From: a virus | Taxonomy: Duplodnaviria > Caudoviricetes | Direction: 5' to 3' (one strand) | Length of the DNA stretch: 64,000 nt | IMG/VR virus record: IMGVR_UViG_3300010998_000021 | Location: 32,001 to 96,000 of that record | In this document: positions 1-64,000 of the stretch, one piece after another | Position numbering within the stretch: position 1 is the stretch's first letter | Layout of the letters: each line of letters starts with the position of its first letter | Translations under genes and position numbers: made by a program | Notes under the pieces: model-generated | Databases searched by the model: none | What the model was told of the DNA's origin: nothing | The model's input: only the letters and a program-made list of their open reading frames with translations

Positions 1-3000
1 TAATTCATAGCATGTAAACCAAGAATAGCTTTTCCATTATCGTTGATTGCGCCATTATCTTCAAATATTACACTATCTTCAAATAAGTCAATTAGGAACT
101 CCGCTTCTTCACGTATATCAGAGATTGAATTTTGTAGATAATCGAATTTATCCCATTTGATTTCTCTTACTTTATTAGCATATTCTTGAGCCTTCTTGAT
201 AGCTTCTTGTTCTGCTTCTACGGCATCATTGATTCTTTCAGTCATTTCGTACCATGCTTCTGAACCACGCCTAATTTCGCCAGTACCTACTGCTTTTGTT
301 AATTGCTTTTGAAGGTCTTTTGCTAATTGTGAAGCATTTTTAGCATTGCTTTCCGCTATACTTTTTAGCTTTGAATAATAAACGCTACTTGTTTTTAACC
401 CCTTTGCTTCTGCAATGTCGAGATAATTATTATATTCTTTTGATAAATGTTCTGACAGAGACAATTTATTTTTGTATTCATCATAGATACTATTGAATAC
501 TTTTACATATTCTTTAGAAATGCTATTTGAAACTTTAATAATATCTTCGTTTAAGTCATTTATCTCATCCTCGACTTCTTGAATATCCTTTAATAATTTA
601 TAGTATTCTTCAGAACCTTTTGCTACAATGCCTTTTGTTGTTCCGCTTGCAAGTTTATCTGTAAGTTTCGCAAGTTCACTTTTCCGTTTTGATCTTTGGT
701 CTGAAAGATTATTTATTAAAGCAAGATAAGATTTGATATTTGCATTTGACGCATCTCTGCTGAGTGACATTTGTACATAATCACTCGCAAAATCTTCTCT
801 TCTTGTTATTAATGATTTTACTTTGTCAGCGGTTTGTTCTAAATTTTGAAGCGCATTTTCCCATGTTGTAATGATGTTCTTGAATTGACTTGAATACAAA
901 TCTTTTAATTCAAGTTTAAGATCACGAATTGCTTCTTGACACTTGACTGCGTTTTCATACCACTTTTTATATTGTTCTATGTTTTTACGTGTTTCATCGT
1001 CATATTCATTAATATCAATCGTTCCGGCTATGACTTTATCACGTAAATCTTGCGCGAGTGGTACGGAATTTGCTTGACCTATATATCTTTGATATGCTTG
1101 ACCTTGTAAATCTATTTCTTCTGTTGTTTTCTGAATTTGACGTACAAGATTATCATTACGAGTAGACCATTTTGCGAAAGTGTCTTTTGATGCTTTATCG
1201 AGTGTTTTTATTTCTTCCTCGACACGCTTCAATTTAATTTCTATCCAGTCAATGTAATCAGCTTTAGAATCTTTAGCTTTAGAAGAAGATGATGATGAAT
1301 TTCCACCTCCACCACCGCCTGAACTTCCACCGCCAGAGCCTCCAGAACCTCCAGAGCCACCGCCACTATTTGAACTTCCTCCAGACGATGAAGAACCACC
1401 AGAGCCAAGTCTAAAAGCTGTACCTTCAGCTAATGCTCGTCCTCTGCGATTGCCGTGTGTTATTTTCCCTTTTTCAAATATCTGTTTTGTTTGTTCCGCA
1501 TTGAAGATTATATCGTCCTTCTTATACGCGAACATTTCTGCACCAGTATCGCCAATAGTAAAGAATTTGCCATCCCTTACAACTAACTCGCGTCCAAGTT
1601 CACCACCAAGCGCAATACCGCTTGATTTAGTTCCCCAATCACCTCTTGCATACGCTGTACCTCTTGCATGTGCCGTTCCGTCAACAGCAGGAGGTGAACC
1701 AACTGTAACAATATGATATGTAACAGTTCTACTAATATTAGGATATGACGGTGGAGAAGGCGCATTGATGTGATAGTTTACCGCCGGATTTTGGTCTGGA
1801 TAAACTGGTGCTGCTGGTGCATTAATTCCATACGCTACTTGCGGAGATTGATCCTCGTATTGTGGTGCTTCTGGTGCATCTACATTTACACTGACATTTA
1901 TAGCTTGACCGCTTAATCCACTAATCGCGCCACTTGCAGCGGAAGTATCGGCATTAACAGTTGCAGTAACGGATTGACCTTCTAAAGAACTTAATGCGCC
2001 ATCTGCACCAGATGTATCAACATTCATATCAACATCTACTTGTTGACCTTGAAGTGATTCTGCTGCGCCTTCTGCCTGTGACGTATCAACATTCATGGAG
2101 ACATCTATTTGTTGATTTGACAGAGAACTTATTTCGCCTTCTGCTTGTGATGCATCTGCGTTAAGTGTTGCTTCAATCTCTTGCCCTGATAATGATCCTA
2201 TTGAATCTTCTACGGTTGCTGTGTTTACATTAGCATCTAATTCAATAGCATCGCCTTCTGGTGCTTCAATTTCAGATGCTTGAATTTTTCCACCTTCGAT
2301 AGTTGCTTCTTCGCCACTAAGACCATCTGTATCCAATTCATTTGCTTTGACTTTAGCTTCTATTTCAAGTTCAGATGAACCAGATAATTCTTGCATGTCG
2401 GATTGGAATTGAGCGAGCATATCGGGGTCTAATGCAGCATTCTTTAGTGAAGCAGTAGACATTGGTTGTATACCGCTTTCTTCTGCTAATTGCTCTTGTG
2501 CGTTTTTAGAAGATTCTTTTTGAATATTTGAAACTTCTTCAGATGATTTTTGTGCGCCCTCTACATGACCTTCTTCAGCACCTTTTGAAACAGCGTCTTT
2601 AACTTCGTTCTGCAAAGCAGTAGTGTCTTGTTGATTGAGTGTATCAATTACCGCTTGTTGTGCTTGGATAAGTTGTTCTTGTGCTTGTTGCCTTGCGCCT
2701 TCGGAAGTCGCATTAGCTAAATTTTGTTTAAATTGATCGACTGCTCCGAGTTGGTCTTTTAAAGTTACTGGTATTTCAACGCCTTCAGAAGTCAATCCTT
2801 GCATTTCCATTGATTTCTGAATGTAAGAACCTTGTTGTGCAATTAACTGCGCATTTGTTTCTCTCGTTCCGACAGAACCATTTCCGTTACTTCCTTCACC
2901 TTCACGCTGTCTTTGCAACTGATCCATTTGGTTCTGAATTTCAGCCAAATCATACTCGAACTTAATATGAACTACTTGTTCTTCAGTAAGCCCTGATAAA

Positions 3001-5115
3001 TCTTCTTCAAAAGAACTATATTCTTGGTCGAAACCTTCTATGATGTCTTTTACTCTATCTTTGCCTTTTCCGCTTTCCATATCATCGTAAACGGATTTAA
3101 GACCAGCGAGTGAGTCAGAAAACTCGTTAAGCATATCGCCTGACTTTTCAACACCATCAAATTCATAACCATATGCTTCAAGTGCGCTTAATACTGTTTC
3201 GACAGCACCAACACTAACTCCTAATTTATCTGCTGCTTCTGCTGTGGAATTAAATTGTGATTCTATATCCCACAATCCTTTATCGTCTGATTTGTTTACG
3301 TTAAATAATCCGGCATCTGCGAAATCGTCTACTGCATTCATCATAGACTGCGTTTCATCTTCACCAAACCATCTTTCAGCTTTTGCTAATCCTTGTTCAA
3401 ACGCCTCTTGATAAACATCGGCAGCATAGCCTCCGGCTTCTTTTGCTTCTTTAGCTTGTTTCTTTAAATTCTTAGGACTTAGGAACTGCGCGATAGATTG
3501 GAAATCGTCTGTTCCTGTTTTTCCTTCTTCGAGAAGTTCTTTTCCTTTCTTTACGGCTGATTGAATTGTAGACCAACCAGCGTCTTGGTCTGCGGATTTA
3601 GACGCTTCTTCTACGTCCTCGACAGATACTCTAAAACTATCAAGTTTATTTGTAGCACCATCGATTTCTTCTGAGGCATCTTTAAAGTAATCTCTTAATT
3701 GTTTATAATTACTTATGCCTAAGTCATCCATAGTCAAACCGACTTCGCCTAAAGCCTGTTTTAGATTCTTACCCTCTTTGACGGAATCTCGCAAATAATC
3801 TTTAATTGCCCCTTTTCCTTTGCCATCAAAAAAGTTTTCAAGATTATCTAATGCTTTTTCAGCAGGGGTCATGTCAATTTGTCTGAATCCTTTTGCAATA
3901 TCATTTACATCTTCAATGTATTTCTTTGCGTAATCAGAATCAGCACCATATTTCAACATGGTATCAGCTTGGTCTTGAATGATGTCAAGATAACCAGCCG
4001 TTTCAGCGGTAGCTTGTGAAATCTTAGAGTTTAAATCTTCCCTTTGTTTAATTTCTTGATCTGTTAAATTACCTGATTTCTTTGCTAATTTTTCATCTAA
4101 ACGACTTGATTCTTCTTTTAACGAATTGAGACTTTCAAGAGATTTTCTGGCAAGGTCGATGTTTGTTGTACCACCTTCTTCCCAAAGGTCTTTTTCATCT
4201 TTTCCAGTGTATCTTCCGTTTTCATCATAAACAGCTTTTTGGCTTGTAATATAATCCCAAACAGAAGCAATACTGCCGAACACGCCTTCGCCGTGTTGTC
4301 CTCTAATATGCTCCCAATAAGACTTTTCCGCTTTTGAAGCCTGTTCTGTATCTACTAAAGCGGTTTTCTTTTTCGATTCAGCAATCTTTTCTTGAATTTT
4401 AATTTGATTCTCAAGTTCTGCACTTGCCTCTGATAATCTTGAAAGTTCTGCTTCATCCACAAAGTTTAGAGTTGTATCACTCGCTTCAACTTTATTTATT
4501 ATATCATCAACAGTATCAGCACCTTCTACTTCGATATTGTATTTAAGTGCTATACCTTTTGCTTGCTCAAAGTTTTCACCTTGTTTGCCTTGAAGAGATT
4601 CAAGTTTAGACTGTGCATCTTCGTATTCTTGAACCGAAACTTCTGCTTGATCTTGCGCTCTTGTCCAACCAGAATTAAGATAGTCAAATCCTTTATAAGC
4701 ACCAAAAGCAACTGCTGCTGCTATTAGCGGAGCAGCCATTGTAGCCATACTTGCTAAACCGCTACCAAACGCTCCTATCCATGTCGCACCATCTTTAAAA
4801 GCAGAAACCACGCCCATAATGCCCTTGGCAAGCGTACCACCAACAAGTAAAGTTCCGACTAAACCTATCTTGTCTGTTATTGCATCAAATACTCCAAGTA
4901 TACCAGTGAGTCCATCTAAGACTGCACCCATGTCACTACGTTGGAATAGATTTTGCCAAATGCCTGTACCTGTTTCTTTAAGAGCATTTAGTTTGTATGA
5001 TATTGAATTTGTTATGATTTCCATTTCTGCGTCTGCTGCGCCAGCAGAAGTGGACATCTTTTTTATTGCTTCTTCGGCTTGTGAAAAATTGGAAATTACG
5101 GCAGCACCAATTTGT
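1..5115 (-). CDS. Tape measure protein, exon 4 (runs off the window start)
   Basis: Begins (A)QIGAAVISNFSQAEEAIKK and is in the same frame at the window edge (..AILGLHAMN). Coiled-coil, Gly/Ser linker at ~1280-1410 and a GTAHARG..ELGRELVVR motif typical of large siphophage TMPs. Absent from the ORF track, consistent with no stop codon inside the window. Confidence 0.9.
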
Positions 5116-6716
5116 CATTACATTCAGAAAGGTCATAACTCTTTCCAGTTTAATCTAAAATTTACTATGCTGTATTGATATAAAAACCATTTTTATAATC
5201 TTCTTCGAATCTTTCCCATTGTTCTTGTGTATTATTATATCTTCCATATATACTATGAAATAAATCATGTATGTCTTTTCTTATACATACACCTAATGGG
5301 TACTTATTATGTTCATCAATAAATGCTGATGTTATCTCAGCTAATTCTTTTTGCGTGTAATCATTAAAATCTTTAATAATATAATTAGAACTATTAAAAA
5401 AATCTGAAACTATATGGTTGAAACTATATAGATGATGAATATGAAATTTTTTTGATCCTGTAAGCACACACTGATAATCACAATTACGCATAGAATCTGT
5501 TTTCCATGTTTGTAATTGACCTCTAAGGTATTTGCTAATATCCGAATATTTCAAATTATCTTTGTCAACCCTCATTAATCCTAATCTATGTCTACGTTCA
5601 GATATTGATAACTTCGGTTTCCTTATTAAATTAGATAATTCATCATCAGACATATTCTCCCAATTATTCAGAAGTAAATTATCTTGCTCTTCATTCCAAT
5701 ATGTTTGGTTGTAAAAGAACGAAAACAGATTCAAAATACGTGCGTGACTTATAATAGCATTTCTACTTCTTGCCGGAATTAGGTTACATACTTCATCTAT
5801 CGGCTTAGTTGGATAATGTATTTTTAATAGTTTATTTTCTTCTTCACTCCAATCATCATCTGTTGAATATCCAAAATATCTAAATGCTTTTGTCTGTATC
5901 GCATCCTTTGAATATTTATAGCCATAATGAGATTCAAGTTCATCAAGTGTGTAATTAAAATAATTATGTTTTAGAAATTCTAATTCAGATTCATTCCAGA
6001 AGAAATACTCTGCTGTTATTCCCAATTTATGCGCCTGTGAAATAATTGATTGTTTCGTTGAATTAGGAAATCTTTTCATAATAGCATCCCAATTACCAAT
6101 AGGATATTCCCTCTTTATAAATTCTATATCTTCATCTGAATAATGATTTTTTGAAAATTCATATACTCCCAATCGTTTTAACTTATTTATAATACTTGAT
6201 GAATTTCGTTTATACTTTTCTGCCAACTTATATGGTTTCATTCCAGATTTATAATCTTCAATTATCATTTCTAATTCTTCTTTCGTAAATTGTCTTGCCA
6301 TGCTTCTCCTATGCATAGCTTTTAGATTAAACATCCTATACTTTCATATAGGTTTTGACTATTTCTTCACCCTCGCCGTTATGTGTTAGGGGCATACCTT
6401 TTCCATTTAAGAGGTTTTCACTCACGCCTAAATTTGCGCCGTACTTCTATTGATATGACTATTCAGGATTTCCACCTTTATTTGATTGTCATATCCCTTA
6501 TGGGGAATAGTCGATGAACATTTACCCTCGACTTAATTAACATATGGTCTATGTATGACGTTAGGGTACTTTGCTACATGAACATCCATTGTTGCATCCT
6601 TGCGTTGTCAAACCTTCATAACGTGCTTTCGCCGTTATTGTGGTGCAAGGCTTTAGGAATTACCTGTAATTAAATATGTTCTTTGCATGTATTTCTACAT
6701 GTTAGGGCAACTTTCT
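5116..6716 (-). mobile_element. Group I intron 3 of tape measure gene (encodes HNH endonuclease)
   Basis: Removal restores GKTRA-QIGAA. P1 hairpin AGGGC/GCCCT, R element CATCGACTA, S element AAGAAATAGTC, terminal G at 5116. Confidence 0.88.
5165..6301 (-). CDS. Intron-encoded HNH endonuclease with tandem W-x-E-x-E helical repeats
   Basis: AGGAG RBS before MARQF; repeats such as WNESELEFLK and WSEEENKLLK; C-terminal CVLTG..HIHH..GVCIRKDIHDLFH. Confidence 0.75.
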   Translation of the reverse strand: MARQFTKEELEMIIEDYKSGMKPYKLAEKYKRNSSSIINKLKRLGVYEFSKNHYSDEDIEFIKREYPIGNWDAIMKRFPNSTKQSIISQAHKLGITAEYFFWNESELEFLKHNYFNYTLDELESHYGYKYSKDAIQTKAFRYFGYSTDDDWSEEENKLLKIHYPTKPIDEVCNLIPARSRNAIISHARILNLFSFFYNQTYWNEEQDNLLLNNWENMSDDELSNLIRKPKLSISERRHRLGLMRVDKDNLKYSDISKYLRGQLQTWKTDSMRNCDYQCVLTGSKKFHIHHLYSFNHIVSDFFNSSNYIIKDFNDYTQKELAEITSAFIDEHNKYPLGVCIRKDIHDLFHSIYGRYNNTQEQWERFEEDYKNGFYINTA

Positions 6717-6950
6717 GCCCTCGTCTTGCCGAATAACTCATCGAGAAGTTGGGCTTGGTTTTTATCCGATAAATCATCCCAAACTGCCGAAATTTCCTTC
6801 AGAACTTGATAGGTAGATTTGTATGTATCCTCATCTTCCATGATCGAAACTTTCCCACCTGTCAACTCGTAAACATCACCTTTAATATTCACAAGATTGT
6901 CATCAAGTTCCTCGGTTTCCTCATTCATGCCTCGTATACGCATCGAGATT
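6717..6950 (-). CDS. Tape measure protein, exon 3 (234 nt)
   Basis: ISMRIRGMNEETEE...LFGKTRA, a TP901-type TMP core segment in frame with exons 2 and 4 after splicing. Confidence 0.88.
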
Positions 6951-8381
6951 CTTTATATTTATGTTAGTCGCAAGCTAACACGCATTGTTTGTTTTCTCCT
7001 TCAGTTCATTTATTTTAGATAATAAAAAATATTCCATATTATCTCTTTCCCAATACGGAATTTCGATAATTGGAATATTGTTTTCTTTACAATAATTAAG
7101 TTTGATTCTATCTCTAATCTGTATTATTTCAAGCTGTTGTTCAGCCCATTCTTTTCCTTTTCCCGAAAAATTAATAGGCATATAATGTTGTTCGCCTTGA
7201 TATTCAAATAAAGCGTTCAACTCATTAACATAAGCATCAAACTTCAGAGGATATTTGTATCTGCAATCATCATAAGAATATTGTCTTTCTACTGTATAAC
7301 CGAATGAATTAAGTAATTCTAATAATTTCCTTTCACCTTTTGATTGATTACAACTTGGACAAGATGAATCACCGCTTAATATGTGACAAACAGGTGAATC
7401 CCATTCTGTGTCATCAATCAAACACTTACATTTAATGTAATTGTGATAACCAGTATATTTTCCTATTACTTTTATATTCGGATTTTTATTTTGTATTCTT
7501 CTGACAATATCTTCTTCATTCGCCATCTCAGCTAAGTTTGCTTTCTTCCTTCCACATTTGGGGCAACCGCCTCCGTACAATATTACAGAAGGTCTTGCTT
7601 CCCATTCGTTGTCGCAAACCTTACACCGACATTTTACTTTATCAAACCATTTTTTATATTCAGATAAAACTTCAATATCTGGATTTGCGATTCTAACACG
7701 ATCACGAAAAACATCTTTTAACTTTCCACCATTACAATATTGGCATACATGATTATATCTCTTAAAGTTATAGACTGTACTTTCTTGTAAACCAAAATCT
7801 CTATGTTTATTGCAAACAAACTGAATAAATCTTTCACGCTTGTTATTTTTTATTTTTGATTCAACACCAATATATTCAACATCGTGTTTATCGCATAATT
7901 CTCTTAATTTATTTTCATCATATATCAATAACAATATTAAACAAAACAATGCCTCATACCTTCGTATGAGAATAGACTATATTTCAACCACACTCAAAGA
8001 GTAGCAGTAATACCTTTTCCATTTAAGGGGTTTTCACCCACGCCATTTGCGATTGCGCCGTACTTCTAATGATTTGGATATTCAGGATTCCACCTTTATT
8101 CTTATTCCAAATCCCTATAAAGGGAATAGTCGTTGAGCGTTTACCCTCGCCTTATCTATTCTTTTGGTAAGAATTACGTTAGGGTACTTCGTTGCTGAAC
8201 TGTGATTTTCTTCAAGTAGAAGAGTAGCACTTAGGTTTTTAGCCTTATGCTATCCTTATGTTGTTTCTGCTTTCGCACCATCATAACGTGCTTTCGCCGT
8301 TATTGTGGTATAAGGCTTTACACTTTACCAGCAATTAAATATTTACTTTATGCACATTTCTGTACATACGCACAATATCCT
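6951..8381 (-). mobile_element. Group I intron 2 of tape measure gene (encodes endonuclease)
   Basis: Removal restores GNGLRT-ISMRIRG. P1 CGCAC/GTGCG, P element AATTGCTGG, R CAACGACTA, S AAATATAGTC, terminal G at 6951; core closely similar to intron 3. Confidence 0.88.
6975..7949 (-). CDS. Intron-encoded Zn-ribbon repeat + Vsr-like PD-(D/E)XK endonuclease (start uncertain)
   Basis: CxxC/GCPxC repeats, SKGE, FDAY..FEYQGEQHY, IEIPYW. Confidence 0.8.
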   Translation of the reverse strand: MFCLILLLIYDENKLRELCDKHDVEYIGVESKIKNNKRERFIQFVCNKHRDFGLQESTVYNFKRYNHVCQYCNGGKLKDVFRDRVRIANPDIEVLSEYKKWFDKVKCRCKVCDNEWEARPSVILYGGGCPKCGRKKANLAEMANEEDIVRRIQNKNPNIKVIGKYTGYHNYIKCKCLIDDTEWDSPVCHILSGDSSCPSCNQSKGERKLLELLNSFGYTVERQYSYDDCRYKYPLKFDAYVNELNALFEYQGEQHYMPINFSGKGKEWAEQQLEIIQIRDRIKLNYCKENNIPIIEIPYWERDNMEYFLLSKINELKEKTNNAC

Positions 8382-8731
8382 GTGCGGAGTCCATTACCTA
8401 CTTTGGACGCATCTTGCACAATTTCAGTACCAGCAGTAATTAAAGCAATAGTTTCATCAAGTGAGTTATTCGCTACTGCCATAGCACTTGATGAATTTTT
8501 AAGAGCAGTCATAACGTCTGCATTTGACAATGCAAAACTGTTACCGACTTTATTAACTTTAGACATTACACCGTCAAGAACATCATCAGCTTCAATTCCG
8601 AATGCCTTCATCGTACTGACAAGACTTGAAGTGCTTTCTTCAACACTCATCCCCGGACTTATCGCTGCAAACTGCGATGATAATTTGCTCATCGTTTTTG
8701 CATCTGACAGGTTATATCCAAGACGAGACCA
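8382..8731 (-). CDS. Tape measure protein, exon 2
   Basis: WSRLGYNLSDAKTMSKLS...VGNGLR(T), TP901-family TMP core. Confidence 0.9.
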
Positions 8732-9937
8732 CCTTTTGTTACTCTCTTCAAAATAGAAGAGGAGTAGGTCATTTCTGCCTACTTCTGCAATTTCATTTTT
8801 AGATTATATTTGCAGAGCAGAGTACATCTTCACCATGCGCAAAATGCGTTTAGGTGTTCAGCGTGTAAACATACATTACTGCATGTAAAACTTACTCGTT
8901 ACGGGTTCAAAACATTTAATATCAATTTTTCTATATTTTCTATTGTTTCTCCATATTGTATTTCTAATAATACTATATCATTATCTTTGCAGTACCTTCT
9001 CTTAATAGAATCGTTTCTTTTTCTATCCTCGAATCCTTGCACACCGCCAAAATAATCGACTACTTGATAATGCTGTTTTCCTTGATATTCAATACATACA
9101 TTGTTTTCAGGCAAATAAAAATCGAACGGCAATCGCCGTTCGTGTTTGCAATCATCAAATCTATATTGATTTATAAAAGAAATGTTATGGTTTTGCAGTA
9201 TTTCTTGAATGATATATTCTCCTTTACTTCTTCCCATACATCCACACGATGTAGTATGTCCAGTAGTCAAAGAAGAACCATCCACAATGCAAATGTTTCC
9301 ACAATCACATTCACATGAGTATGTTCTTCTATCGTATTGGCTTCGATCTAATTCTTTTATAGCTGTTAATAATCCAAATTTTTTACCTATTATATTGTTC
9401 TTTAATGAATTTATGTAATCTAATTTATTGCATCCGCATGATTGTTTATGCCCTCGTTTTAAATTTGAAGACTCACAATAGGTTATATTACCACAATCAC
9501 ACTTGCATTCCCATATAACTGAACCGTTTGCACTTCTATTACCTGAATCTTTAATAACTGTTAGTTTCCCAAACCGTTTCCCAATTATATCTGTCTGTGC
9601 ATGATTACGATTATATCTTGATTCTTTTTCATAACATCCACATGATTTAGATTTTCCTTTTATTACGTTGTAGAAATTCATTTCTTTCTTATTTCCACAT
9701 TGACATTTACAAAATGCTTTTCTTTGTTTTCCAATTTTATAAATATCAAGAATTGTTAATAGGTTGTATTCGTTTCCAATATATTCATCATAATTTTTCT
9801 TTTTTATCAAATTACCACATCCAATGATATGATATTAAATGTTTTGTCTTGCCCTCGGAATTGTCCTTCTCAGGATTTTTCCCGATAAAAGCTGAATGTA
9901 AACTTATATGTTTCCATATAAGAGGACTTATAGGTTA
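8732..9937 (-). mobile_element. Group I intron 1 of tape measure gene (encodes endonuclease)
   Basis: Removal restores GAAD-WSRLG. Canonical P1 GGAU/GUCC with U.G pair, P3 TTCAGC/GCTGAA, P7 GAGTA/TACTC, terminal G at 8732. Confidence 0.9.
8899..9810 (-). CDS. Intron-encoded endonuclease (FGxLT..CxCDCG repeats + Vsr-like nuclease)
   Basis: Three LT..CxCxCG..SCGC repeats; FDFYLP..IEYQGKQHY. Confidence 0.82.
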   Translation of the reverse strand: MIKKKNYDEYIGNEYNLLTILDIYKIGKQRKAFCKCQCGNKKEMNFYNVIKGKSKSCGCYEKESRYNRNHAQTDIIGKRFGKLTVIKDSGNRSANGSVIWECKCDCGNITYCESSNLKRGHKQSCGCNKLDYINSLKNNIIGKKFGLLTAIKELDRSQYDRRTYSCECDCGNICIVDGSSLTTGHTTSCGCMGRSKGEYIIQEILQNHNISFINQYRFDDCKHERRLPFDFYLPENNVCIEYQGKQHYQVVDYFGGVQGFEDRKRNDSIKRRYCKDNDIVLLEIQYGETIENIEKLILNVLNP

Positions 9938-10954
9938 ATCCGCAGCACCTTGGATAATCTGCTGTGTTGTTGTTCCGTATTCTTTTGCAATGTCATTAGC
10001 TTCTTTGTAAAAACTATTTAATTGTTTTGGTGTCGCAGTAGAAGTCTTTTGTAAATCAACTAATGCAGTATCAAGATCGGCAACAGTTTTAATGCCATTT
10101 TTCAAAGTATTTATCATTCGATAAATACTCATGTAAGACGCAACAAATTTACCAACCGTTGAAAACGCAGAACCAAAAGATTCAGAAAACGTCTTCCCTA
10201 TATTTCCAGTTGCTTTCGCATCAGATTGTAAATATCTAAATTCATCGCGTAGTTGTTTTATGGCATCAACATCTTTATTAGCAATCGCTGTTTTTAATCT
10301 TGCTTGTAAATCATCTAATTGATCCCCATAGGCAGCAACAGCTTTTGAATTATTTTTAGCCCAAGTTGTCATTTGATTTCCAAATGTTTTAGCTTGTAAT
10401 TCATTAAACTGTTTTACTTTTCCGGCTGCATTAGATACACCGCTCGACATGTCTTTAAAAGATTGTGAAAAAGTCTTTGTTGTATTTTGAACTTTTCCAG
10501 TCTCTTTATCAAACTCTCTTACTATTTGAACGGCTCTACCAAGTTGGTCAGTACCAGTAATTTTCATACTGATATTTCCATTTGATTTTTGAGTAGTTGA
10601 AATTTTGCTAATTGATAATGTAAGTTTGTCTAATTCATTTGTTACTTGATGTATAGAATTTTTATTAAATCCTGCACCCATTAACATATTTTGAATGTTG
10701 CCTATACCACCATTTCTTAAATCAATCTTATTTAAACTACTCGAAAATGCGTTCGCAAAACTCTGACCAGCACTTGCCCCTTGGTTTGAAAATTGGTTAG
10801 CTAATGATGCTAACTGTTGCCCTAATTGATTAGACTGAAAATCAACTTTTATTTGTATTGGCTTAGAAGTCATATTAGAAACCAAACTATTAAACTTGGC
10901 TTCAGCTTCAGAAGCATCTAATATGGCTTTTATCGTAGCCTGAAAATCAGCCAT
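9938..10954 (-). CDS. Tape measure protein, exon 1
   Basis: AGGAGG RBS; ends LDTALVDLQK..QIIQGAAD, the start of the TMP core. Confidence 0.9.
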
Positions 10955-10971
10955 CACCTCACCTCCTTATA

Positions 10972-12030
10972 TTAATCAAGTTCGGTTAATGATGCCTGTT
11001 TCACATCCTTAATCCCGTCTGCTCCGAAATACTTGTCGAGTTTCTTATCAGTAGAACTATCGACATATACACTAACCATTTCGCTTGACTCCCAACCTAT
11101 GATGTCTTGAATAACGGTTTCAGGTAAGTTATACTCGGCTAACCTTGTGGTAAAGAAATGACGTAAACTATGCCAATAAAAAGGTTTGTTCATCATTTTT
11201 GTGAATTTTTGCGCCCAATAATCTATCGTTTCAATCTTAATAGGCTTATTAACATATTTTCCGTTTTCTAATCTTGGAAATAAATAATCACTTCTTATCT
11301 TTAATCGTTCACGTTCAGCTAACCATAAATCAAGATATGGTTGAAAAGGTTTCGCAAGGGTGTATACGTCAAGAAGTTTACCGCGAGTGCCACGACCTTT
11401 AGTTACCATTTTCTCAGGTGTTTTATATAAAGCACCCTCACATATTAAATTTTTCTTACTGAAATAACTAACTTTGAATCTTGGGATTTCCGCTTTACGT
11501 CTGCCGTTATTCATAACCAATGAGATCATACATGCTTTCATGTATTCGCCATCAAATACAAGTTGGTCAAGCAGTTTTTGAAGTTCGGTTAATGTGAATA
11601 CAGATTTTTCTCTTACTGCCGTGTTAGCAGGAGATTGAATTTTGTTTACGATTGGTTTGTATCCCTCGTATTCATCGTCTAAAATATCTTCTATATAGTT
11701 GCTAAGTGACGAGATGGTTGCTTTAAAAGTTCTCACACGTTTCGGAGACCATCCCCACTCGTTAATTGCATGATTTTGAAATTTGCTAAATTCCCTCTTC
11801 TTCAAATCGACAAAGAATTTATTTTTGTTATAATCTAAATTCCACACCCAAAATATATGTAAATTATGTTCATACTGATATATAGTTGTTTTGGCTCTGT
11901 CAATAGAAGCAAGATATTCCAAATAATCTTTTTCTAATTCTAAATTGTCTGGATTGACTTGTGACAGTTTTTCGGGAGAAGTAATGTCGTTGTAAACTGT
12001 ACTTCTTCCTTTGCCTTTTTTTACCGACAT
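10972..12030 (-). CDS. Tyrosine recombinase embedded in the tail module
   Basis: Catalytic residues RRKAE, K, HSLRH, GW and Y. Confidence 0.88.
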   Translation of the reverse strand: MSVKKGKGRSTVYNDITSPEKLSQVNPDNLELEKDYLEYLASIDRAKTTIYQYEHNLHIFWVWNLDYNKNKFFVDLKKREFSKFQNHAINEWGWSPKRVRTFKATISSLSNYIEDILDDEYEGYKPIVNKIQSPANTAVREKSVFTLTELQKLLDQLVFDGEYMKACMISLVMNNGRRKAEIPRFKVSYFSKKNLICEGALYKTPEKMVTKGRGTRGKLLDVYTLAKPFQPYLDLWLAERERLKIRSDYLFPRLENGKYVNKPIKIETIDYWAQKFTKMMNKPFYWHSLRHFFTTRLAEYNLPETVIQDIIGWESSEMVSVYVDSSTDKKLDKYFGADGIKDVKQASLTELD

Positions 12031-12041
12031 TATTTACCTCC

Positions 12042-12464
12042 TTAATGAAAATAGCTTGCAAGGATACTCTGTGCATCATGTATTGTTTTTTGGTTTGCTC
12101 TATTCCAAAACCCCGGTCTTCCTTTGACATGTGCGAAATGGTACTCGGCAGCGTTCAATGCTTGTAATCCACTAAAATAACTTGCAAATCCTCTTGATGT
12201 AAATGCCGGATTTGGAACGGCATAGCTTGGAATTTGTAAATACATTTTAACAGAATAAGAATTTCCACCACCTTGTACTCCAGATGTCCTTGGTGAACTT
12301 CCGAGTTGACCTGTACGTGAATATATTGTTGGACTTCCACCAGAATAGAATCCTTGCGTTTCTTGTTGCATGTTAGACATTGCTTTTGCGTTTATTTGAC
12401 TCATAGCAGATTGCATTCGCTGTCTTATCTGTTCTAAAGCAGCGTCAAGTCCTCCACCAGCCAT
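12042..12464 (-). CDS. Putative tail completion protein
   Basis: Y.RTG.L and RPGFW motifs resemble HK97 gp10-like proteins; position in the tail module. Confidence 0.5.
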   Translation of the reverse strand: MAGGGLDAALEQIRQRMQSAMSQINAKAMSNMQQETQGFYSGGSPTIYSRTGQLGSSPRTSGVQGGGNSYSVKMYLQIPSYAVPNPAFTSRGFASYFSGLQALNAAEYHFAHVKGRPGFWNRANQKTIHDAQSILASYFH

Positions 12465-12480
12465 AAGATCACCTCACGAA

Positions 12481-13059
12481 TTATGTCTGGGGTGGAAGTG
12501 CAATAGTAGCATTTCCCTCATTTAATAAAGCAGTATTAGCTTTAAATCTATCAGAATTACCATATGCTTCTACAATAGCTTCTTCTGACAATTTACCATC
12601 TTTAATCTGCTGTGCAATTTCCGCAAACTTCCTAATATCACTTTCAGAGAAAGTTTCTCTAAAGGATTTCAATACAGCATCAATGGACGCACTAATAGCG
12701 GTTGCATAAGAATTGGCATCATTCTTTTTAAATTCAACAATGTCCATAGCTTTATTATATGCGTTCCCAAATGTTAAACTTGGAACAATATTATTAACAC
12801 AACCAACTTCATCCATAAAATGATTCATAAAATCTTCATTGTCATATAGATGTTGCACTTCTAAAATATTGTCAATAGGATGCGTTTTGATCGTATCTGA
12901 ATCTTCAAGTTCAACGCAGTTGTTAAAATATGCGCATAATGCAAACGCCTCACCAAATTGAGGTGCATATTCAAAAGTATCTTTATCGAAGTATTCATCT
13001 ACAATATCGTGAATAACTTGAAAATAATCGTTCAGATTTAACTTATTATTATATTTCAT
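12481..13059 (-). CDS. Hypothetical protein, possible tail assembly chaperone
   Basis: Acidic 192-aa ORF upstream of the TMP. Confidence 0.45.
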   Translation of the reverse strand: MKYNNKLNLNDYFQVIHDIVDEYFDKDTFEYAPQFGEAFALCAYFNNCVELEDSDTIKTHPIDNILEVQHLYDNEDFMNHFMDEVGCVNNIVPSLTFGNAYNKAMDIVEFKKNDANSYATAISASIDAVLKSFRETFSESDIRKFAEIAQQIKDGKLSEEAIVEAYGNSDRFKANTALLNEGNATIALPPQT

Positions 13060-13065
13060 TCTGAT

Positions 13066-13599
13066 TTACCCCTTTATATCGTTATGTAAAGCTGTCTGCT
13101 CTAAAAAAGAATTTATGTCATAACGATAATGTGTTTTTAATAATGTTTGACTAATAGTAATGTAATTAACATCGTAAATAGACAGGTCTTTAAAATTAAA
13201 ACTTTTCTTCGGTATCACGTTTTGTAATTTCAAAAACTCTTTAATAGGAAGGAATATGGTTGTTTCAAGTTCACGGAACTCAATTACAAATCCACACACA
13301 CATTCTCCGATTTTTTCAAAATTATCTAAACCTGTAATTTGATGATAATGGATTTCACCGTTCTCATCTTTTGTGCGCTCAAAAGATATAGATTTACCTT
13401 TTACTGTTTTTAATTCAAGCGCATAGAGTGTTAGTGTTTTAGGATTCCATAACAAAAAGTCGTATGGATTTTTATTACTAAATCTTAAATTTGAACTTCT
13501 AAAAAATGACTGCGCTGCATCTGGTAAACGAATTACACCTAAATAATCAGGTGCGCTTTTCGTAAAATCACGTTCAAATTGTTTGCCGACACTTGCCAT
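13066..13599 (-). CDS. recU: RecU-like Holliday junction resolvase
   Basis: GKQFE, PYDF, ALELKT and IHYHQI motifs of the RecU nuclease family. Confidence 0.75.
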   Translation of the reverse strand: MASVGKQFERDFTKSAPDYLGVIRLPDAAQSFFRSSNLRFSNKNPYDFLLWNPKTLTLYALELKTVKGKSISFERTKDENGEIHYHQITGLDNFEKIGECVCGFVIEFRELETTIFLPIKEFLKLQNVIPKKSFNFKDLSIYDVNYITISQTLLKTHYRYDINSFLEQTALHNDIKG

Positions 13600-13601
13600 A
13601 T

Positions 13602-13838
13602 TTATTTGTTATGCGGATAAGTGTTGAGCCATTTTTGGTATATGTACGCAGTTTCATTTTTTAAAAACCAAAATGTGATTTTGTTCGGGCATCTTTCTTT
13701 CTCCCAAACAAATCTCGGCTGGCAACCATGTTTAATATAAAATATTGCTTGTTTTAGATTGTCGATTGGAATTAGGTTTTCTCGTCCATAACAATCAATA
13801 GCTTCTTCTAAAGATTCAAAATTTATTGTTGTTCGCAT
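13602..13838 (-). CDS. Small conserved phage protein (DUF5659-like)
   Basis: GAGGT RBS; QAIFYIKHG..P..FWF..YQKW pattern. Confidence 0.55.
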   Translation of the reverse strand: MRTTINFESLEEAIDCYGRENLIPIDNLKQAIFYIKHGCQPRFVWEKERCPNKITFWFLKNETAYIYQKWLNTYPHNK

Positions 13839-13860
13839 TCGTTTTCTTACCTCTACTCTA

Positions 13861-13905
13861 AAAAAAGAAAAGGGTAACACGATGCGATTGCAAAGTATTA
13901 CCCTT
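13861..13905 (-). terminator. Intrinsic terminator
   Basis: AAGGGTAATAC..GTGTTACCCTT hairpin followed by a T tract. Confidence 0.6.
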
Positions 13906-13927
13906 TATTTAAACTACAATACAATCC

Positions 13928-14188
13928 TTACTCGACAATAGTTTCATGCTTCTTCTTGATTGTTTTCTTATTTTTATCATTATTGTTTTGTTCTGTATAT
14001 ACAGATTCTTTGACATCAGAATTTATTTCTTCTTTATCATCTGTGATAGAGTATTTACCATTCTCAAATTTGACATTCAAAAATTTAATATTCTCCTGAC
14101 CAACAGAAGGAAACTGAATGTCAATGCCATTAAATCTGACAACAGTAACAGCATCGTTATTTTCAATGACTGGACATTCTTTAATCAT
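13928..14188 (-). CDS. Hypothetical protein
   Basis: 86-aa ORF with an AAGGAG RBS, overlapping the upstream stop. Confidence 0.6.
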   Translation of the reverse strand: MIKECPVIENNDAVTVVRFNGIDIQFPSVGQENIKFLNVKFENGKYSITDDKEEINSDVKESVYTEQNNNDKNKKTIKKKHETIVE

Positions 14189-15426
14189 GCTACATTCTCC
14201 TTGATATTGAAAAAATCACCATGACATTTCTCTGGCGATTTGCGTTTCTCTTCGTTAAATTTTTCAAATGTTATATATTCAAATTCATAACCACGATATT
14301 TATGATTTTTAGAAATCCCAACTCTTAAATTTTTCAATGTGCAAATATTTTTATCTAAGAATAAATGATTGAATACGTCATTTGATTTATGATAATAATT
14401 ATCGTTTGTTTTGCAATAAATTGGTCTATCTTGAGTAAAATCATATTTACACCAACCGAATTTCATTCCTTGCTTAACAGCTCTCTTTATAACATCATCA
14501 TAAACTTTAAAATGCTTTGCAATTTGTTTCTCTGTTAATAATGGATTATCATCATGATATTTTGCTACTTGATAATAAAAATTAGATGTAGCAAATTCAT
14601 CACATTTCCCCCAATCAATATCAAATTCATTAATACCCACATCCGATAGTAGTCTTGACGAGATTATTGAATTTTTAATATAATCACAATCTGATATTGA
14701 ACAATCAATTTGATAGTAATGGTTTATGCCATTTTCAATTGCAAGAGTTTGTTTCGTATAATCATTTTTAATATTTTCTTCGAGAGTGGTTCTGAATGTT
14801 TCTTTCCCTTTATAATGTTGCGAACCATGCATTTCAATTATGAAAGTTTCTTCATTATAAACAAAATAATAATCATATCGTTTATAACCACTCCATTCAA
14901 ATTTCATTTCTGGATTAAAATCAATATTTAATTGAGATAATAATTCGAACATGAATTTATTCGGATAACTTTGGTTGTCATTACATATACATGCTATTGA
15001 ATGATGCGAAGCGATTTGCATAGGTGATTTCATTTGAATGTTTTTACAATAAGGACATTGTATCAGTGTCTTTTCTTTGCAATACTTCGTGTGGGTATAA
15101 ACATATTCTTTGTCAATTATATATTTGACCATCCAAGGGGCAGTAGTAGAAATATCATTAAAACCCCTCAAAACTTTTTTTGCTCCAGAACAACATACAT
15201 TACATCCAGAGGGATTCTTTTTAGATGAAAGTTTACTTTCTTCAATCCAATCTTCATTATTACAATTCAAACAACAATATTTATACCATTTTTTAACGCT
15301 TTTTGTAGCGGTTTGACTCTTAGACCTGTTTACATTATTTGACCTTTGTTCTCTGCCTATAATGATAATATTTCTATTATGCGTATTTATTATATCACCA
15401 ATACTGTATTTAAAATCGCCCATCAT
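14185..15426 (-). CDS. Free-standing Zn-ribbon + Vsr-like endonuclease
   Basis: GCNVC..GFNDI, SYPN, YDYY..IIEMHGSQHY. Confidence 0.75.
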   Translation of the reverse strand: MMGDFKYSIGDIINTHNRNIIIIGREQRSNNVNRSKSQTATKSVKKWYKYCCLNCNNEDWIEESKLSSKKNPSGCNVCCSGAKKVLRGFNDISTTAPWMVKYIIDKEYVYTHTKYCKEKTLIQCPYCKNIQMKSPMQIASHHSIACICNDNQSYPNKFMFELLSQLNIDFNPEMKFEWSGYKRYDYYFVYNEETFIIEMHGSQHYKGKETFRTTLEENIKNDYTKQTLAIENGINHYYQIDCSISDCDYIKNSIISSRLLSDVGINEFDIDWGKCDEFATSNFYYQVAKYHDDNPLLTEKQIAKHFKVYDDVIKRAVKQGMKFGWCKYDFTQDRPIYCKTNDNYYHKSNDVFNHLFLDKNICTLKNLRVGISKNHKYRGYEFEYITFEKFNEEKRKSPEKCHGDFFNIKENVA

Positions 15427-15506
15427 AAAACTACCCCGAATTATCTTGTATTATTTATATAATATCAAATCGAAGAATATATAACAAGTATTATCGTGTA
15501 TAATTT

Positions 15507-15538
15507 AAAAATATAGGGCGAGTTTTCACTCGCCCATA
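15507..15538 (-). terminator. Intrinsic terminator after the major tail gene
   Basis: GGGCGAGT-GAAA-ACTCGCCC followed by a T-rich tract. Confidence 0.75.
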
Positions 15539-15544
15539 CAAATA

Positions 15545-15612
15545 TTACTCTACGTCAGTTGTGTCCTCGATCATATCAAGAACATTACCATTTTTATCTT
15601 CAAGTAAATCAA
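15545..15612 (-). CDS. Major tail protein, exon 2
   Basis: (F)DLLEDKNGNVLDMIEDTTDVE*, in frame after splicing. Confidence 0.85.
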
Positions 15613-15983
15613 CCATTGTGTTAAGGAATATTCGCTATATATTCCCAAGCGTATAATACGCTTCTCGTACTTTCATACGAAGTGCAGACTATATCTTCAT
15701 CCTTGCGGATGCCTACCACTTCCACCATCAATAGCTTATGGTGTACTCCTTACGGATAGTCGTTGAACTTTACTCTATTCGAGTCTTAGCTGCTGGTTGC
15801 CCATTATTCCAATACTTAGGATTTAACCTTATATCATCTATATATTTCTTTCAGCTTTCGCAACATTCACGCTTAGACTTATTTCATTCTTACGTTGTAG
15901 TATATATAGCTTTAGGGTTTTTCAGCAATTCAATAGGTTATCTTATCACGCACATTTCTGTACGCGCACACTATCATTATTTA
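15613..15983 (-). mobile_element. ORF-less group I intron (371 nt) in the major tail gene
   Basis: P1 CACAU/GUGUG with U.G pair, P GAATTGCTG, Q AACCAGCAGC, R CAACGACTA, S AAGATATAGTC, terminal G at 15613. Confidence 0.92.
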
Positions 15984-16650
15984 ATGTGATTGTCACAGAA
16001 GCAGGATCGCCTTCAGAAGAGAAGGAAAGCTCGAAATTTCTCTGAATAGACGCTTTGTAAGCAGTCATAATGAAAGGTGTAAGGGAATCATCCTCACCCT
16101 TATCCAGAGTAGACATTGTAATGTAATAATCCTTCGGAACTTTCTTATTATTGAAGGAAACCTTCTTAACATTCTCAGTTCTCTCTACGATGTAACCAAC
16201 TTCATACTCGGTATCGACCGCAATATCATTGTTGGTAGTAGCAGTGAACTTGTTAGAAGCATAAGTTCCTGCAATCTGTGTATTGCCAAACTCGCCAGAA
16301 GCATACACGAACACTGTACCTGCCTTTGCGCCAATAATATCAAGTTCGCCAGCAGTAGTACATTTAATAGTTTTCTTCACGGCATAAGCAGCGGTATTAT
16401 CAATAGTACCATCAGAGAACAGCGCATAAGCCTTGAATGGCATAACCTGTGCTTCGATAGTCATAGTACCCTCAATTGGGTTATGGAACGCGATTGCACG
16501 CACACCTTTCTTCATAGCATATACACTATCGCCAGAAAGACCAGCAGTAGTGGTATTAGCTGTGTCGAAGAATAAAAACGGAGCCATCGTTTTCAGTACA
16601 CGAATATCTACATCAGCGCACTGTCTATTAGCTTTATTAATATCAGGCAT
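15984..16650 (-). CDS. Major tail (tube) protein, exon 1; spliced product 244 aa
   Basis: Strong RBS, highly-expressed codon bias, LSFSSEGDPASVTIT(F)D motif; position. Confidence 0.8.
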
Positions 16651-16672
16651 AATAAATTCCTCCTTAAAGACA

Positions 16673-17500
16673 TTAAATGTCTATTTTATCATTTTGTTTA
16701 TTGAATAAATTTTTATACCAAAGCGAGGGATCAAATTTATTATCTTCATCGCCCCAAACCGCCACACGTACAGTATTTAAATAATGTACATCATCGTTTT
16801 GTGCTTTACCGAATTGGTCATATAATTGAAATAGCGTGGCATCCCAAATATTGACAATATTCAATCCTGCGCTTTTCATCGCAGTGGAAGAAATAATGTT
16901 AGGCAAAGTTAAATTTATATAATCTTTTAAAGCCTTTTCTTTTTTTTGTTTTTCTCTCGCCTTTAGCATCCTCTCATATAACCTTTTAGCCTTTGCGTTT
17001 TTGAATTTTGGCATTGGTTCGTCTAACGGATCATCGCTCTTTATACAAAGAATTTGCTGAATAATATCTATTACATCTGCAAATGTTTTCGGACTAATTC
17101 TTCCGACCATAATATTATCTATTTCAATTTCATATGGTGGTGTTTCATAATCATCTGTATCTAAAATAAAAAAAAGATTATCTTTAAAGATAACCCTCTC
17201 CATAAAAAAGAAATTAAATATTTCCAAATATGTATTTGCAATAGATTCTTCTAAAAGAATAATGTCATAAATAGAAATATCACTTTTTTGTTCATCTGAA
17301 AGCATATTCCAATATTCAGCACCTTTGTCACCACATAGAAGAGTATAATAATCTTTTGGTGTTAGTTTTAAATATACTTGATACATACCGAATTTAGGAT
17401 ATGTTAGTTTACCTATGTCACGCAAAGTAGGTTGTCTTAATGTTCCGATTGACAACGAAATCGGTTCTGGACATAACAATGTAAAATAATCTAATTTCAT
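16673..17500 (-). CDS. Virion morphogenesis protein (unknown)
   Basis: 275-aa ORF between the neck and tail tube genes. Confidence 0.6.
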   Translation of the reverse strand: MKLDYFTLLCPEPISLSIGTLRQPTLRDIGKLTYPKFGMYQVYLKLTPKDYYTLLCGDKGAEYWNMLSDEQKSDISIYDIILLEESIANTYLEIFNFFFMERVIFKDNLFFILDTDDYETPPYEIEIDNIMVGRISPKTFADVIDIIQQILCIKSDDPLDEPMPKFKNAKAKRLYERMLKAREKQKKEKALKDYINLTLPNIISSTAMKSAGLNIVNIWDATLFQLYDQFGKAQNDDVHYLNTVRVAVWGDEDNKFDPSLWYKNLFNKQNDKIDI

Positions 17501-17979
17501 CTAAAATTACGTACACTGAATGACATAATGCATCCATAAAATGTAACCGAGTTATAGATATCTACGTTGTCTAATGATAAATCACCTATACCGAACTTTT
17601 TTACAATACTATCGTCTAACAAAGTTTCTTCTATCATTTCTGAAAGAATATCGGCGCGATTGCCATAATAACCTTCTTTCACATAATCCTCTAAAATATC
17701 ACGATGACAAATAGCATATATCAAAACTTGAATTATTTTTGTCTGAGGTCGCAATTCAGGCATTATCACATCAAAAAAGATATATGTCGTAGTGTCTTTA
17801 ATCGTTTCATCTATAAATAAATGAGAATTAACATGTTTTTGAAACTTTGATAATAATTCTTTCGGAGTTAATTCGCTCGTATCGCCTAAAATAATTTCTT
17901 TAATATTATTAGATTGCAATAATGCATTTGATATACGAGTTTTGTAAATACCTCTTTCTTTAGTAGTTGATTCTCTCAT
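17497..17979 (-). CDS. Putative tail terminator/neck protein
   Basis: 160 aa with an RxDIL motif; position. Confidence 0.5.
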   Translation of the reverse strand: MRESTTKERGIYKTRISNALLQSNNIKEIILGDTSELTPKELLSKFQKHVNSHLFIDETIKDTTTYIFFDVIMPELRPQTKIIQVLIYAICHRDILEDYVKEGYYGNRADILSEMIEETLLDDSIVKKFGIGDLSLDNVDIYNSVTFYGCIMSFSVRNFR

Positions 17980-17989
17980 TTATCTCTCC

Positions 17990-19090
17990 TTAAATTAGTC
18001 CAACGATTTGAATTTTTATTTTTGTTCTTTCATCGCCATTTAATAATAACTCAAACGATTTATTAAGCAGAGAATAGTCATTAACTGAAATCAATATTGT
18101 GTTATTGATATAATCAACTTGCAATCTATCTTCAAACTCACAAATGATAGTCCACTCAGCATCACCATCTATGATATTCCCTTCTTCATTGTAAAATACC
18201 GCTGTAAATTCTGCTGCGCCAAGACCAACAAATATTTTTGTTTCATCATAAACTATTTCACTTGTAGAAATAGTTGGCTCTTGTTGTCCTTCATTCCCTT
18301 GTACTGGAATATCGTTTATATTTTCTCCGTGTTCAGATTCAAGACATAACCAATATCCCTTATCACCTATTCGATAGAAACCATCACCGTTATGTTGTTC
18401 ATCTTGTGTAACAAGAATTTCATAATGACCACTATCTATATAATTGTATAAAACACTATCATTTCTTGTGAGTTGATATGTAATAACTTTATTTGAAGTA
18501 ACTGAATCTACGTCATCTCCTATGTTTCTTTCATATACTTGGATACGTTTATCAATGATAAATCTTTGTCCTGAGTCAAGTAATAAGCATTCATCATCAT
18601 CTGGCATACATATTAAAAGTTGATCTGTTCTTATAACATAATATCTATTATCTCTTTGACCGTTGTTGTACTGTGAAGCCGATTCAATATTCGCCCATCT
18701 TTCAATTACTTTTCCTTCTTTATTAACCCAAGACATAATCCAGTTGCATAAACGCAACACGGCTTTTTCGTACATGCCATTATCATCTACTAAACCGACA
18801 ATTAGCCAATAGCGATTTTTATATTTAATATAATTTCCTGCTTTACAAGAACCTATTGGAACTAACAGATGTCTTGTAAATGCTTTCAGCTTTGTATCTT
18901 GTACTGAGTTTTGTATTATTGCTTTAATAGGAGAGCAGATTGATAAATCTGCGTTACAATATTCAACATCTATCGCAAGAGGACTTTCAAGTGCTTCTGA
19001 GAAAGCGTCTTGCGAAAAATCCATAACTTCATCTTCAAATCCGCTTGTTTGTGAATATGGCGGTTTTAATAAATACCATTCTATTGCCAT
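17990..19090 (-). CDS. Putative head-closure/neck protein
   Basis: G.YI.Y..RYWLI..CNW motif; position. Confidence 0.55.
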   Translation of the reverse strand: MAIEWYLLKPPYSQTSGFEDEVMDFSQDAFSEALESPLAIDVEYCNADLSICSPIKAIIQNSVQDTKLKAFTRHLLVPIGSCKAGNYIKYKNRYWLIVGLVDDNGMYEKAVLRLCNWIMSWVNKEGKVIERWANIESASQYNNGQRDNRYYVIRTDQLLICMPDDDECLLLDSGQRFIIDKRIQVYERNIGDDVDSVTSNKVITYQLTRNDSVLYNYIDSGHYEILVTQDEQHNGDGFYRIGDKGYWLCLESEHGENINDIPVQGNEGQQEPTISTSEIVYDETKIFVGLGAAEFTAVFYNEEGNIIDGDAEWTIICEFEDRLQVDYINNTILISVNDYSLLNKSFELLLNGDERTKIKIQIVGLI

Positions 19091-19102
19091 AAAATCACCA
19101 CC

Positions 19103-19504
19103 TTAATTATATGCAGTAGGTTTTTGCATTTGAACCATGTATGCAGATTTTGAAGAATCGTATTCCATTTCGTTTCTCGCGGCGGTTTTTGAATGACCAC
19201 CACCATCAATAGACAAATCTTTCCCAACTATGGAAACACGTTTATTGACTTTTGAAACTTCTCTTTCTTGGTACATTTGTTTCATAAAAGCAGCAAGCGT
19301 ATCAATAACATATTGACTAATGACTGTATCAAAAGACATTTCTTCCTCGTTAAATTCAAGTGTTTCAAGTTCAGTGGAATAACGAGCAACTGCCTTTTTC
19401 AGCCATACTAATTTGAGTCCATCTGGAATTATTTCTTTATCGCGAAATGAACTATCAAAACTATCGAATACCTCATTGGCGGTTGTTCCTTCCATTTGAA
19501 TCAC
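19103..19504 (-). CDS. Putative head-tail adaptor
   Basis: Helical 133-aa ORF downstream of the capsid gene. Confidence 0.5.
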   Translation of the reverse strand: MIQMEGTTANEVFDSFDSSFRDKEIIPDGLKLVWLKKAVARYSTELETLEFNEEEMSFDTVISQYVIDTLAAFMKQMYQEREVSKVNKRVSIVGKDLSIDGGGHSKTAARNEMEYDSSKSAYMVQMQKPTAYN

Positions 19505-19512
19505 CTCATTAT

Positions 19513-20082
19513 TTAACGAATATTCTTTTCGTCTTGTTCTACTTTATCCATTTTATATCCAGTGTAAGTTTCGCAGAAACGGATTTTACTGAAATCATTT
19601 AAGTTCTGTTTAATGATTGAAACCATAAGTGCATATTTCTCTGCACGAGTAACAATTTTCTTTTTTAGTTCATCTTCAAATTCGCCTTGATTTCTAATCT
19701 CGAATAACGTTTTTACAAGACCGTCACTAAACTGATTATCAGAATTAAATCCAACTTCTTTTAATGTTGGCTTATCTTCAATAATCAATGTTGCATGACC
19801 GCCATATCCGTCAATTCCATTAAACAGGTTATTGTTATTATGAATCTGCGAAATGATTTCATTTCTCGACATTCTAATAGAACCCCTACTCGGAATGGTT
19901 ACATCTCCGACAGTAAGCATTCTCGCAAACCCTGTAGTCCATCCTGCAATACTTTTAACCGTCACTTGCTGTTCCAAATTTAATGGCTGTTCAACTTCTT
20001 GCGCCACTACAGTTTCAACTTCTTTTGGCGTTTCATTTAAGTTCTCTTCAGAGACTTTCTTCGCCGTTGTAGTTCTTCCCAT
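19513..20082 (-). CDS. Hypothetical head-module protein
   Basis: 189-aa ORF with a GAGGT RBS. Confidence 0.6.
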   Translation of the reverse strand: MGRTTTAKKVSEENLNETPKEVETVVAQEVEQPLNLEQQVTVKSIAGWTTGFARMLTVGDVTIPSRGSIRMSRNEIISQIHNNNNLFNGIDGYGGHATLIIEDKPTLKEVGFNSDNQFSDGLVKTLFEIRNQGEFEDELKKKIVTRAEKYALMVSIIKQNLNDFSKIRFCETYTGYKMDKVEQDEKNIR

Positions 20083-20119
20083 ACTTAATACCTCATTTCA
20101 ACTATTTTTCTGTTTTCAA

Positions 20120-20305
20120 CTAAAATTTATGTTTAGCTTCATTATAAGATTTGATTAGTGCATCCAACTTATCTGATTTCTTGAAAACCCAATAGCGATT
20201 TCCTGATGATGCATTAACTTTTGAAGCATAGCACTTTTCATTAAACGCGCACAAATAATGGAATAGTCTTAAAGAATAACAATAAAAGTTTTCATTGTTT
20301 TCCAT
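20120..20305 (-). CDS. Small conserved phage protein (DUF5659-like)
   Basis: FYCYS.RL..YL...YWVF.KS..L pattern. Confidence 0.65.
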   Translation of the reverse strand: MENNENFYCYSLRLFHYLCAFNEKCYASKVNASSGNRYWVFKKSDKLDALIKSYNEAKHKF

Positions 20306-20322
20306 ATTTGCACCTCTTATAT

Positions 20323-21264
20323 TTATGCCGCGAGATTGTCTTTAAGAATCTGTTCTATGTTATTAAAATCTTTATACCAAATTTCAAGCAACTGGATTTT
20401 GTTATCATTTGCATATTTACGTTTACGCCTATCATGTTCTTTCTGATATTCAAGCTGTTCGTATGATTGAGAATTAGCTGTGCCATCATGAAATTCGCCC
20501 TGATATTCAATAAGTATATTGTTATCTGGTAGATAGAAGTCATATGATAATAATCCACCACCAATACCTTTTAAATCAGAAAATGATTTTTGCCATTCGA
20601 AATTAACATCGTTATTTTCAAGAAATGTTAGAATTTTCAATTCGCCTTTTGATGTATTGCATATAGGACAGCCAGATGGACTTCTTTTCCCTATAAGATT
20701 ATGTGCTTTAGTTTGCCAAACGTGTCCACATACTTTACATCTACATGTTATTGGTTCATCATCTTTTGTATATCTGCTTATAATATCTATTGTTCTATGA
20801 TTCAAGTTACGTTCATTAAACTCGCTAATGAATTGTTCGTGAGATTTAATTCGATAATTTTGAACATATTTCATTGCACAATTTTTACATCCATAACCTC
20901 GAATTAACGAATAAGGCATCGAATCCCATTCATTTCCACATTTTTTACATTTGCATTTAATTTTCGTATGAGAAGTTTTGTATTCACCAACAATTTCTGT
21001 ATTTGGATTTATACCTTCAACTTCCTTTATAAATTCATCGTTTGTTTTTCTAACACATTCAGAAACATAATCAATAGCACAATATTTGCATCCGTGTTCT
21101 GATTTAAGAATAGACATAGGCATTATTTCAAAATCATAGTCATGTATGTTGCAATGAAACATTATTGGCATTCTCATTTTTCTATAACGACCGATTACGT
21201 CTATATGTGGATGTTTCTTTTTAACATCATTAACAAAATCTTCATGTGTAATTACTTTAGACAT
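20323..21264 (-). CDS. Free-standing Zn-ribbon repeat + Vsr-like endonuclease
   Basis: KT.EEF..CxxC..GCPxC repeats, SKGE, YDFYLP..IEYQGEFH. Confidence 0.82.
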   Translation of the reverse strand: MSKVITHEDFVNDVKKKHPHIDVIGRYRKMRMPIMFHCNIHDYDFEIMPMSILKSEHGCKYCAIDYVSECVRKTNDEFIKEVEGINPNTEIVGEYKTSHTKIKCKCKKCGNEWDSMPYSLIRGYGCKNCAMKYVQNYRIKSHEQFISEFNERNLNHRTIDIISRYTKDDEPITCRCKVCGHVWQTKAHNLIGKRSPSGCPICNTSKGELKILTFLENNDVNFEWQKSFSDLKGIGGGLLSYDFYLPDNNILIEYQGEFHDGTANSQSYEQLEYQKEHDRRKRKYANDNKIQLLEIWYKDFNNIEQILKDNLAA

Positions 21265-21284
21265 TTATACTCACCATCCAATAT

Positions 21285-21313
21285 AAAAGAGGACTGCCTA
21301 AACAGTCCTCTTT
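21285..21313 (-). terminator. Intrinsic terminator after the capsid gene
   Basis: AAAGAGGACTG..CAGTCCTCTTTT. Confidence 0.75.
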
Positions 21314-21358
21314 AGTGATTCAAGTGGCGAGTAATTATCTCGCAAACTTGTTATTTAA

Positions 21359-22459
21359 TTAGTCTAATCCCCCAACGTTAGTGTCATAGAACATACCTAT
21401 TTTATATTCCTGACCCTTGGCAAGATCACATCCAACCTCGATGTCGAATCTACTCTCGACACGACCATTCTTCACATTGTTACCAGTGAAGGAAGTCAGA
21501 CCGCCACGAGTGTAAGTAGCGATAGGAGACTGCGCACCAGCAGGAACAATGAAGCCAAGACCAGCAGGAAGCATAGTCTCGAAATCAGTACCAGCCGCAT
21601 TCAGAGTAGTCTCATCATACGGATTGTCAATTTCAGCAAGAACAGCACCATTGTACATTCCAAGCAGACCATTCTGAGCGATCTCATTCATCTGAGCTTC
21701 AGAAATACCAGTGATAGTATTAGAAGCGATAGTGCCAACGTATCCAGCCCAAGGAGTGAACTGAGACAGAAGAGCATAGTCACCGATTACGGTTGGGCGA
21801 CCAAATCTACGAATCTTGGTCAGAACGCCATCAACGCCAGCCTTTGTCAGTCCAGCATTCTCAAAAGCATACTTCACGCCAGTAGCATCATGAATAGCTT
21901 TGTAGATTTTCTTGATAATAGCACGGTTAGCCTTGTTGCGAATATCAATACGAACCTGTTCCATGCCCTCGTTCTCTTTGGACATATCGCCAAGTGCGAC
22001 TCTACGATAATCTACAGCATAGCCACCCGAAACAGTGAATGTCGGAACAGGATAAACTTCCTTAACGATAGCCGAAAATACAACATCACCACCAGCAGCC
22101 TGTTCGCGAGATTTCTCGCCAACATGCTTGTAAACTTCACGCTCGATAGTCTCATCGAAACCAACAGCCTGATAAGAACCGAAGATAGAAAGCATCTTCA
22201 TTTCCTGAAGCAGAGGAGCTTCGATAACAAATCTACGAAGTGTATTCAGTTCAGCAACGGCGTTGAAATCACCATTCTCAGCACGAGCGCCAAGCTCTTT
22301 AATGTAATTAACTGCTTTATCTGCGCCCTTAATAGCGCCAACTTCTTTGCCGTTAACCATAGCAGAGAAAACTTCGGACACGATAGATGTCGCACGCATT
22401 TCTCTGTTCAGGTAATCAGCATCTTTACGAAGATTGTTTAACTCGTAAGTAGTATTCAT
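21359..22459 (-). CDS. Major capsid protein
   Basis: 366 aa, strong codon bias, downstream of the protease/scaffold and followed by a terminator. Confidence 0.8.
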   Translation of the reverse strand: MNTTYELNNLRKDADYLNREMRATSIVSEVFSAMVNGKEVGAIKGADKAVNYIKELGARAENGDFNAVAELNTLRRFVIEAPLLQEMKMLSIFGSYQAVGFDETIEREVYKHVGEKSREQAAGGDVVFSAIVKEVYPVPTFTVSGGYAVDYRRVALGDMSKENEGMEQVRIDIRNKANRAIIKKIYKAIHDATGVKYAFENAGLTKAGVDGVLTKIRRFGRPTVIGDYALLSQFTPWAGYVGTIASNTITGISEAQMNEIAQNGLLGMYNGAVLAEIDNPYDETTLNAAGTDFETMLPAGLGFIVPAGAQSPIATYTRGGLTSFTGNNVKNGRVESRFDIEVGCDLAKGQEYKIGMFYDTNVGGLD

Positions 22460-22488
22460 ATTATATTACCTCCAAATATAATTGATAA

Positions 22489-22909
22489 TTACGCTACCAT
22501 AACAACAGCCTTAACAGCCTTTTCCGTAAGCGTAACCTTGTCAGTAACTTTAAAATAAACGCCTGATGACGGGGCAGTAGAAGCAACCTCAAGAGTGCCA
22601 TCTGTCTTAGGCTTCAGCAGAGTAGTTCCAGCGGTAATATCATCATAGTCAGCACCAGAAGCATAAGTAATATGCTTCTCATCAATAACAAGTTTCTGAC
22701 CAGCCCAAGCGGAAAGATCATAACCATTCAGGTATTCTCCAGCCTTAATTGTAACGCCATCTTTATACGCATCGTCACCATTGATGTCGTTAAGAATCAC
22801 ATAAGTAATTCCATCAACAGTGAGGAAAGAATTATTAACAACATCATTTTGGGATGTAAGGACAGGATTGATTTTTGCAATATCCAGCATTCCTAAAGTT
22901 TCAACTTTA
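22489..22909 (-). CDS. Head decoration-like protein, exon 2 (spliced product 141 aa)
   Basis: (I)KVETLGMLDIAKINP..; lies between scaffold and capsid genes, with highly-expressed codon bias. Confidence 0.75.
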
Positions 22910-24188
22910 CGATATTGTTTGTCAGCTTGCTAATTCATTTTGTAGTATTTTTTCTATATTTTCATACTGTGTATAAGGTATTCTGATTAATCTAATATTA
23001 TTATCAATACAAAAATCATTTTTAATATCATCATGCTTTTTAAGTTTATCTAAACTATCATTACCACCGAAAAAATCTTTTGCAACGTAATGTTGTATTC
23101 CGTCATATTCTATAGCAACATTGTATTCTGGAAGATAAAAATCAAATGGTAATACGCGTACATCTTTGCAATCTTCAAATGTTTTTTGGCATTGATAATC
23201 AATTTGTTCATTATTTAACCAATTCTTTATTTTATTTTCTCCACGAGATATTGTGCAGTTAGGACAACCATTTCCACCATCTAACATAGTATGTGGCGCA
23301 CTTGAAAAATACTTTCCGCATTTTTCACATAAACACAATATCTTTGTTTTATTATTTTTATATTCACCGATTACTTTAATATCTGGATGTTTATCTTTCA
23401 TTTCTAAAACAAATTGATCTTGCGTTTTTCGCATCAATCCACTACACACAGGACAACCTTTGCCGTGTAATAATGAATTTGGAACTGGTTTCCATATATG
23501 TCCACATTTTTTACAAGAGACTTCTATGGGTATTCTATTATTTTTATATTCACCTAATACAGTTATGTCTTCATTTATATCTTTCATTTCAGATATAAAT
23601 TGTTCCGTTGTTTTGTTTGCACATCCAGCGCAATTAGGACAACCATGACCCATATATAAACTTCCGGGAGTAGAACTAAATTCATATCCACACACAGTAC
23701 ACTTTAAATTTACTTTAGTTCTACTATTCCTGTATTCACTCAAAACAGTTAATGTTGGATGATTGACATTCATTTCGTGAAGAAATTGTTCATTTGTTTT
23801 TCTTCGCAATTTGACCACCAACTTTATTATTATATGAATTAGCAATACGGTTCGCTAAACCGCGCAAGTTATTAAATAACTTCTCGTACTTTCATACGAA
23901 GTCCAGACTATATCATTCATCATGCCATTTCTGGTTTAGATGCCCTCCACTTCGGATGCGCTTGCATCCTAACGGCATTTCAGCCGATAGTCGTTGAGCC
24001 TTCCCCTGTTCGGGGCTTGGTTGCTGATTGCCCAATCTATTTACTTTTCAAACCATCACACTTACACATATTTCATTGTTATGTTGTGGTAAAATAGCTA
24101 TAAGGGTTTTCCAGCAGTTCAAAGGGATACATTATATTCTTTCGATATATAACGGACTATTCACATGGTATATTCAACCATGTTTCTA
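22910..24188 (-). mobile_element. Group I intron in codon 2 of the head gene (encodes endonuclease)
   Basis: P1 GAU|UA/UAGUC with U.G pair, P GAACTGCTGGAAAACCC, Q AATCAGCAACC, R CAACGACTA, S ATGATATAGTC, terminal G at 22910. Confidence 0.88.
22922..23845 (-). CDS. Intron-encoded Zn-ribbon repeat + Vsr-like endonuclease (start uncertain)
   Basis: Three KT.EQF..GCP.C repeats; FDFYLP..IEYDGIQHY. Confidence 0.82.
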   Translation of the reverse strand: MLIHIIIKLVVKLRRKTNEQFLHEMNVNHPTLTVLSEYRNSRTKVNLKCTVCGYEFSSTPGSLYMGHGCPNCAGCANKTTEQFISEMKDINEDITVLGEYKNNRIPIEVSCKKCGHIWKPVPNSLLHGKGCPVCSGLMRKTQDQFVLEMKDKHPDIKVIGEYKNNKTKILCLCEKCGKYFSSAPHTMLDGGNGCPNCTISRGENKIKNWLNNEQIDYQCQKTFEDCKDVRVLPFDFYLPEYNVAIEYDGIQHYVAKDFFGGNDSLDKLKKHDDIKNDFCIDNNIRLIRIPYTQYENIEKILQNELAS

Positions 24189-24193
24189 ATCAT
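24189..24193 (-). CDS. Head decoration-like protein, exon 1 (ATGAT only)
   Basis: AGGAGG RBS, 8-nt spacer, ATG; splicing gives ATG ATT AAA. Confidence 0.75.
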
Positions 24194-24216
24194 TTTGATT
24201 TCCTCCTAATTTCAAA

Positions 24217-24771
24217 TTAGAAAATGTCAACATCCTCTTCAGAAACCTTCTTTTCGTTGATTTCAGAGAAAATATCTTCAACTTCATCTTCTACGTGTTC
24301 AGAAGCCTTCTTCGCTTCTTCCATATATTTCTTACCAATCTCTGCATGAATCTTGTTCACTACAGAATTGATTTCGCTTGTAAGCGGATTTTCATTGAAT
24401 GCGTCAATCTCAGCCTGTGCAAAAGCTTTCTGCTCATCAGTAAAGCCTTCAATAGCAGCATTCAGTTCACCAATCTTTTCTTTCTTCTGCGCATCTTCAA
24501 GATTGGATTTCAGTTCATTGATTTCGCCAGTAAGTGTCTCTTTTTCAGCTGTAAGAGCAGTATTGGCTTCATTAAGCGCAGTTACTTTAGATTCAAGCTC
24601 GGCAATGTTTTCATTCTGTCTTTCGATTTCAGCCTGAAGCTCCTTAACAAGCTCCTGAGATTCGGCAATGCGTTTTTCGCATTCCTCCTTCATAGCATTG
24701 ATCTCTTCGGCGGAAGAATTCATTTCGCCGATAACCTGAGAAACGATAGCTTTGATTTCATTCTCACCCAT
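24217..24771 (-). CDS. Nested in-frame scaffold protein (184 aa)
   Basis: Internal AAGGAGG-8nt-ATG (MGENEIK..) at the start of the coiled-coil. Confidence 0.65.
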   Translation of the reverse strand: MGENEIKAIVSQVIGEMNSSAEEINAMKEECEKRIAESQELVKELQAEIERQNENIAELESKVTALNEANTALTAEKETLTGEINELKSNLEDAQKKEKIGELNAAIEGFTDEQKAFAQAEIDAFNENPLTSEINSVVNKIHAEIGKKYMEEAKKASEHVEDEVEDIFSEINEKKVSEEDVDIF

Positions 24772-25407
24772 CGTGAAGTCCTCCTTATCGACATTATTAG
24801 ATTGATTCAATTCCAGTATTTTTGCTGTTTTGTCCGCAGGTCTAACCCCAAGCAAGGCATAACCCGAATACTCAAAAACCATAGGAATACGACCATAATC
24901 TTTATAGCCGTATTTGTAGATAATTGATGGATTATCACCTGTCTTTAGGATTTCGACACTACCAAAAGGCGCATTACCATCTTCAATATCTTCTTCAAGT
25001 TTTTCACAGAAGTTGTGATAACATAGACCATCAATAGTTCCTTCGCCAATACAAACAGTCTTGATACCTTCATCAGTCTCAATGTCTGTAATGTATCCTT
25101 TTTCAAAAGTACCGATCATCACGGCGTTTTCGAATATTGGTAATCCATCCTTGGTTTCTGTTTCGCCATGCCCATTGAGGAACGTTCTTTCTTCGTCAAG
25201 AAATTCGCATCTGATGCTTTTCCCTTCAAGCGTTGGGAGAGCCTTTTCGCAATATTCCCTAATCCAAGAAATGCCGTTATCGTTATATTCACTCGCCACA
25301 CCATTTTTCTCATCCACGCATGAGTCAGGATAAATTTCGTGAAGTATAACCTTGAAATGTCTGCGACCATTTTTTGAATCTTTCTTAGAAAGCTCAAAAG
25401 TTTTCAT
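24217..25407 (-). CDS. Prohead protease/scaffold protein
   Basis: N-terminal protease-like region (N.NG.SW, GHG, GSVE, SGYALL) and an acidic coiled-coil C-terminus. Confidence 0.75.
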   Translation of the reverse strand: MKTFELSKKDSKNGRRHFKVILHEIYPDSCVDEKNGVASEYNDNGISWIREYCEKALPTLEGKSIRCEFLDEERTFLNGHGETETKDGLPIFENAVMIGTFEKGYITDIETDEGIKTVCIGEGTIDGLCYHNFCEKLEEDIEDGNAPFGSVEILKTGDNPSIIYKYGYKDYGRIPMVFEYSGYALLGVRPADKTAKILELNQSNNVDKEDFTMGENEIKAIVSQVIGEMNSSAEEINAMKEECEKRIAESQELVKELQAEIERQNENIAELESKVTALNEANTALTAEKETLTGEINELKSNLEDAQKKEKIGELNAAIEGFTDEQKAFAQAEIDAFNENPLTSEINSVVNKIHAEIGKKYMEEAKKASEHVEDEVEDIFSEINEKKVSEEDVDIF

Positions 25408-25441
25408 TTCAAGTTGCCTCCTTGTGAACATATATGTATAT

Positions 25442-25472
25442 AAAAAGAGGGCAGTAGTGAAACTGTCCTCTT
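25442..25472 (-). terminator. Intrinsic terminator
   Basis: AAGAGGACAGT..ACTGCCCTCTTTTT. Confidence 0.6.
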
Positions 25473-25487
25473 GATATATTGAAAATA

Positions 25488-25637
25488 TTAATTTTTAAAA
25501 ACCCACCTATTGCGTTCTGCGGCAATTTCCTCGAAACCTAAATTCCTTAATTTGTCAGCAGTATCTTTATCGGTGGTTGCAATATAATGAAAATCTTCAG
25601 TGTTTGTATCCGATTTATCATCGTTTTTCAAAACCAT
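25488..25637 (-). CDS. Small protein, 49 aa (DUF5659-like)
   Basis: MVLKNDD..YIATTDKDTADKLRNLGFEEI..RWVFKN; below the ORF-track cutoff. Confidence 0.55.
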   Translation of the reverse strand: MVLKNDDKSDTNTEDFHYIATTDKDTADKLRNLGFEEIAAERNRWVFKN

Positions 25638-25667
25638 GTTTTATTGCATCCTTATAAAATAATTCTT

Positions 25668-27305
25668 TTATTGTGTACTCGGTGCAGGAGTACCATTTGT
25701 GTTATTTGCTTTTGTCTGCAATGTACTGTAGTTAGAACTATCATCATCAGTAGGTCTGCCAACCTTATCATCTTTAGAAGAATATGTATAACTTGTTTGA
25801 TGAACAGGATATTTGTTTTCTATATTATCTTCTAATTCTTGATCTAACAAAGCAAAATATACTTCTGGTGAAATTCCAGCAGCACTCGCCCAAAGCGACA
25901 ATGAACCTTTCCCTTGCAAATACAAATCCTTTGCATTAGCAACCATTGTTTTTTGATTTACATAAGTAGTAGGAAGATACTTACATTCAACACTATTTCT
26001 TTTATCTTTTATTATATTCGCATTGATACATTTATTTAATTCTGCTTCGATTTGTTCTATCCATTGAAATATTTCTGAACTTAATAATTCTAAATTATTT
26101 ACTTGCGAAGAATAGTTACCACTTCCAGAGCCATTAAGAAGAGATGCTGCTATACCTAAATCCATTGCTATTTTATCGCAAAGATTTGACTCATACTTAT
26201 CATCAAATATATCTGTATTATTTGCATCAATACTGTTAATTTTAGTTCCGGCAGCAACAGAAAAGAATGAAATACCACCGCGATTGTTTTTATTCATTAC
26301 TGCGCCTTTGACTTTTTCGTGTTGATTTTGTTGCTGTTTTTGTGACAGGGCAGAAGTGCCTTTATCTTTTCCTTCTGGAAAAGTTTGATAAATTATCCTA
26401 TTATTTATTTCATCTAATACATTTCTTTTAGTATCAGTAAAATAATCACCGTAAAGGACATCGTTAATTGCAGCAAGAGCAAGCGGTCTTCCCCACGGTT
26501 CTTCTTTGCTACTTCTAATTTTATGAACAATAGTTTTTGTTGGATCAAGAACAACCCATCTTTCATGATTCCCTTGATAGTATTTATCTCTAATTTCTTT
26601 AGGATATTTTCTCAGTTTTCTATCAGCTTCTTCGCCTTCGCAATTATCAAAATATGATAAATCAAATGCTAATTGATAATTCGAGTTTCTTATCCCAATA
26701 ATCTTTGTATAATCAGGAGATAGTGAAATTATTGACGCATTTATGCCTAATTCATTTATTTCATGTATTCTTTCAACGTCATAATTACTCATTATTTTTT
26801 CTCTTGATAACGGTCTTTCAGTTGTCTCGAAATAGTAAAACGCAATACCATCAACCATACCACGGAAAAGCGCATCACGCACAATCTCTTTATGCTTAAT
26901 GCCTTTAAGCGTAGATTGCATAAGGAGTCTATTTCTTTTCTTTTTCTGTTTACTTTCTCCATAAGGAACTATTACATTATCAAGCGTAGGTATGGCAGTC
27001 ATATAATCAACAGTGTTTGTGTAAACACCGTTACACCCATATAATATGCGAGATATTTCACGTAATACCTGATTGTTAGCCATTGGATCACGAATTAAAT
27101 CCCTTATTTGTTCTGGCTTATATAAATCGAAAACATTCATCATGCCATAATATGAAATGGCGTTAAGACGATAAGAACGGAATGAGTTAAATTCATATTC
27201 TGTATTATCTTGTTTTATATCTTGTTGTTGATTGTTTTCGTAGTTTAGTTTTTTATAATTACTTCGTCTATTATAAGAGGAAGTAGTATTATTTTTGTTT
27301 GCCAT
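25668..27305 (-). CDS. Portal protein
   Basis: 545 aa downstream of terminase; WGRP motif and C-terminal GRP motif. Confidence 0.8.
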   Translation of the reverse strand: MANKNNTTSSYNRRSNYKKLNYENNQQQDIKQDNTEYEFNSFRSYRLNAISYYGMMNVFDLYKPEQIRDLIRDPMANNQVLREISRILYGCNGVYTNTVDYMTAIPTLDNVIVPYGESKQKKKRNRLLMQSTLKGIKHKEIVRDALFRGMVDGIAFYYFETTERPLSREKIMSNYDVERIHEINELGINASIISLSPDYTKIIGIRNSNYQLAFDLSYFDNCEGEEADRKLRKYPKEIRDKYYQGNHERWVVLDPTKTIVHKIRSSKEEPWGRPLALAAINDVLYGDYFTDTKRNVLDEINNRIIYQTFPEGKDKGTSALSQKQQQNQHEKVKGAVMNKNNRGGISFFSVAAGTKINSIDANNTDIFDDKYESNLCDKIAMDLGIAASLLNGSGSGNYSSQVNNLELLSSEIFQWIEQIEAELNKCINANIIKDKRNSVECKYLPTTYVNQKTMVANAKDLYLQGKGSLSLWASAAGISPEVYFALLDQELEDNIENKYPVHQTSYTYSSKDDKVGRPTDDDSSNYSTLQTKANNTNGTPAPSTQ

Positions 27306-28418
27306 TTAACATACCTCCTCGTTAAGTAGCAATTCATTGTCTAAAATAATATCAATATTATCGAAATCCTTATATGATATACGAATTAAATGGATATTAT
27401 GATTTTTGCAATAGTCTGTTTTAATTCTATCTCTTCTTTGCGTTTCTACTAAAGCATTCTCCCCACCCCATAAATCAACTGCTTCAAAATGTTGAATACC
27501 ATCATATTCAATTGCTATCGAACAATTTGGGATAAAGAAGTCAAATGGTAAAGTATATATATCTTTGCAATCATCAAATCTATATTGTGCAACATATTCT
27601 ATATTGTTGTCATTTAAAAATTTTCTAATACGTTTTTCACCTTTTGATGAAGCACAATATGGGCAACCACGTAAATTATGAAGTAAATTCCTTGGTGATG
27701 ATTCGTTGATATTACCACAAGATTTACATCTATATGCTATCTTTGTATCCATATTTTTGTATTCACCAATAATTTCGATGTTATTATTTATTTCAAACAA
27801 TTTTTCTGCGAAAGAATCAGTAGTATACTTAGCCACGCCAGAACACACAGGGCATCCTGTACCAAATAATAAATTCCCCGGACGCGCATTCCATTCATTC
27901 CCACATTCTTTACATCTGCATTTTACTTTAGTAAATGAATTTTTGTATTCATCTAAAATCTCAATATTCGAATTTATTGTCCTAAGTTTTTCAACGAATG
28001 TTTCGGTAGTGTATCTTTCTTTCTTTGAACATCTCGGACATCCATAACCGTTTAATAACGAAGATGGGACTGCCATATATTCATACCCACAAATAGAACA
28101 TGCACATCGAATTTTAATATTATTCCTCACATATTTGCCAAGTGGAACGATATGTTTATTAGCTTCTTTTAATTCAGCAATAAATTCATCATTACTTTTT
28201 GATTTTATATCTGAACTCCTTTTATTTGAACATAATGGGCATCCATGCCCTTTTAATAAGTTATGTGGAAACGCACTCCATGTGTGTCCACATTTAATAC
28301 ATTCGCATTCTATATAATCATTCGTCCTTTTATATTGACCAATAATTTTTATGTTTGGATTTATATTCTTGATTTGATTGATAAATTCCTCATGTGTTTT
28401 CTTCCGCATTTTAATCAC
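27306..28418 (-). CDS. Free-standing Zn-ribbon repeat + Vsr-like endonuclease
   Basis: Four GCPxC repeats; SKGE, FDFF..IEYDGIQHF. Confidence 0.82.
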   Translation of the reverse strand: MIKMRKKTHEEFINQIKNINPNIKIIGQYKRTNDYIECECIKCGHTWSAFPHNLLKGHGCPLCSNKRSSDIKSKSNDEFIAELKEANKHIVPLGKYVRNNIKIRCACSICGYEYMAVPSSLLNGYGCPRCSKKERYTTETFVEKLRTINSNIEILDEYKNSFTKVKCRCKECGNEWNARPGNLLFGTGCPVCSGVAKYTTDSFAEKLFEINNNIEIIGEYKNMDTKIAYRCKSCGNINESSPRNLLHNLRGCPYCASSKGEKRIRKFLNDNNIEYVAQYRFDDCKDIYTLPFDFFIPNCSIAIEYDGIQHFEAVDLWGGENALVETQRRDRIKTDYCKNHNIHLIRISYKDFDNIDIILDNELLLNEEVC

Positions 28419-28427
28419 TCCTAATAA

Positions 28428-28616
28428 TCACTCATTATCTGCATAAAAAATAGCAAGTTGCCGAAACAACTCGCTACTTTTTTTGTATTTATATATTGAT
28501 ATTCCGTTTTGATTTCTTTTGACAAATGAATATCTTATTCCAACGCTCTTTAAAAAATCAACTTCTTTTCGCCATTGAGTTTGATATTCAATATCATAAC
28601 TATTTTCACTCTTCAT
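28428..28616 (-). CDS. Small conserved phage protein (DUF5659-like)
   Basis: EY.TQ..KEV.FL...GIRY.F....YKYKKS.ELF pattern. Confidence 0.6.
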   Translation of the reverse strand: MKSENSYDIEYQTQWRKEVDFLKSVGIRYSFVKRNQNGISIYKYKKSSELFRQLAIFYADNE

Positions 28617-28619
28617 ATT

Positions 28620-30455
28620 TTAATTTATAAATACACCATATTCATATTCTTCGTTGTTTGTGCTTAAATCTTGTGCCAGTTTGTCAGCAAAATAGCACAA
28701 ATATGAAACAGAAGTATATCTATCTTTTCTATTAGAACCTTGCTCTTTAACAACTATTACACCTGTTTGATCTTTCTTCTCATATGTAAGTTCTGTTGTT
28801 TCCGAAATTAAAGCCTGCGTTTCTAAAAACGGACTTTCAAAAAAGATTTGGTCATCAGCAGATGGAGCATTGGTATATTCTGGCAGTTGACTTAAATATT
28901 CTTCTTGCGCTTCTTGGAATGGAATAAGCAAGTCAATTTTCTTATCAACAAGATAATGCCTGAAATTAACAGCAATATCGCTATTTAACTTTTGCGAAGC
29001 ATTAATAACAAATATTCTTTCTTCAGCGCCTTCGAACCTTATTCTATTTGCAACACTTTCATCATTCATGCATGTCAATGGAACGTATTCAATGTCTCGT
29101 TCATCATCATACATTATATTGGCAAGCATATCATATATACTTACACCAGCATTACGCATATCCAATACTATGTAATCTGCTTCGAAATCTTCATATAGTT
29201 GTCTTATTTTTAGTGCTTGCTTAGTTGTGTCTCCACCTTGGACAGAAAGCATAAATGGTATCATTACCCTATATCCGTTATTAATTTCTTTATCTTCATC
29301 ATCATTGCTTCTTCTATAACGAGTAAACTCTGGTATTAAACGACCACAAGAAAAGATAGAATTATCATTCTTTTTATTTTCAATAAAAGCCATATCACAA
29401 CTTATGACGCGAATCTCGCCTTTCTGTTTAGGAATTGCATATGGATTTTTCTTACCAACCCTTACGTCAGTATTATCCCTTGGATAAAACGGTTTCTTCA
29501 GCCTTTGATTCTGTTGAAGCATTGAATAAGTAAAATAAGCAGAGGTGTTTTCTTTCACGCGTTCATTTAAAAACTCAATGCGCCAAGTTAAAGGGTCTTG
29601 TTTCTTTTTTTCTTTTCTAAGTTGTGTAAGACTTTTAATATTATGTTTTAATACAATGGATTCATCAAATGCCAATAATATAGAATTGTCACTAATAAAC
29701 ATTTCTTTATATGCTTGGTCAACAAGATTCCACATCCAATGACCATTATCAAGCCAACTTGAAGAAATATAAACATCAACTGCTTCATCTAATGCGTCTG
29801 GAACATTCGTATAGTCTCCAGATGTAGCATATGGAGCTTGTCTCATAACCTGAAAAGGCGATAAAATACTGTCATCAACAAATTTTTTAATTTGCCTAAA
29901 CTCTTCACGTATTAAAACAGTTGACCTATTTCCTCTGCCGTTTTCGCTTGCAGTGACAACTTTAATTTGACTTTTGTTTTTAAACATTACAATAACTTCG
30001 TCCTGTGAAGTTTTTATATTTTCAATTTCATTATCAACCATTGGGAAATTTCTAAGAAATTTGTTAATCTTATCTTTGACAATCAAAGCAGATTGCCCTC
30101 GCGTTGCTGAACTTAAAACAACTTCAGAATACGAACGAAGTATACATATGCATACTGCATAAATAGAAATAACAAGTGATTTAGCAGCTGCACGACAAGC
30201 AACAATAACGCACAACTGGCTTACGCTCATTAAATAAAGAATAATTGACTGATATATATGTAAGTTTATTCCTAAGAAATCTTTAGCAAATCTATGAAGA
30301 TTTCTTCTAAAAAAAGTATTCCATAATAAGACATGGTGCATATTTTCCTGATTATTCAGGAAATGACCACTCGGCATTTTCTTGTATAATTCCCTTTGTC
30401 TATCATCTGCAAACTCAGAAATTTTCTTTACTTTCTTTGTTACATATCCGCTCAT
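28620..30455 (-). CDS. terL: Terminase large subunit
   Basis: Walker A ACRAAAKS, Walker B LIREEFR, coupling motif YISS, nuclease D residues (SCDMA, KDRY). Confidence 0.88.
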   Translation of the reverse strand: MSGYVTKKVKKISEFADDRQRELYKKMPSGHFLNNQENMHHVLLWNTFFRRNLHRFAKDFLGINLHIYQSIILYLMSVSQLCVIVACRAAAKSLVISIYAVCICILRSYSEVVLSSATRGQSALIVKDKINKFLRNFPMVDNEIENIKTSQDEVIVMFKNKSQIKVVTASENGRGNRSTVLIREEFRQIKKFVDDSILSPFQVMRQAPYATSGDYTNVPDALDEAVDVYISSSWLDNGHWMWNLVDQAYKEMFISDNSILLAFDESIVLKHNIKSLTQLRKEKKKQDPLTWRIEFLNERVKENTSAYFTYSMLQQNQRLKKPFYPRDNTDVRVGKKNPYAIPKQKGEIRVISCDMAFIENKKNDNSIFSCGRLIPEFTRYRRSNDDEDKEINNGYRVMIPFMLSVQGGDTTKQALKIRQLYEDFEADYIVLDMRNAGVSIYDMLANIMYDDERDIEYVPLTCMNDESVANRIRFEGAEERIFVINASQKLNSDIAVNFRHYLVDKKIDLLIPFQEAQEEYLSQLPEYTNAPSADDQIFFESPFLETQALISETTELTYEKKDQTGVIVVKEQGSNRKDRYTSVSYLCYFADKLAQDLSTNNEEYEYGVFIN

Positions 30456-31354
30456 TCTTCTTCATCGCTTACGAAAAATTCTTTATCGCGGTCAGTAGTT
30501 CCTAATTGCAGATTTTTCAAAGGTCTTAATACAAATCGTTTGAAGTATTCGCCAATACCATCAAAGTCCTTATAAAGTTTCTTATCTTTATAGTATTCCT
30601 CTGGCGTATACTTACTAATCATACTTATCCATGTTCCCCAACTTTCATTGTTGGACTCCGCAACATCTGACGTTGTTTTTAGTCCTGCTTGCGCAAAAGT
30701 TTTTCTATATGATTCAGTCAATTTTATATAATCATCTGTCCGTCCTGATTTCATTGCTCTCATCTGTTGCATTTTTGTTTGGCATAAATCCATGATGAAT
30801 ATCTCTTGATTGCTATCAAAATCAGGATTAGCTTTTTTCAAATATTTATAATGTTCTTCTAATGTTTTATAATCATCATCTGAGAGTCCAGAACCCCAAC
30901 GCATCCGTACAGACTCAGGGATAGTTGTTACAGGTTGCTCTTCTGGAGTATTTATTTGTGTATCTATATCAAAAAGAAAACTCTCGTTAATAGTATTGTC
31001 GAAAGTTTTCTTCTTATTTTGAATGATATTAAGTTTTCTTATGTAATCTCCAATGGGAGGAGTAGCATCTTGATAACTATTTAAACAAGATTCTATGATT
31101 TTATCACTATAGTACATATCGTAAGCCATGCAAACACGTTTGACAGCCTTACGAATGTCACGATATTTTAATAAGTATTTATTATATACTTGTGCAAGAC
31201 AATCTTTGCATATCGGCATATAGCCACTATTGTTAAATAAATCACTATAACTACGATAAAAATATGTTGGCTTTGAATCTATTCTTCCACATTTCATGCA
31301 TCGATATTCTATTTCTCGCACAGGTAAAATATCAGATTTTGCCAATATATCCAC
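30452..31354 (-). CDS. Putative terminase small subunit
   Basis: N-terminal CxxC..CKDC; overlaps the terL start. Confidence 0.6.
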   Translation of the reverse strand: MDILAKSDILPVREIEYRCMKCGRIDSKPTYFYRSYSDLFNNSGYMPICKDCLAQVYNKYLLKYRDIRKAVKRVCMAYDMYYSDKIIESCLNSYQDATPPIGDYIRKLNIIQNKKKTFDNTINESFLFDIDTQINTPEEQPVTTIPESVRMRWGSGLSDDDYKTLEEHYKYLKKANPDFDSNQEIFIMDLCQTKMQQMRAMKSGRTDDYIKLTESYRKTFAQAGLKTTSDVAESNNESWGTWISMISKYTPEEYYKDKKLYKDFDGIGEYFKRFVLRPLKNLQLGTTDRDKEFFVSDEEE

Positions 31355-31401
31355 CTCTTTATTTCAACTAATGTAATAATATCAACTATAATTATTTTGT
31401 A

Positions 31402-33735
31402 TTATTTAATTGTTGCCAAAGATTTGAACGTAAGAACGCCAGCAACTCCATCTACTTCAAGATTATATTGCTTCTGATATGTTTTTAATGCTTTAATCAT
31501 TTTATCGTTTGCAACCAATCCATAAGGTTCAATTCCATTAATATATAAACCGATTCCGAGAACAGTTGCGAGATCGCTTTTAGTGTTCAACATTACAACA
31601 TATTTCTTTAAAGATGATTCCGTCTTTGCGCCAAAAATGCCATCTACAATTAATCCACAACCATGTGATCTGTTTAACGCTGTTTGAATAGCTTTAATAA
31701 ATGCTTTCCTTGTGTTCTTTCCGTATTCGCCATCAACTTCGAGATTTGCATGAATATAATTGTTCAGGTGTACTTGACCGCATTTTACGAGATTTAACTT
31801 TTTATCTTTATTGATTTCTATATCTGTAACAAAAGGTAATCTATAAGCACAAACAAATCCGTTTATTGGTTCAACGAACGGTTGATTGCTTTTTAATCTT
31901 GCATCAGAACCACCGTCATATCTTTCATACATTCCATTTTCCTTTTTATTCCCGACAAGGAATACATGACCTGTTAAGAATACAATGTCACCAGCTTTAA
32001 CCTCTGTCAACTTTGTTATTTTCTTAACACCTTGATAATTAGAAAGATATTTTTCCAATGCACCAACATTTCTATTTCCAACATCTTTTAATCCGGCATT
32101 CCATAGGATCATGTCAACAAGCCTGTCACAAGATGCTAAATGTTCATATTTATATACAGACGGTAAGAATGCAGCATTTCCATAATTCCATCCTTTTACA
32201 TAATCGGTTGTCTCTTTAGCTATTTTAAGGAAACCAGATACATTTAAGGATAATTTAGAGTTTTTAGCATCTTTTAGCAATTCATTTAAAGCCTTGTCAG
32301 ATTCATTTCCGTAAATGCCATCCTCTTCAAGTCCACAAGATTTCTGTAAAGCTAACACAGACTTTTCTGTTATATCACCGAATGAACCATCACAAAACTT
32401 AGAAGGATTGCTATAATATCCACAGTCAGCAAATCCCACAAGAAGGAGATTTTCTTGCAATGTCTTTACGTCATTGCCGTTCATTCCTTTCTTTAAATAG
32501 ATTTCCTCTACATAGTCATATCTTGGTCTACCAAATCCGGCTACCCGATTTCCATTTCCGACTTGTGCATAACTATAAGAGTGTCTCGCAACGCAACCAC
32601 CATTAGTTGTAAATCCATCTGAATTTGTATTACCTTCTATAGTATGTACGATCTTAGATGATTTATCTACACTTTCAACGTATCCTACATGGCATATTCT
32701 TCCCATAGAGGATGAATAGAAATAAATGACATCGCCTTTCTCTGGTGTAGTATACCACCTTCCGGCGTTTTTAAAGTAAGATGAGCCATCAGGAGTGTAT
32801 CCAGTCATATAATTTCCAGAATTAGTTTGGCATAAAAACTCCTTTGCGTTAGCAATGCTACCTGTTACCTCTACGGCAACACCATCCACAAAATACTGAC
32901 ACCATTGATCCCCGTTCCCTGCTCCTGCTAACGGTTGAAATTTTTGATAATTTCCACTTCCTGCATCGGCAGTAAATGATTCCATATCAGCACTCGCATG
33001 ATTTTTCTCTCTATACCCTATATAATGTTTTGCTCTTTCAATAATTTTTTCTGCTGTAATTCCCATACTATCTACCGCCTTATCTTGACTTACATCAGAT
33101 GAATCTACATACTTTTCAATAAATTCTTTACATTTTTGATGGCGTGACCAGAATAAAGAATCGCCTACTTGGTTATTAGATGATTTATCGTTTTGGTCTT
33201 TCTTTAAAGAAGCCATTATTGCATCTAAACTATAATCACCTTTACAACGATTAAAGATTCTTTCAGCCGGATTCTTACCACCTAAATGTCTGATTTCGCA
33301 ATACATCATGATTGCTCTGATATCTTTTGTATAATTTGATTCACAATCAGAAATAAACTTCTTCATCAGTTCGGCAAATAATTCATCTTGACATTTCTTT
33401 CCAGTATCAGTTGTTATTAATCTGATAAGGGTATTCTTCTGAGAAGAAGTAGGATTCCAACGAATCGCAACCCAATCCTTAGAAAGCATAGACTTGATTG
33501 AACCATTTGAATCAATTTGCTCAAATTCACTTGGATTCGCATCATAAATCAGTTGAATTAACTTCTTAGCTTCAGAACCATAGTTTTGCGCCCATCCAAG
33601 TGTTACTGTATATTCTTTGCTTGTATTTTCAAACTGTCCTGCATACGCATCGTATCTGCGATTGCCATAAATCTGACCACCAGATTCAACAGCACCGATA
33701 ATGTTTACGAGAACGCCCATGTTTTTACTATTCAT
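31402..33735 (-). CDS. Multi-domain peptidoglycan hydrolase/endolysin
   Basis: Lysozyme-like N-terminus (VESGG), CHAP domain (WCQYFV, HVG, EGNT), several DG.(F/Y)G..T peptidoglycan-binding repeats and a second Cys/His domain (SCD..GHV). Confidence 0.85.
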   Translation of the reverse strand: MNSKNMGVLVNIIGAVESGGQIYGNRRYDAYAGQFENTSKEYTVTLGWAQNYGSEAKKLIQLIYDANPSEFEQIDSNGSIKSMLSKDWVAIRWNPTSSQKNTLIRLITTDTGKKCQDELFAELMKKFISDCESNYTKDIRAIMMYCEIRHLGGKNPAERIFNRCKGDYSLDAIMASLKKDQNDKSSNNQVGDSLFWSRHQKCKEFIEKYVDSSDVSQDKAVDSMGITAEKIIERAKHYIGYREKNHASADMESFTADAGSGNYQKFQPLAGAGNGDQWCQYFVDGVAVEVTGSIANAKEFLCQTNSGNYMTGYTPDGSSYFKNAGRWYTTPEKGDVIYFYSSSMGRICHVGYVESVDKSSKIVHTIEGNTNSDGFTTNGGCVARHSYSYAQVGNGNRVAGFGRPRYDYVEEIYLKKGMNGNDVKTLQENLLLVGFADCGYYSNPSKFCDGSFGDITEKSVLALQKSCGLEEDGIYGNESDKALNELLKDAKNSKLSLNVSGFLKIAKETTDYVKGWNYGNAAFLPSVYKYEHLASCDRLVDMILWNAGLKDVGNRNVGALEKYLSNYQGVKKITKLTEVKAGDIVFLTGHVFLVGNKKENGMYERYDGGSDARLKSNQPFVEPINGFVCAYRLPFVTDIEINKDKKLNLVKCGQVHLNNYIHANLEVDGEYGKNTRKAFIKAIQTALNRSHGCGLIVDGIFGAKTESSLKKYVVMLNTKSDLATVLGIGLYINGIEPYGLVANDKMIKALKTYQKQYNLEVDGVAGVLTFKSLATIK

Positions 33736-33792
33736 TTATTTTCCTCCACTAAAAAAGCAGAGCATATTTCGCTCTGCATAAACATATAATAT

Positions 33793-33865
33793 TGCTACGC
33801 ACCAGAATCGAACTGATTTATCCAACCTTATGAGGGTTAGCAAGATTCCAACCTATACCGCCAGC
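33793..33865 (-). tRNA. Atypical tRNA with CAT anticodon
   Basis: Anticodon loop CTCATAA and T arm ATCAG-TTCGATT-CTGGT; acceptor and D stems are imperfect. Confidence 0.55.
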
Positions 33866-33872
33866 TATAAAA

Positions 33873-33946
33873 CTGCCCCTGTCGGACTCGAACCAACGAC
33901 TTCTTGCTTAACAGGCAAGCGTTACTACCAACTGAACTAAAGGGCA
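33873..33946 (-). tRNA. tRNA-Asn(GTT)
   Basis: Full cloverleaf, CTTGC-CTGTTAA-GCAAG, GGTTCGAGTCC; CCA not encoded. Confidence 0.92.
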
Positions 33947-33964
33947 AAAATAAAGAAGAGTAGT

Positions 33965-34414
33965 TTACTCTTCTAAAAAATAATTAATTAACTTTTCTAT
34001 ACATTCTATTACGTCATCATTATGTTTATTTATTTCATATTCAAAACAAATTGAACCTTCTGCTGATTTAACAATGAGTGAATTAGCGTCACCGTCAATT
34101 AATGTTAAAATACCATCATTACCAAAATTGTAATATCCTTCTCCATGATATTTATTCTTTTTATGAAACGCTTTTTCACAACTTACATTCATTTCACCAT
34201 CTATTATGACATAATATTCTTTATCGTAACCGTCATACGTTGAATCGTTTATTTCTATGTCTAAGATATTTGTTCTATCAAAACTTATTAATTTTTTTAA
34301 TAGTTTCTTAGCATCTTTATAGAATAATACTGCGTACACAGTAATACCGTAACACGCATTTGCATACATAAAGTTAGCTAACTCTTTGTGGTTTCTAAAA
34401 GTAATTTTATTCAT
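33965..34414 (-). CDS. Hypothetical protein
   Basis: 149-aa ORF in the operon. Confidence 0.6.
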   Translation of the reverse strand: MNKITFRNHKELANFMYANACYGITVYAVLFYKDAKKLLKKLISFDRTNILDIEINDSTYDGYDKEYYVIIDGEMNVSCEKAFHKKNKYHGEGYYNFGNDGILTLIDGDANSLIVKSAEGSICFEYEINKHNDDVIECIEKLINYFLEE

Positions 34415-34419
34415 ATAAA

Positions 34420-34698
34420 TTACCCCATATTTATTGCTTCTTTGATTGGTTTACCAATTTTGCATTTTACTTTTTTCACAGGATCATAGTATTCTTTCTT
34501 TCCAGTCATGGGATTGTAACCATCTCTTCCCTTAAATTCTGTAACTTCAAAACTTACAAATCCCCGAATACTTACCTTTTCGCCTTTTACGAGAGCATCT
34601 TTAACAACATCGCCAAATGTTTCAATCACTGCCTCGCATTCAATTTTTGGCAAACCTAACCTTTTTGAAATTTCTTTAACTATCTCATTTTTTTTCAT
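34420..34698 (-). CDS. hup: HU-like DNA-binding protein
   Basis: MKKNEIV..GEKVSIRGF.SF..R.GYNPMTG motif of the HU/IHF family. Confidence 0.88.
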   Translation of the reverse strand: MKKNEIVKEISKRLGLPKIECEAVIETFGDVVKDALVKGEKVSIRGFVSFEVTEFKGRDGYNPMTGKKEYYDPVKKVKCKIGKPIKEAINMG

Positions 34699-34871
34699 CT
34701 CACTTTCTTCCTTGTTTAAAATACTGGTTTCGTTAAGGTGCTTGCCACCAATTTGAAAGCATTCCACTTTCTTGCGAAATCAACTATTTCGTAAAGTATA
34801 TGCATAGTTTTAACGATGCCAGTTCATCGGCAGATTGCTCCTTAATCCGCATAATTAAAGAATAGACAAAA

Positions 34872-36077
34872 TTAGCAATCAACTTTTACATCGTAAATAC
34901 AAACTAATCCGTTTTCGTCTACAACAGAAATAGTTTGTTCAGGTCTATTCTTTAGGCGTTTGTCTATACAATAATTATCTGAACCACACACACATCCAGA
35001 TTGAATTACCTTTGTATCGTATACTGTAGTTAATGCATTTGTATGTCTATGACCCATCAATACGATATCTGGCTTAATGTTAAATATCATCGTGAACTTT
35101 TGAACCACATCTGCGACATTATCTTTGTCTCCATGTGAACTCATAACTTTATTACCACGTACCTCAAACATAGCAATATCGCAGTCTGTTAAGTTATCGC
35201 ATATATAAACATTGTCACAGTTTTGCAATCTTGCTTTAAGGTAGTAGGGCAGTAGTATATCAAAATTTTCACCACGCAATGAGTGATCTTTGTTTGCTAT
35301 GACACGAGAATGATTCCCCGGAGTTATGTAAACATATACATTATTGAAAGTGCCTGATATTTCTAAAATCATTTCAGATAACATCGAAGAAACCATAATG
35401 AATTGTTCTATTACATTCTCATTATTTTCTATTCTTAGTGTTTCGTGAATTAATCCAGAAATGATTTCACCGATAACAACATAACAATTCTCAGAATTAT
35501 GTCGTTCTTTTATTATGAATAATTGATTAAGATAGTTAATCAATCTTTGCTTTAGAATATCCATATTAAATCTGTTATACCAATTATCAATAAACATTCC
35601 GGCATGTAAATCGGTGATATGGCAAATCAAGTCGTTATCGGATTCTGAAAACACATTGTGTTCATAACCAAGATCAAGCGGAACAACATTTGAAATCTTA
35701 TTAGCAACTAAATCTAAAAATGATTCTGCTCTTGCCTGTTCGCGTAGTTTTCTGTTCAACTCTGTACGTTCGTCAAACATTTTTTGTTTTTCTTTTCTTA
35801 GTTCAAACTTTGCGTCACGCAATTCTTTTAAATATGAGTCATCCGTGTATTTATTAAAAACACCAGAATCATAAAATCTTTTTGCTTGCTGATATGATTT
35901 TCTGTATGCTGCTTCACTTCTGTATTCACTTTCGTCTTCTCTAAATTGTTTATTTATAATATCTGCAATTTCATTCCAACTTAATCCAAGTAGTCCAGAA
36001 TCTTTAGCTTGTCCTAAACGCCATATGAACTGTTCCTCATTTTCATTTGATTGTTTTTCTAAACCGACATTTGACAT
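34872..36077 (-). CDS. Calcineurin-like metallophosphoesterase
   Basis: TDLH, PGNH, HGD and GHRH motifs after a coiled-coil N-terminus. Confidence 0.8.
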   Translation of the reverse strand: MSNVGLEKQSNENEEQFIWRLGQAKDSGLLGLSWNEIADIINKQFREDESEYRSEAAYRKSYQQAKRFYDSGVFNKYTDDSYLKELRDAKFELRKEKQKMFDERTELNRKLREQARAESFLDLVANKISNVVPLDLGYEHNVFSESDNDLICHITDLHAGMFIDNWYNRFNMDILKQRLINYLNQLFIIKERHNSENCYVVIGEIISGLIHETLRIENNENVIEQFIMVSSMLSEMILEISGTFNNVYVYITPGNHSRVIANKDHSLRGENFDILLPYYLKARLQNCDNVYICDNLTDCDIAMFEVRGNKVMSSHGDKDNVADVVQKFTMIFNIKPDIVLMGHRHTNALTTVYDTKVIQSGCVCGSDNYCIDKRLKNRPEQTISVVDENGLVCIYDVKVDC

Positions 36078-36087
36078 GTATTACCTC

Positions 36088-36297
36088 TTACTCGTCTAAA
36101 TCAGTTTCATCTTTGGTTGATATAGTAACGCTTACTTCTTCGTTTAAAAACTGATTAAACAAATCTAACACACTCACTGTTAATTCTTCATTACCATTTT
36201 CATATTCTATATATGTTTCATCATCTGCGTTTAAGACATACCCTTTTACTTTTATTACGTCTGATACTGTTCGTGTATGTTTATAATTGTTAGCCAT
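36088..36297 (-). CDS. Small acidic protein (YonK-like)
   Basis: 69 aa; sits beside the phosphoesterase as in SPbeta-like phages. Confidence 0.5.
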   Translation of the reverse strand: MANNYKHTRTVSDVIKVKGYVLNADDETYIEYENGNEELTVSVLDLFNQFLNEEVSVTISTKDETDLDE

Positions 36298-36311
36298 TAT
36301 CTCCCGTCCTT

Positions 36312-36917
36312 TTAAATAATATCGTCTATATCACAATCTATCCCAACTATATCTGTGACTACACCAAGTTTCTTTGCTTCTTCAGGATACATATACCATT
36401 CTTTTCTATATTGTTCCTGATATAAAGACTCTGAAATATGAGTTCTTGAAAGAACATAATCCATAATATGTTTTTCCATTTGATTGTTTTCAAATTCCAT
36501 TCTGTCTTTTGCTTTGCTCATAGTATCATAAACAGAACTACTTCCTTCATGACAAAGGAACGTGGAATTTATAGTGGCGTATCGTTTAGTACCTGAAAGA
36601 AATATTAAAAATCCCATAGAATAACTTGTGCCAATATTAACGGTGTATACAGGAGTTTTACTTGCGACAACAGCATCAATGATTGCAAATCCATCACTCA
36701 CAGAACCGCCAAGTGAGTTGATATAAATAAATATTGGTTTTCTATCTTCTATAGATTTACCTTTGTCATCACGGTTATATTTCATAATCATATAAGTTAT
36801 AGATTCGGATGTTGATTCATCGATAATGTTATTTATATAAATTGTCCTACACTCTCTATCATATAACTCATCTAAATCACCTAAACAATAAGTTACTGTC
36901 TCTTTCATATTTTCCAT
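36312..36917 (-). CDS. clpP: ClpP-like protease
   Basis: YINSLGGSV, SMG (catalytic Ser), HEG, EEAKKLG. Confidence 0.85.
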   Translation of the reverse strand: MENMKETVTYCLGDLDELYDRECRTIYINNIIDESTSESITYMIMKYNRDDKGKSIEDRKPIFIYINSLGGSVSDGFAIIDAVVASKTPVYTVNIGTSYSMGFLIFLSGTKRYATINSTFLCHEGSSSVYDTMSKAKDRMEFENNQMEKHIMDYVLSRTHISESLYQEQYRKEWYMYPEEAKKLGVVTDIVGIDCDIDDII

Positions 36918-36928
36918 TATCTCTTCTC

Positions 36929-38371
36929 CTATATATAAACAACCATTTCTTTATTGGCGCAAACGACCTTATATGTCTTGTTATTTTTAGATATTTGTTC
37001 TCTAAGATTTTCTGCCAAGCAACATTTAGAAGATTCAGAACCATGCACAAGTATGAGTTTAGTTGTATTTAATGAACTCCCGTATTTAACAAGGTCATTA
37101 TGATCTGCATGACTGCTAAATGTTGACAAAGAAATGCAGTCTGCTTTGTTCGGAATGCGCTCTTTGTTAATACTTATAGTAGAACGGTTGTTATAATTTT
37201 TAATTCTATATGAAAGATATGACGGATTATCACCGACATATCCTGAAAAAATAATCATGCTATTGGTATTTTTAAGATGCTTTTTCAAATAATTAACAAC
37301 TCTTCCGTTTGTACAAAAGCCAGAAGATGATATAACAATCTTTGGTTTGTTATCAGCGATGTAAGACTGAGACAATGCCTTATCTGAAACAAATTTTACA
37401 TGTTTCCATTTGCGAACTTTGTTCCATAAATTTAAATTTTCTCCGTCTAAAATGCACGAATATAAATCACTTATTTCGCAACTAAGTTTTGAATCAACAA
37501 TAATTTCAGTATTAAATGCATCATCATTATGGAACAGAATATATAGATTAGTCAGTAGTTCCTGTGTTCTACTAAAACTAAAACAAGGAAGGATAACACT
37601 TCCTTTTCGCTCGATAACTGTATTGATTGCCACCCTTAAATGTTCTAAATCAAATTGTCTACTTTTCTTTGATAATCGCTTATCACTCCCATATGTAGAT
37701 TCACAAATTGTAACATCTGAAAAAGCGTCTGGTATTTCTGTATTTGGAACGTAATGATTATCAGTTTTTAATGAACCTAAGTCTGAAGTATATAATATCT
37801 TTTTGGTTTTTAATTTTCCTTTCAGTATTAGCTGTAATTGCGCTGCGCCTATACAATGCGAATTTTTTAACCATTGAAAGCCAACTGTATCATTAAGATT
37901 TATTATCGTATTATAATCATCGTATTCATACACAAGTTTCATTGTTTCTATTACATCATTTTCTGTATAAAGCGGATTGTATACTCTATGGTATTTCTTA
38001 GATAATAGTCGTGCTTCTTCATTCAAGATATATGAACTATTTAAAAGAAGTGACTTCATTATTTTTGCTGTATTACTTGTGACTATTATTTTCCCACTGA
38101 ACCCTTCTTTGACAAGCCGAGGAATTAAACCAGTGTGGTCTATGTGAGCATGGCATACAAATACGAAGTCAATATCTTTTGGATTAAACTTAAATTTTTC
38201 ACTATTAATCCTATAGCTGTCTAAATAGTCATTGCTACTTGACTGGTAGAGTCCACATTCAAGAAGTATTTGACAATCACCAAATCTGACAAGGTACTGC
38301 GATCCAGTTACTTCTATTGACGATTGACCTAAGAAGTATATGCCATCACGTTTATATTTCTTTTTTGCCAT
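36929..38371 (-). CDS. Metallo-beta-lactamase/beta-CASP ribonuclease
   Basis: EVTGS, HAHIDH, SHCIGA, ESTYG, FSSHAD, LVHG. Confidence 0.88.
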   Translation of the reverse strand: MAKKKYKRDGIYFLGQSSIEVTGSQYLVRFGDCQILLECGLYQSSSNDYLDSYRINSEKFKFNPKDIDFVFVCHAHIDHTGLIPRLVKEGFSGKIIVTSNTAKIMKSLLLNSSYILNEEARLLSKKYHRVYNPLYTENDVIETMKLVYEYDDYNTIINLNDTVGFQWLKNSHCIGAAQLQLILKGKLKTKKILYTSDLGSLKTDNHYVPNTEIPDAFSDVTICESTYGSDKRLSKKSRQFDLEHLRVAINTVIERKGSVILPCFSFSRTQELLTNLYILFHNDDAFNTEIIVDSKLSCEISDLYSCILDGENLNLWNKVRKWKHVKFVSDKALSQSYIADNKPKIVISSSGFCTNGRVVNYLKKHLKNTNSMIIFSGYVGDNPSYLSYRIKNYNNRSTISINKERIPNKADCISLSTFSSHADHNDLVKYGSSLNTTKLILVHGSESSKCCLAENLREQISKNNKTYKVVCANKEMVVYI

Positions 38372-38405
38372 ACAATTACCGCCTATTATTTCGTAATTTT
38401 TAAAA

Positions 38406-38495
38406 CGGCGAGAGTAGGATTTGAACCCACGAACCGCTCAACACGGTTTTCTGTTTTCAAGACAGACGCTTTAAACCAAACTCAGCCATCTCGCC
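38406..38495 (-). tRNA. tRNA-Ser(TGA)
   Basis: Cloverleaf with long variable arm; anticodon loop CTTGAAA. Confidence 0.92.
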
Positions 38496-38506
38496 AATCT
38501 GATAAA

Positions 38507-38591
38507 TGGGTAGAGTAGGAGTCGAACCTACGATGTTTCCAATGTGCCAGATTTACAGTCTGGTGCAATCGCCAACTATGCATACCTACCC
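38507..38591 (-). tRNA. tRNA-Tyr(GTA)
   Basis: CCAGA-CTGTAAA-TCTGG, variable arm, GGTTCGACTCC. Confidence 0.92.
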
Positions 38592-38593
38592 AT

Positions 38594-39038
38594 GAATAAA
38601 TGCATAGCGTCTTTATAGAAAACTGAATAAATATAATCCAACCAATTATCATTGATAATACGTAGTAGTTTGTTACGTTCTATCAATTATCTTCTAAGCA
38701 CTCAAATATAGAATTATCCAATAAATAAGAATAATAAAAGACTGTATCGCTGGTTGAATTATCGAATATTGTAAGAATGGATTCTGAAAGTGAGTAGGAC
38801 GTATAACGGAAAGCGCGAAACGCTTATCGATGTGTTTTGCATATAACCTATCTGATATTTTCCCAATCCAAATCTATGAAAATTATCGGGCTTGTTGTTC
38901 ATCAAACATAAATTTTTTAAATGTAAAACAGATTTACATGGCATAAGGGATACCGCCCACGCAGCCTTATATTTCATCTGCGTCTGAAACGATTGAATTA
39001 CAAAATTCAGTTCTCAATAAAGACACTATGCATTACTC
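38594..39038 (-). ncRNA. Candidate large structured ncRNA (~445 nt)
   Basis: The two ends form a ~30-bp stem (39005-39034 with 38599-38628) whose G.U pairs work on the minus strand; no credible ORF. Confidence 0.65.
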
Positions 39039-39090
39039 CAAATATTGAAATGTTATAATTCCATAAATGGAAATTTCTTGTTATATCTAT

Positions 39091-39726
39091 TTATGAATTT
39101 AAATTTTTAGCATATGATTCAACAACATCCTCGAAACTTTCACCGATTTCAAAGATTGGCTCATAGTCAACTTTTGAATGTAGTTGCATTTCATCAATGG
39201 CATCTGATGTTTCATCTAATTCATGTCTAAGCCGTGAAATCTTACCCTTGATTAAATTCCTATCGAAATCAATGGTTGTTACTTGCTCTATATCATATTT
39301 GTACTGGACTTGTTCACCGTCTGCATTAAACTTATCAGATTCGCCTTTTATAGTAGACTCTGATGCTTTCAATCCTGCCATTGTTTCATAAGTCCTTAGT
39401 ATATTTCTCTTTTTATTATTCATAGCAATCATGGCATCATAAGATTTATCTTCGTATGATTTTGCCTTATTTATTGCATGTGTTAGATAATCAATCTCGT
39501 TGACAAGAATATCTATAAAGCTAACAAGATCATTGATTCCATATGGATGTTCAACTTGTTTCTTTACAACAATTACTTCATCTGTTGCTTCTGAATAAGA
39601 TTTTTTACGAAGATGTTTCTGTGTCGTAGTTGTAATATTGTCTCGATAAGATAATACTGATAATGCACTACTGAGCAATTCTGATAAGTAATTCTGATAC
39701 TCGAATGATTTCTTTAACGTAATCAT
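39091..39726 (-). CDS. Coiled-coil protein resembling the DIP1984-like family
   Basis: AGGAGG RBS; 211-aa helical pattern (L..AINKA.., FD..L..KI..L..E.DE.S..ID). Confidence 0.65.
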   Translation of the reverse strand: MITLKKSFEYQNYLSELLSSALSVLSYRDNITTTTQKHLRKKSYSEATDEVIVVKKQVEHPYGINDLVSFIDILVNEIDYLTHAINKAKSYEDKSYDAMIAMNNKKRNILRTYETMAGLKASESTIKGESDKFNADGEQVQYKYDIEQVTTIDFDRNLIKGKISRLRHELDETSDAIDEMQLHSKVDYEPIFEIGESFEDVVESYAKNLNS

Positions 39727-39978
39727 TTCTTTCCTCCTGACTCATATATTGTTATAACTATTTATTCAAAACTTTTCTGAAAGCGCACCCGATACAGAGC
39801 GAATCCTACACCGAGTACGCAAACAAGAAAAGAGAGAGATAAAGAAAGTGAAAGGGCAATCATATATTCCCTTCATATCACGGAATTATAAAAGTGTTAA
39901 AGTACACGTTAAAAAACACGCAAAAATAGCCACTTTGAAGCAATATAGAAAATTATTGAGTAAAATTGCTGTGCGGAA

Positions 39979-40845
39979 TTATTTTGAATTATTTCTTGAA
40001 CGTTGTTTTCTTTCTCTGTCTTTTGCTTTTCTATATTCAGACTGACATTTTTGACAACGAACGGTTTTATTATTTGTTGAACTAACTATAAATGCATTAC
40101 CACAGTCAACACACGTAACTACTTTTGTTTTAATTGGTGTGTATGTAGCACAGCAATCGCAATATTTCTTGTTATGAAATTTATTATCTTTTACAAGTCT
40201 GCCACATTCTGCACACCTTATAAAGTCACCACCTTGATATAAAAGATATTCATTTCCAAGTTCTCTAAAATCTGATATATGTAATGTCTTTTCATCATCG
40301 TCATCTATAAACAAAACTTGTAAATTGAGGTTATCAATTCTATTCGCAAATTTTACCATGCCTTTTCGTATAAGATCACCGATGCGCTTTGCCCTTAATT
40401 TATTAGCACATTTAACACCAGCCATATCAAATATATCCTTAATTTCAAAATTAACCCAATTATTATTTTTTGCAAACTTTTGATTTTGATATTTTGCAAG
40501 ACACAACATAGTAAAAGCAAGTTTTTCGAGAATCGTGTTTTTTAATTCAGATATCGTTTTTAATTCACATTTTGTTACCCATACACCATCTGATTCAAAT
40601 AGTGGATATTTATTTATAGTTGCAACAATTTTTTCTATTGTGTCACTCCATTCACCCATGCTTGCAGTATATCTTGGATAAGTAGATTTTAAAAAATCGT
40701 GTAACATTGTGCGTATTTCTTTCTTTTTTATGCCGATACTATAATAGTATTTAGCAAGAATAATAACAGTAATGTATGGATTGTCACCAATATCATTTTT
40801 TCTTAACCGCTCATTCGCATATTCACTTTCGTTAAGTATAATCAT
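39979..40845 (-). CDS. Zn-ribbon protein of the RNA polymerase operon
   Basis: C-terminal CxxC pairs and a basic tail. Confidence 0.65.
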   Translation of the reverse strand: MIILNESEYANERLRKNDIGDNPYITVIILAKYYYSIGIKKKEIRTMLHDFLKSTYPRYTASMGEWSDTIEKIVATINKYPLFESDGVWVTKCELKTISELKNTILEKLAFTMLCLAKYQNQKFAKNNNWVNFEIKDIFDMAGVKCANKLRAKRIGDLIRKGMVKFANRIDNLNLQVLFIDDDDEKTLHISDFRELGNEYLLYQGGDFIRCAECGRLVKDNKFHNKKYCDCCATYTPIKTKVVTCVDCGNAFIVSSTNNKTVRCQKCQSEYRKAKDRERKQRSRNNSK

Positions 40846-40852
40846 TTAAGAA

Positions 40853-41758
40853 TTACTCCTTTACTGAATTTAAATTTTTCATAGTAATAATATCGTTCTT
40901 TAACATCCTCAAAATATCACTGTCATCTTTGTTTCTGAAATTTTCTGTAATCCTAAAATCATCTATATTATCTTTTAAAATATTTTTCTGTTTATTTAAT
41001 ATGGCTTTAACCTTACAAATTTTAACATAATCCGTCTTACTATTAATATCTGGATGAACACGAAATTCTCCATCAAATATCGAATATACAAATTTTAATC
41101 CATAACCAATTCTCAATTCGGATATATCATCAAAATCAAAATCAAAATCATCATTTACACCATATAAGGCTTTTAGATAAAAGATGAATGATTTTGTTGC
41201 TGACAATGTATTAAACGCCTCTTCTGTAATCTGCACAGTATCGTCACTGTCAATATCGACAAAGATTAAACCAGAATATCGTGTTGTGTTAAATCTATGA
41301 TATACATTCAAAATCAAATCATTTTCATCAAAATAGCGTTTAGTATCATCGCAATTAAAGACATCGTTCCTACATCTTGAATAATTTAGCAACCCCTTGT
41401 TATATATATTTACATAACTGTTATTATTCATCAATTCTGTGTCTAAAAAATATTTCTGAACAAAAACATCAGAATCACATTCTGCAACGTTATAACCATA
41501 CAGAGGGTTATTTGTGAAATATCTGCGTATCATTTTTGTCTCAACAGACTTAGCTTCTTTTTCTGTATTAAACTCACCTATTAAAATATGTTCAATATTT
41601 TGCCATCCATATTTTTGGATAGCATTCCATATAAGAGGTTGATAACTGTAACCAATTCCATTTTTCCCAAATCTCGTATTTAAATCTTTGCACGTATATC
41701 CATAATACCTTTTTCCATTTGGAAACAGATGAAGATAAACTTTATGCTTATTATTCAA
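40853..41758 (-). CDS. GIY-YIG domain protein
   Basis: VY..YYG.T..RF..AIQKYGW..E..GYN. Confidence 0.75.
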   Translation of the reverse strand: MNNKHKVYLHLFPNGKRYYGYTCKDLNTRFGKNGIGYSYQPLIWNAIQKYGWQNIEHILIGEFNTEKEAKSVETKMIRRYFTNNPLYGYNVAECDSDVFVQKYFLDTELMNNNSYVNIYNKGLLNYSRCRNDVFNCDDTKRYFDENDLILNVYHRFNTTRYSGLIFVDIDSDDTVQITEEAFNTLSATKSFIFYLKALYGVNDDFDFDFDDISELRIGYGLKFVYSIFDGEFRVHPDINSKTDYVKICKVKAILNKQKNILKDNIDDFRITENFRNKDDSDILRMLKNDIITMKNLNSVKE

Positions 41759-44516
41759 CTATTACCACCTCTGTCTCTATCATAGAAAATCCAATTCCTT
41801 CATATTGAAAATCTGGATGTTCATCACAAAATTTAGGGAAACAGATTTTGTTGTTTTTGTGTTTCAATAAGTTTTTAATAATTTGTTCACCACATATATC
41901 CCAAGCAAACTGTTTTGTTGAGTTTTTCCCATAACATATATCAAGAACTATATTACACAATTCTTCCTCATTGGTACATATCACTTCACATTCAGCACGA
42001 AAAACATCAGCTATTTTTTGTTTCTCTGCTGTAATATCGTCAAATCTTTCTAAACGCGCACGTTTACGAAGTTTATCAAGTTTCATTATATATGTGTTAT
42101 ACATATTCATAATTTGATTATAGTTTGCTTTTGAATATGTCGTCTCTGATTTCATTATGTTATAATCAAATAAACTTGAATTATTTATCTTTCTCAAATA
42201 ACCGCTGAACTCATTTTCAAAAATCCAACTAATCCTATTTACAACACATGGGTTATATCCAACTGGCAAGAGCATATAATAATAATTCAAAAATTCTTTT
42301 TCGTCTTTGGTTAATGAATTTGAAACCAATAATTCATCAATTCCTTTAGAGAATAACGAATATGATTTAAAATCTACATTCTTAACAAAAATATCGTATT
42401 CCTTTTTTAAATGTGGATAGACGTAAATCATAAAGTATGGTTTTCGATCAGCTACAATGCTCATATTAAAATGTTTCCGCTCTATGGTTTCTTTGTCATC
42501 ACCATCTTTAACAACATTTGGTCTGCGGCTATACCATTCATCTGGCATCGGCTTTGCAATAATTCCTTTTGCCCTGTCGATTGTACATTGCTGATAATGC
42601 TGACCACACATAATCCTATCGCTTAATTCGTTATATGCTTCGTCTGTTAATTCGGCATTTGCCTGTCTTTCAATCATTGTTGTTACACGATTAGTAACTG
42701 TCCCTATGTCATCATTAAAAGCTAACTTGTTAGAAGCTATAATGGATTTATCATCTGGAATTACCTTATCAGCCTTATGTTGCACACATACTATAGTTGG
42801 AGAGTTTTTCGTCCTGCGAAGAATAATCGGATTATCTGTATCCATATTAGTATCGCCATCTTTGTCTTGTCCGTTCATGGCGTCACAAGTTGTATCCCAT
42901 GCGTTCAGAATAATAGCAGTAGTGATGTACTGATACCAATGCTTTACATTTTCGTCTGCATTCAGTTTTAACTTGCGTATATTATTATGGCATGTCATAG
43001 GCGCACGAAAACACGACAATTCTTTAGAACCTTTATCAATCCAGTATTTATGATATAGTTCTCCTGATTTTAATAACCCTGTCACTTCCAAGCCATACAT
43101 GCTCTGACATAGTGCATAAGGATCACCAGAAATCATAGCATAATTTGCTTCAATAGATATTACGCCTTTTTTGGCATCGTTAATCCGCTTGCTAATCATG
43201 GTCATGATACGCTTATGAACAAACGGATCGTTTATCATTTGAGGTTCAATCATCAATGCGCGAGAAACATAATCAAAGTTCTCAGAGCCAAAACCAGCAA
43301 ACACATTTTTGCTGTTTAATCCCATTCCGCAAAGAAACACGATTGCTTTCCTATAATCCATGCCGAATATATCTTTAATGCTGTCGATTGTCGGTTTGCA
43401 AAGTTCATATAGTTCAGCATCATCAAATTCATAGCTCTGTAAAAATTGATAATTTGTATTGTGGATGTGTTCTAATTCCATAGGAGTTGTCTTTGTCGCA
43501 GAAAACTCATAGTGGTTATTCTGACAGTTTTTGTAGAAATCCTCCCAATTTTTATAACCATCCCATAGTTTTAGCATTGACGTTGTAAGTATCACATCTG
43601 CTTCTCTGACATCGCGATCATCGCCCCATGCGTCCTTGATAATATAAGTTCCTGCGACCTTTTCCGCGAACTCTACAAAGTCAAAAGTATAAACCATTCC
43701 TTTTGTCCACGCATAGCGACAAGTAAATCCAGATAAGGTTTCATCTTCAATATCGTTTAAGAAAAGATTTATCTTCTTTGAATATTCTGGTGACATCAAG
43801 CCATAGCCATCAGAATCGTTGTGTTCGATTTCATAATTTTCAACATGTGTTAATGTTGGTTTTCCTTCATTGGCATCATCTATAAGAATTACATTGTCCG
43901 TAAAATGTGTAATACAGTCATTAACTACAATAATTCCTTTCGGTTCTGGAAGTGCTACAGAGCCAGAACACACAAGAGCCTGATATGCCTCTAATTTTGC
44001 AGGAACTAAAAGCTGCTCTTTATTTCGTCCATTATCAATTCTTTCCTGAAGCTGGTCATGAAGTCTTTTACTTACATAGACGATAGTTGAATTTTTAATT
44101 CCCCCGTTTGTTCCAAGAAGTCTTTTATATTCAACACCGTTTACAGTGAAACCTTTTGAGTTCAGGAGATCATAATCTTTATTACTATCCATAACCACAC
44201 AGAGATAATCTTTTTGATATTGGATATCGTAGAGCGTTTGATATAAATTGCGAATTAATGCTTTTGTTTCGGGTGAACGCTTTCTCTTTTTTACCTGTTT
44301 CATTTTCCGTTTGATTTCTTTTGCTTTATCGTCAGAATCCAATGCGTTATTAAACTCATCAATGAAGCGCAAAATCTGGCTGTCGTTTAAAGATATGATA
44401 CACTCTGGATAATCGCGCATGGCAACATCTAAAGGAAGTTCATATTTATAATTTGATTTCCTTATGTCTCTTGAATGTAATTTATAAACAAACTTATGGC
44501 ATCGTTTTTGTTCTAT
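41751..44516 (-). CDS. YonO-like single-subunit DNA-dependent RNA polymerase (probable ATA start)
   Basis: Catalytic D-x-DGD (GQDKDGD), CFRAP, SDGYG and KGM motifs; GGGAGGT RBS 7 nt before ATA. Confidence 0.85.
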   Translation of the reverse strand: MEQKRCHKFVYKLHSRDIRKSNYKYELPLDVAMRDYPECIISLNDSQILRFIDEFNNALDSDDKAKEIKRKMKQVKKRKRSPETKALIRNLYQTLYDIQYQKDYLCVVMDSNKDYDLLNSKGFTVNGVEYKRLLGTNGGIKNSTIVYVSKRLHDQLQERIDNGRNKEQLLVPAKLEAYQALVCSGSVALPEPKGIIVVNDCITHFTDNVILIDDANEGKPTLTHVENYEIEHNDSDGYGLMSPEYSKKINLFLNDIEDETLSGFTCRYAWTKGMVYTFDFVEFAEKVAGTYIIKDAWGDDRDVREADVILTTSMLKLWDGYKNWEDFYKNCQNNHYEFSATKTTPMELEHIHNTNYQFLQSYEFDDAELYELCKPTIDSIKDIFGMDYRKAIVFLCGMGLNSKNVFAGFGSENFDYVSRALMIEPQMINDPFVHKRIMTMISKRINDAKKGVISIEANYAMISGDPYALCQSMYGLEVTGLLKSGELYHKYWIDKGSKELSCFRAPMTCHNNIRKLKLNADENVKHWYQYITTAIILNAWDTTCDAMNGQDKDGDTNMDTDNPIILRRTKNSPTIVCVQHKADKVIPDDKSIIASNKLAFNDDIGTVTNRVTTMIERQANAELTDEAYNELSDRIMCGQHYQQCTIDRAKGIIAKPMPDEWYSRRPNVVKDGDDKETIERKHFNMSIVADRKPYFMIYVYPHLKKEYDIFVKNVDFKSYSLFSKGIDELLVSNSLTKDEKEFLNYYYMLLPVGYNPCVVNRISWIFENEFSGYLRKINNSSLFDYNIMKSETTYSKANYNQIMNMYNTYIMKLDKLRKRARLERFDDITAEKQKIADVFRAECEVICTNEEELCNIVLDICYGKNSTKQFAWDICGEQIIKNLLKHKNNKICFPKFCDEHPDFQYEGIGFSMIETEVVIVE

Positions 44517-44639
44517 AGCTGTTACCTCCCAAAAATCTATTATTTAATGTAAGAAAATAAACGTATATGCATTAGCCGTGTATTTCCCTGTCTAATCGTA
44601 GATATATAGATTTTTCTTGTTTACTAACAACGAAATTCA

Positions 44640-44960
44640 TCATAGATTTGATTCTGATTGCTTTCTTTCCCTTGCATCTGCCAATGCTTTAGCAACCTTC
44701 GCTTTATTATCATCTGTCATCTTTTTCTTTTTGCTCCGACCAAATACAAGTTGTTTCGGCGCAACGTATGTTTTCGATACAACGTCACCACCGCATCTTC
44801 CCACACCTTCAAATTCCCAATCGCCGGATTCAACATATTTGTCGTACTTTCTCATCATGGTTGTATCGCTTGTATAAATGGATGCATTTGATTCATCCCT
44901 ATACCATCGAATGATAGTTTCCTGTTCGTTCATTGGCGTATTTATTTCAACCACCTCCAA
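44640..44960 (-). CDS. Hypothetical protein
   Basis: GGAGG RBS; EQETII..IYTSD motif. Confidence 0.65.
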   Translation of the reverse strand: MEVVEINTPMNEQETIIRWYRDESNASIYTSDTTMMRKYDKYVESGDWEFEGVGRCGGDVVSKTYVAPKQLVFGRSKKKKMTDDNKAKVAKALADARERKQSESNL

Positions 44961-44974
44961 ATAATTATGTTGTA

Positions 44975-45682
44975 TTATTTATTCGACATACTATTTCTGA
45001 TTTGATAATTTCTTATAGCTTGCTTTACTCTCATCATTTCTACTTCATAAATATATGTACTGTCATCCATGCCTTTAATATATCTGTGCTTATCGACAAA
45101 TATTGTGAATCCTGAATGCCACTTGTTATTGCAGTCTTTGTGCCTTGCTGTTTGGCTTATTGAAATAATGTCAAGTTCTTCTAATAGTCTCATGCTTCTT
45201 CTTAAAGACCGATAATCCAACACAGGTATCTTTTCTGCAATGTTCTCCATTCTGTCAAAATATGACGAATTGTAAATATTCATTCTGATGTAAGACAAGA
45301 GCAAAAGCGCAGATGCTTTTGTAATTGTTTTAGAGTTATTTATGACAGAATTAAACTCATTGCTATATATTATTGCATAAGTCAATGGATTATTAAAAAG
45401 AGGGAGAGTAGTAAAGTATATTAAGCCAGATTCTATAGTAAGGTCTTTTATATACGTTCCGTTTAAATTGATTAGAAAACTCTTAACCTCGTCATTGATT
45501 TTGTTTTTATGCCTGTTCGGTTTATAACCACATATGGCATCAAACTCTTTGAAACTCGTTTGTACCGTTCCTTGTTTGATTAATGTTTGGATAGCAAGCG
45601 TGAACATCACTCGCTTTTTCCCGAACTGATTATTAAGGATGATCGCAGATGGCACTTTTAATGATTGTACTTTTAATTCCAT
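44975..45682 (-). CDS. Putative winged-helix DNA-binding/initiator-like protein
   Basis: LLLSYI..IAEKI..RSLRRSMRLLEELDII helix-turn-helix pattern; adjacent to repeats. Confidence 0.55.
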   Translation of the reverse strand: MELKVQSLKVPSAIILNNQFGKKRVMFTLAIQTLIKQGTVQTSFKEFDAICGYKPNRHKNKINDEVKSFLINLNGTYIKDLTIESGLIYFTTLPLFNNPLTYAIIYSNEFNSVINNSKTITKASALLLLSYIRMNIYNSSYFDRMENIAEKIPVLDYRSLRRSMRLLEELDIISISQTARHKDCNNKWHSGFTIFVDKHRYIKGMDDSTYIYEVEMMRVKQAIRNYQIRNSMSNK

Positions 45683-45726
45683 TGATAAACGTAGGTGTGA
45701 CCAAAATGTACACTCTATAATATATA

Positions 45727-45883
45727 TACAAGTATATATATATTCACTTATATAAATGTATATAATATATTAATGTCTATCTCGTTCATATATATATACT
45801 TGTACTCTTTAACAAGCATATATATTTACTATACGATTATATAGAATATATTAATGTATAACACGTAAATATATATACTTGTA
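45727..45883. repeat. Iteron-like (AT)n-ACTTGTA repeats in alternating orientation
   Basis: TACAAGTATATATA at 45727, ATATATATACTTGTA at 45790 and 45869, ACAAGCATATATAT at 45812. Confidence 0.6.
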
Positions 45884-45951
45884 AAATCCGGCTGAGAATA
45901 AGTATTCAGCATGATTGAAAACCAACAGTAGAATATATGTTCTACTATGAC

Positions 45952-45981
45952 AGTTTATCACATACCGAATATACATGTCAA
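45952..45981 (-). promoter_or_regulatory. Leftward sigmaA promoter toward the RNA polymerase operon
   Basis: CAAAATAATTA-TTGACA-18nt-TAAACT with a TG extension. Confidence 0.55.
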
Positions 45982-46749
45982 TAATTATTTTGCATGACTT
46001 AATATAAATTTACTGCAATTTTCTATACATTTATACTGCCTTTTTATTCTATGAAAAATCAGTGTATATTTACACTTGGTTATCTGGCATAATTATTCAG
46101 CGATTAATCGCCAATGATATGTATTGGGCTTTAATTGTATGCTTTCGTAATTTATTATAGTTTTTAAAAATGTAACTTTTTTGCTGAGATTTATGCCCTT
46201 TCGTGGATCATAAGTTTATGCCGATAGATTGTATTTTGAAAATGTACTTATATTGCATTTTAACTTAATGTTATAATTTGATTTTTGCGCCCTAATAATT
46301 ATTCTTCGTTTTTGGCTTAAATTGTATACTTTCTATTTTTATCGGAGAGTTATCGTTAATAGGCTTTTATTGTATGCTTAGATTTTTTAGAATGGGTAGT
46401 GTGAAAATTTTTATTGAATTTGAATTTGTGTGAGTGATGAGGGGTACGATATTGACTTTAGCTAATGAAAGCGATTCTGTATAACTTAAAAGTAGTCCCC
46501 TTATTTGTACTATTTGGTTTTTAAAAACGTGCTTTTTTTGTGGCTCTTCGTTGGTGTATTCGTTCCTGTTGCAAGTCTGAAAAAGTGCATTTTTCAGAAT
46601 TGCCAATGCTGCGAAAATAACGGTATTTTTCAAGATCAGACTGTCATTATTAAGACTGAATATCAATAATAATAAAAATCAGCAGTTTTTCGGCGTTTTG
46701 AAAAACGACTGTTTTTAAAGCAACAGTTTGTTGTTTTTAAAACAAAAGT

Positions 46750-46812
46750 TTATCCACACTAAACAATAGTTTATCCACACTAAACCGTAACTTATCCACA
46801 TACATATCCACA
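46750..46812 (+). promoter_or_regulatory. DnaA box cluster
   Basis: TTATCCACA at 46750, 46771 and 46792; ATATCCACA at 46804. Confidence 0.8.
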
Positions 46813-46869
46813 TTCAACCATGGTACACTTTTATATCAAAGTAGAGATCTATAGCAGATCAAAAATATC

Positions 46870-47255
46870 CTTCGTTCGTTGGTGCTTTTCCGCTTTTCTT
46901 TTATCGTTCCTGTCGTTGGTGGCTCTTCGTGTTTTTCGCGTTTGTCGTTCCTGTCTTCGTTCCTTTTGGCTCTTCGTTCCTGTCGTTGTTTCCTGTCGTT
47001 CACTTTTCCGCTTTTCCGTAACTATGAATATCTGTCGTTGTGTGTTCGCGTTCGTTGGCGTCTGTTGGCGTTCAATACTTGCCAATGATGCATGATATTC
47101 TTTTCCTTTTGGCTCTTCGTTCGCGTTTGCCGATATCCGGCAGCAGTTCCTTTTTTCGCGTTCAAGATCATTCTATTCGTTCGAGTTCCTTCTATATATC
47201 GCAACGAAAATAAACGTCTTTTTTTTGTGCCTTCGGTCCTGTCGTTCGTGCCGTC
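46870..47255 (+). repeat. A-poor tract of short degenerate repeats
   Basis: Recurrent TCGTT, CCTGTCGTT, TGGCTCTTCGT and CTTTTCCG. Confidence 0.7.
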
Positions 47256-47419
47256 AAAAAATCGACGTTTTGGAAAACTATGATTTTTGCGTTCGGTTTT
47301 TTTAGTTTTTCAAAACATGAGAAATCTGCATGAGTCCGGGGATGCGCCGGATGATCGTGTTCTGGTTTTGGTTCTGGATAGTTGCGGAAAATATTTTTAA
47401 AATTATTTTGTATTACCTA

Positions 47420-47476
47420 TTGACAAATGATTTTCTGTAGTGTATTATAGCATCATAGCAAGTAACCAATATACAC
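47420..47476 (+). promoter_or_regulatory. Early promoter P1 + operator
   Basis: TTGACA-17-TATTAT; GTAACCAATATAC at 47462. Confidence 0.8.
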
Positions 47477-47508
47477 ACAAAAGCACATTTTATAGGGAGG
47501 TATTCACC

Positions 47509-47817
47509 ATGATTAAAACTACTATTTGCATCGGACTTCTTGACAAGGGCACCAAAAGACAGGAGATCACAACACTTGAAGCTTTTAAGGTAGCAGCGAA
47601 TATTTTCGCAGAGACTACAGGAGGCGCGACAATCACTGAAGGCACCGGTGTTTATACACATGATGACGGTACAATCGTTATCGAGCCAACACTTGTATGT
47701 GTTATCTACGGCGCGAACACTGAACAGGTCGAGAGAGCAGCAAGCATGGCAAAAGTAGCGCTTAATCAAGAAGCCGTGACAATCGAAGTCACCGAGAGCA
47801 ATTCAAGATTTTTCTAA
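47509..47817 (+). CDS. SAM lyase-like / DUF3574-like protein
   Basis: GGATITEGTGVY..E.TL..LNQEAV pattern resembles phage SAM lyases. Confidence 0.6.
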   Translation: MIKTTICIGLLDKGTKRQEITTLEAFKVAANIFAETTGGATITEGTGVYTHDDGTIVIEPTLVCVIYGANTEQVERAASMAKVALNQEAVTIEVTESNSRFF

Positions 47818-47830
47818 ATCGGATCATAAA

Positions 47831-47862
47831 AGGGGATGCGCAAAGCATCCCTTCTTTTTTTT
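47831..47862 (+). terminator. Intrinsic terminator
   Basis: GGGATGC-GCAAA-GCATCCC followed by a T tract. Confidence 0.85.
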
Positions 47863-47880
47863 GTAGCGCGATGGATGATT

Positions 47881-48120
47881 GTTTTTCAAAACGTGGGAAT
47901 TTTGTTTTCTGTTTTTGAAAACCATCGTTTTATGCTATGGTTTTGTTTTGCAAAATCCTATTTTCCTGTTTTACGTTTTTGAAAACAAGATTTTTCTGCT
48001 ACTGGATGATAGTTTTTAAAAACATATAAAAATTGCAGTCGTTTTTAAAAATGCCGATTTTCTGAATCGTGGTTTGTGGTTTTTGAAAACTCAAAATTTT
48101 TGTTTATGGTTTTTAAAAAT
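47881..48120. repeat. Array of RTTTT-NN-AAAAY palindromes (one of many spacer arrays)
   Basis: Copies at 47881, 47911, 47945, 47975, 48012, 48041, 48079 and 48109. Confidence 0.8.
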
Positions 48121-48245
48121 TCGATTTTCCTGTTGTGCTGCCAGAGCCGAGGATGGATACAATTTTTTGGCGTTTTAAAAAATATAGAGACTGGATAGCC
48201 GGATGATCTGAATCTAAACGAATTATAAATATTACAAAATAAATA

Positions 48246-48298
48246 TTGACAAATAAAAGATGACCGTCTATAATGAATAACAAGTAAATGATATACAC
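48246..48298 (+). promoter_or_regulatory. Early promoter P2 + operator
   Basis: TTGACA-17-TATAAT; GTAAATGATATAC at 48284. Confidence 0.85.
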
Positions 48299-48323
48299 CA
48301 TTTTCTTTAAGGAGGTGGCGATC

Positions 48324-48605
48324 ATGACAAGTAGACATTATAGACAGTATCGCAGAAGGCGCGAACGTGTTATCCGAGATATTGGACAGGGTACACCATA
48401 TCAAGAATTTATAGTCGGTGATAAACTTCATGTGATTACTACAAACGCAATAATCATTATATACGGCGCGAAAGATCATACGTTAATCACCAAGCTAATT
48501 GCAAGACCAAACCAGATTAAGAAATATTATACCGATGGGAACTATCCGACAGAGATTATCGAGATCGCAAACCAGCACCAAAAAGCAGGATTGTACCACA
48601 CTTAA
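48324..48605 (+). CDS. Hypothetical early protein
   Basis: AAGGAGGT RBS; ITKLIARP.Q motif. Confidence 0.7.
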   Translation: MTSRHYRQYRRRRERVIRDIGQGTPYQEFIVGDKLHVITTNAIIIIYGAKDHTLITKLIARPNQIKKYYTDGNYPTEIIEIANQHQKAGLYHT

Positions 48606-48638
48606 AAATAATACAAAATAACGCAGGAGGGAACGGCG

Positions 48639-48929
48639 ATGAGTAGAATATGGACACAAGACGAGATCAAGAATCTCGTACAGACAAACGACAGAGTTTT
48701 ATATGGTGCATTAAGGCAATTATACGCTTGCCAGACTGCCGATGAAATAGCAGAAGGCGCAGCGAATCACAGAAACGGCGCAGGATTTAACGGCATTGAT
48801 GCCCCGTTGCTTACAAGTTTTTGCGAGTTCCTCAATAGAACAGGATTTTTAACACCAAAGCAAAAAGTAATCGCACGAAAGAAACTTGTTAAATATACAA
48901 GACAGCTAACAATGTTAGCCAACGCCTAA
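48639..48929 (+). CDS. Hypothetical early protein
   Basis: AGGAGG RBS; NG.GF..D..LTPKQ..KY..QL motif; terminator follows. Confidence 0.75.
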   Translation: MSRIWTQDEIKNLVQTNDRVLYGALRQLYACQTADEIAEGAANHRNGAGFNGIDAPLLTSFCEFLNRTGFLTPKQKVIARKKLVKYTRQLTMLANA

Positions 48930-49261
48930 AGGGATGCAGAGTCATCCCTTTTATTTTTGCGGAAAATCGCAGAAAATCCACGTTTTGCAAAACGATGGAG
49001 TATTTGCAGAAATTCTCGATTTTGGAAAACTATAATCAGAAAATCCTTGTTTTGAAAAACAATCTTGTTTTGATTATGGTTTTTGAAAACTTGATTTTTC
49101 TGTTTTTTGCAGTTTTGAAAAACAATATTCATGCATTGATAGTTTTGGAAAATTCAACTTTTCTGCTATCAGATTGCAGATTTTCCTGTTTTTGGAAAAC
49201 TATAATAATCCGTTATGGATCATGCCGGAAAAATAATATTTAAAATAATACAAAATAATTA

Positions 49262-49311
49262 TTGACAATATGGAAAATCTGATTATAATTAGAGTAGTAA
49301 AGCAAATACAC
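49262..49311 (+). promoter_or_regulatory. Early promoter P3 + operator
   Basis: TTGACA-16-TATAAT; GTAAAGCAAATAC at 49297. Confidence 0.8.
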
Positions 49312-49332
49312 ATTGTTTCATGGAGGTGCATT

Positions 49333-49611
49333 ATGAATACTTATTATGATTCTTATGAAAACTATAAAAAATTTTTAGATGACCAAGTGGAAAGAGCAGC
49401 ACATAACTTTCAGGAGGCAAAAGAAAAAGCAATCCGCGAACTTCAGGCGATGACCGTCTGGACTGCCAGCGAATACGGCGCAGGATATGCAAGTCAAATA
49501 GAAAAGATCACGAAGTATGCAACCGAATTACAGCAACTCGGATATCAGTATCGAGTATTCAACAATATGTTTGAAGATGCTATCAAGAATGATAAAAATC
49601 AGGAGGAATGA
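49333..49611 (+). CDS. Hypothetical early protein
   Basis: GGAGGT RBS. Confidence 0.7.
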   Translation: MNTYYDSYENYKKFLDDQVERAAHNFQEAKEKAIRELQAMTVWTASEYGAGYASQIEKITKYATELQQLGYQYRVFNNMFEDAIKNDKNQEE

Positions 49612-49787
49612 TGATGGCTAAAACAAGCAAGGAATATTCGGAAATTCTGGAATCAGTATTAAGAATACAGATTGGTTGTATCCGTTCAAATCCAAACTAT
49701 GAAGATAGCGATTATTTACAAGGTCAGGAAGTCGGACTTTTAACGGCAATAGATAAGATCAAGGCATCAAAATTTTTGACAGAATAA
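49611..49787 (+). CDS. Small hypothetical protein (58 aa)
   Basis: AGGAGG RBS, coupled to the upstream stop; terminator follows. Confidence 0.65.
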   Translation: MMAKTSKEYSEILESVLRIQIGCIRSNPNYEDSDYLQGQEVGLLTAIDKIKASKFLTE

Positions 49788-50049
49788 ATGAGAAGCGGAG
49801 AAATCCGCTTTTTCTTTTTGCCGTTCCGAAAATCTCCGTTTTCAAAAACCATAACAGAAAATCTGTATTTTCAAAAACGATAGCGGAAAAATCTTGTTTT
49901 TAAAAACTAACATGTTTGGTCTTATTGTTTTGGAAAATTATATTTTTCTGTATGTCGTGATGTCGTGGTTTTTCAAAACTGGAATTTATTGTGCGCCGTG
50001 ATCGTGGCGCGGATGGAAAAATAAAATGGAAAATATTTTGTATTATCTA

Positions 50050-50102
50050 TTGACATGCGGAAAATCTGGTGCTATACTACACACATAGTAAATGATATAC
50101 AC
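50050..50102 (+). promoter_or_regulatory. Early promoter P4 + operator
   Basis: TTGACA-17-TATACT; GTAAATGATATAC at 50088. Confidence 0.85.
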
Positions 50103-50132
50103 AACACACAAGCATATCAGGAGGAAAACGCC

Positions 50133-50471
50133 ATGACTAATGAAATGATTATCTTTATAAAAAGATGTGAATTAATGGAGCAGGGGATCATCGGCGGTAC
50201 TGGAAGATTTGTTGAAATTGAAATCAATGATGAACTCAGAAGACTCGAAGAGCCGGAAGAGATTCATACTTATGAATATTGGAAAAAGATCGGGTACCAG
50301 GTCAGAAAAGGTGAGAAATCACAGATTAAATTCACGATCTGGACATACAAAAAAGGAAAAGCGCAGATAGATGAGGAAACAGGCGAAGAAGTCAGCAAAG
50401 GAAGATTATATCCTCGTCAGGCATCATTTTTTACAATCGCGCAATGTGACAAAAAAGTAATCGCAAATTAA
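50133..50471 (+). CDS. ArdC-like N-terminal ssDNA-binding domain protein
   Basis: TYEYWKKIGYQVRKGEKS..IW..FF...Q motif. Confidence 0.7.
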   Translation: MTNEMIIFIKRCELMEQGIIGGTGRFVEIEINDELRRLEEPEEIHTYEYWKKIGYQVRKGEKSQIKFTIWTYKKGKAQIDEETGEEVSKGRLYPRQASFFTIAQCDKKVIAN

Positions 50472-50549
50472 ATGTTCGATGGTCAGTGTCAATCGCAGCA
50501 TTGACACTTTCCATGAAACATTTAAACACAATACAAGGAGGAAAAAATC

Positions 50550-50771
50550 ATGAAGTATATTGTTATTTATGACAGTGGCATAAGTCGTTTTTATGGTGAT
50601 ATGGAAGTTGAATACATGAAAGTTAATATTGATGGTGTAGGACTTTATGCGGAATTTCCGGCAATTAAAGGAAACGAACATGCCACATATGGAGCGTTAA
50701 AGAATCATATTATCGGTCAGGCAAGATATCACAAGATCAATCCCGAATGTCTGGAATTTCCGAATAAATGA
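50550..50771 (+). CDS. Hypothetical early protein
   Basis: AAGGAGG RBS; terminator follows. Confidence 0.65.
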   Translation: MKYIVIYDSGISRFYGDMEVEYMKVNIDGVGLYAEFPAIKGNEHATYGALKNHIIGQARYHKINPECLEFPNK

Positions 50772-51037
50772 ATCAGAGAACGGAGCGCAAAATGCGCTCT
50801 TTTCTTTTGCGCATCCACATGAAAAATGGTTTTCAAAAATTAGGAAAAATTGCGACAGCCATACAGAAAATATTGATTTTGAAAAATCATAATAAAACGA
50901 ATATCGTTTTTGAAAAATGGAATTATTTGTGTTGGTTTTTGAAAATTAAAGAAATCTGCATAGCAGAAAAATCCTGTTTTAAAAAATAATATATATATCA
51001 GGATCGCCAGAAATTTAAAAATAATACAAAATAAATG

Positions 51038-51092
51038 TTGACAGCATTAACTATATGGTGTATAGTGTATTTAACAAGTAAAACACGTACAT
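51038..51092 (+). promoter_or_regulatory. Early promoter P5 + operator
   Basis: TTGACA-17-TATAGT; GTAAAACACGTAC at 51078. Confidence 0.8.
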
Positions 51093-51108
51093 AAATAAGG
51101 AGTACACC

Positions 51109-51276
51109 ATGAAAGCAAGTCAATTAATTATCGGTAACAAATACAGATCAACAGCATTTGCCCGAAAAGTCAAATTGATATCCATTGACAAAGTATGGGA
51201 TGACGGTACGGCAAGTGTAACAGTCGAATATTACGGCAAATTATATTGTGATTGTTCATTTCGTTTCAGTATTTAA
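51109..51276 (+). CDS. Small hypothetical protein (55 aa)
   Basis: AAGGAG RBS; MKASQLIIG.. Confidence 0.6.
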   Translation: MKASQLIIGNKYRSTAFARKVKLISIDKVWDDGTASVTVEYYGKLYCDCSFRFSI

Positions 51277-51283
51277 ATAATCG

Positions 51284-51350
51284 ATGTGGCTGATGGTTAT
51301 TGATTCAGTCGTTCGGAAGTCCGGCGATCACGTTCGATTCGTGACCACAT
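51284..51350 (+). ncRNA. Candidate tRNA-like RNA
   Basis: ATGTGG/CCACAT stem stacked on a TCACG-TTCGATT-CGTGA T arm. Confidence 0.45.
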
Positions 51351-51415
51351 ATTTAAAAAATATCCTTGGCAGTTCCACAAACACAAAGCACAATGCAATG
51401 ATGGAGGGCTTGCCA

Positions 51416-51508
51416 ATGAATAATGATACGCCTGTTATTGTAATCATATACATCTATGACGAAGATAGCGGAAAACTTACGGCAATAGTAAATGTTTACT
51501 ATATTTAA
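51416..51508 (+). CDS. 30-aa peptide
   Basis: GGAGG RBS; MNNDTPVIVIIYIY.. Confidence 0.4.
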   Translation: MNNDTPVIVIIYIYDEDSGKLTAIVNVYYI

Positions 51509-51581
51509 GTAAGGGATATAGGGTTTTGGATATTTCCCTATATCTGGCGTATACATTGGAAAATCTGAAAGGAGTAAACCA

Positions 51582-51755
51582 ATGAGAACAGCAGAACAAA
51601 TCGCAGAGAAATTAAGAAACAGTGATTCATGGAGTTATGTTGATTGTAAAGAACTATGCAAACAAGCCGGAATCAACCTTGTTTGGGGCAGTTGCTACGA
51701 TGATTTGAAGCCTGTATATAAAGCAGCGGAAATTTTACATGTTAAGATAGATTAA
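51582..51755 (+). CDS. Small hypothetical protein (57 aa)
   Basis: AAGGAG RBS; MRTAEQIAEK.. Confidence 0.65.
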   Translation: MRTAEQIAEKLRNSDSWSYVDCKELCKQAGINLVWGSCYDDLKPVYKAAEILHVKID

Positions 51756-51774
51756 TTATCAGAAGGAGCATACC

Positions 51775-51999
51775 ATGTTAGATATTGGAAAAGTCGGCAT
51801 CGTAAAATACGGAGAAAAAGTTAATCATCTATTTTATGATGGTGCGGAAAGATCATATGGTATCTATCAGGATGATTGCATTTATACAGTGGATGTGCAT
51901 TACAAGAATCAGGATAGATATAATGATCGTTTTGTTGCAAGCGATTTAGGAACGGCGTTTCAAATGATCGAAGCAATGGAAAACGGTGAGGAGGTCTAA
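51775..51999 (+). CDS. Hypothetical early protein
   Basis: AAGGAG RBS. Confidence 0.65.
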   Translation: MLDIGKVGIVKYGEKVNHLFYDGAERSYGIYQDDCIYTVDVHYKNQDRYNDRFVASDLGTAFQMIEAMENGEEV

Positions 52000-52000
52000 T

Positions 52001-52189
52001 ATGAAAAAGATTTATAAAGCATATTTCGTTAAAGAAATGAACTCATACAGGTTGTATGATCCAGAAAATCCGCAACAAACAATCGCATATTTCGATGCGG
52101 ATGAACTGGAAATAGCAAAAAGACGAGTGAAGCATGAGCTTTCCGACTTGCGGAATGGGATCATTGCCGAGCTTGTCATTGAAAATTGA
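52001..52189 (+). CDS. Hypothetical early protein
   Basis: AGGAGGT RBS; terminator at ~52227-52253. Confidence 0.65.
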   Translation: MKKIYKAYFVKEMNSYRLYDPENPQQTIAYFDADELEIAKRRVKHELSDLRNGIIAELVIEN

Positions 52190-52434
52190 CTACTATCTCA
52201 ATTCGTTGTGTGTGTTGTGTGTAGGAGAACAGGGCGAGAAATCGTCCTGTTTTCCATCTTGTGCGGAAAATTGTTTTTGAAAATGCGGAGAATCTGAAAG
52301 CGGAAAATTACGATTTTTAAAAACAATAAACAAATTATTTATGTTTTCAAAAACCACAATCGAAGAGTTTGTTTTTCAAAACTGAAATTATCCGCGCCGA
52401 GTTTCTGAAAAATATAAATAATACAAAATAATAG

Positions 52435-52485
52435 TTGACAACCACAAGAATCAATGCTATCATATATTCAGTAAATGAAGTACAC
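52435..52485 (+). promoter_or_regulatory. Early promoter P6 + operator
   Basis: TTGACA-17-TATCAT; GTAAATGAAGTAC at 52471. Confidence 0.8.
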
Positions 52486-52506
52486 ACAAACACGGAGGGA
52501 AAAGTC

Positions 52507-52806
52507 ATGGCATGGAATAGAAAAAGAACCATTGATTTCTGTAATGAAGAAATCTTTCCACAGGTACATTTTTCACAGTGGATCGGATTGAAGGGCGAGT
52601 TAATGGATGTAGTCAAGATGGTTGAACAGTACCGCCGGACACATGGATTTGTGGAAAATCTGAAAGCTAAAGTTGTTGATGGTTTTCTGTATCTGAATAA
52701 TGATCCTGTTGGAAGAATCGCAATGAAAAAGCAGACAGCAGCAAACAACTATAATGATGGTGCTTATTATTGGGAAGGTCGCATTCTGGCAAGACAGGGA
52801 ATGTAA
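52507..52806 (+). CDS. Hypothetical early protein
   Basis: GGAGG RBS. Confidence 0.7.
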   Translation: MAWNRKRTIDFCNEEIFPQVHFSQWIGLKGELMDVVKMVEQYRRTHGFVENLKAKVVDGFLYLNNDPVGRIAMKKQTAANNYNDGAYYWEGRILARQGM

Positions 52807-52819
52807 AGGAGTGGAAAAT

Positions 52820-53056
52820 ATGACAGATGCCGTAAAAAATGAAATTGAAAAGTGCAGGACTAAGAAACAGGTAATGGATATTTTACGGAAAAATCACACA
52901 AATGTTATCAGAGATACATCCGATGAAGTCGGGTGTTTCTCTGTTTGGGTAGACGAGACAACAAGAATATATAAACCAAAAGGAAGAAATATGACAGTTC
53001 AGAAATGGAATAAGGTTAATATGTCTTATTCTGGTATTCCTGTATTCTTTGGTTAA
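52820..53056 (+). CDS. Hypothetical early protein
   Basis: AAGGAG RBS. Confidence 0.65.
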   Translation: MTDAVKNEIEKCRTKKQVMDILRKNHTNVIRDTSDEVGCFSVWVDETTRIYKPKGRNMTVQKWNKVNMSYSGIPVFFG

Positions 53057-53067
53057 GAGGTGTTACT

Positions 53068-53400
53068 ATGGAAAATTTGAACGATGTTTATGCAGTTGTA
53101 GGATATGATAAGAAAGTGATTGATATATTGGAAAATTTCGATGATGCGTATGATTTAGCAGAATACTATCATGCAGAATGCATAGAAACTTTAGAAGGCA
53201 CAGACGGTGACAGGGTTTATGTATATCCAATGGATTACGGCGAACATAATTTTTTAAAACAAAAAATAATTGCTATTGCTTTACTTCTTATTTCTGCGTT
53301 TTCCGTACCGCTTACGGATGGAGATATTACTTTTTTATTATTTATGGTTATGTTTATTGGATACTTATTCTTTTCAAAAGAATACTGGATCAATGATTAA
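53068..53400 (+). CDS. Membrane protein with two C-terminal TM helices
   Basis: Acidic N-terminus followed by two hydrophobic segments. Confidence 0.65.
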   Translation: MENLNDVYAVVGYDKKVIDILENFDDAYDLAEYYHAECIETLEGTDGDRVYVYPMDYGEHNFLKQKIIAIALLLISAFSVPLTDGDITFLLFMVMFIGYLFFSKEYWIND

Positions 53401-53419
53401 TAAATAATACAAAATAAAA

Positions 53420-53470
53420 TTGACAATACCGCGCAAAGGTGCTACCATATACATAGTAAATGATATACAT
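53420..53470 (+). promoter_or_regulatory. Early promoter P7 + operator
   Basis: TTGACA-17-TACCAT; GTAAATGATATAC at 53456. Confidence 0.8.
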
Positions 53471-53488
53471 ATTTAAGGAGGCATAGCC

Positions 53489-53821
53489 ATGAATAAAGTT
53501 AGAGCATTATCTTGTGAGATTTTCACTAATAAATCTTATGGAAATTGCAGCAATAACGGGATCAGCAATAGATATAAAGAAGTATACGTACTTTGTGATG
53601 ATGGTAATGTTGTAATTGATTTAGACAATCCACCTGAAAATCTTGTGGTATTTGAAGCAAGGGATTATGGATTTACAATATCATTACGCTTCAAGCCGTA
53701 TAGTTCCCTGACTGATGGAAAATGGTATATGTTTGGAGGCGATTTTGTCTGGTGTTGTGATAGCAGATTTAGAGAAGTTTACGGTCATTATCCTATTCCG
53801 CTTCATGATCGCGTGGAATAA
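53489..53821 (+). CDS. Conserved phage protein
   Basis: CSNNGIS..MFGG.F..DSRF..PIPLHDRVE motif. Confidence 0.75.
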   Translation: MNKVRALSCEIFTNKSYGNCSNNGISNRYKEVYVLCDDGNVVIDLDNPPENLVVFEARDYGFTISLRFKPYSSLTDGKWYMFGGDFVWCCDSRFREVYGHYPIPLHDRVE

Positions 53822-53845
53822 ATAATGCAAGATAAGGAGGAAATT

Positions 53846-54106
53846 ATGAATAAAGTTGATTGGTTTGAATTGTGGTACATGGATAAACAGGCAATGCTGG
53901 AAACTATGACTCGTGTTATGGTTTCAGATTTAAACGCCGGATATAACTATTTTGGTGAATGCATCACAAAGCAAAGAGAATACATTGACAAATTCAAAAA
54001 GGAATTTGAGGATCAGCTAATGGCATTTCACGAGATGGATGAAGGCAAAAGAAACAGATGGTGCTATTATGATTTACTGAGAAAAGGTGCAATAAGTATA
54101 AGATAA
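53846..54106 (+). CDS. Hypothetical early protein
   Basis: AAGGAGG RBS; terminator follows. Confidence 0.7.
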   Translation: MNKVDWFELWYMDKQAMLETMTRVMVSDLNAGYNYFGECITKQREYIDKFKKEFEDQLMAFHEMDEGKRNRWCYYDLLRKGAISIR

Positions 54107-54391
54107 AGCGGAGGAATCCGCTTCTTTTTTTGTTCACAATAATTAATAATTTTCAAAAACAACATACGCAAGAAATCATCGTTTTGAAAAACCATACGCA
54201 TACAAGAAAATCGTGTTTTTAAAAACAATAAACAAAATATTGAATTTTGGAAAACAAATATATTCTATAATCGTTTTTCAAAACTGATTATTTTAGTTGC
54301 CGGAAAACATATTTTCGTGATTTTCAAAAACAAAAGTATGCGCCAATCCGAAAAGGCGTTTCAAAAAACAAATATTATTTTGGATTAATTA

Positions 54392-54446
54392 TTGACAAAT
54401 AACCGACATGATGGTAATATAATTACAGCACGTAAACGATATACAC
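54392..54446 (+). promoter_or_regulatory. Early promoter P8 + operator
   Basis: TTGACA-17-TAATAT; GTAAACGATATAC at 54432. Confidence 0.8.
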
Positions 54447-54464
54447 AATTAAAAGGAGAAAGTC

Positions 54465-54740
54465 ATGTTAGTTAGTAGATATATTATTGATGGGAATAGA
54501 AAACGTGTAGCTGCCGAGATCACAAGAGAAACAAATGGAAAGTATTACATTATGTATAATCCGAGAACATGCCCTTGGTACGGCGGTTATTATGACACGC
54601 TTCAGGCAGCAGAGCAGATCGTAGAAAGATTAAAGCCAAAAGCAAAGAAACTCAATAGCATTTGCTTTAATTGTAAAGCAAAATGCAATGGAACTACTGA
54701 ACAGGTATGGACAGGCTGCGTTAATAGGGTAACGAAATAA
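54465..54740 (+). CDS. Hypothetical protein with Cys-rich C-terminus
   Basis: AAGGAG RBS; C.NC..C.GT..WTGCV. Confidence 0.7.
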   Translation: MLVSRYIIDGNRKRVAAEITRETNGKYYIMYNPRTCPWYGGYYDTLQAAEQIVERLKPKAKKLNSICFNCKAKCNGTTEQVWTGCVNRVTK

Positions 54741-54754
54741 AGGAGGGCAAAACT

Positions 54755-55324
54755 ATGTTATACACCAAAAAAGATATTGATAAGCTGTTTACCGATGTTG
54801 TTGCCGGATTCATTGCTGATGGCGCAATGTTTAATTTAAAAAAGAACAATTATTCCTCAAGTGAATATGATTCTCACATAGACTTGATTAATAAGAATGG
54901 GGAAGGAATTGTAATCTTTAAAAAGACTGGAAGAAATGAAGCATTCAGGTCTTACAGAAATGGTATATGCGTGATTAAAGCCAGAAAGTACAGATACATG
55001 AATGATTTCTACTGTGACATGATAGAAGAAAAAACAGTTTATACTATTTACCAGTATCATAATATTTTCACGGATGACATTGATGAACATAATAGAATGG
55101 TTGAAAAGGGCAATGCAAGGAGAAAAGCAAGATGGGATTTTGAACATAGTAACTATGAAGTCAAATATGATCCGAGTGTAATTCTAAATATTGTACGCCA
55201 AAGAAAAGGATTTAAGCGCACAAAACAGGAACATATTATGTATGTCCATAAGTATGATAAAGATTATCATATCTGTATCAACAATGGGCGCAAGCATGAA
55301 ATCATAGTTATTAAGGGAGTCTGA
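54755..55324 (+). CDS. Hypothetical early protein
   Basis: AGGAGG RBS; terminator follows. Confidence 0.7.
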   Translation: MLYTKKDIDKLFTDVVAGFIADGAMFNLKKNNYSSSEYDSHIDLINKNGEGIVIFKKTGRNEAFRSYRNGICVIKARKYRYMNDFYCDMIEEKTVYTIYQYHNIFTDDIDEHNRMVEKGNARRKARWDFEHSNYEVKYDPSVILNIVRQRKGFKRTKQEHIMYVHKYDKDYHICINNGRKHEIIVIKGV

Positions 55325-55448
55325 TGACTCCCATTTTTTATGGCGCAAATTTATTTAATTTTGAAAAACATTAATAGGTGATCTTGCGCAGCAATAAATC
55401 CATTTTTGAAAAACAATAAATAAACCAAAATATATTTTAAATTATGTA

Positions 55449-55500
55449 TTGACAAGCATCTGGATGTATGTTATATTCTATACAAGTAAACGAGATACAC
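55449..55500 (+). promoter_or_regulatory. Early promoter P9 + operator
   Basis: TTGACA-17-TATATT; GTAAACGAGATAC at 55486. Confidence 0.8.
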
Positions 55501-55599
55501 AACACGCACAGTCTAATAAAACGGTTGATTGACGAGCCTTGCGCCGTTGGTTGATTGAAAACAGATTGTAGTTAAGATTTAATATAGGAGGATAAAGCA

Positions 55600-55947
55600 A
55601 TGACAAAAGAAAGAATGGAAAGACTGATGGAACTGTATCAGGGGATCGGCGTTGAAACCGAGAACGGACAGCATTATTTCTATGAGGCTTTTGATTCGGA
55701 TTTCCAAGGCGCAGTCGAGCGTGTTAATAATACTTTCATTGGTCATAAGTTCGGAAAATACAAAGTGTTTATCGCACAGTCTGAAGAGGTTGAAAGAATG
55801 ACAAACATTCACGGCGAGGAAGTTGTTATATATAAAACCAAAGATCATGGTGTTGTTTCAGTTTTAGAGGGTGAGGCAATAAGAGTTTGGGAGAGCGTTG
55901 ATCGCGCATTGGAAATTCTCTATAAAGCCGGATGGATTTTTGAATGA
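55600..55947 (+). CDS. Hypothetical early protein
   Basis: AGGAGG RBS. Confidence 0.7.
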   Translation: MTKERMERLMELYQGIGVETENGQHYFYEAFDSDFQGAVERVNNTFIGHKFGKYKVFIAQSEEVERMTNIHGEEVVIYKTKDHGVVSVLEGEAIRVWESVDRALEILYKAGWIFE

Positions 55948-55959
55948 TAGGAGGTATAT

Positions 55960-56331
55960 ATGCTTAATAAGATTAAGTATCAATTAGATGTTACTAATTT
56001 TATAAGGGATGCGGAAAACATGATCGAGAAATACGGATGGCAAGAAAAAACAGTAATGCCATATTCGTTCCCTGTAAAGGTTACAAAAATCATTAATGAT
56101 CTGAAAGACTTTGACAGATGCACAGAAAGCAGTCAACAATATTTGATTTCACTTGCTAATGGTCTTGTACCTATTTTAAATAGTTGGGAGAAACATGAAC
56201 AAGCCGAGAAAGTAGAAGTAAGAATCAAAAGTTCTGGGAAAATCATCAAAATCGCAAGGGAAGATTTTGAAATGTTCAGTGAGTTGATAGAATACGTAAA
56301 TACGAATAATGAAGAAGGTGATATAACATGA
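55960..56331 (+). CDS. Hypothetical early protein
   Basis: GGAGGT RBS. Confidence 0.7.
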   Translation: MLNKIKYQLDVTNFIRDAENMIEKYGWQEKTVMPYSFPVKVTKIINDLKDFDRCTESSQQYLISLANGLVPILNSWEKHEQAEKVEVRIKSSGKIIKIAREDFEMFSELIEYVNTNNEEGDIT

Positions 56332-56483
56332 CAACATGGACACATTTTTAATTTACCAGTGGCGCAAATCCGTATATTGCATTTGTTAAAGAAGAAGCGA
56401 ATGAACTTATCAGGAAATATAAACAAAAAGGCTATTTGATCGAAGAATTATCAGAAGGGTTTTATAAAATCCACGATAAATAA
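56328..56483 (+). pseudogene. Small gene with an in-frame TAA at codon 8
   Basis: MTTWTHF*FTSGANPYIAF..IHDK*, with an RBS and ATGA overlap with the upstream gene. Confidence 0.5.
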
Positions 56484-56496
56484 AACAAGATAATTA

Positions 56497-56525
56497 TTGA
56501 CAGGATAGCATAAATGTGCTATCCT
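56497..56525 (+). promoter_or_regulatory. Promoter P10 with its own palindrome
   Basis: TTGACA-17-TATCCT overlapped by AGGATAGCA-N6-TGCTATCCT. Confidence 0.6.
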
Positions 56526-56544
56526 ATATTAGCATATTTAGGAG

Positions 56545-57024
56545 GTGAAATTTATGTATTATGTAAGTTATGGCAGCAATATGAATGTAGAACAGATGGC
56601 GTATAGATGTCCAAATACAAAAATCTATGGAAATGGAAAAGTAAAAGGATGGAAACTCGTATTTAATTATCATGCAGATATTATTGAGACAGGAATAGAA
56701 TCTGATTCCGTTCCTGTTGTAGTTTGGGAACTTGATAACAAAAATGATGAAAAACGTCTTGACAGATACGAAGGTTATCCAACATATTATGTAAAAAGAA
56801 TTGTTCCTGTTGTTATGGATAACGGTAAAAAGATCAGAGCAATGGTTTATGTAATGAATAATCTTCATAAAGGGATATACCCACCAACGCAGTTATATTT
56901 TGATGGAATTTTAGAAGGTTATCATACAAATGGTATTGACACGAAACCATTATTCGATGCTCTTAAATTCAGTCTTAACGAGGACAATTTTACGGAGCAT
57001 AATCAGTATAATCCAATAGCATGA
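56545..57024 (+). CDS. Gamma-glutamylcyclotransferase (AIG2-like) family protein
   Basis: YVSYGSNMN..QM..RCP, LDRYEGYP..Y. Confidence 0.88.
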   Translation: MKFMYYVSYGSNMNVEQMAYRCPNTKIYGNGKVKGWKLVFNYHADIIETGIESDSVPVVVWELDNKNDEKRLDRYEGYPTYYVKRIVPVVMDNGKKIRAMVYVMNNLHKGIYPPTQLYFDGILEGYHTNGIDTKPLFDALKFSLNEDNFTEHNQYNPIA

Positions 57025-57038
57025 AAGGGGTTGATGCT

Positions 57039-57455
57039 ATGAAAATTGAACGATCCAAAAGAGTAATAGAAAATTATGTATGCCCTAATTGTTTTCATCA
57101 GGTGCATGAATGCATATGCAAATTCTATCCACCGTGGCAATTAATAATGATTGATGTAAACATTCAGGAAGTTGTCAGGATTTTAAATCAAAAAGGTTAT
57201 ACCACTATTGGATGCTGTGAGTCGCATTTCGGGGGTAACAATAATATCTATATCGCGTTCAATATGCGCTATGATGATATTGGTTTACCAAATGGCTTTA
57301 CATATGCCAAAGGAAAAACCAACATTAGTTATTCATTCAAGAAGTCAGAACAGGAAACAAAAGAAAAATATGAAGAATTGAAAGCGGAAAAACTGAAAGC
57401 GCTATTAGAATGGGCGCGGTCAATTCCAGAAAATCCGCACATGTTCAGGAGATAG
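57039..57455 (+). CDS. Conserved phage protein
   Basis: ID.NI..V..LN.KGY.T..CCE.H motif. Confidence 0.7.
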   Translation: MKIERSKRVIENYVCPNCFHQVHECICKFYPPWQLIMIDVNIQEVVRILNQKGYTTIGCCESHFGGNNNIYIAFNMRYDDIGLPNGFTYAKGKTNISYSFKKSEQETKEKYEELKAEKLKALLEWARSIPENPHMFRR

Positions 57456-57816
57456 AGCGGTTGATCCGCTCTATTTCTTTATGCAGAAAATTTTAATATT
57501 GGAAAACCATTTTCGTGATGTCACGAAAAAGATAAATTTTCAAAAACTATTTGGGGTTGTTCCGTGCTTCTCCATCTTTGAACCGATCAGATAATCTAAA
57601 CACTATTCATAGTTTTATCGTGCGGCGTAAGACCGCACATCTATACTTATATCGTTCTTTCATCTGGCGGCGCAAGACCGCCATATCCTATGCAGAAAAA
57701 TTCAATTTTTAAAAACTAAAATAAATGGATTGATGTTTTTCAAAACGTGGAAATTTTGCGGCGCATCGCGCAGAAAAATCCTATTATAAAAAATTAAAAA
57801 TAATTCAAAATAACGC

Positions 57817-57871
57817 TTGCAATATCTATTTTTGTGTGGTAGAGTGTTTACAGATGATAAATCACATACAC
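57817..57871 (+). promoter_or_regulatory. Early promoter P11 + operator variant
   Basis: TTGCAA-17-TAGAGT; ATAAATCACATAC at 57857. Confidence 0.65.
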
Positions 57872-57895
57872 AAACGCATCGAAAGGAGATCCACA

Positions 57896-58582
57896 ATGAA
57901 AGACTATAAGGAAAAGATCAAGAAACTTCTTGCACTGGCAGAAAGCAACAACGAACATGAAGCAAAGGCGGCGCTCCTGAAAGCTAAAGAGTTGATGGCA
58001 GAACACAAGATCGCTGAGGTCGATCTGATTGACGCGAAGAATAAGAACGTCAAGCGCATCATTACAGAATACGAATACACCAAGCGCGGCGAATGGTGGA
58101 TCGGCAGTCTTGCCAATATCATAGCGGAAAATTATTGCTGTCGGTCAGCTGGAAATAAGAATTTCAGAGGGCAGAAAAGAACGATTATTTTCGTAGGTCT
58201 GGAAGGCGATGTTGATATCTGCGCAAAGATTTTTGAGTATGCAGTTGATACGGCGAGAAGCTGCGGAAAGTCTTATCTGAAAAATCTTGATGGGTGGCAG
58301 CGTTACACTTCAGCGGAAAAGAACAGGATCAAAAACTCCTATGCTATCGGATTTGCGAGAGGTGTTAAGGTCGTATTTGATGAGCAGAAGGTCAAGAAAG
58401 AACAGGACGAGAGCGGATGGGGTCTTGTCATGATCGTTCCTAAAGAAGTCAATGAAGCGTGTTCTAATTTTGTGACGGATAAATACCAGAGCAGACATAC
58501 AGTTTACAGCGATGTCAGGGATGACGGTTATCAGGAAGGGCGCAAGTTCAATCCGCATGGAAAATTATCTGTCGCGATTTAA
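57896..58582 (+). CDS. DUF2786-domain protein
   Basis: KIKKLLALAESNNEHEAKAALLKAKELMAEH. Confidence 0.8.
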   Translation: MKDYKEKIKKLLALAESNNEHEAKAALLKAKELMAEHKIAEVDLIDAKNKNVKRIITEYEYTKRGEWWIGSLANIIAENYCCRSAGNKNFRGQKRTIIFVGLEGDVDICAKIFEYAVDTARSCGKSYLKNLDGWQRYTSAEKNRIKNSYAIGFARGVKVVFDEQKVKKEQDESGWGLVMIVPKEVNEACSNFVTDKYQSRHTVYSDVRDDGYQEGRKFNPHGKLSVAI

Positions 58583-58593
58583 GGGGTGAATAA

Positions 58594-58821
58594 ATGAACG
58601 CAATAATCAGAGAGGAAACGGATGATGGCGTTAAGATGTCGAAGATTGATAATGTCGGCATTGTAAAATATGGAAGGATATATTCTGCTGTCAGTGGGAA
58701 ATGGCGTGAAGAAGTAGAACTATGGACGCATTCAGTTAGCCCACATTCAACAATCATTCTTGATGCGAAAACACAAATTATTTTGGAAGGAGACAAGAAC
58801 ATTGAAAATTATAAACTATGA
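58594..58821 (+). CDS. Hypothetical early protein
   Basis: GGGGTG RBS; shares VGIVKYG with the 51775 ORF. Confidence 0.55.
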   Translation: MNAIIREETDDGVKMSKIDNVGIVKYGRIYSAVSGKWREEVELWTHSVSPHSTIILDAKTQIILEGDKNIENYKL

Positions 58822-58930
58822 TGGGAGCATATTACATTGTAACAGCCTTTACTTTACGGAAAAAGAAGTGATCGCAGATGACGTTTATATAATTCCGTTA
58901 ATAGAGATCCAAAGGATAGAAGCTGAATAA
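58802..58930 (+). CDS. Small hypothetical protein (42 aa, TTG start)
   Basis: AAGGAG RBS; terminator follows. Confidence 0.5.
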   Translation: MKIINYDGSILHCNSLYFTEKEVIADDVYIIPLIEIQRIEAE

Positions 58931-59104
58931 GATAAGTGCCAGAGCAATCTGGCGTTTTTCTTTTGTATCGCATAATAGTTTTTGAAAATTGGAAATATTT
59001 GTTTGTTGCAAATAAAATAATCAATTTTCAAAAATTAACATTTGCCGCATCATCCGCGCAGAAAAATTGAATTATAAAAATCTAAAAATAATTAGAGAAA
59101 ACGC

Positions 59105-59151
59105 TTGCATTATTTATTAAGTTATGCTAATATATAGTAAAGCAAATACAC
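59105..59151 (+). promoter_or_regulatory. Early promoter P12 + operator
   Basis: TTGCAT-17-TAATAT; GTAAAGCAAATAC at 59137. Confidence 0.7.
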
Positions 59152-59181
59152 AAAGCAAACCAAACTAAGGAGGTACACACA

Positions 59182-60180
59182 ATGTCAAACTATTACATCA
59201 GGAACATGGAGACAGGAAAACTTGAGCTTCATTTTGACAAGGCAGATTATATGGCACTGTCAGACGATCAGAAAGCAAAGATCAGGAGCAATTTCTTATT
59301 CAGTCGTGGCACTGGCGCATGGATCAGCCGTTGCAAGTTCCCGAATCTTTACAGACCTGAATGTGTCGCTAAAGAGTTAGGTCTTGAGGATGCAGGACGC
59401 GAAGGCGAAGCGCTTACATTTGAACAGCAGATGGAGCGCAAGATGGAAAAAGCAGAACGCAGAGCGGAGCGCATGGAATACAAGGCAGACAAGGCACATG
59501 AAAAAGGCTTTGCACTTCAGAAGCCTATCAATGATATGCATGGCGATATTGCATTCTTTACGCAGCCGAACATCAGCACATCAAGCGGTCGCGCCTTTAC
59601 TAATAGAAGGAATAAAATGTTTGATGCATGGGAGCGAGGATTTGCTGAGTTCAGTAAAAGCGAATACTATGCGGAGTGTGCAGCCAAGGCAAGACAGACA
59701 GCAAGCGGAAAAGATCAGAAGGATAAAGCATTCTGTCAGCGCAGAATTGACGAGGCAGAAGCAAGTATTCGCGGATTGAAAAGAAACATCGCAGAATACG
59801 AAGGATATAAGAAGGCAATCGAGAACGGCGAAATCCCGAAGGATAAATACGGATGGGAGCTTAAAGCATTGACGGTTGAAAAGGTCGATGCCGAGCTTGA
59901 TCGTTGGTATGAAATCATGGAAAGCGAAATCGGAAAATCCGTATACTATCATGAGTGCATCGAAAATCAGGGCGGTATTTCTTTCAGCAAGGAAAATCTG
60001 AACAAGGGAGATCTTGTACAGATTAACAGGTATCGTCATAGCGTGGTGCGTATCGTCAGATTTGGCGCTAAAAATGTGACGTTTGAATTTACCGATGCGC
60101 ATATGAAGTATGCAGATGGTAGCCCGATGCAGGGGAAATGCGCATATGCTGAGATTGAAAAGGTGGTGAAGAGTGCATGA
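59182..60180 (+). CDS. DUF3560-like protein
   Basis: ERRAER...FFTQPNI..GRAF..RR motif. Confidence 0.7.
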   Translation: MSNYYIRNMETGKLELHFDKADYMALSDDQKAKIRSNFLFSRGTGAWISRCKFPNLYRPECVAKELGLEDAGREGEALTFEQQMERKMEKAERRAERMEYKADKAHEKGFALQKPINDMHGDIAFFTQPNISTSSGRAFTNRRNKMFDAWERGFAEFSKSEYYAECAAKARQTASGKDQKDKAFCQRRIDEAEASIRGLKRNIAEYEGYKKAIENGEIPKDKYGWELKALTVEKVDAELDRWYEIMESEIGKSVYYHECIENQGGISFSKENLNKGDLVQINRYRHSVVRIVRFGAKNVTFEFTDAHMKYADGSPMQGKCAYAEIEKVVKSA

Positions 60181-60335
60181 CAGATGAGGATAGGGTAAGA
60201 GCATTATTTGGATTTGGTGAAAAGCGGAAACTTCCGAGCCGATATTGGGAAATCGGATGGGAAGATGCAGACGATGAAGAACCAGACGAAGAACGCGAAC
60301 CAATCTATGATGAAGAAGAATTACCATTTTGCTGA
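60177..60335 (+). CDS. Acidic 52-aa protein
   Basis: ATGA overlap with the upstream gene; ends EDADDEEPDEEREPIYDEEELPFC. Confidence 0.6.
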   Translation: MTDEDRVRALFGFGEKRKLPSRYWEIGWEDADDEEPDEEREPIYDEEELPFC

Positions 60336-60529
60336 GTCCAGCAAATTGGTTGAAGAGGCGGTCGAATGATCGCCTTTTCTTTTTGGCGCAAACACATTTA
60401 GTTTTTGAAAATTAGAAAAATCTGTATGAACGACACAGAAAAATGCAATTTTGAAAAACATTATATTATCGCCGATCGCTGCGCAGAAAAATCCAATATT
60501 AAAAAATAATAAATCACGCAAAATAATGC

Positions 60530-60582
60530 TTGCAATATATAAGTTTATATGCTATAGTATAACCATAGTAAATCACATACAG
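60530..60582 (+). promoter_or_regulatory. Early promoter P13 + operator
   Basis: TTGCAA-17-TATAGT; GTAAATCACATAC at 60568. Confidence 0.75.
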
Positions 60583-60600
60583 CCACAGGAGGAAAAATCA

Positions 60601-60993
60601 ATGAAGATCATGAGCGACATTCCAGAAATTCCCATGATGATTACTACAGATTACAAGACGTTTAAGATCGGTGACAGAGTGCGCGTTCAGTTCGTGGCAA
60701 AGAAGTATCCTGAATATCCGTATAGTGGAGGCGGCGTTATCGGTCACATTAAATCTATCAATCACAACAGCTTTGTTATTGATTATGTTTTAGATACAAA
60801 GGTTATTGAGTTTGATGACATTTATATCATTAAGAAGGTCGATGATGCGGAAACTTTCGATACTGTTCCAAACATTAACGATGAAGAGCGCGAGTTCTGG
60901 CGTACACATTGGATCACGAAAGATGGCATCAAGAAAAAGACAGCGGAAGATTTAAAGATGCTCGAAGAGTTCAATAAAGAATGGAAGAAATAA
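60601..60993 (+). CDS. Hypothetical early protein
   Basis: AGGAGG RBS. Confidence 0.7.
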   Translation: MKIMSDIPEIPMMITTDYKTFKIGDRVRVQFVAKKYPEYPYSGGGVIGHIKSINHNSFVIDYVLDTKVIEFDDIYIIKKVDDAETFDTVPNINDEEREFWRTHWITKDGIKKKTAEDLKMLEEFNKEWKK

Positions 60994-61006
60994 TACAAAA
61001 TAATTG

Positions 61007-61061
61007 TTGACAAGATATAAGTTTTGAGTTAGAATGTTATCAACAAGTAAATCAGAGACAC
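61007..61061 (+). promoter_or_regulatory. Early promoter P14 + operator
   Basis: TTGACA-17-TAGAAT; GTAAATCAGAGAC at 61047. Confidence 0.75.
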
Positions 61062-61076
61062 GAAAGGAGAACGGAA

Positions 61077-61358
61077 ATGACAGAGCAGGAAGTAAGAGCG
61101 AATTGGGACGAGGCTTTAACCAGATGGGAGAACGGAGAATTTGCGCTGAGCAGCGTTATTGGATGGGGCTTTTATCCGCAGGATTTAATCGTGCTGTGCT
61201 GTATGCATGAAGCAGGAATGCATCAGGAGTCAATCGTTGATCTGTTGGAATATTGCAATTTCCATACGGAGTGTGGACTGATTGATGATGGAAAGTATGA
61301 CGAATGCAGAAAGGTTATCTTTGACGACATGAAAGGCGAAAGCATTCCATTGTTCTAA
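61077..61358 (+). CDS. Acidic hypothetical protein
   Basis: AAGGAG RBS; LLEYCNFHTE motif. Confidence 0.7.
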   Translation: MTEQEVRANWDEALTRWENGEFALSSVIGWGFYPQDLIVLCCMHEAGMHQESIVDLLEYCNFHTECGLIDDGKYDECRKVIFDDMKGESIPLF

Positions 61359-61394
61359 CATATAAATAATACAAAATAATAAGGAAAGGAATTA

Positions 61395-61940
61395 ATGAAT
61401 AATGCGAGAGATGAATTAGGAAGAATTGCCAAACAGTATAATAAATACGATCTGTCAGGTGAATACGGTATTGGATGGACAAACAAGGGCGAAGAATTTT
61501 GGTTTGACAAAGAAGATTATGATAAAATCAAAAATTATTGTTGGCATTTTAATAGATGGGGACATTTAATATCAACCGAAAGAGGCAGCAATAAGAGAGT
61601 ATTTTTACATAGACTTGTAATGCAACCAATACCAGATGGGTTAGTTGTCGATCATAAAAACCATCCAAAAGGAAGAGAAAATAAAATAGACAACAGAAAA
61701 CAAAACCTTGAAATAAAAACAACGCAACAAAATTGCATGAACATACATAATCATAAAAATAATAAGAGTGGATGTTCTGGTGTTACTGAAAGAAACGGCA
61801 AGTGGATTGCGCGAATAGGTTATATGAACAAACGATATAGTCTTGGAACTTACGATAAATTAGAAGATGCTATTAAGGCAAGAAAAGAAGCGGAAAAATT
61901 GTATTATGGACGATATAGTTTTGATAGCTGTAATAAATAA
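61395..61940 (+). CDS. HNH endonuclease with AP2 domain
   Basis: LHRLVM..VDH.N..DNRKQNL..N; WIARI..LG...A..AR..AE. Confidence 0.85.
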   Translation: MNNARDELGRIAKQYNKYDLSGEYGIGWTNKGEEFWFDKEDYDKIKNYCWHFNRWGHLISTERGSNKRVFLHRLVMQPIPDGLVVDHKNHPKGRENKIDNRKQNLEIKTTQQNCMNIHNHKNNKSGCSGVTERNGKWIARIGYMNKRYSLGTYDKLEDAIKARKEAEKLYYGRYSFDSCNK

Positions 61941-61953
61941 AACAAAATAACGC

Positions 61954-62008
61954 TTGACAATGATTTAAGTATAGTATATCATGTACTTAGGCAGTAAACA
62001 GAATACAT
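61954..62008 (+). promoter_or_regulatory. Early promoter P15 + operator
   Basis: TTGACA-17-TATCAT; GTAAACAGAATAC at 61994. Confidence 0.75.
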
Positions 62009-62028
62009 ATAACAAGGAGGAAAATAAT

Positions 62029-63018
62029 ATGCCAGCAAATGTAGAAACAATGTTTAGTGGAAACGGTATTCTTCCGTGGCACGAATGCGGAACAGTTATT
62101 CAGGGGACAGCATCAAGCGCAGAAGCTATTAAACTTGCAGGACTTGATTGGGATGTTATTCCAAAACCGATTTATGATGAATTTGGTCGGGAGCTTCCGG
62201 GGTACAAAGTGAATATGAGATCAAGTGATAACACGGCGCTTGGCATTGTAACTGATCGTTATCGCATTGTTCAGAACAGTGAAGCGTTCGCTTTTACCGA
62301 TGCTCTTCTTGGTGAAGGGGTAAGGTATGAAACCGCTGGAAGTCTTGCATCTGGCAAAAGAGTATGGATGCTTGCGAGAATGGAAAACACTTTGCTCGCT
62401 GAAGAAAATATTGATCCATATCTTGTATTTACCAATAGTCATGATGGCACAGGCGCTATTCGTGTGGCTCTCGTTCCCATACGCGTAGTGTGTAGTAATA
62501 CTTTAAATCTTGCACTTCATCAGGCGAGTCGGCATTGGTCTTGTGTACATAAGGGAGACATTCAGAGCAAGCTCGAAGAAGCAAGGTTTACACTTTCAAG
62601 CGCGGAACGCTATATGGAGGCGCTTGAGGAAGAATTTGGCGAACTGAAGCTCAAGAAAGTCACTGAAGCACAGGTTAGAAATATGACGGAAAAACTTCTT
62701 GAGATCGAGTTCAATAACCTGTTTAACAAGGCGCTGAAAACTGGAAACGTTATTGACTTCAAAGAGCGTTTACGTCAGCAGAAATATGAGGACAAGCTGA
62801 ACACGAAGCGCAATGATATCCTCACAATTTATCATGACAAGCCAGACCTTGTAGGAACTGAGTATAGCGCATTCCGCTTTATCAATGCAGTCAGTGACTA
62901 TGCAACACATACAACAGACCATAAACAGACAAAGAACTATCAGGAAAATCTGTTTATGAAAACTATTGACGGTAATGGACTTATTGATACAGCTTATCAG
63001 CTTGCGCTTGCAGCGTAA
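62029..63018 (+). CDS. DUF932 family phage/plasmid protein
   Basis: PWH..G, LAGLDW.V, VQN.EAF.F, ETAGSL, NSHDG, RVVCSNTL. Confidence 0.88.
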   Translation: MPANVETMFSGNGILPWHECGTVIQGTASSAEAIKLAGLDWDVIPKPIYDEFGRELPGYKVNMRSSDNTALGIVTDRYRIVQNSEAFAFTDALLGEGVRYETAGSLASGKRVWMLARMENTLLAEENIDPYLVFTNSHDGTGAIRVALVPIRVVCSNTLNLALHQASRHWSCVHKGDIQSKLEEARFTLSSAERYMEALEEEFGELKLKKVTEAQVRNMTEKLLEIEFNNLFNKALKTGNVIDFKERLRQQKYEDKLNTKRNDILTIYHDKPDLVGTEYSAFRFINAVSDYATHTTDHKQTKNYQENLFMKTIDGNGLIDTAYQLALAA

Positions 63019-63069
63019 TCAGAGAAAGATAGGGCGGTCACAGGATCGCCCTATTTATGAGGATTAAAT

Positions 63070-63423
63070 ATGAGATATAGTAAAAATTTAAAAAGTGGTG
63101 ACATAGTTGTTTTTAATATCATGAGCAACATATACAACAGGAAAATTCCTATTGACGGAATTGTAACATGCGTTTGTGAAGAAATTGAGATAGTACATGT
63201 TATGTATCAATACGGTTATTCGCGCGAACATGATGCCGTTAATTTTGCGGATATGTTAGCAGTACATAATCCAGAAGGTGAATGGATGCAATTTGATAAT
63301 ATAAGTGGAAATAGTGAACTGTTAGAAGGTGGCAGAAAGTACGCCGAGCGATTAGGTGAAAAGTGGAATAATAAATTTAGCAGTTCAACATTTCCGCTAT
63401 ATCATAAGAATGAATATCTTTAA
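63070..63423 (+). CDS. Hypothetical early protein
   Basis: GAGGA RBS. Confidence 0.6.
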   Translation: MRYSKNLKSGDIVVFNIMSNIYNRKIPIDGIVTCVCEEIEIVHVMYQYGYSREHDAVNFADMLAVHNPEGEWMQFDNISGNSELLEGGRKYAERLGEKWNNKFSSSTFPLYHKNEYL

Positions 63424-63439
63424 TAATAGAGGTGAGTTA

Positions 63440-63739
63440 ATGACGTTACGCGAAATGATAAAACAGGTTTATTATTTATCTGTCAATGGAAATTTTAATC
63501 ATGAATCTGGTTGGAGTCTTTCAAAGTTTAAACGCTACCTTGCAGAAAAATTCAAAGATGATAATAGGGAAACCGTTATTATGGAGATTGAATTGCCGGA
63601 TGGTTGGTGGTTTATGGAAATTAAGAGAATGAAAATCAACAGTTACCATTGGGATTGTTGGGATTATTACATTCCAGAATCAAGAGAAGATAATGATCGT
63701 TTAAGAAATATACTGTTGAATATATCAAGGGGCGCATGA
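63440..63739 (+). CDS. Hypothetical early protein
   Basis: GAGGTG RBS; terminator follows. Confidence 0.6.
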   Translation: MTLREMIKQVYYLSVNGNFNHESGWSLSKFKRYLAEKFKDDNRETVIMEIELPDGWWFMEIKRMKINSYHWDCWDYYIPESREDNDRLRNILLNISRGA

Positions 63740-63939
63740 CGCTCCTTGTTTTGTGGTTTTGTTTTTGAAAACGGCTAAAAGTTGTGTAAGTTATGTGATA
63801 TATGGTAGTTTTTGAAAACTTTGGGAAATTGCCAATAAAATACGTGTTTTATTGTAAAATCACAGTAAGAAAAGATACAATAATTGCATGTTTTTAAAAA
63901 CAGCAAAATAAGAAACTATTAAATACTACAAAATAATTG

Positions 63940-63986
63940 TTGACATAGAATAAGACACATGATAATATATAGTAAATCAAATACAA
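63940..63986 (+). promoter_or_regulatory. Early promoter P16 + operator
   Basis: TTGACA-17-TAATAT; GTAAATCAAATAC at 63972. Confidence 0.75.
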
Positions 63987-64000
63987 ACAAATAATAGGGA

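Follow-up and report, generated by a model that had tools for sequence, protein, structure and literature searches.

A C-G pair at the predicted 5' splice site of two group I introns in a phage tape-measure gene and of many of their relatives

Background

In 1995, Hur and Waring reportedly described C.G at the 5' splice site in two group I introns from fungal mitochondria (Nucleic Acids Res 23:4466), in an article whose title is said to ask whether selection is post-translational. In prophages of the Bacillus cereus group, IA2 and IA1 introns occupy several sites of the tape-measure gene, and related introns have been retargeted to new sites through changes in P1 and the guide, as far as the accessible text of the paper describes them (Tourasse and Kolsto 2008, PMC2504315). 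The same accessible text states that a U precedes virtually every group I intron and gives no exception (PMC2504315). An engineered Anabaena group I intron is described, in the accessible part of its paper, as accepting Y at the -1 position (PMC12355055).

Here we analyse a 64,000-nt stretch of phage DNA (the window), in which two introns had been noted for a C:G pair at the 5' splice site in place of U.G, a pair that the initial annotation called nearly invariant. We let this statement stand with a qualifier, namely the natural C.G exceptions that a 1995 title reportedly announces.

Organisation of the tape-measure gene and fold of its introns

The tape-measure gene lies on the minus strand and is interrupted by the group I introns numbered 2 and 3 (Table 1). 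Judging from its sequence, the ORF of intron 3 probably encodes an HNH-type endonuclease with repeated helix-turn-helix-like units; a Pfam Myb-like match to this ORF scored under its cut-off.

Table 1. Features of the split tape-measure gene and a further intron of the same phage, in window coordinates; a slash within a sequence marks a splice site
Feature	Coordinates	Strand	Evidence and remarks
Tape-measure exon 2	8382..8731	-	Start at 8731 read by eye from the 3' end of intron 1 (AAAAGG/TGG), fits the Sundance alignment; last 5 nt, CGCAC, are the P1 exon strand of intron 2; C8382, at -1, is the second base of Thr codon ACA
Intron 2, group I, 1431 nt	6951..8381	-	RF00028 20.5 bits, E 0.0051, searched alone; nhmmer family 389 bits; covariation
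Intron 2 P10 strand, GAUAUU	8379-8374	-	
Intron 2 guide strand, GUGCG	8373-8369	-	
Intron 2 P2, GAAA hairpin	from 8368	-	
Intron 2 ribozyme core through P9	ends near 7953	-	
Intron 2 ORF, 324 aa as listed, homing-endonuclease-like	6975..7949	-	Pfam CapR 4.7e-09, DUF4379 treble-clef 2.2e-06; PHROG 559 HNH endonuclease 4.4e-52, PHROG 9084 homing endonuclease 1.7e-23
Intron 2 P9.1-type stem		-	Closes the ORF loop
Intron 2 hairpin after this stem	about 6985-6963	-	Followed by terminal G 6951
Tape-measure exon 3, 234 nt	6717..6950	-	tblastn to Sundance, MT837120 and MT835469; last 5 nt, AGGGC, are the P1 exon strand of intron 3; C6717, at -1, is the second base of Ala codon GCA
Intron 3, group I, 1601 nt	5116..6716	-	RF00028 42.5 bits, E 1.2e-09, searched alone; nhmmer 369 bits; covariation
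Intron 3 guide strand, GCCCU	6708-6704	-	P2 GAAA hairpin next
Intron 3 core through P9	ends near 6335	-	
Intron 3 stem closing the ORF loop, 13 bp	about 6330-6318 with about 5163-5151	-	Followed by a hairpin at about 5147-5126
Intron 3 ORF, 389 aa	5165..6334	-	PHROG 323 3.9e-22; PHROG 1891 HNH endonuclease 1.5e-08
Tape-measure exon 4	3..5115	-	Opens with ACAAAT; runs off the window
28-nt block	8282..8309	+	Identical to 6617-6644; P5-extension helix on the RNA strand, GAAA loop
Tail-tube gene intron	15613-15983		RF00028 71.8 bits

Searched alone, both introns were aligned by RF00028 over its full length, with the conserved core present (P3-P8, P4-P6 and the P7 pseudoknot). Their scores fall under the gathering cut-off of 50 because of large insertions, and both introns went undetected by Rfam in searches of the whole window. 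At the gathering threshold the tail-tube gene intron was the only group I match in the window. There was no group I intron among the matches listed in a permissive Rfam search of positions 4500-17000, and intron 1 gave no match when searched alone against Rfam.

A structure of 18 helices was drawn by hand and evaluated on 49 representatives of the family, one per cluster at 90% core identity. The fraction of paired cells is 94.3%, compared to 33-46% with the partners slid, and both sides have changed in 65 of the 84 pairs; the observed values were reached by none of 500 shuffles. The outer G-C pair of P7, which we take to be the guanosine pocket, is invariant in all 49 representatives, and both window introns end in G (6951 and 5116). 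Extra helices between the P7 5' strand and the P3 3' strand define subgroup IA (P7.1/P7.2 type). Five covarying helices (12-16 of the structure) occupy this place, where the Rfam alignment of intron 3 has about 105 inserted nucleotides. The block earlier noted as identical in introns 2 and 3 is indeed shared; it is 28 nt long and lies within the covarying P5-extension helix, with both-side changes in 5/6 and 2/2 pairs of helices 7-8.

Splice sites and ligated junctions of introns 2 and 3

Read on the minus strand, the exon before intron 2 ends in CGCAC (8386-8382), followed by AGGATATT and GTGCG with the guide G at 8373, and the exon before intron 3 ends in AGGGC (6721-6717), followed by AGAAAGTT and GCCCT with the guide G at 6708. 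P1 comprises 5 bp in each intron and the U.G wobble is absent from both 5' splice sites, the last exon base being a C opposite the guide G (C8382:G8373 and C6717:G6708), as the initial annotation had read it. The 3' ends are ATAAAG in intron 2 (last G 6951, 3' exon AATCTC from 6950) and TAATG in intron 3 (last G 5116, 3' exon ACAAAT from 5115). Since intron and 3' exon both begin with A, a shift by one nucleotide produces an A:U site and a terminal A in either intron, which again agrees with the earlier reading.

The claim that these junctions restore the reading frame is supported by intron-less tape-measure homologues, which align across both without indel and leave the 1-nt register as the only residual ambiguity. 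The peptides at junction 2 are VGTALKT-VSMRLRG in Brevibacillus phage Sundance (L002), VGTTLKS-LSMYLRA in MT837120 (L003) and VGNGLRT-ISMRIRG in the window. At junction 3 the three ligated peptides GGKHQGNIVASIISNW, GGKRNANAVSAILNNF and FGKTRAQIGAAVISNF likewise align free of indels.

By eye, 5 of the 6 bases of P10 pair in window intron 2, P10 of intron 3 is poor with only one or two pairs, and in the MT835469 homologues all 6 bases pair, beginning exactly past the terminal G. We considered and rejected cleavage at the reversed G.U found at +2 in the window introns; it needs a terminal A, and the pair is not conserved in MT835469. The other three introns of the window, also inspected by eye, have the normal U.G that had been ascribed to them, for instance in P1 of intron 1 (GGAU/...GUCC) and of the head-gene intron (GAU/UA...UAGUC).

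Cleavage-site pair in the intron family

Relatives were collected from 77 IMG/VR loci, which gave 89 full-length nhmmer matches and 75 non-identical 5' parts, and the cleavage-site pair was typed with the guide position held fixed. With the guide fixed 5 nt before the P2 region, 5-bp complementarity of exon and guide was found in 73 of the 75 relatives across many different P1 sequences, and this pairing exceeds chance. The pair is C-G in 45 relatives, U.G in 19 and U-A in 9, with 2 left unassigned; by cluster (49 clusters, one with two types) these numbers become 29, 13, 6 and 2, respectively. Because the sequences are related and were gathered with a single exact 27-nt pattern, these counts do not stand for independent events and omit members that do not contain the motif.

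The two unassigned introns are L037 and L072 (3760); by eye, the latter forms 4 of 5 pairs and resembles U-A. L047, a misaligned row, has a doubtful U-A call, and for L052 both C-G and, after a one-base shift, U.G are possible readings. Within a single cluster, whose cores are at least 90% identical, both GGC/..G (L084) and GGU/..A (the L030 group) occur, so that both sides of the pair have changed. Bacterial genome records supplied 12 resolved copies as an independent set; read by hand, 8 of them have C-G, 3 have U-A and one has U.G. With C-G at 45/75 and 8/12 in the two sets, the earlier view of a lineage trait rather than two accidents holds. Two cultured isolates have members of the family, Anaerovorax sp. 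IOR16 (C-G) and Coprococcus ammoniilyticus H1_22 (U-A). Peripheral helices are common to U.G, C-G and U-A members, and inspection of alignment A2 by eye revealed no change in J4/5 or J8/7 that consistently tracks the pair type.

3' splice sites and register

The 3' splice sites were inferred without reference to base identity: the peptides that each candidate ligation would encode were compared by ungapped blastp with the ORFs of other loci. The query's own locus was excluded, a long spanning match was required and candidates were scored by margin. This analysis leaves out 17 of the 75 introns, in which the frame of the 5' exon is ambiguous or broken, and one more that had no spanning match. 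A terminal G was obtained in 24 of 25 clear cases (5' site at the fixed anchor, margin of at least 10 bits) at a background G frequency of 0.19; L008, the remaining case, extends beyond the end of its locus. Among all 57 introns with any spanning match, 37 end in G and the 20 non-G picks are mostly of low margin. For the window introns the same procedure yields lengths of 1431 (intron 2) and 1601 (intron 3).

The geometry of the family is fixed by L072 (3169), an unambiguous U.G member in which the intron begins with G: splicing at the anchor pair gives the conserved GGK, and the shifted register gives GGE. At two further sites, L019 intron 3 and L040 4519, a terminal G results in either register and the encoded amino acid is the same.

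Codon phase at the insertion sites

Both window introns are inserted in phase 2, in a Thr codon (AC/A) and an Ala codon (GC/A), respectively. A U at -1 would alter the amino acid, since at a phase-2 site this is the middle codon base. In the family, each of the 16 distinct phase-2 sites has C:G, with -1 as the central position of an Ala or Thr codon (the misaligned row of L047 left out), and the phase-0 contexts include 8 U.G, 5 credible U-A and 4 C:G. A simpler cause than the altered splice-site recognition suggested before is thus visible in the codons themselves, and coding constraint may account for the C. Most likely, the C is preserved by this constraint, in a lineage that can tolerate Watson-Crick pairs at the site.

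Discussion

We consider it probable that introns 2 and 3 represent one mobile IA-type lineage in which the guide-paired C is the 5' splice site and G-C, G.U or A-U is accepted at this position. The home of the lineage would be the tape-measure gene in phages and prophages of gut Bacillota, and in both window introns a homing-endonuclease ORF is looped out past P9. The 5-nt guide directly before the P2 region pairs with the last five exon bases, and the exon base that faces the first guide nucleotide, in the window a C forming a Watson-Crick G-C pair, would serve as the 5' splice site. In ordinary splicing of this kind an external G would attack past the C, presumably with efficient cleavage; the terminal G would next fill the conserved P7 pocket, and P10 would align the exons. 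Since the lineage accepts G-C, G.U or A-U, the wobble would not be the mark of the site here; what marks it is probably the constant position that the pair holds with respect to the P1/P2 junction. More tentatively, and as a possibility that we rather doubt, the lineage may have dropped wobble recognition altogether, so that cleavage occurs at any standard pair (G-C, A-U or G.U) in a fixed place four pairs above the P1/P2 junction, and a ruler instead of the wobble receptor chooses the site. If so, the C:G/U:A double change within the cluster of at least 90% core identity would reflect selection for pairing as such, and sites ending in a base other than U would become possible targets for these ribozymes.

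Splice sites placed one base on, with an exon-final A paired to U and an intron-final A instead of G, would leave the ligated sequence the same for the two window introns and for 23 of 24 clear family cases, as A is the first base of both intron and 3' exon, and the A at +1 would pair with the conserved U beside the guide G. Such a register is nevertheless highly improbable: it requires a terminal A despite the P7 G-C pair that is invariant in 49/49 representatives, converts the conserved Lys of the unambiguous U.G member L072 (3169) to Glu, and demands a final A in the exon at every one of several different insertion sites. It also seems unlikely that the C-G introns are weak ribozymes alone and that an in vivo helper, either an intron-encoded protein or a host factor, docks P1. 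Both window introns do encode proteins, and large helices are added to them on P5 as well as between P7 and P3'; replacement of the wobble by G-C reportedly slows the reaction of the Tetrahymena ribozyme. Yet the 524-nt homologue of intron 3 in the close relative L019 keeps the C-G pair with no long ORF seen by eye, the peripheral helices are alike in U.G, C-G and U-A members, and the engineered Anabaena intron is reported, in the accessible part of that paper, to take Y at this position (PMC12355055).

That the introns are in decay and have lost the ability to splice, with the tape-measure protein made in pieces or not made, is hardly credible. Their Rfam scores lie under the cut-off and spliced RNA was not seen, the contigs of three RNA runs with a small share of the stretch being confined to 6172-6698 (intron 3 core) and 4610-4808; no joints were reported in these contigs, which bear neither way on splicing. 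On the other hand, the core helices are all intact and covarying, the exon frames join exactly, diverged phages (L001, L019) retain the same arrangement, and the stretch occurs in runs of 12 studies, one DNA run (X16) covering it.

The significance of the finding is moderate: C-G at the 5' splice site reportedly has a natural precedent from 1995, and what appears here is a variant lineage in phages. Group I 5' splice sites are regarded as marked by U.G, which restricts the choice of targets for engineered trans-splicing or circularising ribozymes. An abundant natural lineage, with C-G as its commonest pair and U-A also present, amounts to a set of matched variants with a common core and a differing pair, so that the real contribution of the wobble becomes measurable; bench tests are possible because two members are in cultured isolates. 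The family further illustrates how introns can colonise codon positions that forbid U. This value is lessened by the 1995 precedent, and by splicing being deduced here from sequence.

Comparison with known introns

In a blastn comparison with named phages, MT835469 was the one real relative and the remainder were short core matches. Among the latter are phage IA2 introns (Twort-like staphylococcal lysin, Vibrio phage JA-1 and Bacillus phage AR9/PBS1), matched over 56-121 nt at 73-85% identity in the P7.2-to-P3' part of the core, with a query coverage of only 2-4%. The matched parts sit between split genes beside HNH endonuclease genes; in these records the ORF is upstream of the matched part, whereas in the window introns it comes after P9. 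Neither this phage lineage nor phage introns with C at -1 were found described in the literature covered, which comprised few subscription journals and was searched without supplements or figures.

The tail-tube gene intron of the same phage resembles introns 2 and 3 in its P1/P2 layout, in a guide G four bases before the GAAA-capped P2 and in a partial match to the family HMM. It differs from them in having the canonical U.G (CACAU/...GUGUG, by eye), no ORF and much smaller peripheral domains.

As in the retargeting of B. cereus group introns, the homologue of intron 3 in MT835469 is located 33 nt upstream of the window site and has a new guide. In contrast to the accessible text of PMC2504315, which gives no exception to a U at -1 in group I introns, the introns studied here have C at this position. 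Signs of mobility are the endonuclease ORFs within introns and an occupancy that varies between related genomes, with intron-less tape-measure alleles in Sundance and MT837120.

The window introns are like those attributed to Hur and Waring in that a natural C stands opposite the guide G where U.G is expected. The question reportedly raised in that title also has a counterpart here, where the C takes the central position of a codon for Ala or Thr: in both window introns (Thr AC/A and Ala GC/A) the C at -1 is paired with the guide G and held by the coding sequence. In contrast to those two isolated organellar introns, the present ones come from a lineage of phages and prophages in which C-G is the majority pair and U-A occurs as well.

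Introns of the tape-measure gene

The phage of the window comes from ruminant gut samples, and the stretch is matched in sequencing runs from 12 studies, whose labels are sheep, bovine, goat or gut metagenome. Introns 2 and 3 of its tape-measure gene are separated by an exon of 234 nt and share one layout, in which a structured 5' part (~430 and ~390 nt, respectively) is followed by an ORF and a short 3' tail. The intron 2 ORF matches the PHROG 559 HNH endonuclease (4.4e-52), with further matches to the PHROG 9084 homing endonuclease, Pfam CapR and a treble-clef zinc finger, while the intron 3 ORF matches PHROG 323 (3.9e-22) and the PHROG 1891 HNH endonuclease (1.5e-08). Judged by sequence, both ORFs look like homing endonucleases. 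The Rfam search of intron 1 by itself gave no match; by eye, this intron has a canonical U.G pair (GGAU/...GUCC; slashes mark splice sites throughout). The tail-tube intron has its P1/P2 layout in common with the intron family but carries a U.G pair; it would be a convenient in-genome control for splicing assays.

Coordinates of the tape-measure gene and of the introns in the window
Feature	Position	Strand	Remarks
Tape-measure gene	10957 to beyond position 3	minus	very long, three introns
Intron 1	9937..8732	minus	phase 0; bounds by eye
Intron 1 ORF	9810-8899	minus	matches PHROG 374 and 559 HNH endonucleases
Intron 2	8381..6951	minus	1431 nt
Intron 3	6716..5116	minus	1601 nt
Tail-tube intron	15613-15983	minus	without ORF; U.G; matches part of the family HMM (35 bits)

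Splice junctions and related copies

The intron-less tape-measure proteins of Brevibacillus phage Sundance and of MT837120 align gap-free over both junctions, which fixes the ligated sequences as ...CGCAC-AATCTC... (GLRT-ISMRIRG) for junction 2 and ...AGGGC-ACAAAT... (GKTRA-QIGAAV) for junction 3. P1 forms 5 bp without a mismatch in intron 2 (CGCAC with GUGCG) and intron 3 (AGGGC with GCCCU), and a P2 hairpin region directly follows it. Since intron and downstream exon both start with A, two registers (C/A...G/A or CA/...GA/) yield one product. The initial annotation had stated this one-nucleotide ambiguity exactly as we found it, and its observation that a C, the last exon base (-1), is paired with the guide G at the 5' splice site of both introns was confirmed.

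Homologues of both introns are carried by MT835469, a phage contig of 176 kb obtained from human faeces. Its intron 2 homologue occupies the same site as in the window, where it forms a P1 of other sequence (AAGAC with GUCUU), and its fully paired 6-bp P10 begins immediately after a terminal G. The intron 3 homologue (6481-8567 of the MT835469 locus, L001) is in the same gene, 33 nt upstream of the site used in the window. Its guide has been retargeted (CAGGC with GCCUG), its 6-bp P10 is again fully paired, and it clearly exemplifies an intron lineage that has shifted to a nearby new site. All four copies have C at -1. The C-G pair is also kept in a 524-nt intron 3 homologue of a close relative of the window phage (locus L019, 6445-6968), in which no long ORF was seen by eye. 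The first base of this homologue is U, and with either register the intron ends in G and the codon is Ala.

Group I identity and fold

Neither intron was detected by Rfam at the curated threshold or in a permissive search over 12.5 kb. Taken by themselves, the 5' parts aligned with the whole of the group I intron model RF00028 (cut-off 50) at 42.5 bits for intron 3 (E 1.2e-09) and 20.5 bits for intron 2 (E 0.0051). These alignments contain the classical conserved stretches, including both P7 strands (GACUA with UAGUC), and two insertions, a long one separating P7 from the P3 3' strand and another in the P5 arm.

A structure drawn by hand on intron 3 was scored on 49 family representatives, with a single member taken from each cluster (90% core identity). 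Standard pairs occupy 94.3% of cells, against 33-46% when the partners are displaced by 1-3 columns; changes on both sides occur in 65 of the 84 pairs, and none of 500 shuffles attained the observed pairing and covariation values. All of P7 is paired; its outer G-C is invariant (49/49), and two of its pairs covary. The extended extra domains noted previously are real helices that covary in the family, among them the identical block shared by introns 2 and 3, a 28-nt P5-extension helix with a GAAA loop.

Pair states in the intron family

A 27-position pattern from the conserved P7-P3' region retrieved 77 IMG/VR loci, and an HMM built from the four copies recovered 89 full-length introns from these loci and the window, with 75 non-identical 5' parts. 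Exon flanks were tape-measure-like in every row read. The guide nucleotide opposite -1 has a fixed place, 5 nt ahead of the P2 region. Under this fixed anchor, 73 of the 75 have an exon strand that can pair with the guide at 4 or more of the 5 positions, the anchor position included. Tabulation of the -1 base over homologues, which the initial annotation had proposed, gave C:G as the commonest state (45 of 75), followed by U.G (19) and U-A (9, one of which, at locus L047, is a misalignment), with 2 unresolved; these related sequences were collected by one exact motif, and the counts describe a lineage rather than independent events. Over 49 clusters, the corresponding numbers are 29, 13, 6 and 2. 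A single cluster contains both GGC/...G (L084) and GGU/...A (L030 group), so that both sides of the pair expected to be a wobble have changed.

A scan of one genome per species gave 14 loci, most of them in assemblies of gut Clostridia and two in cultured isolates, and the 12 readable copies comprise, by reading, 8 C-G, 3 U-A and 1 U.G. The isolate members (genome records L089 and L091) lie in prophage tape-measure genes, with GGU/...A and a U-A pair in Coprococcus ammoniilyticus H1_22 and GGC/...G and a C-G pair in Anaerovorax sp. IOR16.

In the alignment of family members (A2, columns 8-10), UU usually precedes the guide G on its 5' side. The first base of the intron and that of the 3' exon are both nearly always A (23 of 24 clear cases), so these two U's seemingly serve the P1 extension and then P10.

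Distinct exon contexts separate cleanly by codon phase. Phase-2 sites, which place -1 in the middle of an Ala (GCN) or Thr (ACN) codon, have C:G in 16/16 with the misaligned L047 row set aside. Phase-0 sites, where -1 is the third codon base, mostly of Gly GGY preceding Lys, have 8 U.G, 5 credible U-A and 4 C:G. In the window introns, the C at -1 is probably kept by the protein sequence, since U would give Thr->Ile and Ala->Val. The U-A members, and the four C:G members whose -1 is an unconstrained third codon base, indicate in addition that the lineage is under little pressure toward restoring the wobble.

Position of the cut

The window introns probably splice after the C. In U.G members, the wobble lies exactly at the anchor position. 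One of them (locus L072, at 3169) has an intron starting with G, hence its registers are distinguishable: a cut after the anchor pair yields Gly-Gly/Ala-Gly-Lys, the conserved motif, and the shifted register yields Glu. The 3' ends were assessed for the 58 introns whose upstream frame was clear, 17 of 75 having been dropped, by matching ligated peptides from all in-frame candidate junctions, ungapped, to uninterrupted ORFs of other loci, with no use of junction base identity. A terminal G was obtained in 37 of 57 introns with any match and in 24 of the 29 whose margin was 10 bits or more; four of the five high-margin exceptions are introns for which the 5' site used had been assigned away from the anchor, and the fifth (L008) runs off its locus. 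At fixed-anchor sites, terminal G accounts for 24 of 25, against a background G of 0.19. The shifted register of the window introns would leave a terminal A, which is unlikely because the invariant P7 G-C, which we take to form the guanosine pocket, fits a normal pocket.

Among contigs of three metatranscriptome runs that hold small parts of the stretch, no joint was reported, and the contigs fall in the intron 3 core and exon 4. Exact matches (311, 244 and 218 nt) from three bovine-gut or related runs cover window 6172-6698, the rest of the 7-kb stretch being almost unmatched. The intron 3 core contigs could represent stable excised intron RNA or carried-over DNA.

Comparison with known group I introns

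A C-G pair at the 5' splice site is a known rarity and mechanistically possible. Two such natural introns are reportedly fungal mitochondrial and self-splicing. The title of Hur and Waring 1995 announces two group I introns with C.G replacing U.G and asks whether selection is post-translational, and PMC12355055 describes an engineered Anabaena intron functional with a pyrimidine at -1. According to PMC2504315, which restates the rule of the intron following U, tape-measure genes of Bacillus cereus prophages contain group I introns of subclasses IA2 and IA1 that were retargeted via changes in P1. Our literature search found nothing on phage introns of the C-G kind. The initial interpretation, an intron lineage with altered splice-site recognition, stands in part, namely as a lineage with a C-G majority. 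What is new relative to these precedents is a large phage and prophage lineage in which C-G is the majority state and U-A also occurs, together with a codon-phase rule that explains which pair state occurs.

Follow-up and report, generated by a model that had tools for sequence, protein, structure and literature searches.

New classes of large, complex-folded bacterial and phage RNAs are rare, and OLE, GOLLD, ROOL, and raiA each opened lines of research. In the operon layout of Ro60 and Y RNA, the partner noncoding RNA (ncRNA) is encoded beside the protein gene. Type III toxin-antitoxin systems place a tandem-repeat RNA array upstream of an endoribonuclease toxin, and the tRNA cluster of phage T4 encodes small stable RNAs (species 1 and 2, or rnaC and rnaD) that are cotranscribed with tRNAs and freed by tRNA-processing enzymes. 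The partner ncRNA of Ro60 (Rsr) forms a long stem from its own 5′ and 3′ ends, and RNA-repair genes are associated with the system (PMC4201824, PMC7790460). OLE is a large structured RNA with a dedicated protein partner, the gene for which lies adjacent to it (PMC3413148); GOLLD and ROOL form RNA-only assemblies (PMC12286853).

The locus described here also sets a protein gene beside a structured RNA, and we refer to the two together as the cassette. The literature searched on DIP1984, large phage RNAs, and RNA repair (including 10.64898/2026.09.22.753630) does not describe the pair. One source (PMC10690425) reports 10,006 candidate viral RNAs in bulk, and its supplementary tables could list fragments of the cassette RNA. 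Because all tests of membership in known families by sequence or model failed and no published description was found, we rate the cassette as new in both of its parts and in its architecture.

Organization of the locus

We analyzed a 64,000-nucleotide (nt) stretch of DNA (the window) from the 111-kb record of an uncultured phage with an estimated completeness of 72%. All features discussed lie on the minus strand and are given here in minus-strand order:

First in order, minus strand: 288-amino-acid (aa) gene, upstream of a 250-nt intergenic stretch
Between the 288-aa and 211-aa genes, minus strand: 250-nt intergenic stretch, which holds the promoter-like match
39885..39912, minus strand: sigma-70-like promoter match (TTAACG-16-TATAAT, 10/12), a match to the consensus only
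39091..39726, minus strand: gene for the 211-aa partner protein, from the list of open reading frames (ORFs); helical with two beta-hairpins, predicted DIP1984/3KDQ-like fold, pI of about 5
39035..39090, minus strand: 56-nt spacer from the stop codon to the closing stem, with a small local hairpin; family median, 15 nt
38599..39034, minus strand: structured RNA, 436 nt from stem to stem, by predicted fold and inverted repeat; contigs from four RNA-library runs lie inside it
39005..39034, minus strand: P1 closing stem, 5′ arm; paired over 18 and 11 bp with a single mismatch between
38991..39002, minus strand: P2, 5′ arm; predicted 12 bp with 38632-38643, weakly positive in the family test
38959..38990, minus strand: H-type pseudoknot (helix A, 38990-38985/38976-38971; helix B, 38983-38978/38964-38959), from the family alignment
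38644..38958, minus strand: variable interior, with several predicted hairpins and no family-wide sequence motif
38632..38643, minus strand: P2, 3′ arm, from the predicted fold
38599..38628, minus strand: P1 closing stem, 3′ arm, from the inverted repeat and the predicted fold
38506..38592, minus strand: tRNA-Tyr (GTA), starting 6 nt past P1
38405..38496, minus strand: tRNA-Ser (TGA), present also in L002, a phage without the cassette
36929..38371, minus strand: beta-CASP/RNA-specificity metallo-beta-lactamase nuclease gene (PF10996, PF07521, PF00753), downstream context outside the cassette

The first-pass annotation of this DNA had placed an RNA of about 445 nt some 50 nt after the gene and 2 to 3 nt before tRNA-Tyr. 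That observation is confirmed with small corrections: the stem begins 56 nt after the gene, the size is 436 nt from stem to stem, and the gap to tRNA-Tyr is 6 nt. In a BLAST search of the region against 50,697 phage records, the tRNAs were the sole matches. The intergenic stretch with the promoter match is also present in the related phage L002, which itself lacks the cassette.

The RNA in the window

The two ends of the RNA had been proposed to pair over about 30 bp, and they do so: a 30-nt inverted repeat (38599-38628 and 39005-39034; 90% complementary; arms 376 nt apart) forms stem P1, which appears in both the minimum free energy and the centroid structures. The P1 arms are the sole inverted repeat of at least 16 nt between positions 38300 and 40000, and the element occurs once in the 111-kb phage record. 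Of the three positions that depart from Watson-Crick pairing on the minus strand, two are G·U pairs and one is a U/U mismatch; the G·U pairs would read A·C on the plus strand, in agreement with the earlier assignment of the RNA to the minus strand. The minus-strand RNA from 39045 to 38593 has a predicted folding energy of −121.7 kcal/mol, compared with −85.97 ± 4.89 kcal/mol for 100 dinucleotide shuffles, none of which was as good (z = −7.31).

Rfam returned no family for the window RNA at gathering score or at an E value of ≤10, and none at an E value of ≤1 for the RNAs of 15 relatives, in keeping with the first-pass suggestion that gene and RNA may be an undescribed unit. The same search found a genuine GOLLD RNA (172 bits) 560 nt downstream of another family member (L057), which indicates that the search works. 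Within the window RNA we found no tandem repeats and, with ARAGORN, no tRNA-like element. A search of the phage genome for antisense targets gave nothing usable (best, 15 nt on the same strand at an E value of 0.037; others, ≤13 nt). A group I intron was considered and rejected; RF00028 matches elsewhere in the window (15664-15971), away from the RNA.

A 72-codon sense ORF (38759-38977) was also considered as a small-protein gene and rejected, as the closest relatives reach just 29 to 33 codons. Across the family, the longest sense ORFs in the RNAs have a median of 54 codons versus 47 for antisense ORFs, and their peptides are unrelated save for one close pair.

Co-occurrence of the gene and the RNA

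Loci were gathered via the protein and comprise 80 of at least 106 viral stretches plus 38 species genomes. A scan of viral contigs with the single protein sequence returned nothing; an alignment-based scan found the homologs. The species genomes are mostly those of Lachnospiraceae, Oscillospiraceae, Ruminococcus, and other Clostridia, and the cassette is found at about a hundred loci in gut and rumen phages and Clostridia.

Each downstream region was scored by its best long-range stem (span, 250 to 700 nt) within 1,100 nt past the stop codon, with a threshold of ≥18. Among homologs with 28 to 73% identity, 89 of 91 distinct full-length downstream regions reached this threshold (median, 26; maximum, 43), compared with 6 of 91 shuffles and 5 of 84 natural upstream regions of 1,100 nt; the other two homolog loci had no clear stem. 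An equivalent closed RNA downstream of the homologs, which the first-pass annotation had put forward as the thing to look for, is thus present in nearly every distinct case. The stem starts a median of 15 nt after the stop codon and within 30 nt of it in 73 of 87 members.

Starting from RNA motifs only, a strict pattern picked out 15 viral loci, each immediately preceded by the gene (40 to 71% identity). A looser pattern identified 70 loci, of which 44 had both gene and stem, 4 had the gene and a subthreshold stem (one of them truncated), and 22 had neither; none had the stem without the gene. The 22 loci with neither are chance matches. Genuine DUF6847 genes, whose family shares the predicted fold of the partner protein (see below), were followed by a comparable RNA in 0 of 9 Clostridia genomes. 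The stem after 89 of 91 homologs, the constant presence of the gene with the RNA, and the empty Rfam result together support the earlier proposal that gene and RNA are one undescribed unit.

Structure of the RNA across the family

The 87 distinct RNAs span 291 to 533 nt (median, 449 nt) and range in G+C content from 21% to 59%, with closing stems of 20 to 43 bp. For 69 nonredundant members we scored the terminal helices in a strand-neutral way, aligning both ends of each member and treating G·U and A·C alike, and counted 2722 Watson-Crick, 378 G·U, and 128 A·C pairs. The excess of G·U over A·C fixes the RNA strand as the gene strand. The 5′ and 3′ arms of P1 paired far better within a member (median score, 26.5) than with the arms of other members (8.0), the own partner being the best in 62 of 69 cases, and the sequence of P1 varies widely among members while its pairing persists.

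Just inside P1 and P2, an alignment of 38 members over 41 columns contains two interleaved helices, in which 94.9% of cells are paired versus 23 to 44% when the partners are slid. In five of the 12 pairs of this pseudoknot both partners have changed (one position, for instance, occurs as C-G, G-C, and U-A), and the covariation score was reached by 0 of 500 shuffles. Distant members have the same interleaved helix arrangement with different sequences. P2 is weakly supported: 22 of 38 members could form at least 7 bp between the 5′ arm and their own 3′ region, versus 485 of 1406 cross pairs. A motif search of the interior across the family found no family-wide sequence motif, but strong structure was present in every member sampled. 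Folding z scores were −4.3 to −10.8 in all 16; among these, the sense strand was more stable than the antisense strand in 11, equal in 3, and less stable in 2. These observations show selection for the structure of the RNA, acting on the gene strand. The compensatory changes in P1 agree with the covarying closing stem that the first-pass annotation had proposed to look for in homologs, and the pseudoknot has compensatory changes as well.

The 5′ arm of P1 has an alternative partner in some members. In 28 of 69 it can pair (≥6 bp) with sequence at or just after the stop codon, compared with 7 of 69 for a mirror-image 3′ control. This excess suggests that, in members with the alternative hairpin, a terminating ribosome frees the 5′ arm for P1. 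In the window, the alternative hairpin has 4 bp, which is the background level.

The partner protein

The 211-aa protein had no family in Pfam (E value, ≤0.01), PHROGs, NCBIfam (E value, ≤10), or PADLOC. Its relatives form 94 clusters at 90% identity, and a 24-member profile detected 955 clusters (50% identity) at an E value of ≤1e-3 and 715 at 1e-10; among the matches listed, nearly all are 200 to 220 aa. No fused or longer forms appeared among 7,996 candidates scored, which is weak evidence that they do not exist. The family is mildly acidic (pI 4.9 to 5.7 in 24 of 24 members).

An AlphaFold (AF2) model (pLDDT, 90.6) consists of long helices and two beta-hairpins. When it was compared with 48,161 chains by VIA-align, the top match was 3kdq_A (Z = 10.0, which counts as moderate for a helical protein; 146 of 152 residues aligned; rmsd, 4.7 Å; model residues 1-187), the sole structural match covering the whole chain. 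Foldseek against 3KDQ gave a probability of 1.00, TM scores of 0.44/0.57, and an E value of 0.047. 3KDQ in turn matches a DUF6847 protein at an E value of 2.5e-32, and DUF6847 is the “DIP1984 family” of NCBIfam. By sequence, the window protein matched neither NF038048 nor PF20935, the latter matched 0 of 24 family members at an E value of ≤1, and hhalign against a true DUF6847 member, which itself scores 180.6 bits on NF038048, gave a probability of 0.4%. The DIP1984-like resemblance noted in the first-pass annotation is therefore real for the modeled fold but does not extend to sequence. No nuclease-like fold was seen in the structure comparisons.

The protein probably forms a dimer. A homodimer model scored 0.54 (best of three controls, 0.00) and passed the mark used. 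Of proteins with solved structures, 20 of 30 same-chain pairs and 1 of 23 single chains also passed it, counts that hold only roughly for this model, which used a custom alignment. At least 96% of contacts agreed between runs, and the partner pLDDT was at least 85. The modeled interface comprises strand 30-40 and hairpin 142-155 and includes several invariant residues.

Transcription and processing

All four RNA-library (metatranscriptome) runs examined, from three studies, contained a contig of 281 to 434 nt inside the RNA with 95 to 99% likeness. Such contigs indicate presence only, not ends, strand, or level, and such libraries can contain DNA; they are consistent with transcription of the RNA. 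Positions 39002-39433 had no contig coverage in the four runs, and the four RNA contigs end at 38982-38998; for the same reason, no weight is given to either point or to the per-contig depths. The X16 contig takes in 25 letters of tRNA-Tyr, which is not enough for it to bridge the two.

The gene, the RNA, and the tRNA have neither a promoter-like nor a terminator-like site between them, which fits a single transcript that is later processed. The first-pass annotation had proposed that a tightly adjacent tRNA would allow RNase P to release the RNA. Such adjacency holds for the window's own clade, in which a tRNA (Tyr or Thr) lies 3 to 9 nt past P1 in all six relatives listed (L044, L045, L046, L051, L053, and L054), so that cleavage there by RNase P is a reasonable inference. 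It does not hold for the whole family, where 25 of 87 members are followed by a tRNA within 400 nt.

Gain, loss, and neighbors of the cassette

Relatives of the beta-CASP gene mark 27 phage loci, of which 6 hold the partner protein. In phage L002, the beta-CASP protein is 72% identical to that of the window. L002 is colinear with the window up to position 39742, just before the gene start, and again from 38380; it keeps tRNA-Ser and lacks the protein gene, the RNA, and tRNA-Tyr. A converse case is a Lachnospiraceae genome (G001; locus L131), in which the cassette occupies 1,562 nt, with a purE-type gene on one side and an M29 peptidase gene on the other; homologs of these flanking genes are 19 to 29 nt apart in three related genomes (G207, G208, and G213). 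In the insert, the gene is preceded by roughly 280 nt and followed 11 nt later by the RNA, after which come a hairpin and then a T-run. The insert holds no other gene, which indicates that the cassette is self-contained. It starts about 280 nt ahead of the gene and ends about 125 nt past the RNA, with neither boundary at the inverted repeat. Terminal repeats and target duplications were not found beyond 8-mers. The gene and its RNA are passed on, lost, and inserted as a pair. According to record titles, cultured carriers include Intestinibacter bartlettii N19 and Lachnospiraceae bacterium 48-33.

As a separate observation, where related beta-CASP loci lack the cassette, long stretches devoid of genes separate the tRNAs; no Rfam family was found in these stretches at gathering score.

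Neighboring genes are very diverse and include homing endonucleases, DUF4241, GP88, and housekeeping genes. Directly upstream at three loci (L122, L121, and L158) is an Rnl1-type RNA ligase that is either fused with or adjacent to a phosphoesterase and a kinase-like domain, and the upstream neighbor at L071 carries the HAD domain of “Swiss Army Knife” repair proteins. In all, RNA-repair genes account for 4 of the 51 upstream neighbors scanned, and Metallophos genes for 4 of 40 downstream.

Proposed function and alternative explanations

The reading that we favor, and consider somewhat probable, is that the window carries a single copy of a self-contained cassette that is widespread in phages and chromosomes of Clostridia and is made up of a protein gene and an excised RNA that acts with the protein in RNA-level conflict or repair. 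A protein of about 210 aa with a DIP1984-like fold, probably a dimer, would be encoded on the same transcript as a structured RNA of about 450 nt directly after it. This RNA has a P1 of 20 to 43 bp, a weakly supported P2 inside it, an H-type pseudoknot on the 5′ side, and a variable, always structured interior. It would be cut from the 3′ part of the mRNA as a stable RNA. RNase III classically acts on long, almost perfectly paired stems, and P1 is a plausible substrate for release of the RNA; in the window clade, RNase P may cut at the tRNA 3 to 9 nt past P1. The freed RNA would work with the protein, either as a ribonucleoprotein (RNP) or as a protein-dependent RNA.

The likeliest field of action would be phage-host conflict at the RNA level or RNA repair, as we infer from the neighbors: tRNA genes, Rnl1-type ligase and phosphoesterase genes, homing endonucleases, and a GOLLD RNA. 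Repair genes stand beside a minority of members, tRNAs beside 25 of 87, and the neighbors are diverse, so the conflict part of the reading is weak. Two features of the protein also count against an RNP. Its acidity (pI 4.9 to 5.7) is unusual for an RNA binder and argues against simple RNA binding, and many of its invariant residues lie in the modeled dimer interface rather than on an obvious RNA-binding face.

A fuller scheme, which we hold tentatively and regard as rather unlikely in its entirety, is an autonomous, horizontally moving RNA-protein system. In it, RNase III and/or RNase P would excise the RNA, an alternative hairpin at the stop codon would couple closure of P1 to translation termination in a third of members, and the RNA would assemble in cis with the nascent dimer into a particle that acts in RNA-level conflict, for example as a decoy, sponge, or guardian against tRNA-targeting nucleases or RNA-repair enzymes.

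The RNA could instead be a cis-acting 3′ untranslated region (UTR) element that stabilizes its own mRNA or feeds back on translation, with no separately acting RNA. It always follows the stop codon closely (median, 15 nt), and neither a promoter nor a terminator match intervenes. Such a position would suit a 3′ UTR element, as would the alternative pairing of the P1 5′ arm at the stop codon (28 of 69 members versus 7 of 69 for the control), which resembles a switch tied to termination. A protective 3′ hairpin, however, needs neither 290 to 530 nt nor a covarying pseudoknot and a closing stem of 20 to 43 bp. The window also lacks the alternative hairpin (4 bp, background), and the tRNA 3 to 9 nt past P1 in its clade means that the transcript is processed there anyway. 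We regard the 3′ UTR explanation as unlikely.

Also improbable in our view is a toxin-antitoxin-like or abortive-infection pair in which protein and RNA neutralize each other. A two-part, promoter-to-terminator unit of 1.56 kb, set between housekeeping genes with no other gene, patchy among related phages and strict in the co-occurrence of gene and RNA, is what such a pair would look like, and neutralization would explain why a small cassette persists both in phages and as a lone chromosomal insertion. Like type III toxin-antitoxin systems of the ToxIN type, the cassette is a small autonomous unit of protein and structured RNA found in phages and chromosomes. Its layout differs from theirs, however, in that the RNA is downstream, single-copy, and free of repeats; moreover, the protein has no nuclease-like fold and PADLOC gave no match.

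A DNA-level element, such as a miniature transposon with terminal inverted repeats, a recombination site, or an origin, is largely refuted and very improbable. A 30-nt inverted repeat does flank 376 nt, and the cassette is an insertion or deletion between genomes, but G·U pairs exceed A·C pairs (378 versus 128), the pseudoknot covaries, the 111-kb record has one copy, and the boundaries in G001 fall away from the repeat, with no target duplication or terminal repeat beyond 8-mers.

Equally hard to credit is a diverged known RNA (GOLLD, ROOL, group I intron, Y RNA, or retron ncRNA) or a small protein-coding gene: the niche near phage tRNAs is that of GOLLD and ROOL, the window has its 72-codon sense ORF, and the phage encodes a reverse transcriptase (RT), but no Rfam model matched (window, E value of ≤10; 15 members, E value of ≤1) although GOLLD beside one member was detected, the sense ORFs are not conserved, and the sole RT of the record is about 55 kb away and adjoins a 124-nt repeat pair (85% identity), as in diversity-generating retroelements (DGRs). 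A retron or RT-templated ncRNA was rejected on the same DGR-like context and on the chromosomal 1.56-kb cassette, which holds no RT.

The cassette is widespread: its protein falls into 955 clusters (50% identity) and is found in 38 species genomes as well as at least 106 viral stretches. It would give the DIP1984-like fold its first concrete molecular context and add a third large RNA to the tRNA-cluster niche of phages, a niche whose purpose is a question of long standing. In contrast to GOLLD and ROOL, the RNA comes with an obligatory protein partner, and the two form a minimal unit of 1.5 kb that also occurs alone in cultured bacteria, which makes its function directly testable.

Comparison with known systems

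The DIP1984/DUF6847 proteins (NF038048, PF20935; PDB 3KDQ) share the predicted overall fold of the partner protein, but the window protein is about 60 residues longer and the DUF6847 genes lack a downstream closing stem (0 of 9). Species 1 and 2 of phage T4 are likewise phage ncRNAs near tRNAs; they are much smaller and have no dedicated protein gene.

The cassette RNA resembles GOLLD (RF02032) and ROOL, large “ornate” RNAs of phages and Firmicutes, in being hundreds of nucleotides long, highly structured, and located in phages and prophages beside tRNA genes. It differs in having no covariance-model match, in conserving its ends and 5′ pseudoknot around a variable interior, and in being tied strictly to one protein gene, a tie that to our knowledge has not been described for GOLLD or ROOL. 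OLE and its protein (Oap) offer a parallel in the pairing of a large structured RNA with a neighboring dedicated protein gene; here, by contrast, no Rfam OLE match was found, the protein is soluble and acidic rather than a membrane protein, and the cassette is mobile and phage-borne. Like the Ro60-Y RNA system, the cassette consists of a protein gene and an adjacent RNA closed by a long end-to-end stem, although its protein has no TROVE/Ro ring (no Pfam match; helical, 3KDQ-like modeled fold) and its RNA is three to four times longer than Y RNA, with no Rfam Y RNA match. By analogy, then, the layout of the cassette appears closest to the modules that set a protein gene next to the gene for its large partner RNA (Ro60-Y RNA and OLE-Oap), and its niche to be that of GOLLD and ROOL.

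The tRNA locus is common to two different large RNAs

A single tRNA locus is common to two different large RNAs, GOLLD and the new RNA, the ~450-nt folded RNA of the cassette. A search against Rfam identified a GOLLD RNA (RF02032) in the cassette-bearing locus L057 at positions 3687-4160, with a score of 172.4 bits against a gathering score of 150. Downstream of the new RNA come tRNA-Met, then this GOLLD RNA at a distance of ~560 nt, and then tRNA-Pro. A further GOLLD match, below threshold at 89 bits, was detected in another locus (L093:3581-4015).

In related phages that do not carry the cassette, the region upstream of the beta-CASP nuclease gene contains tRNA genes separated by gene-free gaps of 850 to 1,300 nt. 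Examples are as follows, and others are similar:

L014:2826-3675, gene-free inter-tRNA gap
L016:2775-3675, gene-free inter-tRNA gap
L017:2359-3664, gene-free inter-tRNA gap

No Rfam family was detected at the gathering score in these gaps, which may contain further undescribed RNAs.

A hairpin competes with the closing stem in a subset of family members

In 28 of 69 family members (e.g., L127, L092, L063, and L120; the window is not among them), bases at the stop codon or immediately past it are complementary to the 5′ arm of P1, the stem formed by the two ends of the RNA. The local hairpin that this pairing produces, often around a UUCG-like loop, competes with P1. The stop-codon hairpin and P1 may together constitute a folding switch tied to translation.

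Across the 84 upstream control regions of the long-range stem scan (loci L044-L160), one region scored 158, reflecting a very long inverted repeat, which may stem from faulty assembly or be a genuine hairpin element.

Distribution of the cassette

The cassette was also present on contigs binned to lineages outside Clostridia, including one titled as a Candidatus Absconditabacterales MAG (L136) and several titled as Bacteroidales MAGs; these are probably phage contigs. In a Lachnospiraceae genome (L131:1719-3280), the cassette stands alone as a 1.56-kb insertion with a purE-type gene on one side and an M29 peptidase gene on the other, and corresponding empty sites were found in three loci (L247, L248, and L249). 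Neither integrase, transposase, terminal repeats, nor target duplication was detected for this insertion.

Other features of the phage record

Additional features were detected in the window and elsewhere in the record:

Window 15664-15971, minus strand, group I intron (RF00028, 71.8 bits, match spanning the full-length model)
Window 41751-44420, minus strand, 889-aa protein gene (weak PF05183 [RdRP] match, E = 1.2e-07)
Window 40853-41758, GIY-YIG homing-endonuclease-like gene, after the 889-aa protein gene
G000:C1:14835-15428 (phage record, outside the window), reverse transcriptase (PF00078, 65.6 bits)
L251:2592-2715 and 3256-3379, direct repeat pair beside the reverse transcriptase (124 nt, 85% identity)

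The 889-aa protein strongly matched PHROGs of unknown function and looks like a single-subunit YonO-type RNA polymerase. The layout of the reverse transcriptase and its adjoining 124-nt repeat pair resembles that of a diversity-generating retroelement.
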